A program made the position numbers and the translations under genes. Source: Cetorhinus maximus (Eukaryota). From it: a DNA stretch of 64,000 nt. The notes below the pieces were generated by a model that was given only the letters and a program-made list of their open reading frames with translations, had not been told where the DNA came from and ran no database searches. Shown piece after piece: positions 1 through 64,000 of this stretch (positions are counted from its first letter, which is position 1; each line of letters begins with the position of its first letter). Location: the NCBI RefSeq assembly GCF_964194155.1, contig NC_135891.1, forward strand, positions 93,868,001 through 93,932,000, written 5' to 3'.

Positions 1-879
1 AGGAACTATCTATATACAAGTTTTTGCTTTCTCTCAAACCTTGGAAGGCCAGAAGGAGGAGAGGGTGCCTGTGGAGTCATGATGGTACTGAAGGTTCATC
101 ATGGAATTAAGAAATTACCCTGATTATAACAACATGCATTAACAAGGAGATTTTGGTCTTTTTAATTGCACCCTCCATTAGCTTGGCCATACTTTAGTGA
201 TATAGATGTAAACAACAGCTCTACGTTTTCATTTCCATTTTTGTTCTGTCACTTTTCAAAGGTCTACACACGCACATTGCTTCATTGCTGAAGATAAGTC
301 ATCAACCCCTTTAACCTTCAGCTCTGTGTATATAACTCCAGGGGACAGGTTAAGGTAGGATACATTTGCACTTACACTGTTTCTTACCTTAGTGACTCTA
401 TTCAAGTTCTGGAATGCCCTCCTAATTTCTTTCAAGCTTCTAATTGTCATAAATCCTCAGTTCACCTTGCCAGTTATTTCTTTCCAGGCGGCAACTTTTC
501 TGACAGTAATGGCTGAACACTGAACAGATTCGCTGATACTAAGCCTGGGTTTCTAGTTACCACATCCAGCCATTGTATCAAAGTTCAGTCTCCTTGGCAC
601 ACAGTTGGAATAACTATTTTCTGAGATTGATACCAAATAAGCAGTTTGTTCACTTCTTGACAAGTGTGAAAATTATAATTTTCAGATAGACTCTTAAACC
701 TGTGGTACTGATAGTTGTGCTGACTTAATAAAAGCTGTGTTTCAAAAACCATTCCGTTTGTGAGCAGTCCAAACCCTCAAATATCTCTGAGAGGAAATAT
801 GGGCCGAAATGTTTTATGGTATCGCCATAGGCTGTGCTGAACAGAGCCACGCTGATGTATATTGGTTTTACAACACAAG

Positions 880-1530
880 TTGTCTCCATCCTGCCTCAGC
901 CCACCTGCTGCTGAAACCATCATTTTTGCTTTTATTACCTCCAGATTTGACTATTCCAGTGCTATTCTGGCTGGTCTCCCAACTCCCACCCTCTATAAAA
1001 TTGTACTCATCTAAAATTTCCATAAGGTGACTGGCACATACTCCCGTTCACCCTTTGGTCACTGACCTACATTGGCTCTCTGTCATCACTGCCTCAAATT
1101 TGTCCTTTAGGGAAGGCAATCCTCACCTGGTCTGGCCTACATGTGACTCTAGACCCACAACAATGTGGTTGGCTCTTAAATGCTCTCTGAACAAGGGCAA
1201 TTAGGGATGGGCAATAAATGCTGGCCTAGCCAGTGATGCCCACATCCCATGAACGAATAAAAAATAAATAAAATTCTTCTCCCTGTGTTCAAATTCCTCT
1301 ATGGCCTCTCTCAATCCTATCTCTATAACCTCCTCCAGTCTTCCAAGAACTCTGTTTTTCCCCAATTCTGGCCTGTTACACATCCTCGACTTCCTTCATC
1401 TACAATCGATGGCCGTTTCATCAACTGTTAAAACTCCAAGTTCTGGAATTCCCTCCCTAAACCTCTCCATCACTCTCTCCTCCTTTAAGACACGCCTTAA
1501 ACCCTACCTCTTCAACTAGCTTTTGGTCAC
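880..1530 (+). mobile_element. L2-type LINE 3' fragment, interrupted by a SINE 3' half at about 1102-1265
   Basis: Decayed RT C-terminal motif (cctgcctcagcccacctgctgctgaaacc...acctccagatttgactattcc, AAETL..F.TSR.DYS). It closely parallels the copy at 59490-60088. Confidence 0.7.
1102..1265 (+). mobile_element. 3' half of the tRNA-headed bipartite SINE
   Basis: gtcctttagggaagg...ctggtctggcctacatgtgactc...aagggcaattagggatgggcaataaatgctggcctagccagtgatgcccacatcccatga plus an A-rich tail. Same family as 20465-20837 and 39170-39525. Confidence 0.8.
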
Positions 1531-1533
1531 CTG

Positions 1534-1726
1534 CAATGTTCTCCGTAAACTGTGCGTGCAAGTTGCTTTTGCAGCCACATAGCAGCCTGGAAAGTACTGC
1601 ATAGGCCGTTCATGAGCTGTCCTCTTTAAGATACCACGCATGAATGGCTGTGCAAAGAAAGGTTAAAGGCACTGTGCATTCAAATGAAGAAGGTGTGCAC
1701 CATGAAAATATTCAGAGGGGACATTG
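1534..1726. mobile_element. Small non-autonomous DNA transposon (hAT-like MITE)
   Basis: Terminal inverted repeats caatgttctcc / agaggggacattg. The flanks gtcacctg / accatctg match 5 of 8 with only transitions, consistent with a decayed 8-bp TSD. Confidence 0.55.
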
Positions 1727-2789
1727 ACCATCTGATGTAATCTCTCCTTCTTTATCTTGGTGTCAGTTTTTTGCCTGATTCCATTCCTGTGAAACCATTT
1801 GGGATTTTTTACTGCGATAAAGACACTCTATAAACACAACTTGTTGTTTATGGTGCAGCTTACCTCGAAAATTGTTGCAGTTATGGTTGCAAAGGATGTT
1901 GACTGTGCCAACTTGCACCTCCAATGTGTTCATTATCCCTCCACGCCAGTTCCCAATCCCATTTTAGAGATCGGCTGCAGCTTTCAACATGCTGGCAATT
2001 CACCTTCCAGGGTTTAAGTGTAATAGTTTCTACAGTGCTCAGCCATATGTGGTTCTCTTTATTTTTATCCTTTTGGCTTTAAAATCTTTAATGCAATCAA
2101 GTTGAGGGTGTCTTGACTTGTTACAGTTGCAACAGAGAAATTATTCCTTTCTTGTCTATGTTCATTTGCATCCATTGAGGATTAATGTACGAACATCATG
2201 TTATGCAATGGGCTAGTTCCTCACATTGCATCATGCAACAATGTGGGCGAAACTCATCAACGTTACTATGTGATGCCTCTGCGTGCATCTGCATAGTGTG
2301 CAGACTGACTTTAACAACGCCTGAAAAAATGTTAAAAATACAGCCCCAACATTGCTCCCAATCCCTTAACCCGGCCACAGGGACTGGCAGAGCATTGAGG
2401 AAGATTGCTTTGCCCACTCATGCCCACATTTGATCGTCCGAGTATGACCTTTCGCACTCCCTAACAAAAGGTTCAGGGCCACAGCTGCAGGCTGGCCACC
2501 AACCTCAGGGCTTTCTGGCTTCAGAGCACAACCAGGAGATCCCAAAGCCCAAAGTTCCCTGAAAAGAAAAGGTAAATCTTACCATATGGACCCTTACTTG
2601 CTGACCTCCTCAAACTTTCCAATCTGGGAGCATCCCAGGAAAAAGGCTCAAGACCAACTTCTTGCAGATCCACTGGAAGGAGGCACTCATTGATTGTTTG
2701 AGAAGATACGAGGGAAAGCCAAGAAATCCCCTCCAAATCATTTCCATGCCAATACTGGGCTTCCACCCTAGGACAATGTGAAGGAAGCA

Positions 2790-3020
2790 GAAATAAAAAC
2801 AGAAAATGCTGGAAAAACTCAGCAGGTCTGGCAGCATCTGTGGAGAGAGAAACAGAGTTAACGTTTCAAGTTCATATGACTCTTCTTCAGACTTTAGAGT
2901 ACTCTGCAGGAAAGTCCAACTCTATTTCTCTCTCCACAGATGCTGCCAAACCAGCTGAGTTTCTTCAGCATTTTCTGTTTATGTTTCAGATTTGCAGCAT
3001 CCGCAGTATTTTGCTTTTAT
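2790..3020. mobile_element. Miniature fold-back Penelope-derived insertion with a hammerhead motif
   Basis: Inverted arms at about 2790-2860 and 2918-2990 (gctggaaaaactcagcaggtctggcagcatctgtggagagaga vs tctctctccacagatgctgccaaaccagctgagtttcttcagc). These are the same termini as at 42762-44709. The minus strand carries CTGAAGA..GAAACGTT at 2856-2894. Confidence 0.7.
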
Positions 3021-3722
3021 TAAAGAAGGCAGACTTGGTTTAAGAGGTTTCTGCCCCCTTTTTCCTGACATTTTTCCCTGATGTTCCCCAGAGGTAAAAA
3101 CTAAGAAAACGAGCTCCAATTACCCTCAGTATGTTGGTGTAGATTAATGCCTTGTCCATTTGTGATTTAAAATTAAAATAGATTATGTCATATACCTGAA
3201 ATTAGCAGCAATTGTTCTTTTTAATTCACTAGGATATAAAATGTTTACACATCCTTTTGAACCTATTGGAATCTGTGAACTGGCATTATTACTTGCAGGA
3301 TTTCTGAATTCTCAATGTAACCTTCATGTCTTGCCAACCATTTTGCTGAAAAACTGTAAGTTGGCATAAAAATTACCAGTAGTCAGGGTACTTACCCTGA
3401 GATTTCTGTTAATTCAATACAGAAACCTGCATCCTGTGGGGCTCTCAGGCAGAAAAGAATGTTGGAGAACTTCAAATGACTTTCTCTTTTACAATATTTG
3501 GATCATTCTTATTTTTTTTCCAGGTTTCAATTATGCTGGAGGCTAAGTTTATGTTGTTTCAGATCTCCTTCCATGTGGCAACTTTCCTGAATGATTTCTG
3601 GAGTTTCCCTAACACTGAACAGGTGGCCAAACCTTCAGGTGTTCCTAAGAGGCGTATGGAGAGGTGGATTATGATACAGTGTGTGTGAGACTACTGGAAG
3701 AAATAAGATCAGTGGGTTATGT

Positions 3723-3878
3723 TTCGTTGTTGACATTTTCGAGCACATCGCCTCCGAGGCCTTGTGCTTAATTCACTACAACAAGCGCCACACCATCTCG
3801 GCTAGAGAGATCCAGAGCACCGTCCGCCTCACGCTGCTAGGGGAACTGGCCAAACACGCCACCTCCGAAGGCATGAAA
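3723..3878 (+). pseudogene. H2B: Histone H2B fragment (52 codons, C-terminal half of the histone fold)
   Basis: [52 protein letters not shown] aligns without gaps to canonical H2B [52 protein letters not shown]. The N-terminus and the C-terminal AVTKY are absent. Confidence 0.9.
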
Positions 3879-3924
3879 CTCTTTCGAGTTATCAACAGTC
3901 ACAGACTGCAACTCTTTTGAGTAC

Positions 3925-4015
3925 AATCACAGTCCTTGGTTTCCAGGAGTGGGACATGAACCCACAACCCTCTGATTCAAAGGCGAGGGTGCTATGAACT
4001 GAGCCACAGCTGACA
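3925..4015 (-). mobile_element. tRNA-derived SINE head (Deu-SINE type)
   Basis: The minus strand reads tgtcagctgtggctcagt...tgaatcagagggttgtgggttcatgtcccactcc (A/B-box-like). It matches the head of the SINE at 7893-8305. Confidence 0.6.
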
Positions 4016-5237
4016 CCTCCCCAAAGGCATGAAAGCGGTCACCAGATACACCAACTCTGTTTAGGATGATCATTCTGAGGATTATAAAAACAAGAATGAG
4101 CAATTGCACAAAAGGGGTCCTGTTTGATTTAACTTGTGGCCAACGTCTATCATCAGTCATGGTCGAAGACTCACATGGACCAATACCAATGACTGATAAG
4201 TAATTTCCCACAAGCTACCAGCCCACTCAATGAGACCTCATAAAGAAATAATTGCGATTGGATTACCAATGTCAGTGAAGCAAACCGTGCAGATCAAAGG
4301 CCTTGCTGGACCAGTTTGTGGGGGCATTGGAGGAGGAAGCACTGGACTCCACATAGCTAATTATAGGACAGCAGCTGCAAACCATATTCATGCTGAATTC
4401 CTTAAAGCTTCTGGGGGCGGGCGAATGGGGAAGAACTGAAGTAGTTTTAAGTATCAGTGCCAACAACCACTGACTTGCTTTGGAGTTGCCAGGGACAGAA
4501 ATTAAAATTTTGTCCTTTTTTGTCCATTTTGCCCTATTTTTGGATTAATCTTTCAGTAGAAATTTTACATTGAATCTTTAAATGCCTCCCTTAAAAGTCA
4601 GAAGGTTCCAGCAACATAGTCTCTGAAGAGGTCAAATATTTTGACATGTTAATATCTTGGCTGTGATGTACACTTCCCTCATCCCATTAGGATAGACTGT
4701 AGGAAGAAGGTTACTTATTTTAATTGTGACATTATTTTTCAAACCTAGATGATGTAATTCTTTAAACCCTGTCAGCATCTCCAACTAATCATCCCTGTGT
4801 GTTGCCAATGGAGTACAGCTTTGGGATGTGTGAGGCCATCCACTTTGGACTCAAGATTGGTAAATCAGAGTATATTTTAAATGTTGAGAAACTAGGAACT
4901 CTAGTGGAGCAAAGAGATTTGAATATCTATGTGCCAAGTTATCTAAAGCTAAGGGACAGCTACAAGAAGTAATCATAAACACTAATAGGGTGCTGGCCTT
5001 TATGTCTAGAAGTTGGAATACAAAGGGAGGAAAGTTATGTTTCAGTTGTACAAAGCCTTGGGCAGACTTCATCTGGAGTATTGTGTTCAGTTCTGGGCAC
5101 CGCATCTTAGCTTGGAGAGGATGCTGCACAGATTCAACTGAATGATACTGGGGCTAAAAGGGTTAAATTGTGAGAACACATTGTATAAATTTGGCTTATA
5201 TTCCATTGAGTGTAGAGGATCGTGCAGTGCAGGGGTC

Positions 5238-8200
5238 TGGTAGCATAGTGGATTTATATTTGTGGACTAGTAATCCAGAGGCCTGGATTATCTGGATACA
5301 TGAGTTCAAATTCCAACATAGCAGCTAGGGAATTTAAATTCAGTTAATTTTAAATAAATGTGGAATGCATAGATAGTAACAGTAACGATGACCATATAAC
5401 TACCTGATTGTCGTAAGAAACCATCTAGTTCACTAAAGTCCTTTAGGGAAAGAAATCTGGTGTCCTTACCTGTTCGGCCTATATGTGACTCCAAACATAT
5501 AGCAATATGGTTGACTTTTAACTGCCTCTGAGATAGCTTAGCAAGTCACTCAGTTGTATCAAACTGCAACAAAAATTTCTAATAATAAAACTGGACAGAC
5601 CACCCGGCTTCAACCTCGGCACTGGAAATGACAAAGGCACACTAAGCCCAGTCGACCCCACCAAGTTATCCTCACTAGAGCTGTCCCACAGACTAGTCAA
5701 GCAGCAGCCTGATATAATCATATTCAAAGAATTATATCCAACAGCCAATGTGCCAGACTCCTATGTCATGTCCCACCAGCAGGACAGGTTTCACAGAGGT
5801 GGCGGCGGCACAGTGGTTTACAGTCAGGAGAGAGTGACCCTGGGAGCCTTCAACAGTGACTCTGGACCCCTTGAAGTCTCATGGCATCAGGTCATATATG
5901 GGCAAGAGAACCTCCTACTGATTACATCTACTGCCCTCCCGCAACTGATGAATCAGTGCTCCTCCATGTTGGAAGAAGCATTGAGGATAGCAAGGGCACA
6001 GAATGTACTCTGGTGGGGGACTTCAATATCCATCACCAAGAGTGACTTGGTAGTAACACTGCTGACCGAGTTGGCTGAATCCTGAAGGACATAGCTACCA
6101 GACTGGGCCAGCGGGAGGTAGTGAGAGAAAAAAATAAGAGGGAAAACCTACTTGATCTTGTCCTCACCAACCTACCTGCCGCAGGTGGATCTGTCCATGA
6201 TAGTATTAGTAGGAGTGACCACTGCACGGACGTCCAGTCTTCACACTGAGGACAACCTGCATTGTATTGTATTTCACTACTGCTGTGCTAAATGAGGTAG
6301 CTTCAAAACAGAACCTGTGAATCAAAACTGGGCACTGTGAGCCATCAGCTGCCGCAGGATTGTATTCTACCACATGCTGTAACCTCATGTCCTGGCATAT
6401 CCCTCACTCTACCATTACCATTAAGCCAAGGGACCGGACCTGGTTTAATGAAGAGTGTAGGAAAACATGCCAGGAGCAGCATCTGGCATACCTAAAACCA
6501 AGGTGCCAACCTGGTGAAGTTACAACATAGGACTAATGCATGCTAAACAGCTGGAGCAACATGCTATAGACAGAGCTAAGTGATTCAGCAACCAAAGAAC
6601 CAGGTCAAAACTTTGCAGCCCTGCCACAGTCAGTTGTGAATGGCAGTGGACAAATAAGAAACAATGGGAGGCGGAGGGTCCACAAACATCCCCATCCTCA
6701 ATGAGGGGGGACCCCAGCAAGTGAGTGCAAAAGACAAGGCTGAAGCATTTGCAACCATCTTCGGCCAGAAGTGTTGAGTCCATGATCTATCTTAGCCTGC
6801 CTCCGAGGTCTCCAGCCTCACAGATACCGGTCAATTGTACACACCCCTGGTGATATGAAGAAACAGCTGAAGGCAGTGGATGCTGCAAAGGCTATGGGCC
6901 CTGACAACATCCCAGTTGCAGTGCTGAAGATTTGTGCTCCATAACTAGCTGTGCTCCTAGCCAAGCTGTTTTAGTACAGTTACAACGCTGACATCAATCC
7001 AAAAAAGTGGAAGATTGCCCAGATATGTCCTGTAAATAAAAAGCAGAACAAATCCCATCCAGCCAATTAACACCCTTCACATCAGTTTACTCTCAATCAT
7101 CAGCTAAGTGAGGGAAGGTGTCATTGACAGTGCTATCAAGTATCACTTACCCACTGATAACCTGCTTACAAGTGGTTAGTTTGGGTTCCACCAGGATCAC
7201 TCAGATCCAGACCTTATTACAACCTTGGTCCAAACATTTGCAGAAGTGTTGAGTTCCAGAGGTGAGTTGAGAGCGATTGTCCTTGACATCAAGGAAGCAC
7301 TTGGCCAAGCATGATATCAAGGACCTCTAACAAAATTGAAACCAATGAGAATCAGGGGGAAAATTCTCCACTGGTTGGAGTCATACTTATCTCGACGAAG
7401 ATGCTTGTGGTTGTTGGTGGCCAAACATCTCAGCTCCAGGACATTGCAGCAGAGGTTTCTTAGGGCAGTGTCCAAAGTCTAACCACCTTCAGTTTCTTCA
7501 TCAATGATCTTCTCTCCATCATAAGGTCAGAAATGGAGATATTCATTGATGTGCACAGGCTTCAGTTCCATTTGCAACTCCAACAGCGAAGTAACTCATG
7601 TCTGCATGAAGCAAGACCTGGACAACATCCAGGCATGAACTAACAAGTGGCAAGTAACATTCACCACACAAGAGCCAGGCAATCTCTATTTCCAATGGGA
7701 GAGTCTAACCATCTCCCCTTGACATTTAGCAGGAGTACCATCATGAAATCCCCATCCTGGGGATTGCCATTGACCAGAAACTTAACTAGACCAGCCACGT
7801 AAATACCATGGCTACAAGAGCAGGTCAGAGGCTGGATATTCTGCAGCAAGCGACTCTCCTTCTGACTCTCCAAAGCCTTTCCACCATCTACAAAGAAAGA
7901 CTTACATTGTATAGCACCTTTCATGACCACCATGCATCTCAGATCACTCTGCAGACAATGAAGTACTTCTGATGTGTAGTCTTTGATCTAATATAGGAAT
8001 TACAGCAGCCTATTTGCACACAACAAACCCCACAAAAAGCAATGGGATAATGACCAGATAATCTACTTTTTTTTTTGTTGATTGAGGGATAAATATTGGC
8101 TGGGACAATCTCCTGCTCTGCTTCCAAATAGTGTCATAGGACAGGGCAGGCAGGGCCCCATCTCATCTGATAGGCAACACCTCTGACCACAAGGCATACC

Positions 8201-9035
8201 CTCATACTACACTGCAAAACCTGCCTTGAATTTTGTGCCCTTGGTGTGGGACTTAAACCTACAGCTTTCTGATTCAGAGGCAACAAACTGAGCCATGGCT
8301 GACACAAGGTACTAGGACTGTGTTGGAATACTCTCCACTTGCCTGGATAATGCTGAGCAACACTCAGGAAGCTCCACACCTTTCAGTTCAAAGCAGCACG
8401 CTTAATTGGCAACCCATCCACCACCTTAAACATTCTCTCCCTCCATCACCAGTGCACACTGGCAGGCAGTGGTGTGTGCCATCTACAAGTAGACTGCAAT
8501 GACTTTCCAAGGCTTCTTCAGCAGCACCGTCCAAACCCTTGATTCCTCCTACCAATAGGCACAAGGGCAGCTGATGCATGGGAACACCACTGCCCGCAAG
8601 TTTCCCTCCAAGCCGCACACCATCCTGACATGAAACTATATCGCCATTCCTTCACCATCACTGGGATTTCCTATCTAACAGCATTGTGGGTGCACCTACG
8701 CCACACAAACTACTAAAGTGACAATTGCAATTTAAATGAGAAACAGCATCAAAATAGATCAAATCAGCATACCAGCATCTCTGGAACATCTATAGTTCTA
8801 AACAGTTTCCTTAAGAAACTTAATGTAGCATGAATTGGTAGTAAACAGGATTGGACCACTGTGCCAGGGATATATCAGGATTATTTCAAATTATACTAAT
8901 TATATAATTACCAGGAAAGTATAGAAATTAGTGTCAGTTCATGATGGCGGCTCACCACCACCTTCCAAAGGGCAATAATGATGGGCAATAAAAACTGGCT
9001 TTGCAGCAGTGTCTATGTCCCATGAATAAATAAAA
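5238..9035 (+). mobile_element. Near full-length decayed CR1/L2-group LINE (APE + RT) with a tRNA-like 5' head
   Basis: A-box-like TAGCATAGTGG at 5241 and B-box-like GAGTTCAAATTCC at 5302. APE motifs include QQDR..GGG.V, GDFNIH at about 6017 and SDH at about 6214. RT motifs include xGSV..P at about 7461 and a degenerate FADD at about 7543. The 3' tail aagggcaat..gatgggcaataaa...cccatgaataaataaaaa ends at about 9035. Multiple stops and frameshifts. Confidence 0.85.
7893..8305 (-). mobile_element. Deu-domain SINE (SacSINE1/AmnSINE1-like) nested in the LINE
   Basis: On the minus strand: a tRNA head, then a Deu-domain-like core (cagccaatatttatccctcaa...gattatctggtcattatcccattgc..gtggggtttgttgtgtgcaaataggctgc), then an L2-type tail aaggtgctatacaatgtaagtctttcttt. 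LINE sequence resumes on both sides. Confidence 0.75.
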
Positions 9036-9332
9036 ATGAAGTGAGGGGTTTACAATATATTAAAAGGATTGAACAGGGCAAATACAGAGAAGCAATTTTC
9101 TCTATTGGGGCTATCCAGAAAAAGGGGGCATAACTTTAAAGTCAGAGCACGGACACTCAGGAGTGAAATCAGGGAGCATTTCTTCACAGGAAGGGCAACA
9201 GGTAGTTGGAACTCTCCTGGACAAAAGGTTATGGATACAGGGTGAATCGATTAAAGTCTCTGAGATTAAAGTTGATAGGTTTTTGTTAGGTAAGGGTATG
9301 AAGCAAAGGTGGGTAAATGAGGTTGAAATTTA

Positions 9333-9465
9333 CCGAAAAAGCAAAATACTGTGGATGTTGGAAATCTGAAATCAAAATATAAAAAGCTGGAAATACTCAG
9401 CAGGTCTGGCGACATCTGTGGGAAGAGAAACTGAGTTAACAATTCAGTTCGATGACCTTTCTTTA
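9333..9465 (-). mobile_element. Penelope terminal (pLTR) fragment
   Basis: aaaagcaaaatactgtggatgttggaaatctgaa...ctggaaatactcagcaggtctggcgacatctgtg is the reverse complement of the terminus at 44610-44709. Confidence 0.7.
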
Positions 9466-11334
9466 AGCAAGTGAAAGAGAGAAGGGTGCAAAAAGAACAA
9501 AGTGGAAATTTAATGCCTCACCCTGAAAGAGATTACAGCATTAATTTTGGGAGGTACTGCTGCCAGCTGAGCCTTGGCAAGGGGTCCAACATCCTGGCTT
9601 CCAATTTTCAGATCAGTAGTTTTAAAATTAATGGTAAATCACAAGGCCACTACATTTTGCCTGTTAGCAGTTCTATTCATCTTGCCTGTTTGTTTGTTCT
9701 TTGTTTGGGATAAATTAAGTTCTTTAAAGACGTGTTTATAGAATTGCTAAGAAGAGGGAATGCTTCTTTCTGCTTAGTATTTCTCTCAAATCCTGTAAGC
9801 AGAAGAATTGTCTGTCTGTCCTATTTGATAAACTCCAGAATCATACTATAGTATTTGTCTGTTCAACATTGGGTCTATAATATTTGTCTCTTTAAATAAT
9901 TCAGTTCCTAAGTAAACATCTCCACCAGTTTAGACTGTTGCCAAAAACGTGTCAAGCAGATGAAAGTATATCCTCTTAAATGACATGAGGTGCAATGGAA
10001 TCCTACAAATTAGCAGGTATCCAATGGAAAGGATGCTTTGTACTGTGGTCCACTATTACCCATATCCAGGCTGCGTTGTTCTTTTGTAGAAACTTTTTTT
10101 TCGGTGTGAATGAGAAAAAAAAAGCATTGGGAACAAGCCCAGTTATAATATGAACATAGCTTGAGTTTTAAGCTCGTTAATACTGGTATTCCATTTTTTC
10201 CACTTTCAATTAGATTGGAAGAAACAGGGAGCTTAGTGACCCATGCCTTTTGCTTTTCAGTACTGGGATCATGATTTGGAATACACACGAGTCCAATGCT
10301 TTTGGGGGTAATTCCCATCATTCTGTGAAGGATCTTTTGTCAGGATTTTGGTACCAGTCATTCCAGAATTTCTCATGTGCCAGAAGAGTTGCTTATGTTG
10401 GGAACAGACATGTGCTCACCATGGAGTACTGTTAATTTTCAAAGTGCCTATTGACTTTACTGTGTCAGCTAGTGAGTTGAAGGCAGCATAGGATTTACAG
10501 CAGGACTCACAGCAAGTGGTCTATTTCACAGGAAATAAACTCAGCAAACAGCATACTGCAGCAAACGATCTAATAGTTACATAACATAAATGGATCATTT
10601 CCCCAGCAAAATGCAGAGTGGAGAATAGTTACATAATTCAAGCTATGCGCATAAAATCAATCCCAGTTACAGCAGTGTGGTCTCCAGTTGTGATTAATGG
10701 GGGAGTTACTCAATAATCTCCATTCTGTGCAGGGGTCACTATATTCAGCTGCTAATTGCAAGTCCAGAAAAGTTAGAGAGGCTTTTCTGCACTTACTCAT
10801 TTAGTTTGCTTCCAGAGCCTTCTTGTGTTTAACTTTATGAGCCTGGGCTATATGTGAATATGTTTAACACATTCTGGGAGGGGATGTGAGATTGTCAGCT
10901 TAACGGTAGTATTTCAAATTATTGATGGTCAAAATCTTGAAACAACCCAGTCCAGGAATCTAGATGAAACAGTATGGGTTGCAAATATCACATTATTTGA
11001 GAGCGACCTCAGATGTCCCAAAAATGTTCTTGTCTGTGACAAGAAGTGTCTAAACACTGCGAATGGGCCACACATTGTATCCATCATTGAAAATGAGCAC
11101 TGCATCATACTAAAAGAATAATTGAGTGAGGTTGGCATAACATAATGTATAATCAAAATGTTACCTATCTCACCATATGAAGCACAATCACTATCCCACC
11201 CTGTTTACAAGGTGGGATAGGTAACAACAGTACCTTTTGCTTCCAGTTGATGTCAGCAGTGTTTCATGCTGAATCATAGCTGTGATCACTTGAATCCTGA
11301 CGATGATTCTTGTACTGAATATACTGTTCCTTTG

Positions 11335-11645
11335 TCTTTCGATTGAGACGCTAAACCTGCCCCTCTAAGGTGGAAATAAAAGATCTGACAGCATTCTTGG
11401 AAGAAGAGCAGGGTTGTTCTGCTGGCCATCCCGACAAATATCTATCCCTCACACACGTTACAAAAAACAGATTAGCAAGTGATTATAACGCTGCTGTTTG
11501 TGGGATCTTACTTTGGGCAAAATTGGTTCCATGTTTCTTACATTATAACATTGACTACACTCCAAAAGTACTTCATAGGCTGTAAAGCACTTTGCAATTC
11601 CCTGAATTTGTGAGAGGTTCTATATAAGCGGGAGCTCTTACTTCC
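11335..11645 (+). mobile_element. Deu-domain SINE, 5'-truncated
   Basis: ggtggaaataaaagatc..gaagaagagcaggg...tatccctc...gctgtttgtgggatctt...gactacactccaaaagtacttcataggctgtaaagcacttt. Same family as 7893-8305. Confidence 0.75.
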
Positions 11646-11717
11646 TTTTTCCTCTTCCTGACTGGGAACTGTTGGTTTTCATCATTATGGTTATTTATCT
11701 ATATAAATGAGATAGTG

Positions 11718-11888
11718 TTGGAATGCTGCCAAGCTGGGAAGGCTGTTTGGACAGAAATGCTGCTAGGGTAGGCACTGGCTAGGCTTGAAAACCACTAAAA
11801 TTGAAGTACTGCTAGAGTGGGAATGCTACTAGGATGCAAATACAGCTATGGTGGGTATGCCACTAGGGTGGGCACCTGCTAGGCTGCC
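11718..11888. repeat. Degenerate minisatellite, about 16-17 bp unit (gggaatgctgctagggt-like)
   Basis: Recurring units ggaatgctgccaagct, aaatgctgctagggt, gggaatgctactaggat, gggtatgccactagggt and gggcacctgctaggct. Confidence 0.5.
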
Positions 11889-12860
11889 AAGACACTGGAG
11901 AAGCACAGGTGTCACTAAAGGAAATAAATTTTTAATTAAAACATTGGTCCTTTTTATAAGGGGGGGCTGAAAACATTCAAGACTGGTGATAATTCTTTTG
12001 GGTGGTCCAGCTCAGGGCAAAGGCCTGGTCCCTGAGTCGTTTCCCCTAGTACAGCTCTCTGAATGCAGGTCAGCCTTCTTGTTCCTGGCGTGCTAAGCAC
12101 TCAACGAAAGGCAGGCCGAGGCTGAGGGAACACCTGGTGTGAAAAAAGTCACCAACTGAACCATTCGCTCTGATGCCAGGAGCCACGTTTAAGGTGGATG
12201 GAATCCCAAACAGTAACCCCCTCAGTGGTGAATTTCCTATTTACGATGGGAATGAGCCAAAAAAAGGCCTGTGGATTTTCAAGGTGAATATTTTCAACCT
12301 TTTCCACAGGAGGCCTGTAAACGTCAGTTGTTTAATAAGCTGCTTGTCCAGCATTGTGTGTTGTGTTGTGGAGATCTTGAGCTGCAGGCGGAACTAACTT
12401 GTTGTGCTGCTGCTTATTGCTGGGAAATGCTTGCTCAGATACTACGCATTGTTGAACAATGGCATCCCATGATTTGTTTGTAAATAACGTGCTTGGTAAC
12501 CTGATACCCCGGATAAAATGCTTCACCTGGAGCCATTTTTCCTGGGGATTTGTATTGCAATGTCATCAGCCTTTAAATGAGCAAAAAAGCATCTCCTAAA
12601 AGAACTTATTAAGCATCTGGTTAGGAATGAGTTTGAAGGTTTTAGGCGCAACCATTCACAAGAATGGTTCCAGGAATGAGGAACTTCAGTTACATAGAAA
12701 GATTGGAGAAGCTGGGGCTGCACCTTGGAGAAGAGAAAGTTGGGAGGAGATTTGAGAGAGGCATTCAAAATCATGAGGGATTTGAACAGAGTAGATAGGG
12801 ACAAACTATTCCCATTGGCGGAAGATTGAGAACCTGAGGGCACAAAAAAGTAATGGTGAC

Positions 12861-13148
12861 TGTTTTGTCATGTGTTTGGGGTCTAGATGAGTTTCTTTGA
12901 GGCTTTTTTATTCTCCCAAAATAAGCTACTCATGACTGTAATTTGTTAAAACCATTATTCTTTATTTACAGCCACCATGAACATATTGGGAAATCTGCAC
13001 GAGGATGGAACTTCTCATTTTCCAGATCCCTGTTGCTCAGTCATGTGATGTTACATCATCAATGCATCAGCATTATGCACTCATGATGTTAATTCTTTAG
13101 TCTACATCTACACCAAGTCTTTGTCCCAGCTATTTACATCTTCCTACA
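12861..13148 (-). repeat. 3' LTR of Gypsy element 1
   Basis: TG...CA termini. Colinear with 17281-17524, sharing catgtgtttggggtc, accatta.tctttattt, acatattggga and tcatgtgatgttacatcatca. Confidence 0.9.
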
Positions 13149-16100
13149 TCTCCCCACAAAGTGTCCGACTTCACAGGGTTAGGCTCTGAAATGCCTTGAC
13201 CAATCTCCCTGACCTTGTTCTGATCTCTTTCTGAGGTAAAGGATATTCTATACTCCCCCTTCTGTTGGTGTAAGTGTTCTTCTCCAGGGTAGCTGTGGGA
13301 CTTTATCTTCTTTTTCTTCAGAGGAGTAGTAAGTGCTGAGTAGTAAGCCCAATTTTCTATTGGCTTTCTTACCAAGGATCTTAAGCCACTGTGGTTTCTC
13401 CTTATAGTTCCCAGGTCTGTCTCAATCCTGTATGATCTTGGTTGTGGAGTTCTTTCAATGATTGTGCCTTCTCTCTTTTGGTCTCATACCCATGCTCTCT
13501 CCCCAGGCTTCAGCACTGGTAATTCTTGTGCTCTGTGCTTGAAGTTAAGGTTACGAGCCTGTTTGTTTCTCTGTTCTTCCTCACGCTGTGTTACCCTCTT
13601 GTGGTCATTCTTGGTGATATTGGGTTTAAGCTTCTGTGTCAGAGATGGAACCTCTCTCAGTTTCTCCATTTGCTTGAGGATAATAAGGTGAACTGGGCAC
13701 GTGAACGAATCTGTATTCTTCTGCAAAATTTTGGAATAACTCATTGGCAAATTGCAGACCATTGTCTGACACCACAATGTCTGGAATGCCATGTGTTGCA
13801 TAATTACTAGGATTACTAGGGATATAGTTTCGGCCATCTCTTCAATGATTAAATGACTGCTTCCCCTGTGGTGCTTTTCAGTCTGTTTAGTTCAATCCAA
13901 CCTGAGTAGTAATCAGTGGCAATAAGGAATTTTTCCCCCACTAAATTGAAATGAGTCCATTCCCAGGTGCTCACACGGTCTTGATGGAAAAGTAGAAGGT
14001 GATAGTGGGTTCTTTTTGTTCTTGGCTGTTTACTGCACACATAGGATAATTAGAAATCATTTCCTCTATAGAACAAAAAATGCCTGGCCACCAGATTGAT
14101 TTCTTGGCTCTTGCATGACATTTTGCTATCCATAAGTGGTTTTAGTGAAGTGTTTGAAGAATAACAAGCCAAAGTGCTCTTGGTATGATATTCTCTCATT
14201 GAAGACTAGTAAATCATCAAAACTGTGAGGTGCTTGCGCTGTTCAAAGTATTGGCATTGTACTGGATTACTGGGGATATAGTTTGGCCATCCTTCCAGAC
14301 AATATTCTTTTACCTGGATACACTTGTCATCTTGGCACTGGGCTTGTTTTATTTCCTGCAACTTTTTTTGCAGCAGCTGGTGAGTGTTGAGTAATTAGGG
14401 ATGTATATATTTCTACTTCCTCAATGAAACATAAATTCTCTTGTTTGGTTCCTTCTGATGGTATCTGCAACATTCTGCTGTCATTTGATATTTCCCTTGA
14501 ACATACTCCATCATGGAGTCATATCTCATTAATGTTAATCTGAATCGCTGGATTCTGCACGGCATCTTCACAATTTCTTTCATGTTCAGAAGAGTGACTA
14601 GTGGCTTGTTAGTTTCAATTTTGAACCGCAATCCCATAACATAGCCTGAGAATTTTTTGCATGCACATGTTGCTGCTAATACTTCTTTTTCGATTGTGGT
14701 ATATCTTTGTTCTGTTTCAGACAATGACCTTGAGGCATAGTAAACTGGTCTACTTTTGCCGTCTCTCTGCATTCGAAATAATACTGGACCCAGACCTGTT
14801 GATGATGCATCTGCTGCTAGTATGTTCGGTAGTTCTGGGTCGTAATGTGCCAAAATTGCAGAGGAGATTAAAAGTTATTTAATCTTTCCAAATATTTTAC
14901 TGGTCCATATTCCAGCACCAGTGTTGACCTCATCTCAAAAGCTGTCTCAAAGGCTCATTGACCTCTGCTAAGTAGGAATTTGCCTACTTGGTTGACCATC
15001 CTGAGGAATCTTTGAAGATCAGTTATATTCCTGGATTCTGGAAATTCTTGTGGGTTTTTTGTGGATCAGCTGTGATTTCAGTGACTTGTACTATGTGACC
15101 TAGAAACCCGATCATAGTTTTGGCAAACTTACTTTTCATTCAATGTTAGGCCTGCATCCTGTAAGACTCGCAGGACTGCTCTAACTCTGCGGTCATGCTC
15201 TTCTCTTGTGGAGCCATGTGCAAGTATGCCATATGGCATATTTCTCCTTCCAGGCCTTCTAGGGATTGAGACATTGTTTTCTGGAAAATTTCAGGAACGG
15301 ACACAATTCCAAATGGTAATCTAATGAAATAATAATGTCTGAACAATATAATAAATGTGATCAACGGTCTGGATTCTTTGACCAAAGGCAACTTCCAAAA
15401 TCTGCTGTTTGTTTTCAATTTTGTGAATAGAATATTCTTAGCTAGTTTGGCATGACTCTCATCTACTGAGGCCATCAAGTGTATCTCATGTTCCATTGAT
15501 TTGCTTAGTTGAGTTAAATCCACACAGATTCTTATAGAACCATTTGCCTTTAGTACCATGACCACTCCTGAACACCATCCTGTTGGCATGATGACCAGTG
15601 AGATAACCCCTTACAGTTGCATGTTCTCAATTTCACCCTTGACTTTATCCAAGAGTGAGTGAGGGACTTTCTTCGTGTATAGAGGCAAATTGGTTTAGCA
15701 TCAGCTCATAGGATCATATGGTACTTGGTCTTTAACTTCCCTAGGCTTGTAAATAATTTTGAAAATTCATTCCTGAATGCACTGTTGTAATGCTCATCAG
15801 CAACTTCATCCATTTGAACATCATCAACTTCATAACACATTAGCTTCAATTTGAAGCATGCCTTTCTGCTTAGTAGTGAGCATTCTTGATCTTGAATGAC
15901 ATAAAGAGGTTTGAAGATTTCTCTATTTTTATACTTCAACTTTGCCATGAGTTGGCCATTGATTTTTAACATACTCCCACCAGAGCCCTGTAATTTGGTA
16001 GATGAGGGTTGCAATGTAATCTGCTTGAGCCAGTTTACTTCATCTGATAAAACAGAAACTTCTGCTCCTGTGTCTAATTTTAAAACCCTGCGAAGTGTCC

Positions 16101-17280
16101 ATCCACTTCAAGTTTAATAATCCAGTGTTTGTTTTCAGTATCTTCCACCTTCCTTAGGAAGGTTACTTGCTTTATCTGTGGTTCTTCCACTTCTTATATG
16201 CTGCTCTGCTTTAATATTGTTTCCCTCTTTTTACAGGTTGTCAGTGTTTTCGAGTGATAGGTTTGAAGTGGCCTGTTTTTCCATAGTTGTGGCACTCTGC
16301 TTCCTCTGCTGGATGTTCTTCTCGCCTTCGCAGCTTGTTCCTGCCACACTTAAGGCATATCGAGTTTTTGGTTGGCCCACTTTTCCCTGTTTTGGCGGGC
16401 TTAGGCTTTGGTGCACTTTCTCCCTTATGACCTACATACTGAATGGTCTCACTCGATCTTCTCCACTGGACCTCGCCTTCTCTGTGAATAAATGCCTGAT
16501 TTTGTTTTCTAAGCTCAGTTTGCTGTGCAATTTGCATTGCCTTGACTTGTGTTAAATTTTCTCCTGTCTGTAAGAGATCTGATAATACTTCATTTAGGAC
16601 CCTTACTACAATTCTGTCACAACTCAATTCATCCCTTAAGATTCCATAATCACAGTTTCCTTCCAGCCTATTCCCTGCCAGATCATTGATGATCGAACCC
16701 TTGCTTTCGCCGGGTCTTTGCTTTCTCATGTTAAGTTTTGCCCTTTCAATAATTAAGTTTCTGTGGACACTGAATTATAAATCAAATGTTTGCAGGACTT
16801 CTTCGTCAGAAGTTGAAGTCTGATCCATTCCCTGCCTTGTTATCAAATCGCCATCAATAGATCCAACTGCATAAAGTAGTGTAAAATGGCCTGATCTTTT
16901 TGATCTTTTTTGTGTAAGCCAAAAGCAGTTCTATGTCTCGTAAACCTCTTTCTCCAGTTTTCACTGTTCTGGGCCTGTTGCGAGCCTTCAGTGCTCTGAA
17001 ATGGTTCTGCGGGTGGTAGTGTGGATTCCATGTTTCTGCTGAGCTCTGGAATTGTTGCTGCTTCATTGGTGCTGCTTGTTGCTTTGGGTCTATGCTCATT
17101 GCTGTCTGGACTCCAGGTCTGTGTCTCAACTTGCATCTACTGCACCTACAATGCTCTGACTTTTTGGTGAGTCTTGAATCTGTTCCTTTCGTACTTCTTC
17201 CAAGGACCTCTTGACTTGCCAGATCTGTAGCTGCTTCTTAAAGTTTTCCTGGGTCTTTTACTCACTGTCCGCTGCCACCA

Positions 17281-17524
17281 TGTTTCTTCATGTGTTTGGG
17301 GTCCAGCTGGGATTCTTTGGGACTTGTCTATGCTCCCACAGTAAGCTGCTCGAGAATGTAGTTTATTGAAACCATTACTCTTTATTTGCAGCTGATATGT
17401 ACATATTGGGAACTCCGCACAGGGCTGGAACTGCTCCTTCCTCCAGATCTCTGTTACTCAATCATGTGATGTTACATCATCATTACATCAGCATCGTGTG
17501 CTTCTGATTTCACTCTACTCTAGA
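17281..17524 (-). repeat. 5' LTR of Gypsy element 1
   Basis: Direct repeat of 12861-13148, about 45 bp shorter, and abutting the PBS. Confidence 0.85.
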
Positions 17525-18102
17525 GCGACATGAGGAACGCACCGAATGGTTAGGATCTGGAATGCACTGCCATAGGCTTTCAAAAGGGATTTGGGTCATT
17601 ATCTGAAAATGAAAAATGTGTAGGGCTACGAGGAAAAGGCAGGGGAGTGGTCCTACTTCAAAGGGCCAGCACAGATATAAAAGGCCAATGGCCTCCTTCT
17701 GTGCTGTTTCTATGATTCTATGAAATATAGGCTGAGGAGCTGGGGTGGTGGTGGTGAGACATAGCTCCCAGCCAGTCATTGAGTTGAGGGTTGATCATTT
17801 TGATTGATTTCCTTTAAAGATCAGGGAGCATTTACTCATTTATTTGTGGTTTTCCCTTTCTTGTGTTTTTATTGCTTCAAATTCATTCACTTCCTCCCAT
17901 CCAATGAGTGAACATGAGGAAGATTTACTTCACAAGTATTCCTTATAATTGGGATCCAGGAAAGAGGTTAATGTCAGTGGTGGAGAGGTTTGACAAGTTC
18001 AGAGATGTAGGCAACATTTTGGTTGGTTCTTGTACCATTCTTGGGGCAGTGTTAGAGTGCGGCTGAGAAAGACAAGACAGAGGCTCTAGGCTCAAACACA
18101 TG

Positions 18103-18702
18103 GAGTTGAACTTTCCCCCCGTTGGGGGGGAAGTTGACGGGCGGGCGCGTACGAGCGTGCTTTCGATCGGCACCCCCAATCAGAGGTGCGCCGCCATTTT
18201 ACGTGGGTGGGCCAGTTAAGGTCTGCCCAGCGTGACGTCCGCACAGAAGCGCTATGCGCTCCCTGTGTGGGCGGGTGGGAATCCCAAAATCGAGAGTACG
18301 GTCTTTCGCACATGCACATGAAAGAGCGCACTCATCTCCCTGAGGCTAAGTGCAGCCTCAGGGAGATCGGCTGTACATGTAAAATAGATAAAAATAGAAA
18401 AATAAAACTTCCCTTACATGTCCCCTATGTCCATAATTAAAAAAAAATCTTTATTAAAATTTTTAAAGCCTACATGAAACCTCATTCCACCGGTGGATGA
18501 GGTTTCATGTTTTTTCCAGTTCTGGCTGGGGCTCCTGGCCTGCTCGCCAACCTTAAGGTTAAAGGACAGGCAGGTCCTTTAATTGCTTAATTGACCCTGT
18601 CAATGGCCTCAATTGGCCATTGACAGGTTGGTGGGTGCGCAGCTGATTTTGCTGCGCTCCTGCCTTCCTGAAAATTTAAAACAAGCTCATAAAATTCTGC
18701 CC
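18103..18702. mobile_element. Harbinger-type MITE
   Basis: Termini gagttgaactttc / aaaattctgccc with a 3-bp TSD ATG (18100-02 and 18703-05). The CpG-rich interior has the palindromes catgaaacctcat..atgaggtttcatg and ccaaccttaaggtt. Related to 25698-26147. Confidence 0.75.
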
Positions 18703-18834
18703 ATGCTGTAATCTGGGAGAAAAAAAGAGATCTATTGAGGTACTCCCATATCTATCAGGGTTCATGCATCCTGCAGGGTAGTATGATGGAATAAAACAAA
18801 GAATGAAAATTGGAAAGTCAGTAGGTCACAGGCT

Positions 18835-19139
18835 TAGGCTTGCCAATTCTAATTGAATGTATTCCTGGGGGTTTCATCACACGACCTGCCTCCATGCTCC
18901 CAACATCGGTCGCCCAACACAATATTCCTGTGAATGACAATTGAAATGACTCTTCACTGGTTGATGCTTGACCGGCTTTTTTTCCCCATCTCCAATACTT
19001 TTACAGAATTGTTCAAAGAAATTTTTTAAATCTTTTAATGCCGCTATAACTTTTCCAGGCTAGCTCTCAGGAGTGAGCTGGAGATTAATCTTTAATTCCT
19101 GAAGACTGCCAGGACAATCCTGGAGGATTAGCAATCCTA
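18835..19139. mobile_element. hAT-like MITE
   Basis: TIRs taggcttgccaa / ttagcaatccta (TAGGGTTGCCAA type). No clear TSD. Confidence 0.55.
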
Positions 19140-19514
19140 GTTACTGCCAAATAATAAAAAGGCTGCTCTATATTTTCAAACTCTATATAGCGCTTAAATT
19201 ACTCATTTGCTGATTAAGTCTTTAGCTTGTACTTGACAGTTTCTATTTTCTTTCTCTTGATGGTATTAAATTACTCTCCTTTTGCTGCCAAGATCTTGGT
19301 TAAATGCAGCAGAGACAGAGGTGAACTACTTCTGTCTTTGGCAGCTATCTAAAGGGTTAAAATGAAACAAAATCAAGGCAAATCATGGTGGAAAATATAT
19401 TATACCAATCTGTAGAATGTCTCTGAGAAAGGTTATAGAAAATGTATAAGTATAATAAGCCCATTCTCCTTGGAGGTTTGCGTTGAAGTACATTGTTAGG
19501 AAGTCTGCTTTCCA

Positions 19515-19608
19515 TCTCTCTGTTCTCTCTATAGATGCTAACTGACCCTCTGAGTGTTTCCAACATTTCTGTTTTGATTTTAGATTTTCAACATCTGCAG
19601 TTTTTTAA
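19515..19608 (+). mobile_element. Penelope terminal fragment
   Basis: ctctctatagatgctaactgaccctctgagtgtttccaacatttctgttttg...aacatctgcagtttttt resembles 44615-44705. Confidence 0.55.
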
Positions 19609-20464
19609 TTGTGCTGGATCTGATCTATATTACCTCACTGGAGAGTGTATATGGCCCTATTGCTTCACATAAAGAACAACTTTTCCATCCCTGTGTCATA
19701 TTCACCTGGGCGGGGCCCTTAATGAACGTGAACAAATAATTATAACCCACTGTTTTTCAACTGAAGCTAAAATGACATTGCTGCTGAGTAAATGGATTAA
19801 AATGTATTAAACTGGATTAACCCCATGTGGAATTTCAAGAGCTGCAGGCAGAAATTTTTGAACACTTCATTACTGCTAAAGTACAAAGTTACTGTACATT
19901 TAGCACATGCATTATTTCTATAACACCCAACAATTTCAGCTCCAATGTATTGAAAAATGTCTTAAATTGTAACACCCGTACAAATGTAGCAGATCCTGCA
20001 TCTTGGTCCCTGTCGGTATGGATTTGGTCACTTGTCATTGATTCTGCAGCATCCCCTTCCTCCTGTTATTCCTTTCTTCCTGCTTTTTCTCATTGAAGCC
20101 AGTGGGAGAGCTTCATCCACGGCAATGCCATGCAGCATGCAGCGCACTGTCACACCTCCATTTACCATCAGTGGAAAGAAACAGAGTTGACCCGAAATAT
20201 CACTGACCTGTTTTTCTCTCTCCACAAATGCTGCCTGGCCTGCTCAATGTTTGCCAACCATTTCTACTTTAGTACAAAATTATTCCCAAGATCTATAAAA
20301 CAGGAGCAAGAGGAATACAACTGACTAAATCAGCAGGGAACAGATGCCTAATTTGCACAATGCTTAAATTCTCCTGAAAGGGGAAAAATTTGACTTACGC
20401 CCCAAAAAGCCACTCTGCCTGTTTGAACTAACTGTGCTCAGGCTCATTGCCATGTTTCTGTGGA

Positions 20465-20837
20465 ACTTTTTTTCTTTAATCTTTCATGGGATGCTGACAT
20501 TGCTGGTGAAAGCATTTGTTACCCTTCCCTAATTGCTCTTGAACTGACCTGGCTAGGTCATTTCAGAGAGCAGTTAAGAGTCAACCACTTTGCTGTGGGT
20601 CGGGAGTCACATTCTGGTAAGGATAGCAGATTTCCTTCCCTAAAGGATATTAGTGAACCAAATGGGTCTTTGCAGAAATCAATGATAGCTTCATGGTCAC
20701 CATTACTAAGACTAGCTTTAAATTCCAGATTTATTAATTAAATTTAAATTCCATGATGGGATTGGAACCCATGCCCCCAGAGTGTTAGCCTAGGTCTCTG
20801 GGTTACTATTCCACTGACATTACCACTACACCACCAC
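20465..20837 (-). mobile_element. Full-length tRNA-headed bipartite SINE
   Basis: The minus strand has the head ggtggtggtgtagtggtaatgtcagtgg..tgggttccaatccca and a body equal to LINE 5238-5555. This is joined directly to the LINE 3' tail (aagagcaattagggaagg..aaatgct). Confidence 0.85.
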
Positions 20838-21275
20838 CTCCCCATAAAGTATAGTGTGACCTAGACACAAAATTTGCAAATAAATCTATGATGCACAAGC
20901 AACAGGAAAACAACAAATCAAAAATAAAAAGGCGGAAGGGTAGATTTTCCTCCCTGGGTAACCACAGGGTGCATTGGACAGGCACAGCATATCTGAGGCA
21001 CAATGTGTCTGTAAGAGGAGATGTAGCCTTGAATGTCTTTGTCCAGGCTGTTTGCATAGCCTGGATACACTCTGGTACCTGCCCTGCCCTGGGTCTAGAT
21101 CCAGAAAGATGGGCAAGAAACAGATGCGTCCGAGAGGCCTTAAGCTGTGTTACTGAATGACCTGAATGAAGGCTCCTTCCTTCACCCAGACCTGGAAACC
21201 AGAAGCAGGTCTGTCAGTGGCTACCAGGGTAAAGTCTGCTATGAAACTTGAAGTCAGTGACTTCAAGCAGCATTA

Positions 21276-21403
21276 GGGCCAAATTTTATGGTCCCTCCCA
21301 CCCGGCAGGATATTACGGTCCCGCCGAACAGAATGGAGATTTAAATGGCTCGCCGCATCCACCAGGGGGAGACAAGCTGCAGCTGAGCCGTAAAATCTTG
21401 GCC
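21276..21403. mobile_element. Minimal Harbinger-type MITE (128 bp)
   Basis: TIRs gggccaaatttta / taaaatcttggcc, flanked by TTA / TAA (TWA target). Confidence 0.7.
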
Positions 21404-21774
21404 TAAGAGATGCGCAAAATTTCCTAATTTCCTGCCGTACACAGTTGTATCATATAGATCATTGATACAGAGCTTGTCATTGTTACAAGGAAATGTTTGA
21501 AGAGCACAGACTTTGCTGCTTGAAGTTTACCAGGAAGGAAGTCATAGAACTTTGCTATTTCCTACAAACTTCATCAATGACTGGGCTGGCTCTGCTTTAG
21601 CCAGTGAAAATCACCACTACCTTGAATTTGTAGATATTCTTCTTAACCTACCTCAAAGCATTACCAATGGAACCCACGAGGCCATATGAGCTCCTTTCAA
21701 CAAGACTATTATGGATAAGAAGCTGTTCAATTTAATGAATATTCAAGTTGTTCGTGTCTCTCACAATGCAATAC

Positions 21775-22250
21775 AACAACAACTTGCATTTAAATATTAC
21801 CTTTAATGTATTGAAAAATTCCGTAGTGCTTCATAGGAACATTATCAAATAATATTTGACACTAGACTACATAAGAAGATATTAGGACATGTGGGCAAAG
21901 ACCTAGTTAAAGAGAAAGGTTTTAAGGAGCACCTTAAAGGAGAAGAGAGTTAGAGAGGCAGAGAGGTTTAGGGAAGAAATTCTGGAGCTTAGGGCCAACT
22001 TGTTCAAAGCAGCTGAAGGTATGGCTGCCAGTGGTGGAGCAAAGAACATCAGGGATGTGTGAGATGTCAGAATCAGAGGAGGTTACTGAGCTTGGGAAGG
22101 GGCAGAGCCATGGGGGTATTTGAAAATAAAGGTGAAAAGTTTTAAAACGAGGCATTATCCGCTTGGAAGCCAACGTAGATCATCGAGAATGAGGATGATG
22201 GGTGAAAAGGATTTGGTACAACTTAGGACAAAAGAATTTCTGCCAATGTG
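21775..22250 (-). mobile_element. L2 LINE 3' fragment
   Basis: An L2-type tail (caacaacaacttgcatttaaatattacc) followed by the reverse complement of the L2 3' region seen at 1300-1520 and 59740-59960. Confidence 0.7.
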
Positions 22251-22889
22251 ACATAATTTTAAGAAGTTTTGCCAAGCCATTCCCTTGTCTAATTCTTTCA
22301 CCACATTTCCCGTAAGCAGAACTGACATCCCTAATGAACCAGAGCTGTGGCCATGGGGTTTCTTTCCCCTACAGGGTCTTTGTAATCTTTGGGACTCACA
22401 CAATCCAAGTCACTTTGGTACATGGTGTTATCATTTTCTAAATGAATGAACTTGATTTATTAAACCAGGTTGGATCATGGCGTTATTGCATTCTGAATGA
22501 AAGCCGTGCAGAATAGTACAAGCCCTGATCCTATGACCATGATCTACATGAACTTCAGCTGTTCTTTATGATCTTTTAAAACAATGTTTTGCTGCTAAAT
22601 GCAGTGAAGGACTTCTGAGTCTCTTTACTAATAGCTTGTAACACACTCCTCACTCAGTATCAGTTTGTTTCCACCCAGGACCACCCTGAATCCCACACAC
22701 AGATTTTCAATCTTTCTTTCCCTCTTGGTCTCACAGGTCAAAGGCTTAAATGTTCCATTGACCTTGAACTGCCTGGAATGCTTATGGATTAATGTTTCCT
22801 CTGACGGTCCCTTCTCCAGGTTGCCTGATCCGCAGCTAAGGGCTCACAAAGTCTTTCTGGCTTGATTAATATATAATTACTAGTAAAAA

Positions 22890-23010
22890 AGAAAGCTTTA
22901 GCACAGATGCTAAAGTCTGAACTAAAAATAGAAAATCCTGAAAGTACCGGGAGGTCAGTTAGCATCTGCTGAGAGAACAGACAATTCAACATTATGGGTG
23001 TGGACCCTCC
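22890..23010 (-). mobile_element. Penelope terminal fragment, diverged
   Basis: gcacagatgctaaagtctgaactaaaaatagaaaatcctgaaagtacc..aggtcagttagcatctg resembles 9333-9465. Confidence 0.5.
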
Positions 23011-23267
23011 TGAAAAATAAGAGGTGGACAGGCATAGTAATGTAAAATATATAGTTATGTACCCCTTTCCTTTCTCTAACTGTATTAAAAGGTGGGGTGG
23101 GGGGTGGGGGTGCTCATAAAATGCAGTACATGGCCTACTCTGGTTTTACAGTGGGTGGGGGAGATATCAGACAGCCTGCCCTTGGCCTATTGAGGCACTT
23201 GGGTGGCCAATTATTTGCCTCATTCCACCTGTGGCATGGGGAAGCCTAATTGCTCAAAAAGCATTTT

Positions 23268-23483
23268 TCAGAGTCAACCACATTGGTCTGGAGTCTAATG
23301 AACATTAGTGAAACTGTGTTTATGACAATCAGCAATGGCTTTGTGGTCATCATTAGACTTTTAATTCCAGGCTCTTATTAATTTCAAATTTCAGGAGTGG
23401 TGGGATTTGAACCCAGGTCCTCAGAGCATTACCCTTGGTCTCTAGATCACTAATCTAGTGTCAATACCACGATGCCACTGCCT
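23268..23483 (-). mobile_element. tRNA-headed SINE, 5' portion
   Basis: The minus-strand head ggcagtggcatcgtggtattgacactagattagtgatctagag..ctgggttcaaatcccacca is the same family as 20465-20837. Confidence 0.7.
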
Positions 23484-23494
23484 GCCCCTCAATC

Positions 23495-24790
23495 TGGTAC
23501 ACACTGCTGCCACTGTGTATTGGTGGTGGAGGGAGTGAATATTTATTGTGGTGGATGGGGAGCCAATCAAGCAGGCTGCTTTGTCCCAGATGGTGTCAAG
23601 CTTCTCGAGTGTTGCTGGAGCTGCACTCATCAAGGCAAGTGGAGAATATTCCATCACGCTCCTGACTTGTGCCTTGTAGATGCTGGACAGGCTTTTGGGA
23701 GTCAGGAGGTGAGTTATTCCCCACAGAATTCCCAGTCTCTGACCTGCTTTTGTAGCCACAGTATTTATATGGCTGGTTCAGTTCAGTTTCTGTTCAATGG
23801 TAACCCCCAGGATATTGATAGTAGCGGATTCAGTGATGGTAATGCCATTGAATGTCAGGGGGAGATTGTTAGATTCTCTTTGGTTGGAGATGGTCATTGC
23901 CTGGCACTTGTGTGGCACGAATGTTATTTGCCACTTATCAGCCCAAGCCTGAATATTGTCCAGATCTTGCTTCATATGTACAAATGCTGCTTCAGTATCT
24001 GAGAATTTCTGAATGGTACTGAACATTGTACAATCACCCACGAACATCCCCACTTCTGACCTTATGATGGAAGGAAGGTCATTGATGGAGCAGCTGAAGA
24101 TGGTTGGGTCTAGGACACTACCCTGAGGAACCTCCGCAGTCATGTCCCAGGACTGAGATGATTGTCCTCCAAAAACTACAACCATCTTCCTTTATGCTAG
24201 GTATGACTCCAACCAGTGGTGAGTTTAGCCCCTGATTCCCATTGACTTCAATTTTGCTTGGGCTCCTTGATGGCACACTCAATCAAATGCAGTCTTGATG
24301 CCAAGGGCAGTCATGATCGCCTCACCTTTTGAGTTCAGGTCTTTTGTCCGTGTTTGGACCAAGGCTGCAATGAGGTCAGGAGATGAGCGGTCCTGGTAGA
24401 ATCCAAACTGAGCGTCAGTGAGCAGGTTGTTGCTGAGTAAGTGCCACTTTATAGCACTGTTGACAACAGCTTCCATCACTTTGCTGATGATTGAGACTAG
24501 ACTGATGGAGCAGTAATTGGCTGAGTTCGATTTGTCCTGCTTTTCATGGACAGGACATACCTGGGCAGTTTTACACATAGCCAGGTAGATGTCAGTGTTG
24601 TAGCAGTACTGGAACAGCTTGACTAGGGGTATGGATAGTTTTGGAGCACTGAATTACTGGAATATTGTCAGGGCCCATAGCCTTTGCAGTATCCAGTGCT
24701 TTTAGCCATTTCTTGATATCAGTGGAGTGAATCAAATTGGCTGAAGACCATATCTATGATGGTGGGGACCTCAGGAAGAGGCCAAGATGG
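23495..24790 (-). mobile_element. CR1/L2-group LINE RT fragment (same family as 5238-9035)
   Basis: ORF pieces 24279-24578 (PVHEKQDKSNSANYCSISL...QFGF), 23778-24185 (VPQGSVL, FVGD, AWADKWQ) and 23442-23759 (YKAQVRSVMEYSP). Confidence 0.9.
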
Positions 24791-25697
24791 CCTTCATTTA
24801 CACAGAAGAGAAAAAATGGTCATACATTAATCAAGTTTGCCAAGGAAATTGTAGCCTAAATTATAGCAACTGCTTCAGCTGTAATGTTGTTATGGCAACA
24901 CGCACTTTCAGCTGTACCTTGCCTTTGGGTGCTTGGTGATGATTTGGGATCTTTCTAGGCTTACTCGTACCATCATAAGACAGCCAATGTTAATGCATGC
25001 CACACCTTTCAGCTTCTAAAAAAGCCTTCCAATGATGTGACTCATTTATCAATAAGCAATGACCTGTGGAATTTTTCCACTAACAGCCATTTGGCTCCTA
25101 CATGCTCATTGACTCATTCTGGCAGGCACTCTGACATTTGCACCACAGCACCTGGGATCTTCAAATTTCCAGTATTTCACCAATGCGTATATGTCAGTGG
25201 GAAATCGAAGATCACAATGAAAGGGAGAGGATTGTCATAATCCCAAATCCTTAACCTATCTTGAAGTCACCCTTCAAAACATTAGACAGGAAATGGTAGA
25301 GCCTATTGGAGAAGGTCATCTAGGAGTACATGTCTCATCTCCTGGCTTGCCCCTGTTTTTGCTGTTTTGTCTTCCTCTCTCAAATCTTTCAAATGCTTCA
25401 GCATTCTGTGAATCACAAGCTGTGCTTGCACCATAGCTTCATGGCACAGCACATCACAATTATTTCAAAGATGTTGCTGATATCATTGTAAGGAATGTTC
25501 CCCTTGTACACTGTAACCCCTCCAGTATGGAAATCTATTGTTTGGAAACACCGGTTTTTTGAAAAAATTTTTTTGACCGGAACTGACTTGGCCCCAAGTA
25601 TTATGGGCTAGCGAGGTTACAGTGCATTTTTGTGTCTCCAAAGAACCACAAGTTGCAAGTTTGGAGGATGCTGTGTCTATCATCTCACATACTCTAT

Positions 25698-26147
25698 GGC
25701 TAGAATTTTCGACTCGGCAAGCGGGGTTGGGGCCCACTTGTCAAGGCATAAAATGGCGCCGGGTGAGGTCGGGCGGGGGTCCCGACATCACTGCGCGTCA
25801 TTTAGATTTTCAGTCCGGCAGGCGCCCAGCCGAGTCAGCTGCGTGCCTGCCGAACTTTCAAAGCCCTATTAAGGCCATTTAGAAACTAATTAAACCAATA
25901 AACTGAGCTACCCGTCCAACCTTCAGGTTGGCAGGCAGGCGAAGAGCCCAGGCGGTCTTTGCATTTTTCATGGAACCTCATCCACGGGCGGGATGAGGTT
26001 TCATGAAGTGTTTATAAATTGAATAAAAATTTTAATAATTCATTGACATATCCCAGCTCATGTGACACTGTCACATGAGGGGACATGTCTTAAAATTTTT
26101 TCTTTTCTTTATTCAGGTTTTTAAAACTTAAACCAATCTCCCTGAGT
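25698..26147. mobile_element. Harbinger-type MITE truncated by a Penelope insertion
   Basis: Left TIR ggctagaattttc. It shares the internal palindromes (aaccttcaggttgg, ggaacctcatcc..ggatgaggtttc) with 18103-18702 in the opposite orientation. Confidence 0.65.
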
Positions 26148-26992
26148 CACCTCACCGTCCAAGGGCCCAAACATTCCTTTCAAGTGAAGCAGCATTTCAC
26201 TTGCACTTCCCTCAATTTAGTCTACTGCATTCGCTGCTCCCAATGTGGTTTCCTCTACATTGGAGAGACCAAACGCAGACTGGGTGACTGCTTTGCAGAA
26301 CACCTTCGGTCTGTCCGCAAGTATGACCCAGACCTCCCTGTCGCTTGCCATTTCAACACTCCACCATGCTCTCATGCCCACATGTCTGTCCTTGGCCTGC
26401 TGCAATGTTCCAGTGAAGCTCAACGCAAACTGGAGGAACAGCACCTCATCTTCCAACTAGGCACTTTACAGCCTTCCAGACTGAATATTGAGTTCAACAA
26501 TTTCAGATCATGAACTCTCTCCTCCATCCTCACCCCCTTTCCGATCCCACTTTTTCCAATAATTTATAATTTTTTTACAACTATATTTTTTTCTTTTCCC
26601 TCCTATTTTTAACTTTATTTCGATCTATTGTTTCATCTCCACCTTTTAGCCCATTTTGATCCCTTCCCCCCACCCCACCCACACTAGGGCCATCTGCCAC
26701 TAGCTTGCTTCCCTTAATGTCCCCATTAGTACATCCTTTAGATAATATCACCACCGTCAACACCCCTTTGTCCTTTTGTCTATGACACCTTCGGCAGTTT
26801 CTTCTTGGCCTCCACCTGTCACTGGCCTCCTATTGAGCTCTCCTGACCCACCCCCTTCTACCAGCTTATATTTCATCTAATTTCTATATGTCTTAGTTCT
26901 GATGAAGGGTCGTATGGACTTGAAACGTCAACTGTATCCCCCTCCGCAGATGCTGTCAGATCTGCTGAGTTTTTCCAGGTATTTTTGTTTTT
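26148..26992 (+). mobile_element. Penelope-like retroelement 3' part (GIY-YIG endonuclease + pLTR)
   Basis: ORF 26184-26513 reads NLVYCIRCSQCGFLYIGETKRRL..R..EH...HF...RKLEEQHLI..LGTLQP.RLN, a Penelope-type GIY-YIG domain. A hammerhead-bearing terminal repeat follows. Confidence 0.92.
26895..26933 (+). ncRNA. Minimal type I hammerhead ribozyme motif (Penelope-associated)
   Basis: AGTT-CTGATGA-AG-GGTC-GTATG-GACT-T-GAAAC-GTC-AACT. Stem I is AGTT/AACT, the CUGANGA and GAAA cores are intact, stem II is present, and there is a palindromic ACGT and a GUC cleavage triplet. Confidence 0.75.
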
Positions 26993-28905
26993 GTGCCAAA
27001 TCATACCTTACAGCCAATCACAGATTCCGCTATCACCATCCTGGCTTTGTCTTGTCCTTCCAGCAGGACAGACACACCAGAGGTGGTGGCACAATGGTAT
27101 ACAGTTGAGAAGGAGCGACCATTGGGAGTTCTCAACATTGATTTGAGACCTCATGAAGTCTCATGCCATCAGGTCAAATATGGGGATGGAAATCTCTTAC
27201 AGCTTACCACCTACTCATGCCTGAATTGATGAATTTATACACCTCCACCTTGAATGAAGCACTGAGGCAAGGACACAGAATATACTCTGGGTGGAGGACT
27301 TCAAAACCCATTGCCAAGAATGGCTCGATAGCACCACTACTGACTGAGCTGGCCAACTCTGAAGGACATAACTATCAGACGAGGCTGCAGGAGGTGGTGA
27401 AAGAGCCAACAAGAGGGAAAAACCTACTTGACCTCGCCTTCGCCAATCCACTTATCACAAATGCATCTGTCCATGACAATATTGCCAAAAGTGACCACTG
27501 CACAGGTGCTGTGGAGACAAAGTCCCATTTTTACACAGAAGACACCCTCCATTGTTTTTGTGTGGCACTAACAACATGTTAAATGATGTTAACAGCAACT
27601 TAAGCCTGGGCACCATGAGGTGCTATGGCCATTAGCAGCAGCAGAATTGCATTCAACCACAAACTGTAGGCTCATGCCTGGCATATCCCACACTGTACCA
27701 TCACCATCAAGCCGGGGGAGCAACACTGATTCAATGAGTAGTGTAGGAGAGCATGCCAGGAGCAGGCACACCTAAAATCGAGATGCCAACCTGGTGAAGC
27801 TACAATCCAGGATTGCATGCAAGCTAACAAGCAGAAGCATTATGCTATAAACCAAAACGATCCCCTAACCAATGAATCAGAACAAAGCTCTGCAGTCCTG
27901 GTGAATGGTGGTGGAGAATTAAGCAACAGGAAGAGGAGGCTCCACGAACATCCTGATCCTTGATGATGAGGGAGATCAGCATGTCAGTGCAAAACACCAG
28001 GCTGAAGCATTGGCAACCACTTTCAGGCAAAAAGTTCGAGTGGATGATCCATCTCAGCCTCTTCTCAGGGCCTCAGCATCTCTAAGACCAGTCTTCAGCC
28101 AATTCCGTTCACTCCATATGATATTAAGAAACAGCTGAAGGCACTGGATACAGCAAAGGCTATGGGACTTGACAACCTCAACCTCCTGCTGTAGTACTTG
28201 TGTTACAGAACTAGCCATGCCCCGAGCCTAGTTATAACAGTACAGCTACAACAGTGGAATCTACCTGACAACATGGAAAACTGCCCAGGTATGTCCTGTT
28301 CATAAAAAGCAAGTTAAATCCAATCTGGCCAATTACCACCCCATCAGTCTACTCTCAGTCATCAGCAACGTGATAAAGGTTGTTTGACATTGCTATCAAG
28401 CGGCATCAACTCCGCAGCAACCTGCTCATTGGTGTTCAGTTAGGTTCCACCATGGCCATTAAGCTCCAGACCTTATTACAATCTTGGCCAAACTTGGACA
28501 AAAATGCTGAATTCCAAATGGTGAGAGTGACTACCCTTGAAATCAAAGCAGCAAGGTAGTGTCCTCAGCTCAACCATCTTCAGCTGCTTCATCACTGCCC
28601 TTCCCCAAAGGGGGTTGAATTTCTTGAATGTTGTTGCAGCTGCAGAGTGCTGTTAGTTTGTGAGTTCCAGGATTTTGACCAAGCGACGATGAAGGAATGG
28701 ATGACTTGGAGAGGTACTTTCAGATTCTGTTGGTTCCATGTGTCTCCTGCCCTTAAGCCTGTAGATGGTAGAGGTTGCGGGCTTGAAACAGCTGTTGAAG
28801 GAACTTTGGAGAGTTGCCACAGTGCATCTTGTGATGCTACACACTGCTGCCAGTGAGTCAACGTTTAAGGCGGTGGATGGGGTGCCAATCAAGTAGGCTG
28901 CTTTG
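26993..28905 (+). mobile_element. CR1/L2-group LINE, 5'-truncated, with an inverted 3' segment (about 28600-28905, minus)
   Basis: APE pieces QQDRHTRGGGTMVYS and EPTRGKNLLDL..SDH are colinear with 5770-7500. After about 28600 the sequence matches the LINE 3' end on the opposite strand (compare 55250-55560). Confidence 0.8.
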
Positions 28906-28984
28906 TGACCTTTTCAACTAAACTGGTGAGACAGGTCTTCTGTTTTCAAAAGCTTTGTTAAGAATCAGTAATACCTGTAAGATG

Positions 28985-29830
28985 AGTTACAAATGGTGAA
29001 ACAGATAAAAACTGGCTATGGCGTAACTATGCATACAACGAGCAAGAGGGGTGGACATCAAGATTGGAGGAGGCATCGGATTGAAGGATCTACGAGAGCC
29101 ACAGGTGCGATAACAAAGTGAAACTTGCAGCAAACTGGGCTGATCAAATCAGTGTTGAGACAAAGGAAGGCATGGTCAGTAGAGTTTGGTTTGCGATGGG
29201 CAACAAAATGATTGAAAGCCAATCAGGTGAGCTGAAATTGGTTTCTGGCCAAATATGGTCGGAGACAGCAGATATGCCGACATCATGGTAAAAATTGGAA
29301 TGCAGCAAGAATTTAAAAGACAGAGCGGGAGAAGATCTGTACTGCAGTCAGGAAGGAGTGACCTGGTCAGTCACTGGAAGATGTGCAAGGAGAAGTCATT
29401 GGCAGATCAACCTCTGAGGGTGAGCTGGAGCTGAAGTATGCAGCAACTGGTAATTACGGTTTTCTGTAACTTGAAAATAAGGCTTAGTAAAGGCACCACC
29501 ACGTGTAAGTGGAAACAACACTCTCCGTGTCTGCCATTCTAAAAGTAGGGGTCCAACCCAAAGTAATCATCCTACATACCTCCTGTACTTTTCAAATGAC
29601 CTCACAGTGATCTCCAATCATTCCTTCAAGCAACTTGCCGATAACTGATGTCCAAATTATGCGCATGTAATTCCCACGTTCTGACTGGCTTCGTTTTAAT
29701 TATAGGCCTCCCTGTAGTCCATGGGAACATTCCTAGACTGCAACGACCTGCTAAATATGTGAGCCAGCAGTTGACAGAACACAGCCCTCATGCTCATAAG
29801 TGCTCTAGGGTGAATACCATCAAGGTCAGC
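28985..29830 (-). mobile_element. Highly decayed LINE RT fragments
   Basis: ORF 29696-29932 contains DGIHPRAL...LAHIFSRSLQS.NVP.D.REA, typical of the region upstream of LINE RT. Weak FQSxF-like remnants at about 29200. Confidence 0.45.
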
Positions 29831-30540
29831 AGCCCAAGTTGTCTTCATAGTCCCAGTCTTAGTAGGGACTAACGTTGCTTCAACTTTGATATAGTCAATT
29901 TGGAGGTCAAATATATCCAGCACTCCAGACACTCATCATTATCGATGAAAGCAGATTCAGAACCTCCCCCTTAACTTGAGACTATACCCAAATATGCCCT
30001 TGCAGAGTGTCTCAAATGCCCTATGTGATCTCTGATCTTTCCCTTATTCCGAACATAACAAAATAGGCCATACCTCTTTTTAATTTGTTCGTGAGATATG
30101 GGCGTTGCTGGAAAGACCTGCACTAAAGCTCATCCTAATCTGCCTTGAGAAAATGGCAACGAGTATAGTGTTACTTCTACATTTATCTATAATCCCTTTC
30201 CCTGTTGCTCTTTTGGCTGATCTTACCACAGATTTTGTTACCCTCAGTTGAGTTTTACACCTGTCCCTTTTCTTTTGAGAGTATTTAATTTTCTTTAATC
30301 TGAATAAATGTTTAATTTGCTTCCAGACTTATCCAGACTTATCATTACATAATTTAGATTTCATTTATTTTCCAACCTCTTATTGATCTGAGGGGATCGC
30401 TCTGGAAGAGGTTTTCAGTAATCTCCTCCAGTTGACATTATACGTGGCCTCTCTCATTCCCACAATTGAGTTCTCCTCAAACATTGCATTACCTGTGGCA
30501 GAAACTTGCTGAATTAACTTAAATTTGATCATATTTGTGT

Positions 30541-31055
30541 CATAGTCATGGAGTCATAGAGGTCTACAGCACAGAAAAAGGCCCTTTGGCCCATCGGCTC
30601 TGCACCGGTCAAACAAGTACCTAGCTATTCTATTACCATTTTCCAGCACTAGGCCCATAGCCTTGTGTGCCATGGCATCGCAAGTGCACATCCAAATACT
30701 TCTCAAATGTTATGAAGGTTTCTGCCTCTACCACCCTTTCAGGCAGTGAGTTCCAGATTCTCACCACCCTCTGGGTGTAAAAATTCTTCCTCACACCCCC
30801 TCTAAACCTCCTGCCCCTTACCTTAAATCTATGCCCCCTGGTTATTGATCCCTCCACCAAGGGGAAAAGTTCCTACCTGTCTACCCTGTCTATGCCCCTC
30901 ATAATTTTATACACCTCAATCATGTCCCCCCTCAATCTCCTCAGCTCGGGGGAAAATAACCTCAGTCTATCCAATCTCTCCTTATAATTAAAACTCTCCA
31001 GCCCAGCAACATCCTGGTAAATCTCCTCTGCACTCTCTCTACTGCAATCACATCC
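30541..31055 (-). mobile_element. CR1 LINE 3' end, relatively young
   Basis: ORF 30633-30860 reads TRGHRFKVRGRRFRGGVRKNFYTQRVVRIWNSLPERVVEAET..FEKYLD. The tail is ggccaaagggcctttttctgtgctgtagacctctatgactc. Confidence 0.92.
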
Positions 31056-31854
31056 TTATTATGATCACTATTGCACAGGTGATCCCCAAATGGAGGTCTG
31101 ATACCTGCCCAGACACATGAATAAGAGTTTCCACCTCATTTTGCTGGGAAATTGATGTTCACTGGGTGTAGTAAAGAGGAAAAGGACAGAGATATGTTAC
31201 ATTAAAATTTCACCCCACCACCCCAGCTGTTGGTTTTCTGCCATAACAAACCCTGTGGCTTCGGTAGATGCAGGGTCAGTTATGCCACATTAATGAATTG
31301 GAGGGCACTTTCCCAGTTCCCCACCACATCTTGCTCTCTGTGTTCCCATTGGGTGCTGAAGCATTAGGGTGCCTGAGAAAACCTGGTGTAAGGGCTTGTG
31401 CCATCACCCCCATGGACTAGAGAGTCTTCAAGACCCGGTGCGTAGGCTGAAGACTTTGCAGGCAATTTAGGAATCTTTTCTAACCTTGTGTCCAGGATAT
31501 AAGATTATAAGATATCTGGGTGTGGTCTCTCTGCAAGATACCTGCATTATATTCCGGGTGATTGAATTACAATCACCTGAACAGGCAGATGGGACTTCAG
31601 TTTAACGTCTCATCTGCACAGCCTACAACAATCTAATACTCCCTCAGCAAAGGATGGAACTGAGCCTTAAAGGTTAGCTTTCCTATATTGAGAGCTAGTA
31701 ACTGAACCGCAAAGATGGAGGGGGCAAGTGGGTGTGGGGGAAGGGAAATTCTGAGAAGTTTTGAGAGATAAATTTGTATAGAACCAAAAGGAACCGTTAA
31801 AGAAATGAAGACAGCAGTTGCTCCTTTTAATGATGTTTTGCATCTTCAATAGTG

Positions 31855-32330
31855 AACTTAGAGAAGAAGAATCAAATTAGCTATAAACTTTCAAGTAGAA
31901 CTTTACGGCCTTGTAGACTCAACGTTGAGTTCAACAATTTCAGGCCATGATCTCTGCCTCCATTTTGTTTCCTTTTTTTTGCATGTTTTGGTGTTAATCT
32001 TGACTTTTTCTTGACTTGCTTTTGGAGAGTGGCTGTTCATTATTCTGCCATTCACACCTCTTCTGTTCACATATTTTGTTTCTTTACTTGTCCCATTACC
32101 CTTCCATTTGGCTCTGCCCCAGCAACTTTTTTGTCATTTAATGTCTCCCATCTTCAGCTCTATCACATATCTTCCTTTATTTTCTTTTTTCACCCTCTCC
32201 CATTTGACATACTTAAAATCTATGACATTTCTAACTTTTCCCAGTTCTGAAAAAAGGCCATCGACCTTTCTCTCTCCAAAGGTGCTGCCAGACCTGCTTA
32301 GTATTTCCAGAATTTTCCATTTTTATATCA
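31855..32330 (+). mobile_element. Old Penelope 3' fragment
   Basis: RTLRPCRLNVEFNNFRP* (31897-31950) parallels GTLQPSRLNIEFNNFRS*. It ends with ctctctccaaaggtgctgccagacctgcttagtatttccag. Confidence 0.7.
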
Positions 32331-33669
32331 AATATAGTTAAATTTGATTCAAGCTGACTGAATAACCAGGTACAATGTGCTAAATTTTTTAACAAAAAGA
32401 CAAAAGAACAGCCTAATTGAAACAAGATGTTACATCACATCTGATATAAGGGGGAAAAGTAAGGTATGAAATCTCCTCTGCCAGTTGGAATAACATCAGT
32501 TAATTTGCTGGCAAAGATTGAAGAGTTCAAATGATAAAAGCAGCAGCTGGGCCAAGGAAAAGAAGCAAAAAAATTTTCAAAAACATCGCAATCGGCTGAT
32601 TTAATACACCAATGCAACAAATCTCACCTAGTGATTATGATTTGTTGCAGGACTTTGTGCACAAGGCAGATGTGCCCAGAGGTGCTGAAACGTAATGTAA
32701 GAGTTAGGATTGGAGGGAAGGGAAGATCTAAGTGAGGCATTGAATTTCCAATCTGTCAAGAGAAACAAAAAGAAAAAAAGCTGTTATCCCTGAGTGAAGC
32801 CGTGAACTCCTGAATGGGTGGAGACAATGCAATGCTGGATTCCTGCTCCCTTGGACTGATACTGCAGTCCACTTTGGAGCATGTGGCTGTTGGATGTTTT
32901 AAATCTGTGACGTTTGCAGAGATGACACTAGTTTCCATGTGTAACAGATTTTATTCAGAGTGCTTTTAAAATACTCCTAGCTCTAGCTTCCAGCAAGTTC
33001 TACAGTTTGTTTTCTTTTCTCTGATTCCACACCCAGGCTTAACCAATCAAGCACAGTGAGCATCAGTAGTAAACAGACTCACATAATCAAATGCAGAACA
33101 CCATTGAACACTGCAGTGGCCACCTCCAGGAATGCTTCAGCCAGGTCCTTAGAACATGAGTTGATGCTACCAAACTTTGCTGCTTTGGTAGAAGCTCGAA
33201 CAGCCACCAGGCAGGCTCTGGGCATCATGTGCAGACTTCTGGAACTCACTCTCTAACCCAGCTCGTCGTTAAACTCTGTGCTGGTGTTTAGAAGTGCTGG
33301 AGTGTGTGACAGTGCCACCTCTGAGAAGTTGTCCTCCCCTGTGGTTTCTTCTTTGGGGAGATTATGCCTGTTTAGAAGAACCTACAGGAAAGAGAAAGGA
33401 CACAATAATGGCTCTGAAAAGCTGAACAGTTAGATAAGCCATGCATCAAGATGCTGATTATTGGTTGAATGCACATTTTTCCATGTTTCATGCAGGGGTG
33501 AAAGCAATAGACAAAGATTTTATTCAGGCAAGCCTTCAGCCACAAAATTACCAAGGGGCTCCACTCTTGCAGGCCCCATTATTTCAAAAACTGTTGCCAG
33601 CTCTGATATGACCATGAGGTTGTCTGATCCTCTCTTGGTGCTACTTTTCTTCCTGGTGTGTGTACCATT

Positions 33670-33792
33670 ATATTACAATATTACATTATAGCAGTGACTA
33701 CACTTCAAAAGTACTTCCTTGGCTATAAAGTCCTTTGGAAATGCTTGAGGTTGTGAAAGGCGTTATAAGAATGAAAAGTCTTTCTTTTCTTT
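33670..33792 (+). mobile_element. Deu-SINE 3' tail fragment
   Basis: cagtgactacacttcaaaagtacttccttggctataaag...gtgaaaggcgttataag...gtctttcttttc. Confidence 0.7.
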
Positions 33793-34315
33793 CTCCTGAA
33801 GAGAGGGAAGGTGAGAGTTAATGATGCCTCCTCAAAAAGACAGTGCACAGTGTGGGTCTTCCAATTGCATTCTCCAATCTGAGAGGGAGAAGAAGCAGGT
33901 TGTAAGCAGCATGGGGAGGGGTTGAGTGCACAGCAAGGCCTTGATACTTACACAAAGTAATGAGGTTGCTGTGAAGTTGAAAATAGCTGAAAAACCCACT
34001 AAGGCTGGGGACGTGAAGGTCCTACTGCACTTTTTTTATTTGTTCATGGGATGTGAACATCGCTGGAAAGGCCAGCATTTATTGCCAATCCTTCATTGCC
34101 CTTGAGAAGATGGTAGTGAGCCACCTTCTTGAGTTAGTGATGCTTGCTACACTGGATCCAGGTCCTGGGAATATTGCACGTCTGGAACGTGTAGCCACTG
34201 CCACCTCCTTCCAAATCATATTTGGAAACTGTGCTTTCACTGCTTAGTGACTGGACCTCCCCCTAGTCCTCTCCAATAGCATCTCCAGGGTGGTTTCTAA
34301 GGATCAGGAAAGGAT

Positions 34316-34372
34316 GGGGCTGTGTGTAAATCATTCTGTGGGTGGGGAAGGGGGCTGTGTGTAAATCATTCT
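34316..34372. repeat. Exact 22-bp direct repeat
   Basis: ggggctgtgtgtaaatcattct at 34316-34337 and 34351-34372. Confidence 0.85.
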
Positions 34373-36253
34373 TTTCGTTCCAGATAGTTTCCAGATAGAA
34401 CCAGTCTGAAGGCAATGCAACATCTCTTTAAGAACTGCATTAAGTTGGCCTCTGGAGGACTGGCTGGAAACTGTGCTAAAAACATGAGCACGTTTCCCAT
34501 TCAGCCACAAGTTGGGTGGGAAACCAACTTGTTAGATTTAAATAAGGCCCAGGTGTTAAAAGTTCCTGGGCTTGACATTTTCCACATTTTGTTCCCTCCT
34601 TGCTTACTGTCTGCTCAAAACCCAGCCAGGATTACAATCGACTCCCTTGCTTCAAACACAGGGCTGTTGAAAGCTGCATGGCTGGACACACCAGAAAGTG
34701 AATTAAGTCTAAAACTCCTTTTGTTGGATCTTTCCAGTCCACTGCTCTCAGCTGAGTTGAGACATATGTTCAAAGAGCAATGTCTGTACAATCAGTCATA
34801 TTCAGTAAATGTTTAGCATTTGATGAAGTAAATAATGAAATAGCCCCTGTAGAGAAATGGCCAGAATCGGGAGGGAGAACATGGAGATGGGAGAGAGGAG
34901 GAGATAGGAGCAGAGATAAGAGTTGAAAGTCTGGATTTTGAATCACTCTTTGCCTAGCTGTTAAGAATGCAATTCCTTCAAGATGAGCTGCCTACAGGTA
35001 TCTGGTTTCTTCACTCACTGGAATTGTGAGCCAACATTGCAACTGAACTGGATGGATTTCATCTTGAAATGATAGATAAGAATCAAAACTGGTACACATG
35101 ACTAAAAGACAACCTGATAAAAGGTTAAAAATGAATTGTGCCAATGCCCTCGAGAATGAGTTTTGGAAGTTTCTGAGCATACAGTCTCCGTGCACGGACT
35201 ATAAACAGAGCTCAGTGACTAATCCTCATTGCTGAGAAGCCAGCTCCACTTTCCTAAATGCTATCTGATGAAACGCTTCAGTGAATTTTAAAAGGACTGT
35301 GGCTGGGGTGACTCAGCCGACTTGGGCCCCTCACTGAGAGCTTTACACAATGCTTGAGCCAACAGAATTAGCACAGAGATGTAAAATACGGTAAAGGGCT
35401 GTGTGTTTACTGTACATAAATGCAGCTTCAAATGCCAAAAAATGTTTAAATTAAAGACACGTCCTGCCACTTATAACATTGGAAAGAGTATCTCATGAAG
35501 AAAATTTCCAACAATGTTAAATATACACAGTGTGGGAATGAATAATCACCTCCCATGTACTGGCGGGATTCACCAGGATGGCTGGGAAAACACCACTTAC
35601 ACAGAGAACATTGCTCAGCACTGTGGGATAATGGGTTATACTGTTGGAAGGGAAGCTTCTATGTGTGGCATACTTTCTGCAGCATTGTTGCGGTCTCATA
35701 TGCTATTGGCAGATATGAAATCTCCATCACTGGCCAAGCATTCACTCATGGTGCATAAAATCTCCAATTTTATATGATCTCATCAGTGACGGTGGCTTCA
35801 CAGGCAGTTGGTGCAGATCAGAAAATCAGGCGCCAGATCTTGTGTGATGGATTTGCGGGATGACTAATTTGCCAACTGACCACTGAGGGGTATATAATAA
35901 GGCTCTGGTACTGGCAAGCCCCAATTCACTTACCTGTGTTAGGCTCTGGCCATAGTGCAAACCTCATCTATATGAAGATACTAGGTCCCAGGGCTTGGCC
36001 TGCTAGGAAGATCCCTTAAAAGTGGATGGAGGTTTCTAAATGAGGCTTCTCTTTGGATTTTTATGTCCATTTATTGCATTCGTTGGTTTTGCTGGGTTAT
36101 TCTGTATTTTTACATTTTTGCTTTTTTTTCTCTGCTAAAACCTTTCTTTCTTATTCTTGGTTGCTGCTGATTTTCAAATCCTGACATACAAAGAGGTGGG
36201 GATGGGTCTTTCAGGGCTTCTGAACATGTTGCAAATGAGGAAGACAAGCACAA

Positions 36254-36431
36254 GGAGGTAGAAATTTTTCCTGGCTGGCAGCGTAACATGGGCATTATCA
36301 AGTCGGCTGGCAGTCACACTCCCTGCCTGAGATTCCATTGACTTCAATAGAACTGAAGATCAAGTGGAGGCCACAATAAGTGGCCAATGGAATATCATCC
36401 ATTTCGCTGCCCAAGACAAATTACTTCCCCC
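36254..36431. mobile_element. Small MITE
   Basis: Imperfect TIRs ggaggtagaaattttt / gacaaattacttccccc and an internal ccattgacttcaatag palindrome. Confidence 0.5.
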
Positions 36432-36611
36432 ATGAGTAGAAATAAATGTAATTTTCCTCCGGCATATCGACCAAACCCATCACTATACTGGAACTGGGAT
36501 AACAGAACCCTTCACATGTGTCTAGGCCTGGTCTTCATTGCCTCTACATTCCAAATCAGACTGTCACAGAGTAGAACCATCTGCTGCACAAAGACTTATG
36601 GACACCATTTC

Positions 36612-37625
36612 ATATTCATTTCTGGGATGTGGGCATTACTGGCAAGGCTGGTATTTATTTCTCATCCCTAATTTCCTTTGAGAAGATGGTGGTGAGCCCC
36701 CTTCTTTAACTTTTGCAGTCCATGTGGTGTAGTTACGCTCACAGTGCTGTTAGGGAGGGAGGTCCAGGATTTGAGCATATGGCAATGAAAAAATGCCCAT
36801 ACAATTCCGCGTTAGGACGCAGTGTGATTTAGAGGGAAATTTGAAATTGGTGGTGTGCCCATCCATCTGCTGCCTTTGTTCTTCTAGGTGATAGAAGTCG
36901 CAGGTTTGGGAGGTGCTGAAGAAGCCTTGGTGAGTAACTGCAGTGCATCTTTGTAGATGGTACTCATTGCTGCCACAGACCACCATGGGGTGTCAGTCAA
37001 GTGGACTGCATTGTCTCCGGATGGTTTTGAGCTTAGTAGGTGTTGTTAGAGCTTCACTTACCCAGGCAAGTAGAGGACATTCCATCACACTCATGACATG
37101 TTCCTTGTAGGTGGTAGAAAAGCTGTGTGGAGTCAGGGGCCAAGTATCACCGCAAAATATCCAGTCTCTGACCTGTTCTTGTAGAGACAGTATTTATGTG
37201 ACTTGTCCAGTTAAGTTTTTTGGTCAATGGTGACCCCCTGCATGTTGATGGTGGGACATTTGGTGATGGTAATGCTGAATGTCAAGAGGAGGTGGTTAGA
37301 TTCTCTCTCTTATTGGATATGGTCTTTACCTGGAATTTGTGTGGTATGAATGTTACTTGCCACTGCTCAGCCCAAGCCTGAATGTTGTCCAAGTCTTGTA
37401 GCATGGACTTCTTCAATATCTGCGGAGTTGTAAACATTGTGCGATCATCAGCAAATATCTGCACTTCTGACCTTATCATAGAGGGAAGATCATTGATGAA
37501 GCAGCAGAAGATGATTGGGCCTAGGACACTACCCTGAGGAACTCCTGAAGTGATGCCCTGTGACTGTGATGGTTGGCTTCCAATAGCCATAACCATCTTC
37601 CTATGTGCTAGGTATAACTCCAGCC
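36612..37625 (-). mobile_element. CR1/L2-group LINE 3' fragment
   Basis: ORF 37282-37722 reads GVPQGSVLGPIIFCCFINDLPSMIRSEVQIFADD. The family 3' tail is at about 36612-36700. Confidence 0.9.
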
Positions 37626-38395
37626 TGTGAAGAGTTTTCTTTTGTGGAAAGGAGGTGCCAGCTTGAGAAAGCAGAGAGAGCCTGAGAGCAAAGCATTGTA
37701 ATTGTTTTTCAATGGGAATCACGTGTTTTCATATCCTATGTGTTTTATGAAGAGTTAAGGCATGCACTCAATACTGCCAGAGCAGTATATAACAGAACTA
37801 CAGAAATGTCATTTTGCACATCAGTGGTTATTATCCAAGAAGCAGTCAGGGTACCTTCATTGTGAAGGCATTCCATGGTGCCTCTATATTCACAGCAGAG
37901 AAAGGCTGAAAACCTGAGTAACCTCAGCTGCTACCTTCACCTGCAAGAAAAGGTCACAATCCAACTTTTCACAATAAAATAATATGAGTGCTTTAAATGT
38001 AACTCCTATAAGGTGGAGTTCTTCCCAATGTATGGTTCGTGCTTGATGGGCCATCACAAAATATGTGAGCAAAAGTGAAGAGCCTTTACCTTTACCTTTT
38101 TACTGATATCACAAATGCCCACATTTTTGGCCAGTTATGAGGGATCTGTTGACAGCACAGAACTTTGTTCAGTAATCTCTCTCCATGTAGCTGGTTATAC
38201 TGGAGAGTAGCCTTTGGTCCCAGAGAGGAACAACCTCTCTTGGTGCAATGTCTTAAACTCTACAGCACCAATGTGTTAGCCACATATCTACACTGTGAAC
38301 AATTAAGTCCATGTTTTTGGCTCCACCATGGCAAGTCTGTTAGATAAACAAGGAAAGAAGCGTACATCTTTCAGCACAAGTGGGAAAGGTAGGAT

Positions 38396-38472
38396 CTTCT
38401 TTAATATCTGCGGAGTTGCAAACATTGTGCGATCATCAGCAAACATCTGCACTTCTGACCTTATCATAGAGG
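38396..38472 (-). repeat. 77-bp local copy of 37408-37484
   Basis: 74 of 77 positions identical by eye, offset 988 bp. Confidence 0.9.
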
Positions 38473-38611
38473 CAGAATTGTACATTCTGCATCGCTTTGG
38501 GTATATGCAAGAGATGTAATCAGGGTTTGGTTCATCAATCAGGTTAATATTTTTACATTACTATGTGTATGCAACGTCTATGGAGATTATATAAATAATG
38601 GGCTTGTTTAA

Positions 38612-38985
38612 ATGGCACCATGGGCTAGACACTTGCCTTTCATTTGGGTTCCATCCCGCCCAGAATAGTTGGAAGAAAGTCCCATCAGCCTGCTGGTTGT
38701 AGGGAGCTTATGTGGAATGAATATAAACAATTTCAATGCAGTTGATCATAGACACACAGGGTGGCTGGTGTGGGAAATGGAAATTGTGAAACACTGGCTC
38801 CATATTGCTCCTCTGAGGTTAAGGCTGAGGCATGTTATTGGGGCAGAGGAGAAGGTGCTTTTCTATGCATCAGGCTGCGCTGTACTGGACTTGAGAATGC
38901 TTGACACTGATACTGAGTGCTTGAAATGGGAAGGGGTTAATTCCCCTACACTGACATTCTGCATCCTAATGAAAGGAAAAAATAG
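38612..38985 (+). mobile_element. Probable SINE resembling LF-SINE
   Basis: tRNA-like start (ttgcctttca..gggttccatcccgcccag..gaaagtc..cttatgtggaatga) and a 3' block ctctgaggttaaggctgaggcatgttattggggcag..gctgcgctgtactgg. Both resemble my recollection of the LF-SINE consensus. Confidence 0.4.
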
Positions 38986-39114
38986 AAGATTGTAGGAATG
39001 TGTCAGCATTTGCAGATGTTTGTGGGATTGAGTCACCCTTGGTCGAGGGATGCAGAACTGGCCTCAGAATTTCACAAGAGAATGTGGGAGTGTGGCAGTA
39101 TTTACAGAGGATGG

Positions 39115-41700
39115 TATGCATTTATATAGTGCCTTAAGTTAGAAAGAAATTCTGATAGCACTTCATAGAGGTATGGTGGCATAGCGGCTATGTTGCTGAA
39201 CTAATTACCCAGAGCAATGAGTTCAAATCCTAGCATGTTACTTGGGGAACTTAAATTCAGTTAATCAAATAAATCAGGAATTTAAAAGCTAGTGGTGACT
39301 GTAAAACTATTGGATTGTTGTACAAACCCATTTGCTCCACTCATGCCCAGGAGGGAAAGGAAACTGTCACCCTTACCTGGTCTGGCCTACATGTGACTTC
39401 AGATTCACAGCAAATATGGTTGACTCTTAACTGCCCTCTGAAATAGCCTAACAAACCACTAAGTGTACAGGGATGGGGAATAAGTGCTAGTCTTGCCAGT
39501 GATGTTCACATCCTTTGAATGAGCAAAGAAAAGGGATAAATTAGGAGGGGTGATCAAAGGCTTAGTTAAAAATATGGCTTTTATGGAGAAGAGGGTGGAG
39601 CCTAGCCAGAGAGGTTTAAGGAGGGAAGTCCAGAGAGTAGAGTCTAACTGGCTGAAGGCACAGTTGCCAATGTTAAGGAGAAGGGAGGGATGCACAAGAG
39701 GTTGGAGCCAAAGGAGCAGAGGATGTTTCAGGGTTAGACTAGCATACAAAGAGTGAGGTTTTGGAAGGATTTAACATGTTGTGGACCCGGCAGCCAAAGT
39801 AGGTTAGTGAGCCTGAGTGGGGCTAGGTGGAGGGAAATATTTGAGCAGTATTTCTGACTAACTGTAGCTTGTGCAGGGTAAGGATGGAAGGCTGGCAGCA
39901 GGAGGGTTTGAGTATTCAAGCCTGGAGATGATGAAGACAAGTATAAGGGTTTCAGCAGTGAATGAGCTGAGTTATGGACGGAGATGGGAGATGTTAAAGA
40001 GGTGGAAGTGGGAGGTTTTTGTTATGGAGGGAATGTGGATTTGGAAGTTCAGCTGAGGGTCCCATGGGATGATGGCTTTGGTCTTAATGTTTAGTAGTAG
40101 GTGGTTATGGCTTATCCAGGACTGAGCATTGGATAAACAGTCCAACACCTTAGAGGCAACAAAGGGGTTGCAAGAGTAAATGGAGGATGAGACCTGGTAT
40201 CATTTGTAGCCATGTCTGACTCTTTTTTGTAGATTGTGTCACCAAGGGGCACCGTGTAGGCAATGTTTTGAACAGGAGCCCCATGTGGTGCAGGGCTGGC
40301 TAGAGAACAAAGATTTTAAGAGAAAAGTAAGAGGGTTGGAATAGGGCAAGTTGCTGAAGAACAAAAAGGTGTTAGAGTCAGGAGTAAGGACAAAGTTTGA
40401 TTTGGTGATAAGAATCATATTGTAATTACAGCACGACAGGTGGGAGGAAGTAGAGTCTGGCAGGGAGGCTTCACTGAGGAAAGGTGTCATCAACCATAAA
40501 CCAAGTTTCAGGCAATGTTGCATTGTCAATATGATCAACAACAATAAGTTTATGGATGGCGAGGACCATGTACATGAATAAGTGGGTATTCTGGAGATTA
40601 ATATGGAGGCAGTTGATGATTGTAGTTCCCTTTTGCAGAAATCAGGATGATCATGAGAGGAAGAGTGAGCAGGATGAGAAGAAATTGGTAAGGTTAGACC
40701 TTCATAACTATTTGGTTGGAAAGTTGACAAGACTAGAGGTTTGGCTAATTTTGGTTGCTGATTATGGCGGAGGCAGACACCATAATAGACTTGGTAGATG
40801 GTGCTGAGAGAGATGCAAAGGGTAGCTATGAGCTTAGTAATAGGGAGATCAAGCCTGAGACTGTGGCAGGAGAGGAGGTAGATAGAGCAGGAATGAAGGA
40901 TGGGCCAAGTAGGTTTGATGTAGGAGAGGAGGGAGATATAAAGTTGTCAGATGAGGAGAAATGGAGGAGAGAGGACTGGAGAGGAGAGGAGAGCTCAAGG
41001 AGACCCTGAGAAGAAAGAGAATAATAGTAGGGGGATCAGGTCCAGAGAGGCAACCAAGGTGCAAATGCAGAGCGGACATAGGTGAGACAAGACTTACGTA
41101 ACATGTTGAATGCTGTGATGTAAACATCTGAAAGGTTAGAGGTGGAGGATTGATAAGCAGTGGTGGATAAAGACTAGTTGTAGATGGTATTAAAGGGTGT
41201 CAGAGTAATCAACCAGTCAGTGAGCAAAGACAGCTAATGCACAATAAAGGTAAAGGTGGACCAAGAAACCAATGGAGACACCAGATGGTGAATGGAGACA
41301 CTGGCAGCAGCTGAAATTAGGAATACCCCGTGGAGTTATAGGTGACTGGAGAGGAGTGGAGATCAGATCAGGCTCCAACAGAGATTGATCCAGGGGTCCA
41401 GCAGAGTGGATTCCAGTAAGGCAGGTAGATCCAGACACAGTGAATATTGGGGACCTGTGAAGGTAAGTGGGTGATATCAGGTACAGATATACAGATGAGG
41501 AATAAACAGGAGCAGCCAACAGTGAGGAAAACATGTCAAGAGATAACCCAGAAAAAGTTTTCTCCCAGAGGAACAGAGAGGGCAGTTGAGACCATTGAAC
41601 AATGAGGAACAGTATATGAAGGACATTTGTGGACAAATTGAAAGCAGGGGAAATGTCAGTCCAGAGAAACCGGAATAATATAGCGGAGAAGTGAAGATAG
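39115..41700 (-). mobile_element. Old L2 LINE, internally deleted, with a SINE inserted at 39170-39525
   Basis: L2 tail tgcatttatatagtgcc at about 39117 and L2 3' RT region at 39530-39960. An APE remnant (ETW..DDT..SEASLPD) lies at about 40450-40515. Purine-rich, 5'UTR-like sequence runs to 41700 and may resume at 52933-53260. Confidence 0.6.
39170..39525 (+). mobile_element. Full-length tRNA-headed bipartite SINE
   Basis: Head ggtggcatagcggcta..gagttcaaatcc and a body as in 5238-5555, then directly gggatggggaataagtgctagtcttgccagtgatgttcacatcc (the LINE tail). Confidence 0.8.
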
Positions 41701-42454
41701 GTCACAGCAATATCTTTGCAGAACAGAAAAGAGACAGTGTGACACATGAAAAGCTAAGTGACCAACTAACTATTTTATTCCAGTTTGATTATTTAAGTAT
41801 ATGCACATACATATGCAAATGGCCATGAGGCCACTAATATTACCTATTAGACTCCTCCCATCTTAATGAGAAAGTATACAATGTTCACATTCCTTGCAAC
41901 TTATATACATTTTTTGTTCATCATTTATTTACAAATCCAATTTAACCTCGCACTACTGGGCCTAAGTCTAAGGAGTCATTGTCTTTAAGAAAGACTGATC
42001 TTGACCTCGACCTTCAATTAAATTTTCCACTTCATCACACATCTCTGTCTGACTCTGGCCGGGATTTTTCATGCGCTCTGGCGTTGGGTGTGGTCAATGG
42101 TGTGAGCAGACAATATGGAGAGAAGGCCAAAAATCAGTTTCACGACCATAAAACCAGTTTGGGATTGTCCGCTCCACCTGCCAATGGCGGGCCGCGGTTC
42201 CTGCCATCAGACATCGGGAACCTCATTGTAATACATCAGCACATCATTATAAGGCCAGTCCACTGGAATCATCCCCCAGCCGTTGGATCATCTGCCCACG
42301 TTAGCGTGATTGCACGCCGATGTGTTTCACAACAGCATATAAAAGGCGTGCATTTGGCAGGCTGCATTTTGAGGGGAACTCGGAGCAAGTACACACTAAC
42401 GTTGTGGATTGCTCGTCCGGGTCACCTATTGGATTTCAAGGTTGATGCGCATTG

Positions 42455-42620
42455 GTGGTGGTGGGGGGGCAAGGGCTGCCCTGCGGCTGAGGCGCTTTGG
42501 GGGGGGGCAGTGGTAAGGGCTGCCTTGTAGCTGAGGCATCTTGGCTGGGGGGAAAGGGCTGCCCTACAGTTGAGGCCACTTGGGAGGGGGGGTGGGAGAA
42601 AGGCTGCCCTGTGGTTAAAG
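42455..42620 (+). repeat. G-rich tandem repeat (4 units of about 35-45 bp) in the Harbinger 5' region
   Basis: Repeated G6-9 runs followed by aagggctgccct..gctgagg. Confidence 0.7.
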
Positions 42621-42823
42621 GTAGCGCACAAGCACATGGGGGTTGGGTGGGGGGCTGGGTATGGGCGAGGGAAGTGGCCACGCACCAGGGAAACCTTGTA
42701 TGAAGCGACCACTCCTCTGCAGCTGAGACAGTTCAGATGCAGCCACATTGATATGATTGGAAACAAAAATAAAAATACCTGGAAAAACTCAGCAGGTCTG
42801 GCAGCATCTACAGAGAAGAACAC

Positions 42824-42862
42824 ATTTAACGTTTCGAGTCCGTATGACTCTTCAACAGAACT
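42824..42862 (-). ncRNA. Hammerhead-like motif (variant core CUGUUGA), left arm
   Basis: Minus strand: AGTT-CTGTTGA-A-GAGTC-ATACG-GACTC-GAAAC-GTT-AAAT. Confidence 0.55.
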
Positions 42863-44572
42863 AAGTAAAAATAGAAAAGAGGTGAAATATAAGCTTGTTT
42901 AAGGGGGGGTGGGACAGGTAGAGCTGGATAGAGGGTCAGTGATAGGTGGAGATTGCCAAAAGATGTCATAGACAAAAGGACAAAGAGGTGTTGAAGGTGG
43001 TGATATTATCTAAGGAATGTGCTAATTAAGGGTAGAAAGCAGGATGAGCAAGGTACAGATAGCCCTAGTGGGGGTGGGGTGGGGTGAAGGGATCGAAATA
43101 GGCTAAAAGGTAGAGATAAAACAATGGATGGAAATACATTTAAAAATAATGGAAACAGATGGGAAAAGAAAAATCTATATAAATTATTGGGGAAAAAAAA
43201 GAAAAAACAAGGGGGGGATCAGAAAAGGGGTGGGGATGGAGGGGAGAGTGCATGATCTAAAATTGTTGAACTCAATATTCAGTCTGGAAGGCTGTAAAGT
43301 GCCTAGTTGGAAGATGAGGTGCTGTTCCTCCAGTTTGCGTTGAGCTTCACTGGGACAATGCAGCAGGCCAAGGACGGACATGTGGGCATGAGAGCAGGGT
43401 GGAGTGTTGAAATGGCAAGCGACAGGGAGGTCTGAGTAATGCTTGCGGACAGACCGAAGGTGTTCAGCAAAGCAGTCACCCAGTCTGCGTTTGGTCTCTC
43501 CAATGTAGAGGAAACCGCATTGGGAGCAGCGAATGCAGTAGACTAAATTGAGGGAAGTGCAAGTGAAATGCTGCTTCACTTGAAAGGAGTGTTTGGGCCC
43601 TTGGACGATGAGGAGAGGAGAAGTAAAGATGTTCCCTCCGCCATTTCCGCCAACTCCAGTATGATGCCACCACCAAACACATCTTCCCTTCACCCACCCT
43701 GGCGGCATTCCGCAGGGATCGTCCCCTCCGGGACACCCTGGTCCACTCCTCCATCACCCCCTACACCTCAACCCCTCCCACGGCACCTTCCCATGCAACT
43801 GCAGAAGGTGTAACACCTGCCCCTTTACTTCTCCTCTCCTCATCGTCCAAGGGCCCAAACACTTCTTTCAAGTGAAGCAGTATTTCACTTGCACTTCCCT
43901 CAATTTAGTCTACTGCATTCGTTGCTCCCAATGCGGTTTCCCCTACATTGGAGAGACCAAACGCAGACTGGGTGACCACTTTGCAGAACACCTTCGGTCT
44001 GTCCGCAAGCATTACCCAGACCTCCCTGTCGCTTGCTATTTCAACACTCCACCCTGCTCTCATGCCCACATGTCCGTCCTTGACCTGCTGCATTGTTCCA
44101 GTGAAGCTCAACGCAAACTGGAGGAACAGCACCTCATCTTCCGACTAGGCACTTTACAGCCTTCCGGACTGAATATTGAGTTCAACAATTTTAGATCATG
44201 AACTCTCCCCTCCATCCCCACCACCTTTCCGATCCCCCCTCTTTTTTTTCCAATAATTTATATAGATTTTTCTTTTCCCACCTATTTCCATTATTTTTAA
44301 ATGTATTTCCATCCATTGTTTTATCTCTACCTTTTAGCCTATTTCGATTCCTTCACCCCACCCCACCCCCACTAGGGCTATCTGTACCTTGCTTGTTCTG
44401 CTTTCTACCCTTAATTAGCACATTCCTTAGATAATATCAACACCTCTTTGTCCTTTTGACTATGACATCTTTTGGTTATCTCCACCTATATCACTGGCCC
44501 TCTATCCAGCTCCACTTGTCCCACCCCCCCCTTTAAACCAGCTTATATTTCACCTCTCTTCTATTTTTACTT

Positions 44573-44611
44573 AGTTCTGTTGAAGAGTCATACGGACTCG
44601 AAAAGTTGACT
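44573..44611 (+). ncRNA. Hammerhead-like motif (variant core CUGUUGA), right arm
   Basis: AGTT-CTGTTGA-A-GAGTC-ATACG-GACTC-GAAAA-GTT-GACT. Confidence 0.5.
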
Positions 44612-45267
44612 GTGTTCCTCTCCGCAGATGCTGCCAGACCTGCTGAGTTTTTCCAGGTATTTTTATTTTTGTTTTGGATTTCCAGCATCCGCAGTTTTTT
44701 GCTTTTATCTTGATATGGTTGGAGTTGGGCCTCTAGCTTTTCTGCCCACTCAAGCAACGCAGAGGCATGAAAGTGCCACCAAGTGCCCAGAGCTTTTCAC
44801 CCCTCGGGCACAGAGCCAAAGAGCATTTTAGTGGACTGCAGAACAGTTGGATGACTGAGCATGTTGTACAATCTCCTTGCTAAAGCTGGCCATGGAGCAG
44901 TCACTGGTGGAGGTGCTCACAGCCCCTTGCAATATCATCATCCCAGTTTGGATCAGTCTCCCCCATGGATCAAGCTAACAGTGCAGCCTTGCAGTGTGGG
45001 TTAGGAGAATGCCTGTGCCTGAGCTGAGAGCACAGCACGCAGTCCAGTGGGCAAAGCTGCCGCCAATCTGTTGGGTGGAGTGAGGCGGAGGTGAGTGGGG
45101 TTTTGGACAGCCATGAAGCGCACTAATCTCTGGCCATCTAAGTGGTGGCCAGCCCTCTCCGGGATGCGTTAAGGGGCCTTCAGACTTAACCAAGAGAGGT
45201 TCTGAATGCACCCATGCTAACCCCCGTGTCTCTCTCATTCACCCTGCAGGGGGAGCACATCAGGATC

Positions 45268-46516
45268 ATGGAGCCTGGTGACCTAGCTGTATGCCTCGTG
45301 GCTTACAGAGAGTGAAGATGATGGAGAAGAGAGCGACTAAAGCGCCTGGCTGCACAGAGGCGGCAGCAGCACCCTCTGGAGAGAAGGGCAGCTGGGGCTC
45401 CCACACACGCCACCAAAGAGCCACTGTGAGCTGTTGCTCATCAGCACCTAGGTAGACCCAGGATCTATAGACACCGCCTTTCATTCCTGCAGATGAGCGA
45501 GAACCAGTGTTGCCAAAGACCGTGCATGTCTAGGGAACTGGTCGGTCACATTGCCAGCTACTGCAGGATTTGACGCCACGGGGATATGGAGGGCATCCAC
45601 TGCCAGTGGCCATGAAAGTGACAGTAGCGTTCAATTTTTAGGCCAGTGGCTCCTTTCAGGGCTCCACAGGTGACTTCTGAGGGATATCACAAGAAACCAC
45701 CCACAAATGCATCCATGAGGTCACAGATGCCATCTTCGTAAGGACACACAAATTTGTACATTTCGCCCGGGGCCAAGAGAGCCAGGATGCAAAGTGATTG
45801 GATTTGCCCAGATCTCGGGTTTCCCACAGGTGCAGGGCGCCATCGACTGCACTCACGTGGTGTTCAGATCTCCATGGCAACAAGTGGTCAACTATGTCAA
45901 CCACAAGGGCTTCCATTTGCTGGATGTGCAGCTGGTGTGTGACCACCACAAATGCATCCTGCTGGTCTGTGCACGGTTTCCAGGGAGTGTCCATGACTCT
46001 TACACTCTCAGTTGGTCACAGATCCCCAATGTCTTCCAGGGTGCACAGAAGTTGCAGGGATGGCTCCTCAGGAACAAGGGCTACCAATGGAGGACGTGGT
46101 TGATGACACCCGTGTGGCGATCTCAGACTGCAGCAGAGTGAAGGTATAGCGAGGCTCATGCTGCAACTCGTAACTTGGTGGAACAGACCATCGGGATGCT
46201 GAAAATGAGGTTCCGGTGCCTGGACCAGTCTGGTGGAGCCCTGCAATATAGTCCACAGAGGGTGTCATGCAACATAGTTGCCTGCTGAACCTTTTACAAT
46301 CTGGCGCTGCAACGCGGAGAGGAGCTGGCTGAGGAGGAGCTGGAGGAGCTGGAGGTCTCCTCCCATGAGGAGGATGTTGATGGGGATGAGAGTGAGAAGG
46401 TCTTCGAAGGCGGCGATGATGGGGATGAGGCCCTTGCACTAACCAGACGAGCCAAGTGTACTCAGGAGGCCTTTGTAGCCGATAGATTTGTGGAGGACGA
46501 TGACGACATGCAGTGA
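45268..46516 (+). pseudogene. Harbinger (HARBI1-like, DDE_Tnp_4) transposase, disrupted
   Basis: Motifs ASGSFQ, GFPQVQGAIDCTHV, YVNHKGFH.L.VQLVCD, RFPGSVHDS, GWLL.NKGY (GDKGY), WLMTP and VEQTIGMLKMRFRCL. ATG at 45268, several in-frame stops and frameshifts. Confidence 0.93.
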
Positions 46517-46696
46517 GGAGACATCATAGATCCTCGCATTGCATATATGAACGTTTTGACTTCTGCCTGGCTCATGGCAACATGCATACCCTCTGTGATA
46601 ATGCTACTGTCTTGGAGACATAGTGGAGGCCCTAATAATCGCTTGATTGGAGGAGGATGGTGATGACATGCAGTGAAGACACTCCATAGATCTTAT

Positions 46697-48232
46697 ATAG
46701 AAAATAGAAGCAGGAGTAGGTCATTTGGCCCGTTGAGCCTGCTCCGCCATTCATTATGATTATAGCTGATCCTCTATCTCAACGCCCGCGCTCTCCCCAT
46801 ACCCCTTGATGCCTTTAGAGTCTAGAAATCTATCTATTTCCTTCTTAAATATATTCAGTGACTTGGCCTCCACAGCTTTCTGTGATAAAGAATTCCATCG
46901 GTTCACCATCCTTTGAGTGAAGAGGTTTCTCCTCATCTCATTCCTAAATGGTCTACCCTGTATGCTAAGATTGTGACCCCTTGTTCTAGGCCACCCAGCC
47001 AGTGGAAACATCATCACTGCACCCAGTCTGTCCAACTTTGTCAGAATTTTATATGTTTCAATGAGACCCCCTCTCATTCTTCTAAATTCCAGTGAATACA
47101 GGGCCTAGTTGGCCCAATCTCACCTCATATGACAATCCTGCTATCCCAGGAATCAATCTTTTGTGAACCTTCGCTGCACTCCCTCTATGGCAAGTATATC
47201 CTTTCTTAGGTAAGGAGACCAAAACTGCACAGAATACTCCAAGTGTGGTCTCACCAAGGCCCTGTATAACTGCGCTAAGATATCCTTGCTCCTGTACTCA
47301 AGTCCTCTCACATTGAAGGCCAACATACCATTTGCCTTCCTAACTGCTTGCTGCACCTGCATGCTTGCTTTCAGTGATTGGTGTACAAGGACACCGAGGT
47401 CCCTTTGTACATCAACGTTTCCAAATCTATCGCCATTTAAATAATAATCTGTCATTCTGTTTTTCCTACCAAAGTGGATAACTTCACACTTATCCATGTT
47501 ATACTGTATCTGCCATGTATTTTCCTACTCACTCAACTTGTCTAAATCGCCTTAAAGCCTCTTAACATCCTCCTTACCACTCATATTTCCACCTAGTTTT
47601 GTGTTGTCAGCAAACTTGGAAATATTACATATGGCTCCCTCATCCGAGTCATTGATATATATTGTGAATGGTTGGGTCCGAAGCACTGACCTCTACAGTG
47701 CCTCACTAGTCACCTTCTGTCACTCTGAAAAAGACCCATTTATTCCTACTCTCTGTTTCCTGTCTGCTAACCAATTCTCAATCTATGCCAAAATATTACC
47801 CCCAGTCCCATGTGCTTTAATTTTGCATACTAATCTCTTATGTGAGAATTTAGAAAAAGCTTTCTGGAAATCCAAATACATCACATCCGTTGGTTCGCCC
47901 TTATCTATTCTGCTAGTTAAGTCCTCAAAAAACTCCAGTAGGTTTGTTAAACATGATTCCCCTTTCATAAATCCATGTTGACTTTGTCTAATCCTGTTGA
48001 TATTATCCAAGTGTCCTGTTATCACATTCTTTATTAAAGACTCTAACATTTTCCCTACTACTGATGTTAGGCTAACCGGCCTGTAATTTCCTGCTTTTTG
48101 TCTCCCTCTTTTTTTAAATAGTGAGGTTACATTTGCCACTCTCCAATCTGCTAGGACTGTTCCAGAATCTACAGAATTTTGGAAGATGACAACCAGCACA
48201 TCCATTATTTCCATGGCCACCTCCTTTAGTAT
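46697..48232 (-). mobile_element. CR1 LINE, 5'-truncated, nested in the Harbinger
   Basis: ORFs 47783-48238 (GNYRPVSLTSVVGK..QHGFMKGESCLTNL..YLDFQKAF), 47153-47497 (RPHLEYSVQFWSP) and 46760-47077 (TRGH..FTQR.VN.WNSL). Confidence 0.95.
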
Positions 48233-48767
48233 TTTCATCTTGCCTCTGAGAATGTCTGACTCCTCTCTGGCTGAGGACAGCTTGCTTGTGCTCTGTGATC
48301 CGGGTCATATCATAGAGATGCAGCCATAAAACTTTAAAAACATCTGATACTTTGTCTGCCTTCAGCACCTGGCCCTTTTAGGAGCAGAGTATCACTGGTC
48401 ACAAATGCTGAAGAGATGGGGGCCAGCCCCACCGTAAAGGCGCTGAGAGCACAAAGAGAGAATATGGTACTCTGATGCCTGCCCACAACATTCTGGCAGC
48501 AATGACAAGCACCATCGAGGTGTAGGCATCAATAATGTGTCCAGGGAGTGTGAGGCTGGACCATCACTTTGGTCTGAAGGCCACACAGAGCACAGGGAAG
48601 AAGCCCTGGACTGAGACACCTGCCTTTATCTTGTGCAAGAACATCTGAGTGACAAGAACACTGCTTATCAGAATAAGGAGCCATAGGCAGAGAGACATTC
48701 TTGGGAGTTTATTGACAATAGCGAATAATATGTACAAGTGATTAACACCCGTGCCCAGGCTGTGCAA

Positions 48768-50453
48768 CTACAGCTTTTTAACTTTCCTAACCCTGCCGCT
48801 ATGTCTTGGTGCTCCCCGGCCATCCACAGTGGAGGTTGAGGCAGCCTGCTGACTGCTACACCCTGTCTGCGCTGACCTTTGAGGGCGTCCTCTGGAGGGC
48901 CAAGACCTGGAGGGCCCTGGCCTGCTTTAGGGGTCCTACTATGTAGCAGTGGTACCCTTCTCGGCCAATGGAGTTGGAGCTGCTGAGGTCACAGGCAGAG
49001 GGGATTTCGACTGGCCAGATGCTCCCGGAGTCACCTGGATGGATGGCTCCGGGGATACACCTGGTGATCCTCCTCCCTATGGGTGCTCAAGGTTGACTCC
49101 TTGAGGAGAATGGATAGCTGGAGTGATGGCGAGCTGCCCCGCACCCCTCTTGCGTACACGCTGTTGGAGGCCAACTATGGCGTCAGCAATGGAGTTGAGC
49201 CTGCACAGCAGTGCAGGAGTGACGTCCTGGATCAAGGTCTCCATGGCGGCCGCCATCCTACCAGTGTTGGCCTTGGTGCATTGTCATGCCGGTGCTATCA
49301 GCTCAGCCTGAAGGTGAATGGACTCCTCCATTGTGCCTTGCAATCTGAGGAGTGCAGCGGACATCCCTTCCTGATGCTCCCGAACTTGCCTTTGCAGCTC
49401 CAGCAACTGTGACATGACCGAGTCCAGAGGCTCATTGTCTGACTAGGACTTAGCAAATTTCTGGCCTCCAGCAGTCCTCCATGTGATGGACACCTGGAAA
49501 GTCCCTGCTGCTGCCTACTGTGGATCAGACAGTGTGATGTGCTCATCAGGTGGTGATCCCGAGGCTAGTGTAAAGCTAGGTCCCACCAAGGTGTGCGTGG
49601 AGGGTGTGGGTGAGCGCTGTGACAGGACTTCAAGGAGGGTGGCCCAGGTTCCTCTTCTTAGGTTTCTTCGGGGCTTGATTGGAGGACTTGGGTCGTGGAT
49701 TCCCTCGGCTGTTTGGCAGATGTGCCTGCGAAAGCAAGGAGAGATAATTAGTGCATGGCAGTGGCCTGTGAAAGAGGACACATCACTCACAGCATGGTTG
49801 TCTGATGGATGTTGCACTGCTGGATCCTCACTTGGTAGAGCACCACCGACCTCACCATCAGCACAGGAAGAGTCCAGATCATTGCCGGCCAGCTGGATGA
49901 CTCTGTTTTCAAAGTCCGTGAGCACCTTGATTTCAGGCATCCCTTCACCGGTCTGGGACCTCTCCCTCTTGTTGTGTGCCAGCTTGGCCTGCATGAATAG
50001 AGATGAAGTGTAAGCAGGACGCCTGCCAGGCCAAATTATAAGTATGCCTGGCATGTGTGGGTGGTGAGTAGTCTCACGGATGGGATGAGGACAATGAAGC
50101 TGTGTGAGAGTGAATGGTGATGTCACTTGAAGCAGCAGTGAGGGAGGGTCCTGTGGATGTGTAATAGGTTTATGAGTGTGTGAGTCGAGAGTGATGAGAA
50201 GAGTGACTTACTCTAGCAGAACAGAAGAGATCATTCATCCTCTTGCAGCGCTGGGGGGCTGTCCTCTTTTGAAGGGTGTTGGCACTGACCACTGCTGCCA
50301 CTGCCTCCCAAGCTGGGTTGGTCACTCCACTGCCCATCCGGCAGACAAAGCGGGGTACAGGACATCGCGGTGGGCCTCCACATCATCCAAAAGGTGTTCC
50401 AGTGATGCATCACTAAACCTGGGGGCTGCAGTCTTTTTCCCTTTCATGAACAT
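48768..50453 (-). pseudogene. Harbinger second gene: Myb/SANT-like DNA-binding protein, 3 exons, disrupted
   Basis: Exon 1, 50453-50212: MFMKGKKTAAPRFSDASLEHLLDDVEAHRDVLYP..AWEAVAAVVSA...RTAPQ..KRMNDL, then gtaagt. Exon 2, 49988-49832: cag, AKLAHNKRERSQTGEG.PEIKVLTDFE, then gtgag. Exon 3 runs from 49725 to a stop at about 48768. Confidence 0.8.
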
Positions 50454-53400
50454 CTTCCCTGCAGTTGTCCTGGGCTGGAAGCACTGAAATGTGTGCGTGT
50501 GGCTGGACTTTTAAATATGGCACATGGTGTGATGAAGCGGTGAAGTGACGGTGTGGCGGGTGAATGAGAGCCCGCCTGCCATGGAAATGGCCTGTTTCCT
50601 GGGAATGCATAATTAATGTAGAGGGTTTGGGATGTCCGCCCTCTGACTGGGGTCTGAACTGGTATCAGGCAGAACTTGTGTTGGAGTAACTATTGGCACT
50701 CTACTCTCATCCTAACTACCCAATTCATCAGACTCATTTGATTCTTCCCAACTTCCTCCTTCTTCGTGAACCTATGAAGGTAAAACATGATCTACATGTA
50801 CAAACCTAACCTTTCCACTAGCACACATCTTGTCCAAATATGAGCAAGGGCCACATTTTTATGACTTTTCCGGGTAGCCACTTCAACCACTTATGATGGC
50901 ATTCTTTCATCTTAACCTCCTGGTTCAACATCAGATTTCTTTCTCTCACTCTACCCCTATCATGAAATTGTTTTTCTTCTACTGACTGTGCTAAATCTGC
51001 CTTCAGCAATGAAAGCCTCGTTTGAAGCTGTCTTCTAAGAAACAACTCAGCTGGCATTCTGCTGGTAGTAGTGTGAGGTGTGTTATGATAAATAACAAAA
51101 CAATCATGTGAGTAGAGTGCCAATAGATGACTTTGGTACTACCACTATGGAAGTAGCCTAATTACTCTGTTCTACTTTAGAGATAATGTACTCAGTCTCA
51201 GTTCTTATCAGTTCTACTTTCTCTTTCAGAGCTTAGGGTACTGGACAAGCCCTGCAATAAATTGGTCTTACATTCCTCTGAACCTTTAGGTTGATCTTAT
51301 ATCCTTGAATTGGTTTGTCGGTTTCTCTAAACACCGGCAGGTACTTTGTGATCATGCCATCTTTTGTTGTGAATTTCACTTCTAAGTGAAAAAGCTTGTT
51401 CCAGTTTAACTTAAGTACTGTTAACCAGTTTCTTCCTAACAATTTTTCACTTTTCACTACAATGATGGGCAATGTTGCACATTGCTTCTTGTAAATGACA
51501 GGAACCGAAACAATTCCCTTTATGGGGATTTTCTCTCCCCCATAACTTTGTAATTCTATGCATGGTTTCTCCTGCTGATGCTGACTCAACTTTTGACAGG
51601 ATAGTGGTTCAGGAATCACGCAGACTGATGCACCTGATCGACCGCCATGTTTACCAGGGCTCCATCCAGCGCTACTTGGACTATAATGCCCTGAGAATTC
51701 CCACTGGACATCTTTGTGCTTCGGATTGTCTGAGTCTCAATCAACCCCTCGTTGACCTGGTGCTGCTCAGTGACTGTATGCAGTCACTGCTGTTTCCTCC
51801 AGCCAGCGTTTTCTCAGTTTACATTCTTTCAACATGCCTTGGCAAGATGACCTTTCTTCTTGCAGTGTAGCACTCTGCTTTCACAATAGGACAATTCTGT
51901 GTCCAATGTTGGCCTGAGCACTGGTACCAGGACTTTGGTATTACCTCTGCTATTACTAACTGCTTTCGCTGGGGCCTTCCTCTTATTCAGTTGCAGTTTA
52001 TTTACTTCAGCAGACGACTGGCAGTTGTTAACTCTGACTTCTCTCAAGTCACGTTCTGCCATGGTCATGGACAATGCTGTTTGGCAAGCTATGTCAAAAG
52101 TTAACTTTGGCAATGTCAGCAACTTAATATAAATGCTTTCACTTTTTAAACCGCACACATATCTGTCTCACAATGCTCTCCCGTGAAACTCTCCAAAATT
52201 ACAATGTAGGGACAGCTTTTTCAAAGCCATGATAAAGTCTTCAATGTTCTCACTGGGCAACTGAGTCCACGTTCCAAACTGATAGCTTTCTGCTATTGCC
52301 AATGGCTTGGGATTGTAGTGCTGTTCAAGCTTACACAAAATGTCCGACAGCAATATGCCTTTTGTCTTAGCAGGGCAGAGCAAATTCTTAAGGGTTTATA
52401 CACTCCTGGGCCTCCTTCAGGCAAGAAAATTGCCCTTTCTTCCCCCCACCCCCCCCCGCCCCCCACCCCCACCCCACTGCCTGATTAACAGTCAGATTAT
52501 CAGGAACATTGAGGATATTATCAGCAGTGAAATAAATCTTTAGCGGCTCCACATACGCATTGAAAAACTCTCGGGCACAGCTATATTCTTCAAGTTGCCC
52601 AATTATACCTGTTAATACAGCCATCTTTGAAGGTCAGTTCACCCACGTGTACAAACAGCCTTTTCATTAAAACTGGAATTTTAAAACTATTTCTTAGCAA
52701 AAAAAGACTTCACAGTTCCTCTACTGCTTGTTGGAAGCCCCTCCAGACAAATTTGTTCGGCTAGGGAATCCACAATCCCACCTCGATGCCAGACTGAGAG
52801 ATCTTTGCAGGACAGAAAAGAGACAGTGCGCCACATGAAAAGTCAAGTACCCAACTAACTAGTTTATTCTGGTTTGACTATATATACATATATACACAAA
52901 TGGCCACAAGTGGGTGCTATTACACTATTACATTGTTAATGTCTCCAATAGCCAAATAGAAGCAGTCTATATATAAGAGTTCAGGCATAAGAAGCGAGTT
53001 TGTGCCCAATAATGCTTTACAGCCTCCTTTGACCTTTCCTGCAATGTTCTGAAGCTCAAACAGCAGTTAGTGCAGATACAGGACATAAGTGCAGTAGTGA
53101 TTCTGTGGTTTGGGGATTGTTTGGAGCAGAGACCCAGGAAAGGGAGCAGAAAGCTGAGGAGAAGTGGAAGCAATATGAAAGCAGAGCAGTTGGAAGCCAA
53201 CAAAATGAAGTAGGACAGTATCAGGGAAAGTAGGAGCAGGAGATAACAATGTCTCCATTCACAAGCAAAGAATTTGAAAACTGCTATGGTATAAATAATA
53301 ACTTTGGATGATTATATAAACGGAGCTATATTGAATCAGTTGCTAGTTATACATCTCCCCTGATTCAATACCACCCATTTTACATGATCAATTAACACCC

Positions 53401-53697
53401 CCAGCCCCCCTCTGTAGTGTGATTGATTGCACGGTTTTTTCTGAGAGAAAAGTACTGCACTCAGTAACTTGGCAAAATTGACTTTCAGGAGTGGATCCAG
53501 CCTTGAAACATTTGAATATCAAATGTTTTTAAATGAGTAATAAAAGCCAGAAGAGATATTTAGTTTCACTTAAATCCTGAAGAAAGAGAGACACCAGAGC
53601 AGCGTAATCTCCTGCCTCGTGCCAACTGCTGGGAGGTTGCTTACAGCCAGTCATACGTGCTCAAACATCTCACTGCACAAATTTTGTTGTGGTCTCA

Positions 53698-53750
53698 AAT
53701 CACACAAACGGACACACACGCTCATACACACACGCACACACACACACAAC
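53698..53750. repeat. Imperfect (CA)n microsatellite
   Basis: cacacaaacggacacacacgctcatacacacacgcacacacacacaa. Confidence 0.85.
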
Positions 53751-55139
53751 AAGCAGTTTACGGATTCACATGTACAAGGTAGACAAATACAAATTTCACA
53801 AATGCACACTCTCACACATGCTTTACTTCATGCTTTAATTAATGGCCCTCAGCCTTATATTTCAGCACATTAAGAGCAGTATTTGGATTCAGTGCTCTAA
53901 TTACATGCCAAGTTCATAGCAGACTGAACTGAGACACACCAAGCAGCAAAAGTTTATGTTGAAAAGACAATGATCAAACCTGGGATACCAAAGGAGTATA
54001 AGTCTGATCCCTGTGGGGTAACTAGAGGACCCTGTACCCCATGACCCCTTGGTTGCATTCCACCTCCAAAAATTATTCACAACAATTTTTTTGCAGAACT
54101 GAACATTTCAAAGTGTGTTTGGGCCGGGATCCCTGCAGATAGAGGGAGGGGAAATTTTTCTTTTCGTGTTGCAATTGGGCCCTTGCCTCTCCATCCTATG
54201 TCAGCTGCCCTCCTTGGCCAGGGCACCTCCTTTTCCAGGTCATTCTGCAAGCTTAAGCATATCCTTGGCTTGGGTGCTCCATAGACAGGTTTTCAGCTTG
54301 CCAAAGCCCACTCCTCCTTACTCCCTTGTGAGCTTTGGCAGGGTTTACAAATGGGCACATCTCAGCATTTACACTGGGTCCCATACCTCTGTGAACTTCC
54401 AGTTCCTCCTATTTAACTTTATTCTTCATAAAGGAGAAAGAAAGTTGCAGGTGAATTCATTTTTTTGTCAAAGGAGGATCACTGTTTACAGGAAAATGTC
54501 ATTCCTTCACTGGATATTTCTGTTGATTACATTTTAAGCTGTCAATTTTCACCATTAGTATGAAGGCCCCAGAAAGCGACCTGAATCCCTCTCACGACAT
54601 CAATTACAGGAAGCATCTCCCTTGAGTTGCCTTGCCCAGGGAAATACATTCTATACTGAAGATGGAAGCTTTCCAGCTTGCAATGTAGTTTCCGGGGGTT
54701 GGTGGTTGTGGAGCTGCTCTCAAGCCAAGTAGAAAAGTGTTCCCTCCGCTCCCACCCTCAACATACACCAGCTGCCTTGTGTGGCTTGACCTTTCCATGC
54801 TCCCAAATCAGCAATCAACATGTTTCGTGGGCCATTCAATTATTTCTATCTGTACACATCCTTGTAACCCTTAATCCTACTCTAACCAGTATTCATCCTG
54901 ATCTCTCTAAATGCGTTCATCAGCACTGAATGAATTATTGATTTGGAACGTTCTTCTGCGTAGCTACAACACTTTGGGACAAGCAGCTTTTTGCCACCTC
55001 TGATCTCGCCTGAAGTTTGTTCATTTTATATTTCCATCCTCTAATTCTATACTCAGTTTCCCGGTTAAATAACCAGTTGGCATCTGTTTTTATCCATTTC
55101 TCTCAGCATCTTTAAAACCTGGATCAGGTTTCCCCTTTT

Positions 55140-55830
55140 TTAAATTCTCTCAAAGGATGTGGGTGTCACTGGCTAGGCCAACATTTATTGTCCATCCCTA
55201 ATTGATCTCGTGGAGGTGGTAGTGCCACATTCTTGGACTGCTGCTATAAGTACACCCACAGGGCTGTTAAGGAGGGAGCTCCCAAATTTTGACCCAGCAA
55301 CAGTGAAGAAATGTATGATATATTTCCAATCAGGATGGTGAGTGGCTTGGAGGAGAACTTGCAGGTTGTGGCATTCCCATGCATCTGCTACCCTTGTCCT
55401 TCTAGGTGTTAGAGGTCATGGGTTTGGAAGATGCTGCCAAAGGAGCCTTGGTGAGTTTCTGCAGCGCATCTTGTAGATGGCACACACTGCTGCTACTGTG
55501 CATCGGGGGTGGAGGAAGTGAATGTTTGTGGACGGGCTGCTGATCAAGCAAGCTGTTTTGTCCTGGATGGCGTTGAGCTTCTTGAGTGTTGTTGAGGCTC
55601 CAATAATCCACGCAAGTGGAGAGTATTACATCACACTCCTGACTTGTACTTTGTAAATGGTGGACAAGCTTTGGGGAGTCATGAAGTTAGTTACTCCTCA
55701 CAGAATTCTCAGCCTCCGACTTGCTCTTGTAGCCACAGTATTTATATAGCTGGTCTAGTTAAGCTTCTGATCAATGGTGACCCCCAGGATGTTATGGTGG
55801 GGGATTCACGCCATTGAATGTCAAGGGAAG
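55140..55830 (-). mobile_element. CR1/L2-group LINE 3' fragment
   Basis: Reverse complement of the family tail and RT C-terminus (compare 7740-7890 and 8310-9035). Confidence 0.85.
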
Positions 55831-56849
55831 ATGGGCGAGATGGGATGAGACCTGTTCTAACGATGATGTGGTCCACATAGTGCCCACATTGGAACTCGAG
55901 ATATCTCATCACAAGTTTCTATTCACGGTTGATCGCCAAGCCTTTTTACAACATGGCGATTATCGCCATATGGAGATGGGTTTTCTCAGTGCAGCCAGGG
56001 AATCCAGTTGGCTAATAAGTTATACGGAGGCAGGGATTTAGACAGAACTTCCATCCATCCAAATTATTACCCTAATCCAAAGAGAGTGGAGCCAAGACAA
56101 AAGAATTCCCATGCTGGGAACTTCTTGGTGTCAACCTTGACCACTCAGCCATCCAGTGTACCGGGCTGAACAGCGTGCAGATTCCTTGAATGGTGGAGTT
56201 GACAAGCAGCTGGGAGGCCCACACCAGGTTCTTCGACATTCCATCAGCAAGCTCATTGTACAGGTAACTGATTGGGGACAAGGTAAAAAAAATGATAAAC
56301 CAGCCATGTTTGTTGGCCATCACTACCTTTCCTGGTCCCACCTTTTGTAGGCACCCATTGTTGGCACATTCAAATCAATGGGTGAAGTCAGAAAGCACAG
56401 CCAATTTCTCCTGGTGGAGAATTTTTCTGGGGTCTGTTACTTAATGTATTTTGATGACAATCAGCTCTTTACAATCGCTAACTTCTGCAACTCTCTGCAT
56501 CCTTTGCCTCTCTATCTAATATCAAGTCATGAATGAGGCTTTGGAAACCCAAGTCTATCCTTTTTGACTCCTGTCAGAAATGCTTTGTGCCTTCTCCCAA
56601 CTCCATTTTCTCTTCAGCCATTTCCTGTTTCAATCTAGTATTTATTTACAGTAAAATCCATCTGCTGTTCATTAGCTTATTGCTTCATTTCTCCAGATCC
56701 CTTTGAATTCTATCACTCCTCAGCAAATAATGAAAGGTAGAGATAATATTGAAGTAAACAAGTTGATTAACTATAAACAAATGATTTGTGAACATAAATC
56801 CAAACTTCACAAGCCCCAAGTAAGATTATTGATCAGGAAAAAAAGACCT

Positions 56850-57290
56850 CATTCCCCATAAGGAGATAGGGGATGAAATCTAGGACACAGTTGGTGTACT
56901 GGGTGCTATTTTGGACACCCTATTAGAGAAAGGACTTTGAGAGTGTACTGTGTAGATTCACCAGGGATGATGATCAGGATGGGAAACTATCACTAAAAGT
57001 CAGTCTTCAGATACTGTGACTATTTCCACGGCAACAGAGAAAGATAAAGGAAGATTTAATAGAGGTTTTTAAAATTATAAAGGGATTTGATACAGTAAGT
57101 ATGGAAAGATCGCTGTCTCTGGCTGGGGAAGCAGTGGCAAGGAATTCTAAAATTTATAACCATCACCAAGAAAAGGTGGAGAGATTTCTAGAGAGATGTT
57201 GGAGCAGAGAAAGCTTTGCAAGAATGGTTGAGGCAGAAGTGACTGAACCTTTTAAAGGACAACTGGATAAATATTTGAAGTAGGGCAAGC
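56850..57290 (+). mobile_element. Old CR1 3' fragment
   Basis: Decayed F..VFKIIKGFD..ERSL...MVEAE...FKGQLDKYLK. Confidence 0.65.
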
Positions 57291-57786
57291 ATGTGTCTGG
57301 GGTTTAACTGGGAGTGTGGACCTGGGTATGGAAAGGCATTCCGGTGTTCTGTTTGATCATCTTAGGAATCAGAAAGAATTCCCACATAAGGCATTCTGAG
57401 GAGACAACTAACTGGATAGTGAGTAGGATAGGTTGGATTGTACAGAATACTCGAGGGTCTGGGCCAATAGGTTCAATATCTTTTTCTGAAGACAATCGTG
57501 ATGAATATGCAGCTGCTGTAGGGTTTGATTTCTTGATAACAGGAAGCACATTCAAATTCTAAGGGGATGGATTGTACTACCTCAATCTCTTTTATCTAAA
57601 AGCAGAACCACATCTGCTCCGTGACTAAAAGCTCTGCACTGCTGACCTGCTCAGATCAAACAGTTACAGGATTTGCTTTGTTGGTGTTTTCTCAGAGTTT
57701 CTGGTACGTGAAGATCCAAGCAGAGTGAAAACTATTATAAGATTAATTTTTAACTTTACCATCTGTCTAATTGCACCAGAGCATAA

Positions 57787-58450
57787 GGGCTGGTTTTAAT
57801 CCTCTATGCCCAATGATAATGGTGAATACAAGTTGGGGACGTTGGAGCAGCATCCTAATGCACAATCCAACAGCGGGCACCATTTTAAACAGACACATGT
57901 GTGCGCCCCTCATCCTAGGCTGGCGAGAGCTGCATCCAAAAGCTGGGATCCGATGAAGTACTTCAGACCCCAATGACATTTTAACTTGCAGAAGTATGTG
58001 CGGCCATGCAAGGAACATTGGGCTGTATGGAGCTGCAGGCCTAGTGAATACATTTTATTTATTAGGTCTGGGACTGGGACTCTCCTCTGAGCCCCACAAG
58101 GAAACAAAGGGGCTTACCCTGATTTGGGCCTCCGTTTCACCACCCCCCTCCCTTGGCCTCAGTCATTCTCAAACACCCCTCTGTAACCAATAACGTGACT
58201 AGCGGGTTGTAGGTTGCAGTCTGCCATAATCACTGACTGGCCTCACCATGCTGGATTCAGAGCAGCAGTTGGGTCTGGTGGATGTAAATGAGACCCGGGA
58301 GTTAAAATGGCCTGGGTCTCTACCCCACCTTCTCCCATATTCACACCCAGTCTCATGCTAGCCACTCCCCTCCATCCCCGCTTGCCACCCTGCCCCGATA
58401 ATCAGCACAACCCCAAACCCAAAGCTTACCCCTGGTTAAAATCAGGGCTC
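57787..58450. mobile_element. Harbinger-type MITE
   Basis: TIRs gggctggttttaa / ttaaaatcagggctc, with TAA on both flanks (57784-86 and 58451-53). Confidence 0.65.
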
Positions 58451-59489
58451 TAACAATGTCTGATTTATTACAGCACAGTGAGAGAATCGGAGCAAAAACT
58501 AACACGCATCCAGCTGTCAACTGTTTTACATTCTTCCTCTAAGCCAGACATTCCAATCCTTTGGAGGTTAATCTATAACATATTTCCCCAGCGTGAAGTT
58601 TACATACACAGCTACACGGGGCTCCTCAGAAACAAACAGAACTTAGACATCCAACAAAGATGCCTGCAAAAATAAAAAGGGCACCCAAGCTGGCTGGCCC
58701 TCAGCTTAGGTGGCCCAGGCTCACAGATGCCACTCAGTTTTCTTACTGCACTGACAGATTCACTCCACTGGGTGCTGCTCATGGTTCAGTTCAGAAGGTT
58801 CTTATTTAGGTAGTGGAGCTGGACTATCGAGCATTCAGTTTGTTGTGGGCTCGAGTGTTGGGGCTCTGAGGAGGGCGGAGGGTTTGTGTGGGAGTAGTGA
58901 TGAGATACAGAACCACATTTCAAACACACAGTTGGACAAATTTCGACAGCTCTGGTTAATCTGGCAAACCACTGGAATCTGGCATTCCTTGGAAATACTT
59001 AGCACGTAGGTGGGAGGCTAATTGCTCCTGAAATCGGGGGTGGCTAGCAGTTGGGAATAATTGCAGAGACACCTCGGCTGCATCCGTTAATGCCTGAGGT
59101 CTGCCTGATGCAATTGTGAGGCAAGCCTGCACTTGATGCATGCTGGGCTGTTTCTGCCGACAGGCTACTTGACTATATGCAAATTGAGGGATTGCAGCAG
59201 ATGTAACAACCTGTTTCTACTGTAAAGTGTGCCAGTCAATCTATCCAGTTGTACCAGACGCTGAGTGGCTAAGCCAATGGTCTTTAAAGGGATCATTGGA
59301 GGACACTCACAGAATGACCGAATGTTTCTTTATTTTAGGGAGAATTTTTAAGGTGCCCAAAAGGAGCAGGAATGCTGGCTCACTTGTTTTGGGATCAGTT
59401 CACCCCTTCCAGAAAGACACAAGGGATTTTCTGCCCTCCCATAACCTGTGAGCCGTTTGGTGCCCACAACTCAAACAATGGCATTCAAC

Positions 59490-60088
59490 AAGCTCATCTC
59501 CGTTCCTGCCTCAGCTCATCTGCTGCTGAAACCCTCATTTGTGCCTTCATTACCTCCAGGCTTGACTTCTCCAATGCTGTCATTGCTGACCTCCCACTTT
59601 CTGCTGTCTATAGACTTGAGCTCATACAAAACTCTACTTTCTACTGTTTCATACCAAGTCCCATTCACCCATCACCTCTGCTCACAGATCTACATTGTTT
59701 CCTGGACTCAACGTCTCAGATATAAAAATACTCGGCCTTGTGTTCAAATCCTTGTGCCTCTCCCCTCCCTATCTCTATAGCCTCCTTCAGCTCTACAACC
59801 CTCTGGGATCTTTGTGCTCCTCCAATTCTGGACTCTTGCACACCCCCAATTTTAAATTGCCTCCCTATTGGCAGCCGTGCCTTCAGCTGCCTAGGCCCTG
59901 AGCTCTGGAATTCCCTCTCTGAGTCTCTATAGCTCTCTCTCCCTCTCTATCTCTTCCTTGTTAACTCTTTGACCAAATTACTTCTCAGTTACATGAAATT
60001 TACTGGAAATTCCTTATGTGGGTCAGAGTCATCATTATTCCTGTGAAGTGACAGGGATGTTTCACTGTGGTAAAGGTGCTATACTATA
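59490..60088 (+). mobile_element. L2 LINE 3' fragment
   Basis: LSSSAAETLICAFITSRLDFSNA...LELIQN and GSRAFSCLGPELWNSL, with the tail taaaggtgctata. Confidence 0.85.
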
Positions 60089-60164
60089 CAGAATCACAGA
60101 ATTGTTATGGCACAGAAGGAGGCCATTTGGACCATCGTATCTGCACCAGCTCTCCAAATGAGCA
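60089..60164 (-). mobile_element. CR1 3' tail joined to the Gypsy polypurine tract
   Basis: Minus strand: gagagctggtgcagatacgatggtccaaatggcctccttctgtgcc...ttctgtgattctg. Confidence 0.8.
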
Positions 60165-63100
60165 TTCCCCCACATTTAATTCAGCTATACATACTATGTT
60201 TATAAGTACAAATTTTTTCAAGACAGCATAATATTTACACTGGGTAAGGAACTTACAAGTTCAGTTTTTCAGGTAGTTCCCTGGTACGTGTGGAACGTCG
60301 CAGCTCCACAGCTTCAGATTCTTTGTCAGGGGCCTCCTTTTCTGGAGTTGCCTGAACATCAGGTGCTTCAGTGGGCATTTGCAGTTCTGTATCCTTAACT
60401 CTTACAGGGACATCAGACATGTCAGTCCTGGGTTGAATATCCTCAACAGGAAACACAGACCCGGTCATGATTACTGGTGGGACCACGTCTTGGCGATTTG
60501 TCTCTCTCTTCCTTAAATGGTCCACATGTTTATGGATGATCTGACCTTCCACCTCCATGTGGTAAGATAGAGATCCTGTCACTGTACTTATTTCACCCAG
60601 TAACCACTTTGGTCCTTCCCCGAAGTTCTTCACCTATACTGGCTCTCCCACGGTAAATTTCCTCTCATGACTATGCCAGTCGTGTCTGGTTTTCTGCCTT
60701 CGCTGACTCCTTTCCACCTTCCCCTCTAAATTCAGCATTATTAAGCTCAATCTTGTCTTTAGACAGTGTTTCAACAATACCTCTGCAGGTGTGACACCTG
60801 TTGTTGTGTGAGGGATAGTCCTGTAATTAAAAAGAAAGTGTGCCAGCTTGGTTGTCAAGGAATCACCAGTTTGCTTTTTAATGCCTGCCTTGAACATGTG
60901 AACCGCCCTTTCGGCCAGTCCATTTGAGGAAGGGTGGCATGGTACAGTTTTCACATGAGTGATACTATTGAGACTGATAAACCATTGAAACTCAGCACTC
61001 ATAAATGCCATGCCATTATCGGAAATTACTACTTCTGGTAGTCCGTGAATGGAAAAACTCTGACGTAGTTTCTCAATTGTAGTGACCGACGTTAGTAACT
61101 TCACCTCATATACATCCCACCATTTTGAATGGGCATTGACAATAAGCAGAAACATTGTTCCCAGGAAAGGCCCAACGTAGTTAATATGTAACTGTACCCA
61201 GGGTCTACCTGGCCACTCCCATGGGTGTAATGGAGCTGTCACTGGCAACTTTTGCAGTTGCTGACATTGCACACAGTGCTTTACTAAACTCTCTCTTTTG
61301 CCATCCATCCCTGGCCACCATGCATGTTATGATCTTCATTTGGGAAATTCCTGGATTGGCACTGTGTAGTTCAATTAAAAGAGGCTCCCTTCCCTTTGGA
61401 GGCATATTACTCATGCTCCCCACAATAAGATGCCATCCTGGCTGGTTATTTTGTGTCTTCTGTTGAAATACGGTTTCATTTAATCAGATATAGGCTCCTG
61501 TGGCCAACCATGTAGCACTTGAGATAGGACTGGGTTCAGACTTGTCCAGTCACTGATCTGACAAGCACATACAGGCAAGGAATCTAAGAAATTTAACAAT
61601 ACAACAAGTTCCTGTGGAACTGGTACGTGCTCATCATTTTCTTGTAAAGTCAAACGACTAAGGGCGTCGGCGTTTGCGATTTGATTGCCAGGCCAATGTA
61701 CGAGAGTGTATTCGTATGCTGCCAGAATTAAGGCCCATTGTTGTATTCTTGCTGAGGCTATGGGTGGTATAATCTTGTCCTCACTAAAGAATCCTAGCAA
61801 TGGTTTGTGGTCTAAACTGATTGTAAAATGGCGGCCATGTACATACTGGTGACTACTGACACCAAAGATGATGGACAGACCTTCTTTTTCTATCTGCGTG
61901 TATCGCTTTTCTGCTGTGGTGAGCGTTCTTGATACGTAACCTATTGGGCGTTCCGTGCCATCATCCATCCGATGAGAGAGCACTGCTCCCACTCCGTAGG
62001 GAGATGCATCACATGTCAGCACCAATTCTTTCATCTGGTCATAATGCACGGTTGGACGGGTGCTACAATTGTTTCACCTTTATGAAAGCTTCTTTCTGGG
62101 GCGCCTCCCAAGACCAATGTTGATTCTTTTTGAGTAGAGAATGCGGGGGGGCCAGAACTGTAGACAAATTGAGTAAAGACCGCCCATGATAGTTGATCAT
62201 TCCTAGGAATGATTTGAGCTCTGAGGCGTTCTTTGGCGCAGTTGCCTCTCTTATGGCTTTCACTTTCTCCTCAACTGGGTGGAGGCCCTGTGAATCTACT
62301 AGTGACCCAAATAGATCACCTCCCTCACTTGGAACGTGCAGACTTTAATCTAGGCCTTCTTTTTGACTTCACTGTTGGCCAGACTTCTCTCAGATGCAAG
62401 CTCAACATGCCTGAGCTCAGTGGCTAAGTCTCCCAAAATTTCATTATCTGTCTGCTTCTTGGAAAATACTGTGACTTTTGCTTCCAAAGCCTCTTTGGCT
62501 CCATTTAGCCTATTCTTCAGCTCTTCCATCTCTTTTTTGCATTTGTTTGCTGCCTCCTGGAAAATTGAGCATGGTTGTGTCTTCTCTGCCAACTCATTCT
62601 TCAGCTTGTTCAGAGAGGTGCTGAATTCTTTCTGTTTCTCTTCATACTTTTCCAGAGGTACAAACTTTGACCTGAGGGAATCTTGTAATGCGTGAAGGTC
62701 TTTCAACAGATTTTCTTTTTCCCTTCGAAGGTTGCTGCCCTCATCTCGACCTCTGTCATCAAGCAGGATCTCTTTGACTTTTTTCTATTGTTCTTCCAGG
62801 ATTTGGTTTAAGACAGCCTGCAATTCTTCAGATTGTTGAGTCCTTGCACACTCCTTTTTCAAAACAGGAATGCTTCCAGCTTCTTTTTGGAATCTTACTG
62901 GCCAATCAAGGTTGATTTCCCTTAGCCAATTTTGCCCTACAAGGCTTGGTCCTCTGCCTCTCAATGCTAACACTGGTAGCTTTGCCAATTGACTTCCATA
63001 ATGGACAGTTATTTGCTTATGCCTTTTCCTTGAATGTCCACACCCGTATATGTTTTTAGCTTGGCAGCTGTTTCTTCTAAACTTAATTGATGTTCACCAT

Positions 63101-64000
63101 TATTCAAATATCTGAAGGTATGTTCCTCAATTACTGTAATGGAAGCTTCCATGTCCACTTCTATTCTAATAGGTTTGCCATTTACTTTCATTGTGACAAA
63201 TATTGGTTCTGTCTTTCCAACTTCCAGATTAAACAATGAGTAAATGTCTGAATTTGTTGTTTCAGGCTCTTTTATATTGTAGATTTCATTGGGCTTCTTC
63301 TTTTGTTTACAGGGCTGCTTGATTCTTTCCTTGCATTGCCTTATCATATGTCCATTTCTGTGACGATAGTAGCATTCGATTTTTTTAAACTACCAATCAC
63401 TAAAAGCCTGATTGTCTCCATCTCTATTAAAATTATTCTTTGATTTCACTGCTAAGTTATTTTTCATTATTCTTCGGTTAGCAGGAGCTGTTTCCCGCTT
63501 CTCAGCAGAGTCTCGATTTTTTGCGTCACTTTCGGCTGAGGTTTCCCACCCTATGTGGAGGACAGCGCCATTTTGCTTTTGAATCTCTTACTGTGCTTTC
63601 CATGGCCAGCACTATCTCTCGCGCCTTCTTGAAATCCAGATTCACTTTGGACAATAACCTTTTCTGAATAGTGTCCTCCTTCACACTACACACTAAACGA
63701 TCTCTGATCATGTCTTGCACCGAACTCACAATGTTTCATTAGCTGCTTCAAATTTGCCATGTGGCATGCAATTGTCTCACCCGGGGCTCTATTTCATGAA
63801 TTAAACCTGAACCCCTGCATCGTGACTGAGGGCTTTGGTTGAAGTTGACCCTTCATGAGGTCCACCAATTCTTCAAAGTTTTTTGAATCTTGGGCACTGG
63901 GTGCAATCACCTTTGAATAAATCCATAGGTTTTGCTCCCACAAATATTCAAAGGATTGCTCACCTCTTCTCTTCCTATGTAATCTCATTTGCTTGAAAAG
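60165..64000 (-). mobile_element. Gypsy LTR retrotransposon 3 (internal region, runs off the window), RT core replaced
   Basis: gag (MIRDRLV...IQKRLL, degenerate CCHC ECYYRHRNGHMIRQC), protease EVDMEASITVI, RT thumb CTFQVREVIYLGH and KSFLGMINY, RNase [15 protein letters not shown], integrase CVQC..SDNG..SNGLAER. PPT at 60165-60177. Confidence 0.92.
62350..62860 (-). pseudogene. Captured host-like coiled-coil fragment, UACA/RAI14/ANKRD24-family-like
   Basis: One frame reads ECARTQQSEELQAVLNQILEEQ*KKVKEILL..NLRREKENLLKDLHALQDSLRSKFVPLEKYEEKQKEFSTSLNKLKNELAEKTQPCSIFQEAANKCKKEMEELKNRL. It aligns ungapped over about 65 aa with my recollection of UACA KELDTIQECIKVKYAPIVSFEECERKFKATEKELKDQLSEQTQKYSVSEEEVKKNKQENDKLK. 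There are no RT motifs. Confidence 0.7.

What the first reader, a model, noticed from the sequence alone, without database searches (positions are those of the whole stretch)
62300..62990. Gypsy element whose reverse-transcriptase core is swapped in frame for a host coiled-coil (UACA-like) segment
Seen in sequence: the pol frame runs from the post-protease motif (GPSLVGQNWLREINLDW, W at 62902-04) into about 170 codons of heptad-rich sequence. It then returns, still in the same frame, to the RT thumb motif (IKVCTFQVREVIYLGH, from 62349 down). Only two TAG codons interrupt it (62785-87 and 62350-52). ORFs 62785-62988 and 62350-62706 share a frame and are bridged by 26 open codons. The RT palm (LPFG/YxDD) is absent, while RNase H and integrase follow normally. 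From knowledge: the insert has the (F/Y)VPL..(Y/H)EE motif and spacing of UACA/RAI14-family coiled coils, and LTR elements can capture mRNA by template switching. Inference: frame preservation at both junctions suggests a non-autonomous Gypsy family that once expressed a Gag-PR-coiled-coil-RH-IN polyprotein and spread a host gene fragment, like a defective transducing retrovirus.
Basis: partly seen in the sequence, partly recalled or inferred. Interest (0 to 1): 0.75.

Follow-up and report, generated by a model that had tools for sequence, protein, structure and literature searches.

The report
Relayed host coiled-coil in shark retrotransposon
A shark jumping-gene family with hundreds of decayed copies has a piece of the host gene UACA in place of its copying enzyme, likely handed on from an older jumping gene that had collected pieces of three host genes; the piece likely stayed under selection as a protein tail while the family spread, which makes this an unusually complete record of a known kind of gene capture.

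Summary
The capture is real; the proposed polyprotein is not. Window 62861-62342 replaces the RT core of a Gypsy element. It derives from the large coiled-coil exon of host UACA (68% DNA identity; stingray UACA E 2.5e-15). The 5' junction occurs exactly 214 times in the genome, and RT-intact relatives of the same age exist. The insert carries a 450-base deletion and a non-UACA tail that occur in an older non-autonomous LTR family holding UACA, ninein and spliced TPR pieces, so it likely came second-hand. The in-frame 3' junction is peculiar to this copy. In the family the frame stops after the insert: 18 of 23 type-A junctions share one shifted frame, and only 10 of 79 type-B junctions are in frame. 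The product would be Gag-protease-coiled coil. In-frame joints are weak evidence, since 53-77% of microhomologies in these exons are in frame anyway. Selection is supported otherwise: no family-wide stop or frameshift, and dN/dS 0.46 on the stem against 0.86 after insertion. New variant of LTR-mediated retroposition (Bs1, CrocERV29/31). Expression not shown.

The parts
63526..64000 (-). gag region, broken by stops and frameshifts; the element goes on beyond the window to a ~247-base 5' LTR (window-equivalent 64435-64190) and a PBS-like site
   Evidence: gag identity from position and recalled motifs, no Pfam hit
63009..63389 (-). zinc knuckle and N-terminal half of the aspartic protease (active-site motif decayed in this copy)
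   Evidence: weak Pfam Asp_protease_2 E 0.08; 8 of 30 chimeric and 7 of 18 RT-type copies read EVDTGAS
62890..62980 (-). end of protease next to the joint; only 60% identical to RT-intact copies while the rest of the element is 83-89%: likely the old flank of the original capture
62513..62861 (-). captured piece 1: host UACA large exon (L032 reverse, 3008-3359), 68% DNA identity
   Evidence: protein match to stingray UACA aa 904-1031, 39%
62412..62521 (-). captured piece 2: same exon from 3801 on, after a 450-base in-frame deletion at a 9-base repeat, shared with donor-family copies
62342..62411 (-). tail of unassigned origin shared with the donor family (lies between its UACA and ninein pieces); no match to UACA or to the ninein exon
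62063..62340 (-). RT thumb/connection of the Gypsy element; joint in frame in this copy, frame lost after 16 codons
61480..62073 (-). RNase H (absent from type-A copies)
   Evidence: PF17917 E 4.5e-29
60253..61326 (-). integrase and its C-terminal extension, one stop between them
   Evidence: PF17921 and PF00665, E 6e-5 each, below cut-off
60163..60175 (-). polypurine tract and first TG of the 3' LTR; the 3' LTR is missing in this copy, a LINE-type tail follows
   Evidence: comparison with L170; LINE assignment recalled

Best explanation
This is one decayed copy of a non-autonomous Gypsy LTR family in which a 520-base UACA-derived coiled-coil piece replaces the reverse-transcriptase core; the piece likely came by template switching from an older LTR element carrying UACA, ninein and spliced TPR fragments, and the family's frame stops just after it, so its product would be Gag-protease-coiled coil without RNase H or integrase. 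Step 1 (shown in outcome): a ~4.2-kb LTR element ('O') took up three host mRNA pieces; the TPR piece lacks its introns. Step 2 (inferred): a deletion variant of O gave part of its cargo to a different Gypsy family, in frame behind the protease. Step 3 (inferred from identity profiles): the chimera was copied in trans by its RT-intact partner and kept recombining with it, so that only the insert and ~90 flanking bases stayed old; this gave type A (no thumb/RNase H), type B (thumb onward restored, out of frame) and others. Step 4 (inferred): elements that still translated an intact Gag-PR-tail protein were copied more, most likely because Gag made in cis helps package its own RNA and a helical tail in the place of RT is tolerated or helps the protease pair up. 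Confidence about 0.9 for the anatomy and relay, about 0.55 for selection on the tail's amino acids.
For: UACA: E 2.5e-15, named stingray UACA, host exon C27:11440485-11443211, DNA E 3e-53. Family: 29 of 29 closest copies share the 5' joint; 214 exact 5' joints, 149 type-A, 79 type-B. Partner: 26 of 29 thumb/RNase H hits lack the insert, 22 of them show RT motifs, RVT_1 E 7.7e-22. Donor: O copies 77-85% to the host exon, LTR pairs 74-85% identical, TPR (PF25481 above cut-off; 6-9 host exons abut in each of 6 copies), ninein; same 450-base deletion and tail; in the tree, 3 of 4 deletion copies lie on the path from host to window family. Frame ends after insert. Recombination: chimeric/intact identity equals within-group identity in all shared segments but 62980-62890. 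Selection: 60 frameshifts against 6 in-frame indels in 50 copies, none family-wide; commonest stop 17 of 50 at a CpG codon; chance of no stop over the stem 0.4-8%; dN/dS stem 0.46 (0.28-0.76) against 0.86 (0.68-1.09) terminal, bootstrap P 0.007. The insert folds as long helices, pLDDT 85.
Against: No proof of transcription or protein: the runs that cover it are contigs only guessed to be RNA. dN/dS rests on 153 codons, a three-way distance decomposition and high dS; a first version gave P 0.013 and 0.054; O copies give 0.70, so the neutral baseline may be below 1. The stem mixes time in the O lineage with time in the window family. Over the longer gag-to-insert distance single copies are too decayed to show the frame (7 of 21 in frame from the ATG, 15 of 37 from the zinc knuckle). 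One deletion copy (L041) groups with undeleted O copies and several of these forks have modest support. O's own autonomous partner was not found (0 of 19 loci with PR/RT similarity). Counts come from the best-ranked copies.
Confidence: 0.7

Rival explanations
1. Passenger: the insert is filler. Only an open frame (ribosome read-through for RNA stability or cis packaging) was selected, or none at all; its amino acids do not matter.
For: In-frame joints are largely explained by codon-phased microhomology, 58-77% within UACA and 53-65% between UACA and ninein. Cargo differs among related families: type C has no gag-PR and another UACA piece. The stem still gathered dN 0.23.
Against: dN/dS 0.46, upper bound 0.76, close to the host gene's own 0.56; selection against stops alone would lower dN only slightly (inference).
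Confidence: 0.3
2. One reading: the family made a Gag-PR-coiled-coil-RH-IN polyprotein and supplied its own RNase H and integrase.
For: The window's joint is in frame; 10 of 79 type-B joints are too.
Against: 54 of 79 type-B joints share one shifted frame, and in-frame ones are rarer than one third (P 4e-5); 23 of 29 closest copies lack thumb and RNase H, 18 of them in one shifted frame with a stop.
Confidence: 0.04
3. The constraint arose while a chimeric copy served as a host gene, which later seeded the family.
For: Stem dN/dS resembles the host value; gene models exist on such sequences (P0002, P0003).
Against: No stop-free, low-divergence source locus among the copies seen; all but ~90 flanking bases track the RT-intact partner, as expected for a replicating element.
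Confidence: 0.08
4. The cargo works as RNA: host-like sequence shields the element from small-RNA silencing (camouflage, as argued for maize captures in PMC13317346 section 11).
For: Cargo is sense host mRNA in very many copies.
Against: The window insert is only ~70% identical to the host, with synonymous sites the most changed (dS 0.70), the opposite of what RNA mimicry needs.
Confidence: 0.05

Closest known systems
LTR-mediated retroposition (Tan et al. 2016, PMC5131818; abstract and sections 6 and 9 read)
   Same: Partial mRNA pieces inside LTR elements, microsimilarity at switch points, several parental genes in one chimera, secondary retroposition as non-autonomous elements.
   Different: Their cases are young and few in copy; here copies run to hundreds or more, cargo passed from one LTR family to another, and the stem shows purifying selection.
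Maize Bs1 (as described in PMC5131818 section 9 and passages of PMC13317346; primary papers not read)
   Same: LTR element with pieces of three host genes; closest to donor family O.
   Different: Bs1 has 1-5 copies and enzyme/transporter cargo; O has only long coiled-coil cargo (UACA, ninein, TPR), far more copies, and donated cargo onward.
Crocodilian CrocERV29 (KIT ligand) and CrocERV31 (nectin3) (Chong et al. 2014, PMC4299795; passages read)
   Same: Vertebrate LTR lineages that replicated after capturing host mRNA, with purifying selection on the cargo and, in CrocERV31, loss of a viral gene.
   Different: Those are retroviruses with whole-ORF cargo as extra or env-replacing ORFs; here a Gypsy element, a gene fragment fused behind the protease in place of RT.
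Defective transducing retroviruses with Gag-onc fusions (recalled)
   Same: Host fragment fused to Gag at the cost of pol; helper dependence.
   Different: No env or extracellular stage seen; cargo has no catalytic domain; spread is germline retrotransposition.

Membership tests
Ty3/Gypsy LTR retrotransposon | pol order PR-RT-RH-IN | tested here: met
   PR, thumb, RH, IN in this order in the window; RT between PR and RH in RT-intact relatives
Ty3/Gypsy LTR retrotransposon | two LTRs, PBS and PPT | tested here: met
   18 of 20 fetched copies gave two LTR hits, 85-94% identical; the window copy keeps the 5' LTR beyond the window end and the PPT but has lost the 3' LTR
Ty3/Gypsy LTR retrotransposon (autonomous) | RT catalytic core | tested here: not met
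   no RVT_1 hit in the window frame: non-autonomous derivative
Ty3/Gypsy LTR retrotransposon | clade placement by RT phylogeny | not tested
LTR-mediated retrocopy | partial host coding sequence flanked by LTR-element sequence | tested here: met
LTR-mediated retrocopy | intron loss | tested here: inconclusive
   the UACA piece lies within one exon, so it cannot show this; the TPR piece of the donor does, 6-9 exons abut in each of 6 copies
LTR-mediated retrocopy | microsimilarity at switch points | tested here: inconclusive
   clear at the internal deletion (9 bases) and in the A-rich type-B joint; the 5' joint is too old to place exactly
LTR-mediated retrocopy | secondary retroposition with shared switch points | tested here: met
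   214 exact 5' joints
LTR-mediated retrocopy | co-transcription from the LTR | tested here: inconclusive
   only contigs of runs guessed to be RNA
UACA-derived sequence | source is UACA rather than a paralog | tested here: met
   the host exon is the top genome hit of stingray UACA, 62% over 909 aa; O copies are 77-85% identical to it and share deletion and tail with the insert; RAI14 and ANKRD24 loci were not compared directly
Defective transducing retrovirus | env or extracellular spread | tested here: not met
   about 80 bases between the integrase stop and the PPT; RT-intact copies are 4.7 kb
Defective transducing retrovirus | expressed Gag-host fusion protein | not testable with these tools
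   inferred from frame statistics only
Gypsy-type origin of donor family O | gag similarity and an autonomous partner | tested here: inconclusive
   LTRs, PBS- and PPT-like sites present; its first ORF has no Pfam hit and no match to the window family; gag identity recalled; no PR/RT in 19 loci

The most novel reading that the evidence does not exclude
A parasite-of-a-parasite that swapped RT for a host coiled coil because the coil does RT's structural job: the UACA helix pairs the Gag-protease precursors, lets the chimera build and mature particles in cis while borrowing RT and integrase, and shark non-autonomous LTR families traded such host coiled coils (UACA, ninein, TPR) as interchangeable assembly modules.
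Probability: 0.2. Interest if true: 0.8.

Novelty: new variant of a known kind. Interest (0 to 1): 0.58.

Why it matters
It records host-gene capture in two steps across LTR families, with host gene, donor element, recipient and helper all in one genome, so order of events and selection can be measured. If the constraint on the tail holds, it shows captured host protein being used by a Gypsy element, not merely carried. It also warns annotators: hundreds to thousands of UACA, ninein and TPR look-alikes and some 'uncharacterized' gene models in this shark are element cargo. The control shows that in-frame chimeric joints between coiled-coil genes arise by composition alone.

Tried and rejected
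Word-index search for longer homologs of the insert found none; the HMMER search did. Pfam gave only sub-threshold coiled-coil hits; the ESM Atlas gave mixed coiled-coil clusters with low recognition, not used. P0005, a bacterial repeat protein, is a compositional hit. In-frame joints as evidence of selection (8 of 10 distinct UACA deletions, 12 of 14 ninein-TPR joints, 3 of 6 UACA-ninein joints) were set aside after the microhomology control. Ninein as source of the window's tail: score 29, within shuffles. P0002 and P0003 (basking shark gene models, 73% and 54%) are not counted as a second species: nothing shows that they come from a genome other than this one. Small-share runs, among them a coral metatranscriptome, were not used. 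Presence of family O in other runs and a homodimer prediction gave no result, so both stay open. Earlier scan notes: none bore on this. One script failed and was rerun; one Pfam scan used wrong frames (redone for RT).

Full report
1. Observation. The minus-strand frame runs from the protease end (W 62904-62902) through the insert with two TAGs (62787-85, 62352-50) into IKVCTFQVREVIYLGH and is lost at 62301. RNase H (PF17917, E 4.5e-29) and integrase follow in broken frames. No RT core is present. The 5' LTR lies just beyond the window; the 3' LTR is missing. Matches to ray and shark proteins (62-98%) point to a shark genome (inference).

2. Source of the insert. HMMER over 1.8 billion representatives gave 6 hits, among them stingray UACA (E 2.5e-15). 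That protein finds one intact 911-codon exon in the genome, C27:11440485-11443211. Window 62861-62513 matches exon positions 3008-3359 (68%), and 62521-62412 matches from 3801 on; the 450 bases between are deleted at a 9-base repeat. The last ~70 bases match neither UACA nor the ninein exon. A single-sequence model is almost all helix (pLDDT 85, pTM 0.31).

3. A family, not a one-off. The insert gave 3651 first-look candidates; the 39 best other matches are 90-92% identical. Of these I fetched 29; all share the 5' joint. Exact patterns count 214 5' joints, 149 type-A and 79 type-B 3' joints, with 0 in the reversed controls; these are floors, since only 13 and 3 of 29 close copies match the first two patterns exactly. 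A search with the thumb/RNase H part gave 29 other loci: 26 lack the insert, 22 of them with RT motifs; one gives RVT_1 at E 7.7e-22. LTR pairs are 85-94% identical in 9 type-A, 5 type-B and 4 RT-intact copies (18 of 20; three rest on under 100 bases), so all three kinds moved in the same period; no absolute date was possible. Contigs from runs labelled as three organisms cover the insert, and one listed piece from each organism bridges the 5' joint (X1, X5, X9); one of these organisms may be the window's own.

4. The frame ends after the insert. Among the 29 copies, 23 are type A (insert joined to the end of RNase H, thumb and most of RNase H gone), 5 type B (thumb onward present), 1 other. 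18 of 23 type-A joints share one shifted frame, most with a stop right after the tail, e.g. L016 ...KAHRKKIQKY*. Of 79 type-B joints 54 share one shifted frame, 15 the other, 10 are in frame (P 4e-5 against one third). The window's joint is 17-20 bases shorter than the two common type-B forms, a private deletion that happens to be in frame. On the 5' side the linker-to-insert distance is in frame in 34 of 46 copies, and the commonest distances from the protease site (495) and zinc knuckle (693) are multiples of three, although only 20 of 42 and 15 of 37 single copies keep that frame. The product would thus be Gag-PR-coiled coil.

5. The donor. The UACA search also found copies with longer pieces, 77-85% identical to the host and without the window family's flanks. 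They belong to a ~4.2-kb element with 250-base LTRs 74-85% identical, hence older. It carries UACA 2362-3912, then ninein, then TPR. The host TPR gene at C18:68.55-68.59 Mb has this stretch in short exons; in each of 6 copies tested 6-9 exons abut without introns, which shows capture through spliced RNA. The 450-base deletion and the tail occur in O copies (L041-L043, L119, L180, L190, L192, L195), and window 62861-62342 aligns to L042/L043 end to end. In a tree of 27 rows the window family is one group (100/100) on a stem of about 0.2 changes per site; L042, L043 and L119 branch between it and the host, L041 does not (midpoint root for drawing only). Relay through O is the simplest reading (inference).

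6. Exchange with the helper. Chimeric and RT-intact copies are as alike to each other (83-89%) as within groups in LTR, gag, protease, RNase H and integrase, but only 60% alike in the 90 bases before the insert, where synonymous sites are saturated and the motif is kept. This fits repeated template switching with a co-packaged partner (inference; model in PMC5131818).

7. Selection. Against: joints in frame prove little, because 58-77% of microhomologies within the UACA piece and 53-65% between UACA and ninein are in frame. For: after insertion, 50 copies gathered 60 frameshifting and 6 in-frame indels, yet none is family-wide, and the commonest stop (17 of 50) is at a CpG codon; the window's two stops are shared by 3 and 1 of 49. 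Under neutral change a 117-codon frame escapes stops over the stem in 0.4-8% of simulations. Pairwise distances on 153 codons (38 window-family copies, 11 O copies, host) give dN/dS 0.46 on the stem (0.28-0.76), 0.86 terminal, 0.70 for O copies, 0.56 for the host; P 0.007; a cruder run gave P 0.013 and 0.054. This is moderate evidence. Why a coil would help is inferred: retroviral proteases work as dimers, and leucine zippers placed at the C-terminus of HIV protease force dimer formation, there at the cost of particle yield (passage in PMC8537868, citing a paper not read), so the effect could cut either way.

8. Known kinds and novelty. The mechanism is LTR-mediated retroposition (PMC5131818: abstract, sections 6 and 9); O resembles maize Bs1 (passages in PMC5131818 and PMC13317346); selected cargo in vertebrate LTR lineages is known from crocodilian ERVs (PMC4299795, passages). 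PMC5408684 (abstract only) and PMC5381603 (passages) added context only. Searches for this case found nothing relevant: UACA + retrotransposon + captured, 1 unrelated listing; shark genome + LTR retrotransposon + captured + TPR, 0; searches listed no paper on it by title. Repbase, Dfam and supplements were not searched, so an unannotated entry may exist. New are the relay between LTR families, the replacement of RT by a host coil under selection, and the scale. Verdict: new variant of a known kind, interest 0.58.

Noticed in passing
L074 (G000:C1:64393745-64397950), L075, L076 and relatives: Older ~4.2-kb non-autonomous LTR family 'O': gag-like start, UACA exon piece, ~60-base linker, ninein piece, spliced TPR piece, all sense. 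First looks gave 5844 candidates for the TPR piece and 7331 for its first ORF (candidates, not copies); 17 of 19 loci found by that ORF carry UACA. It deserves a finding of its own.
   Followed up: partly
L083, L088, L089, L097, L098, L101, L102, L104: Type C: same LTR and 3' half as the window family, no gag-protease, short tandem repeats, another UACA piece (2951-3099, in 7 of 8) and the same tail and type-B joint (8 of 30 type-B loci).
   Followed up: partly
window 60090-60163 and beyond 64435 (L031): The element sits in a CR1-like LINE (recalled motifs); its 3' LTR is gone, apparently deleted between the PPT and the LINE tail.
   Followed up: partly
G000:C3:202201891-202222128: Five type-A joints spaced 4.5-5.3 kb apart: a tandem array of the chimeric element.
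   Followed up: no
L008 near its 3' joint: A third kind of joint: insert tail fused into the middle of RNase H at a 7-base microhomology.
   Followed up: no
run X1, record 5: In organism A a contig has 180 other bases in place of window 62734-62851: a further insert variant.
   Followed up: no
L033, L034, L036: O copies with the end of the UACA piece (about 3840-3912) moved in front of its start: internal rearrangement shared by several copies.
   Followed up: no
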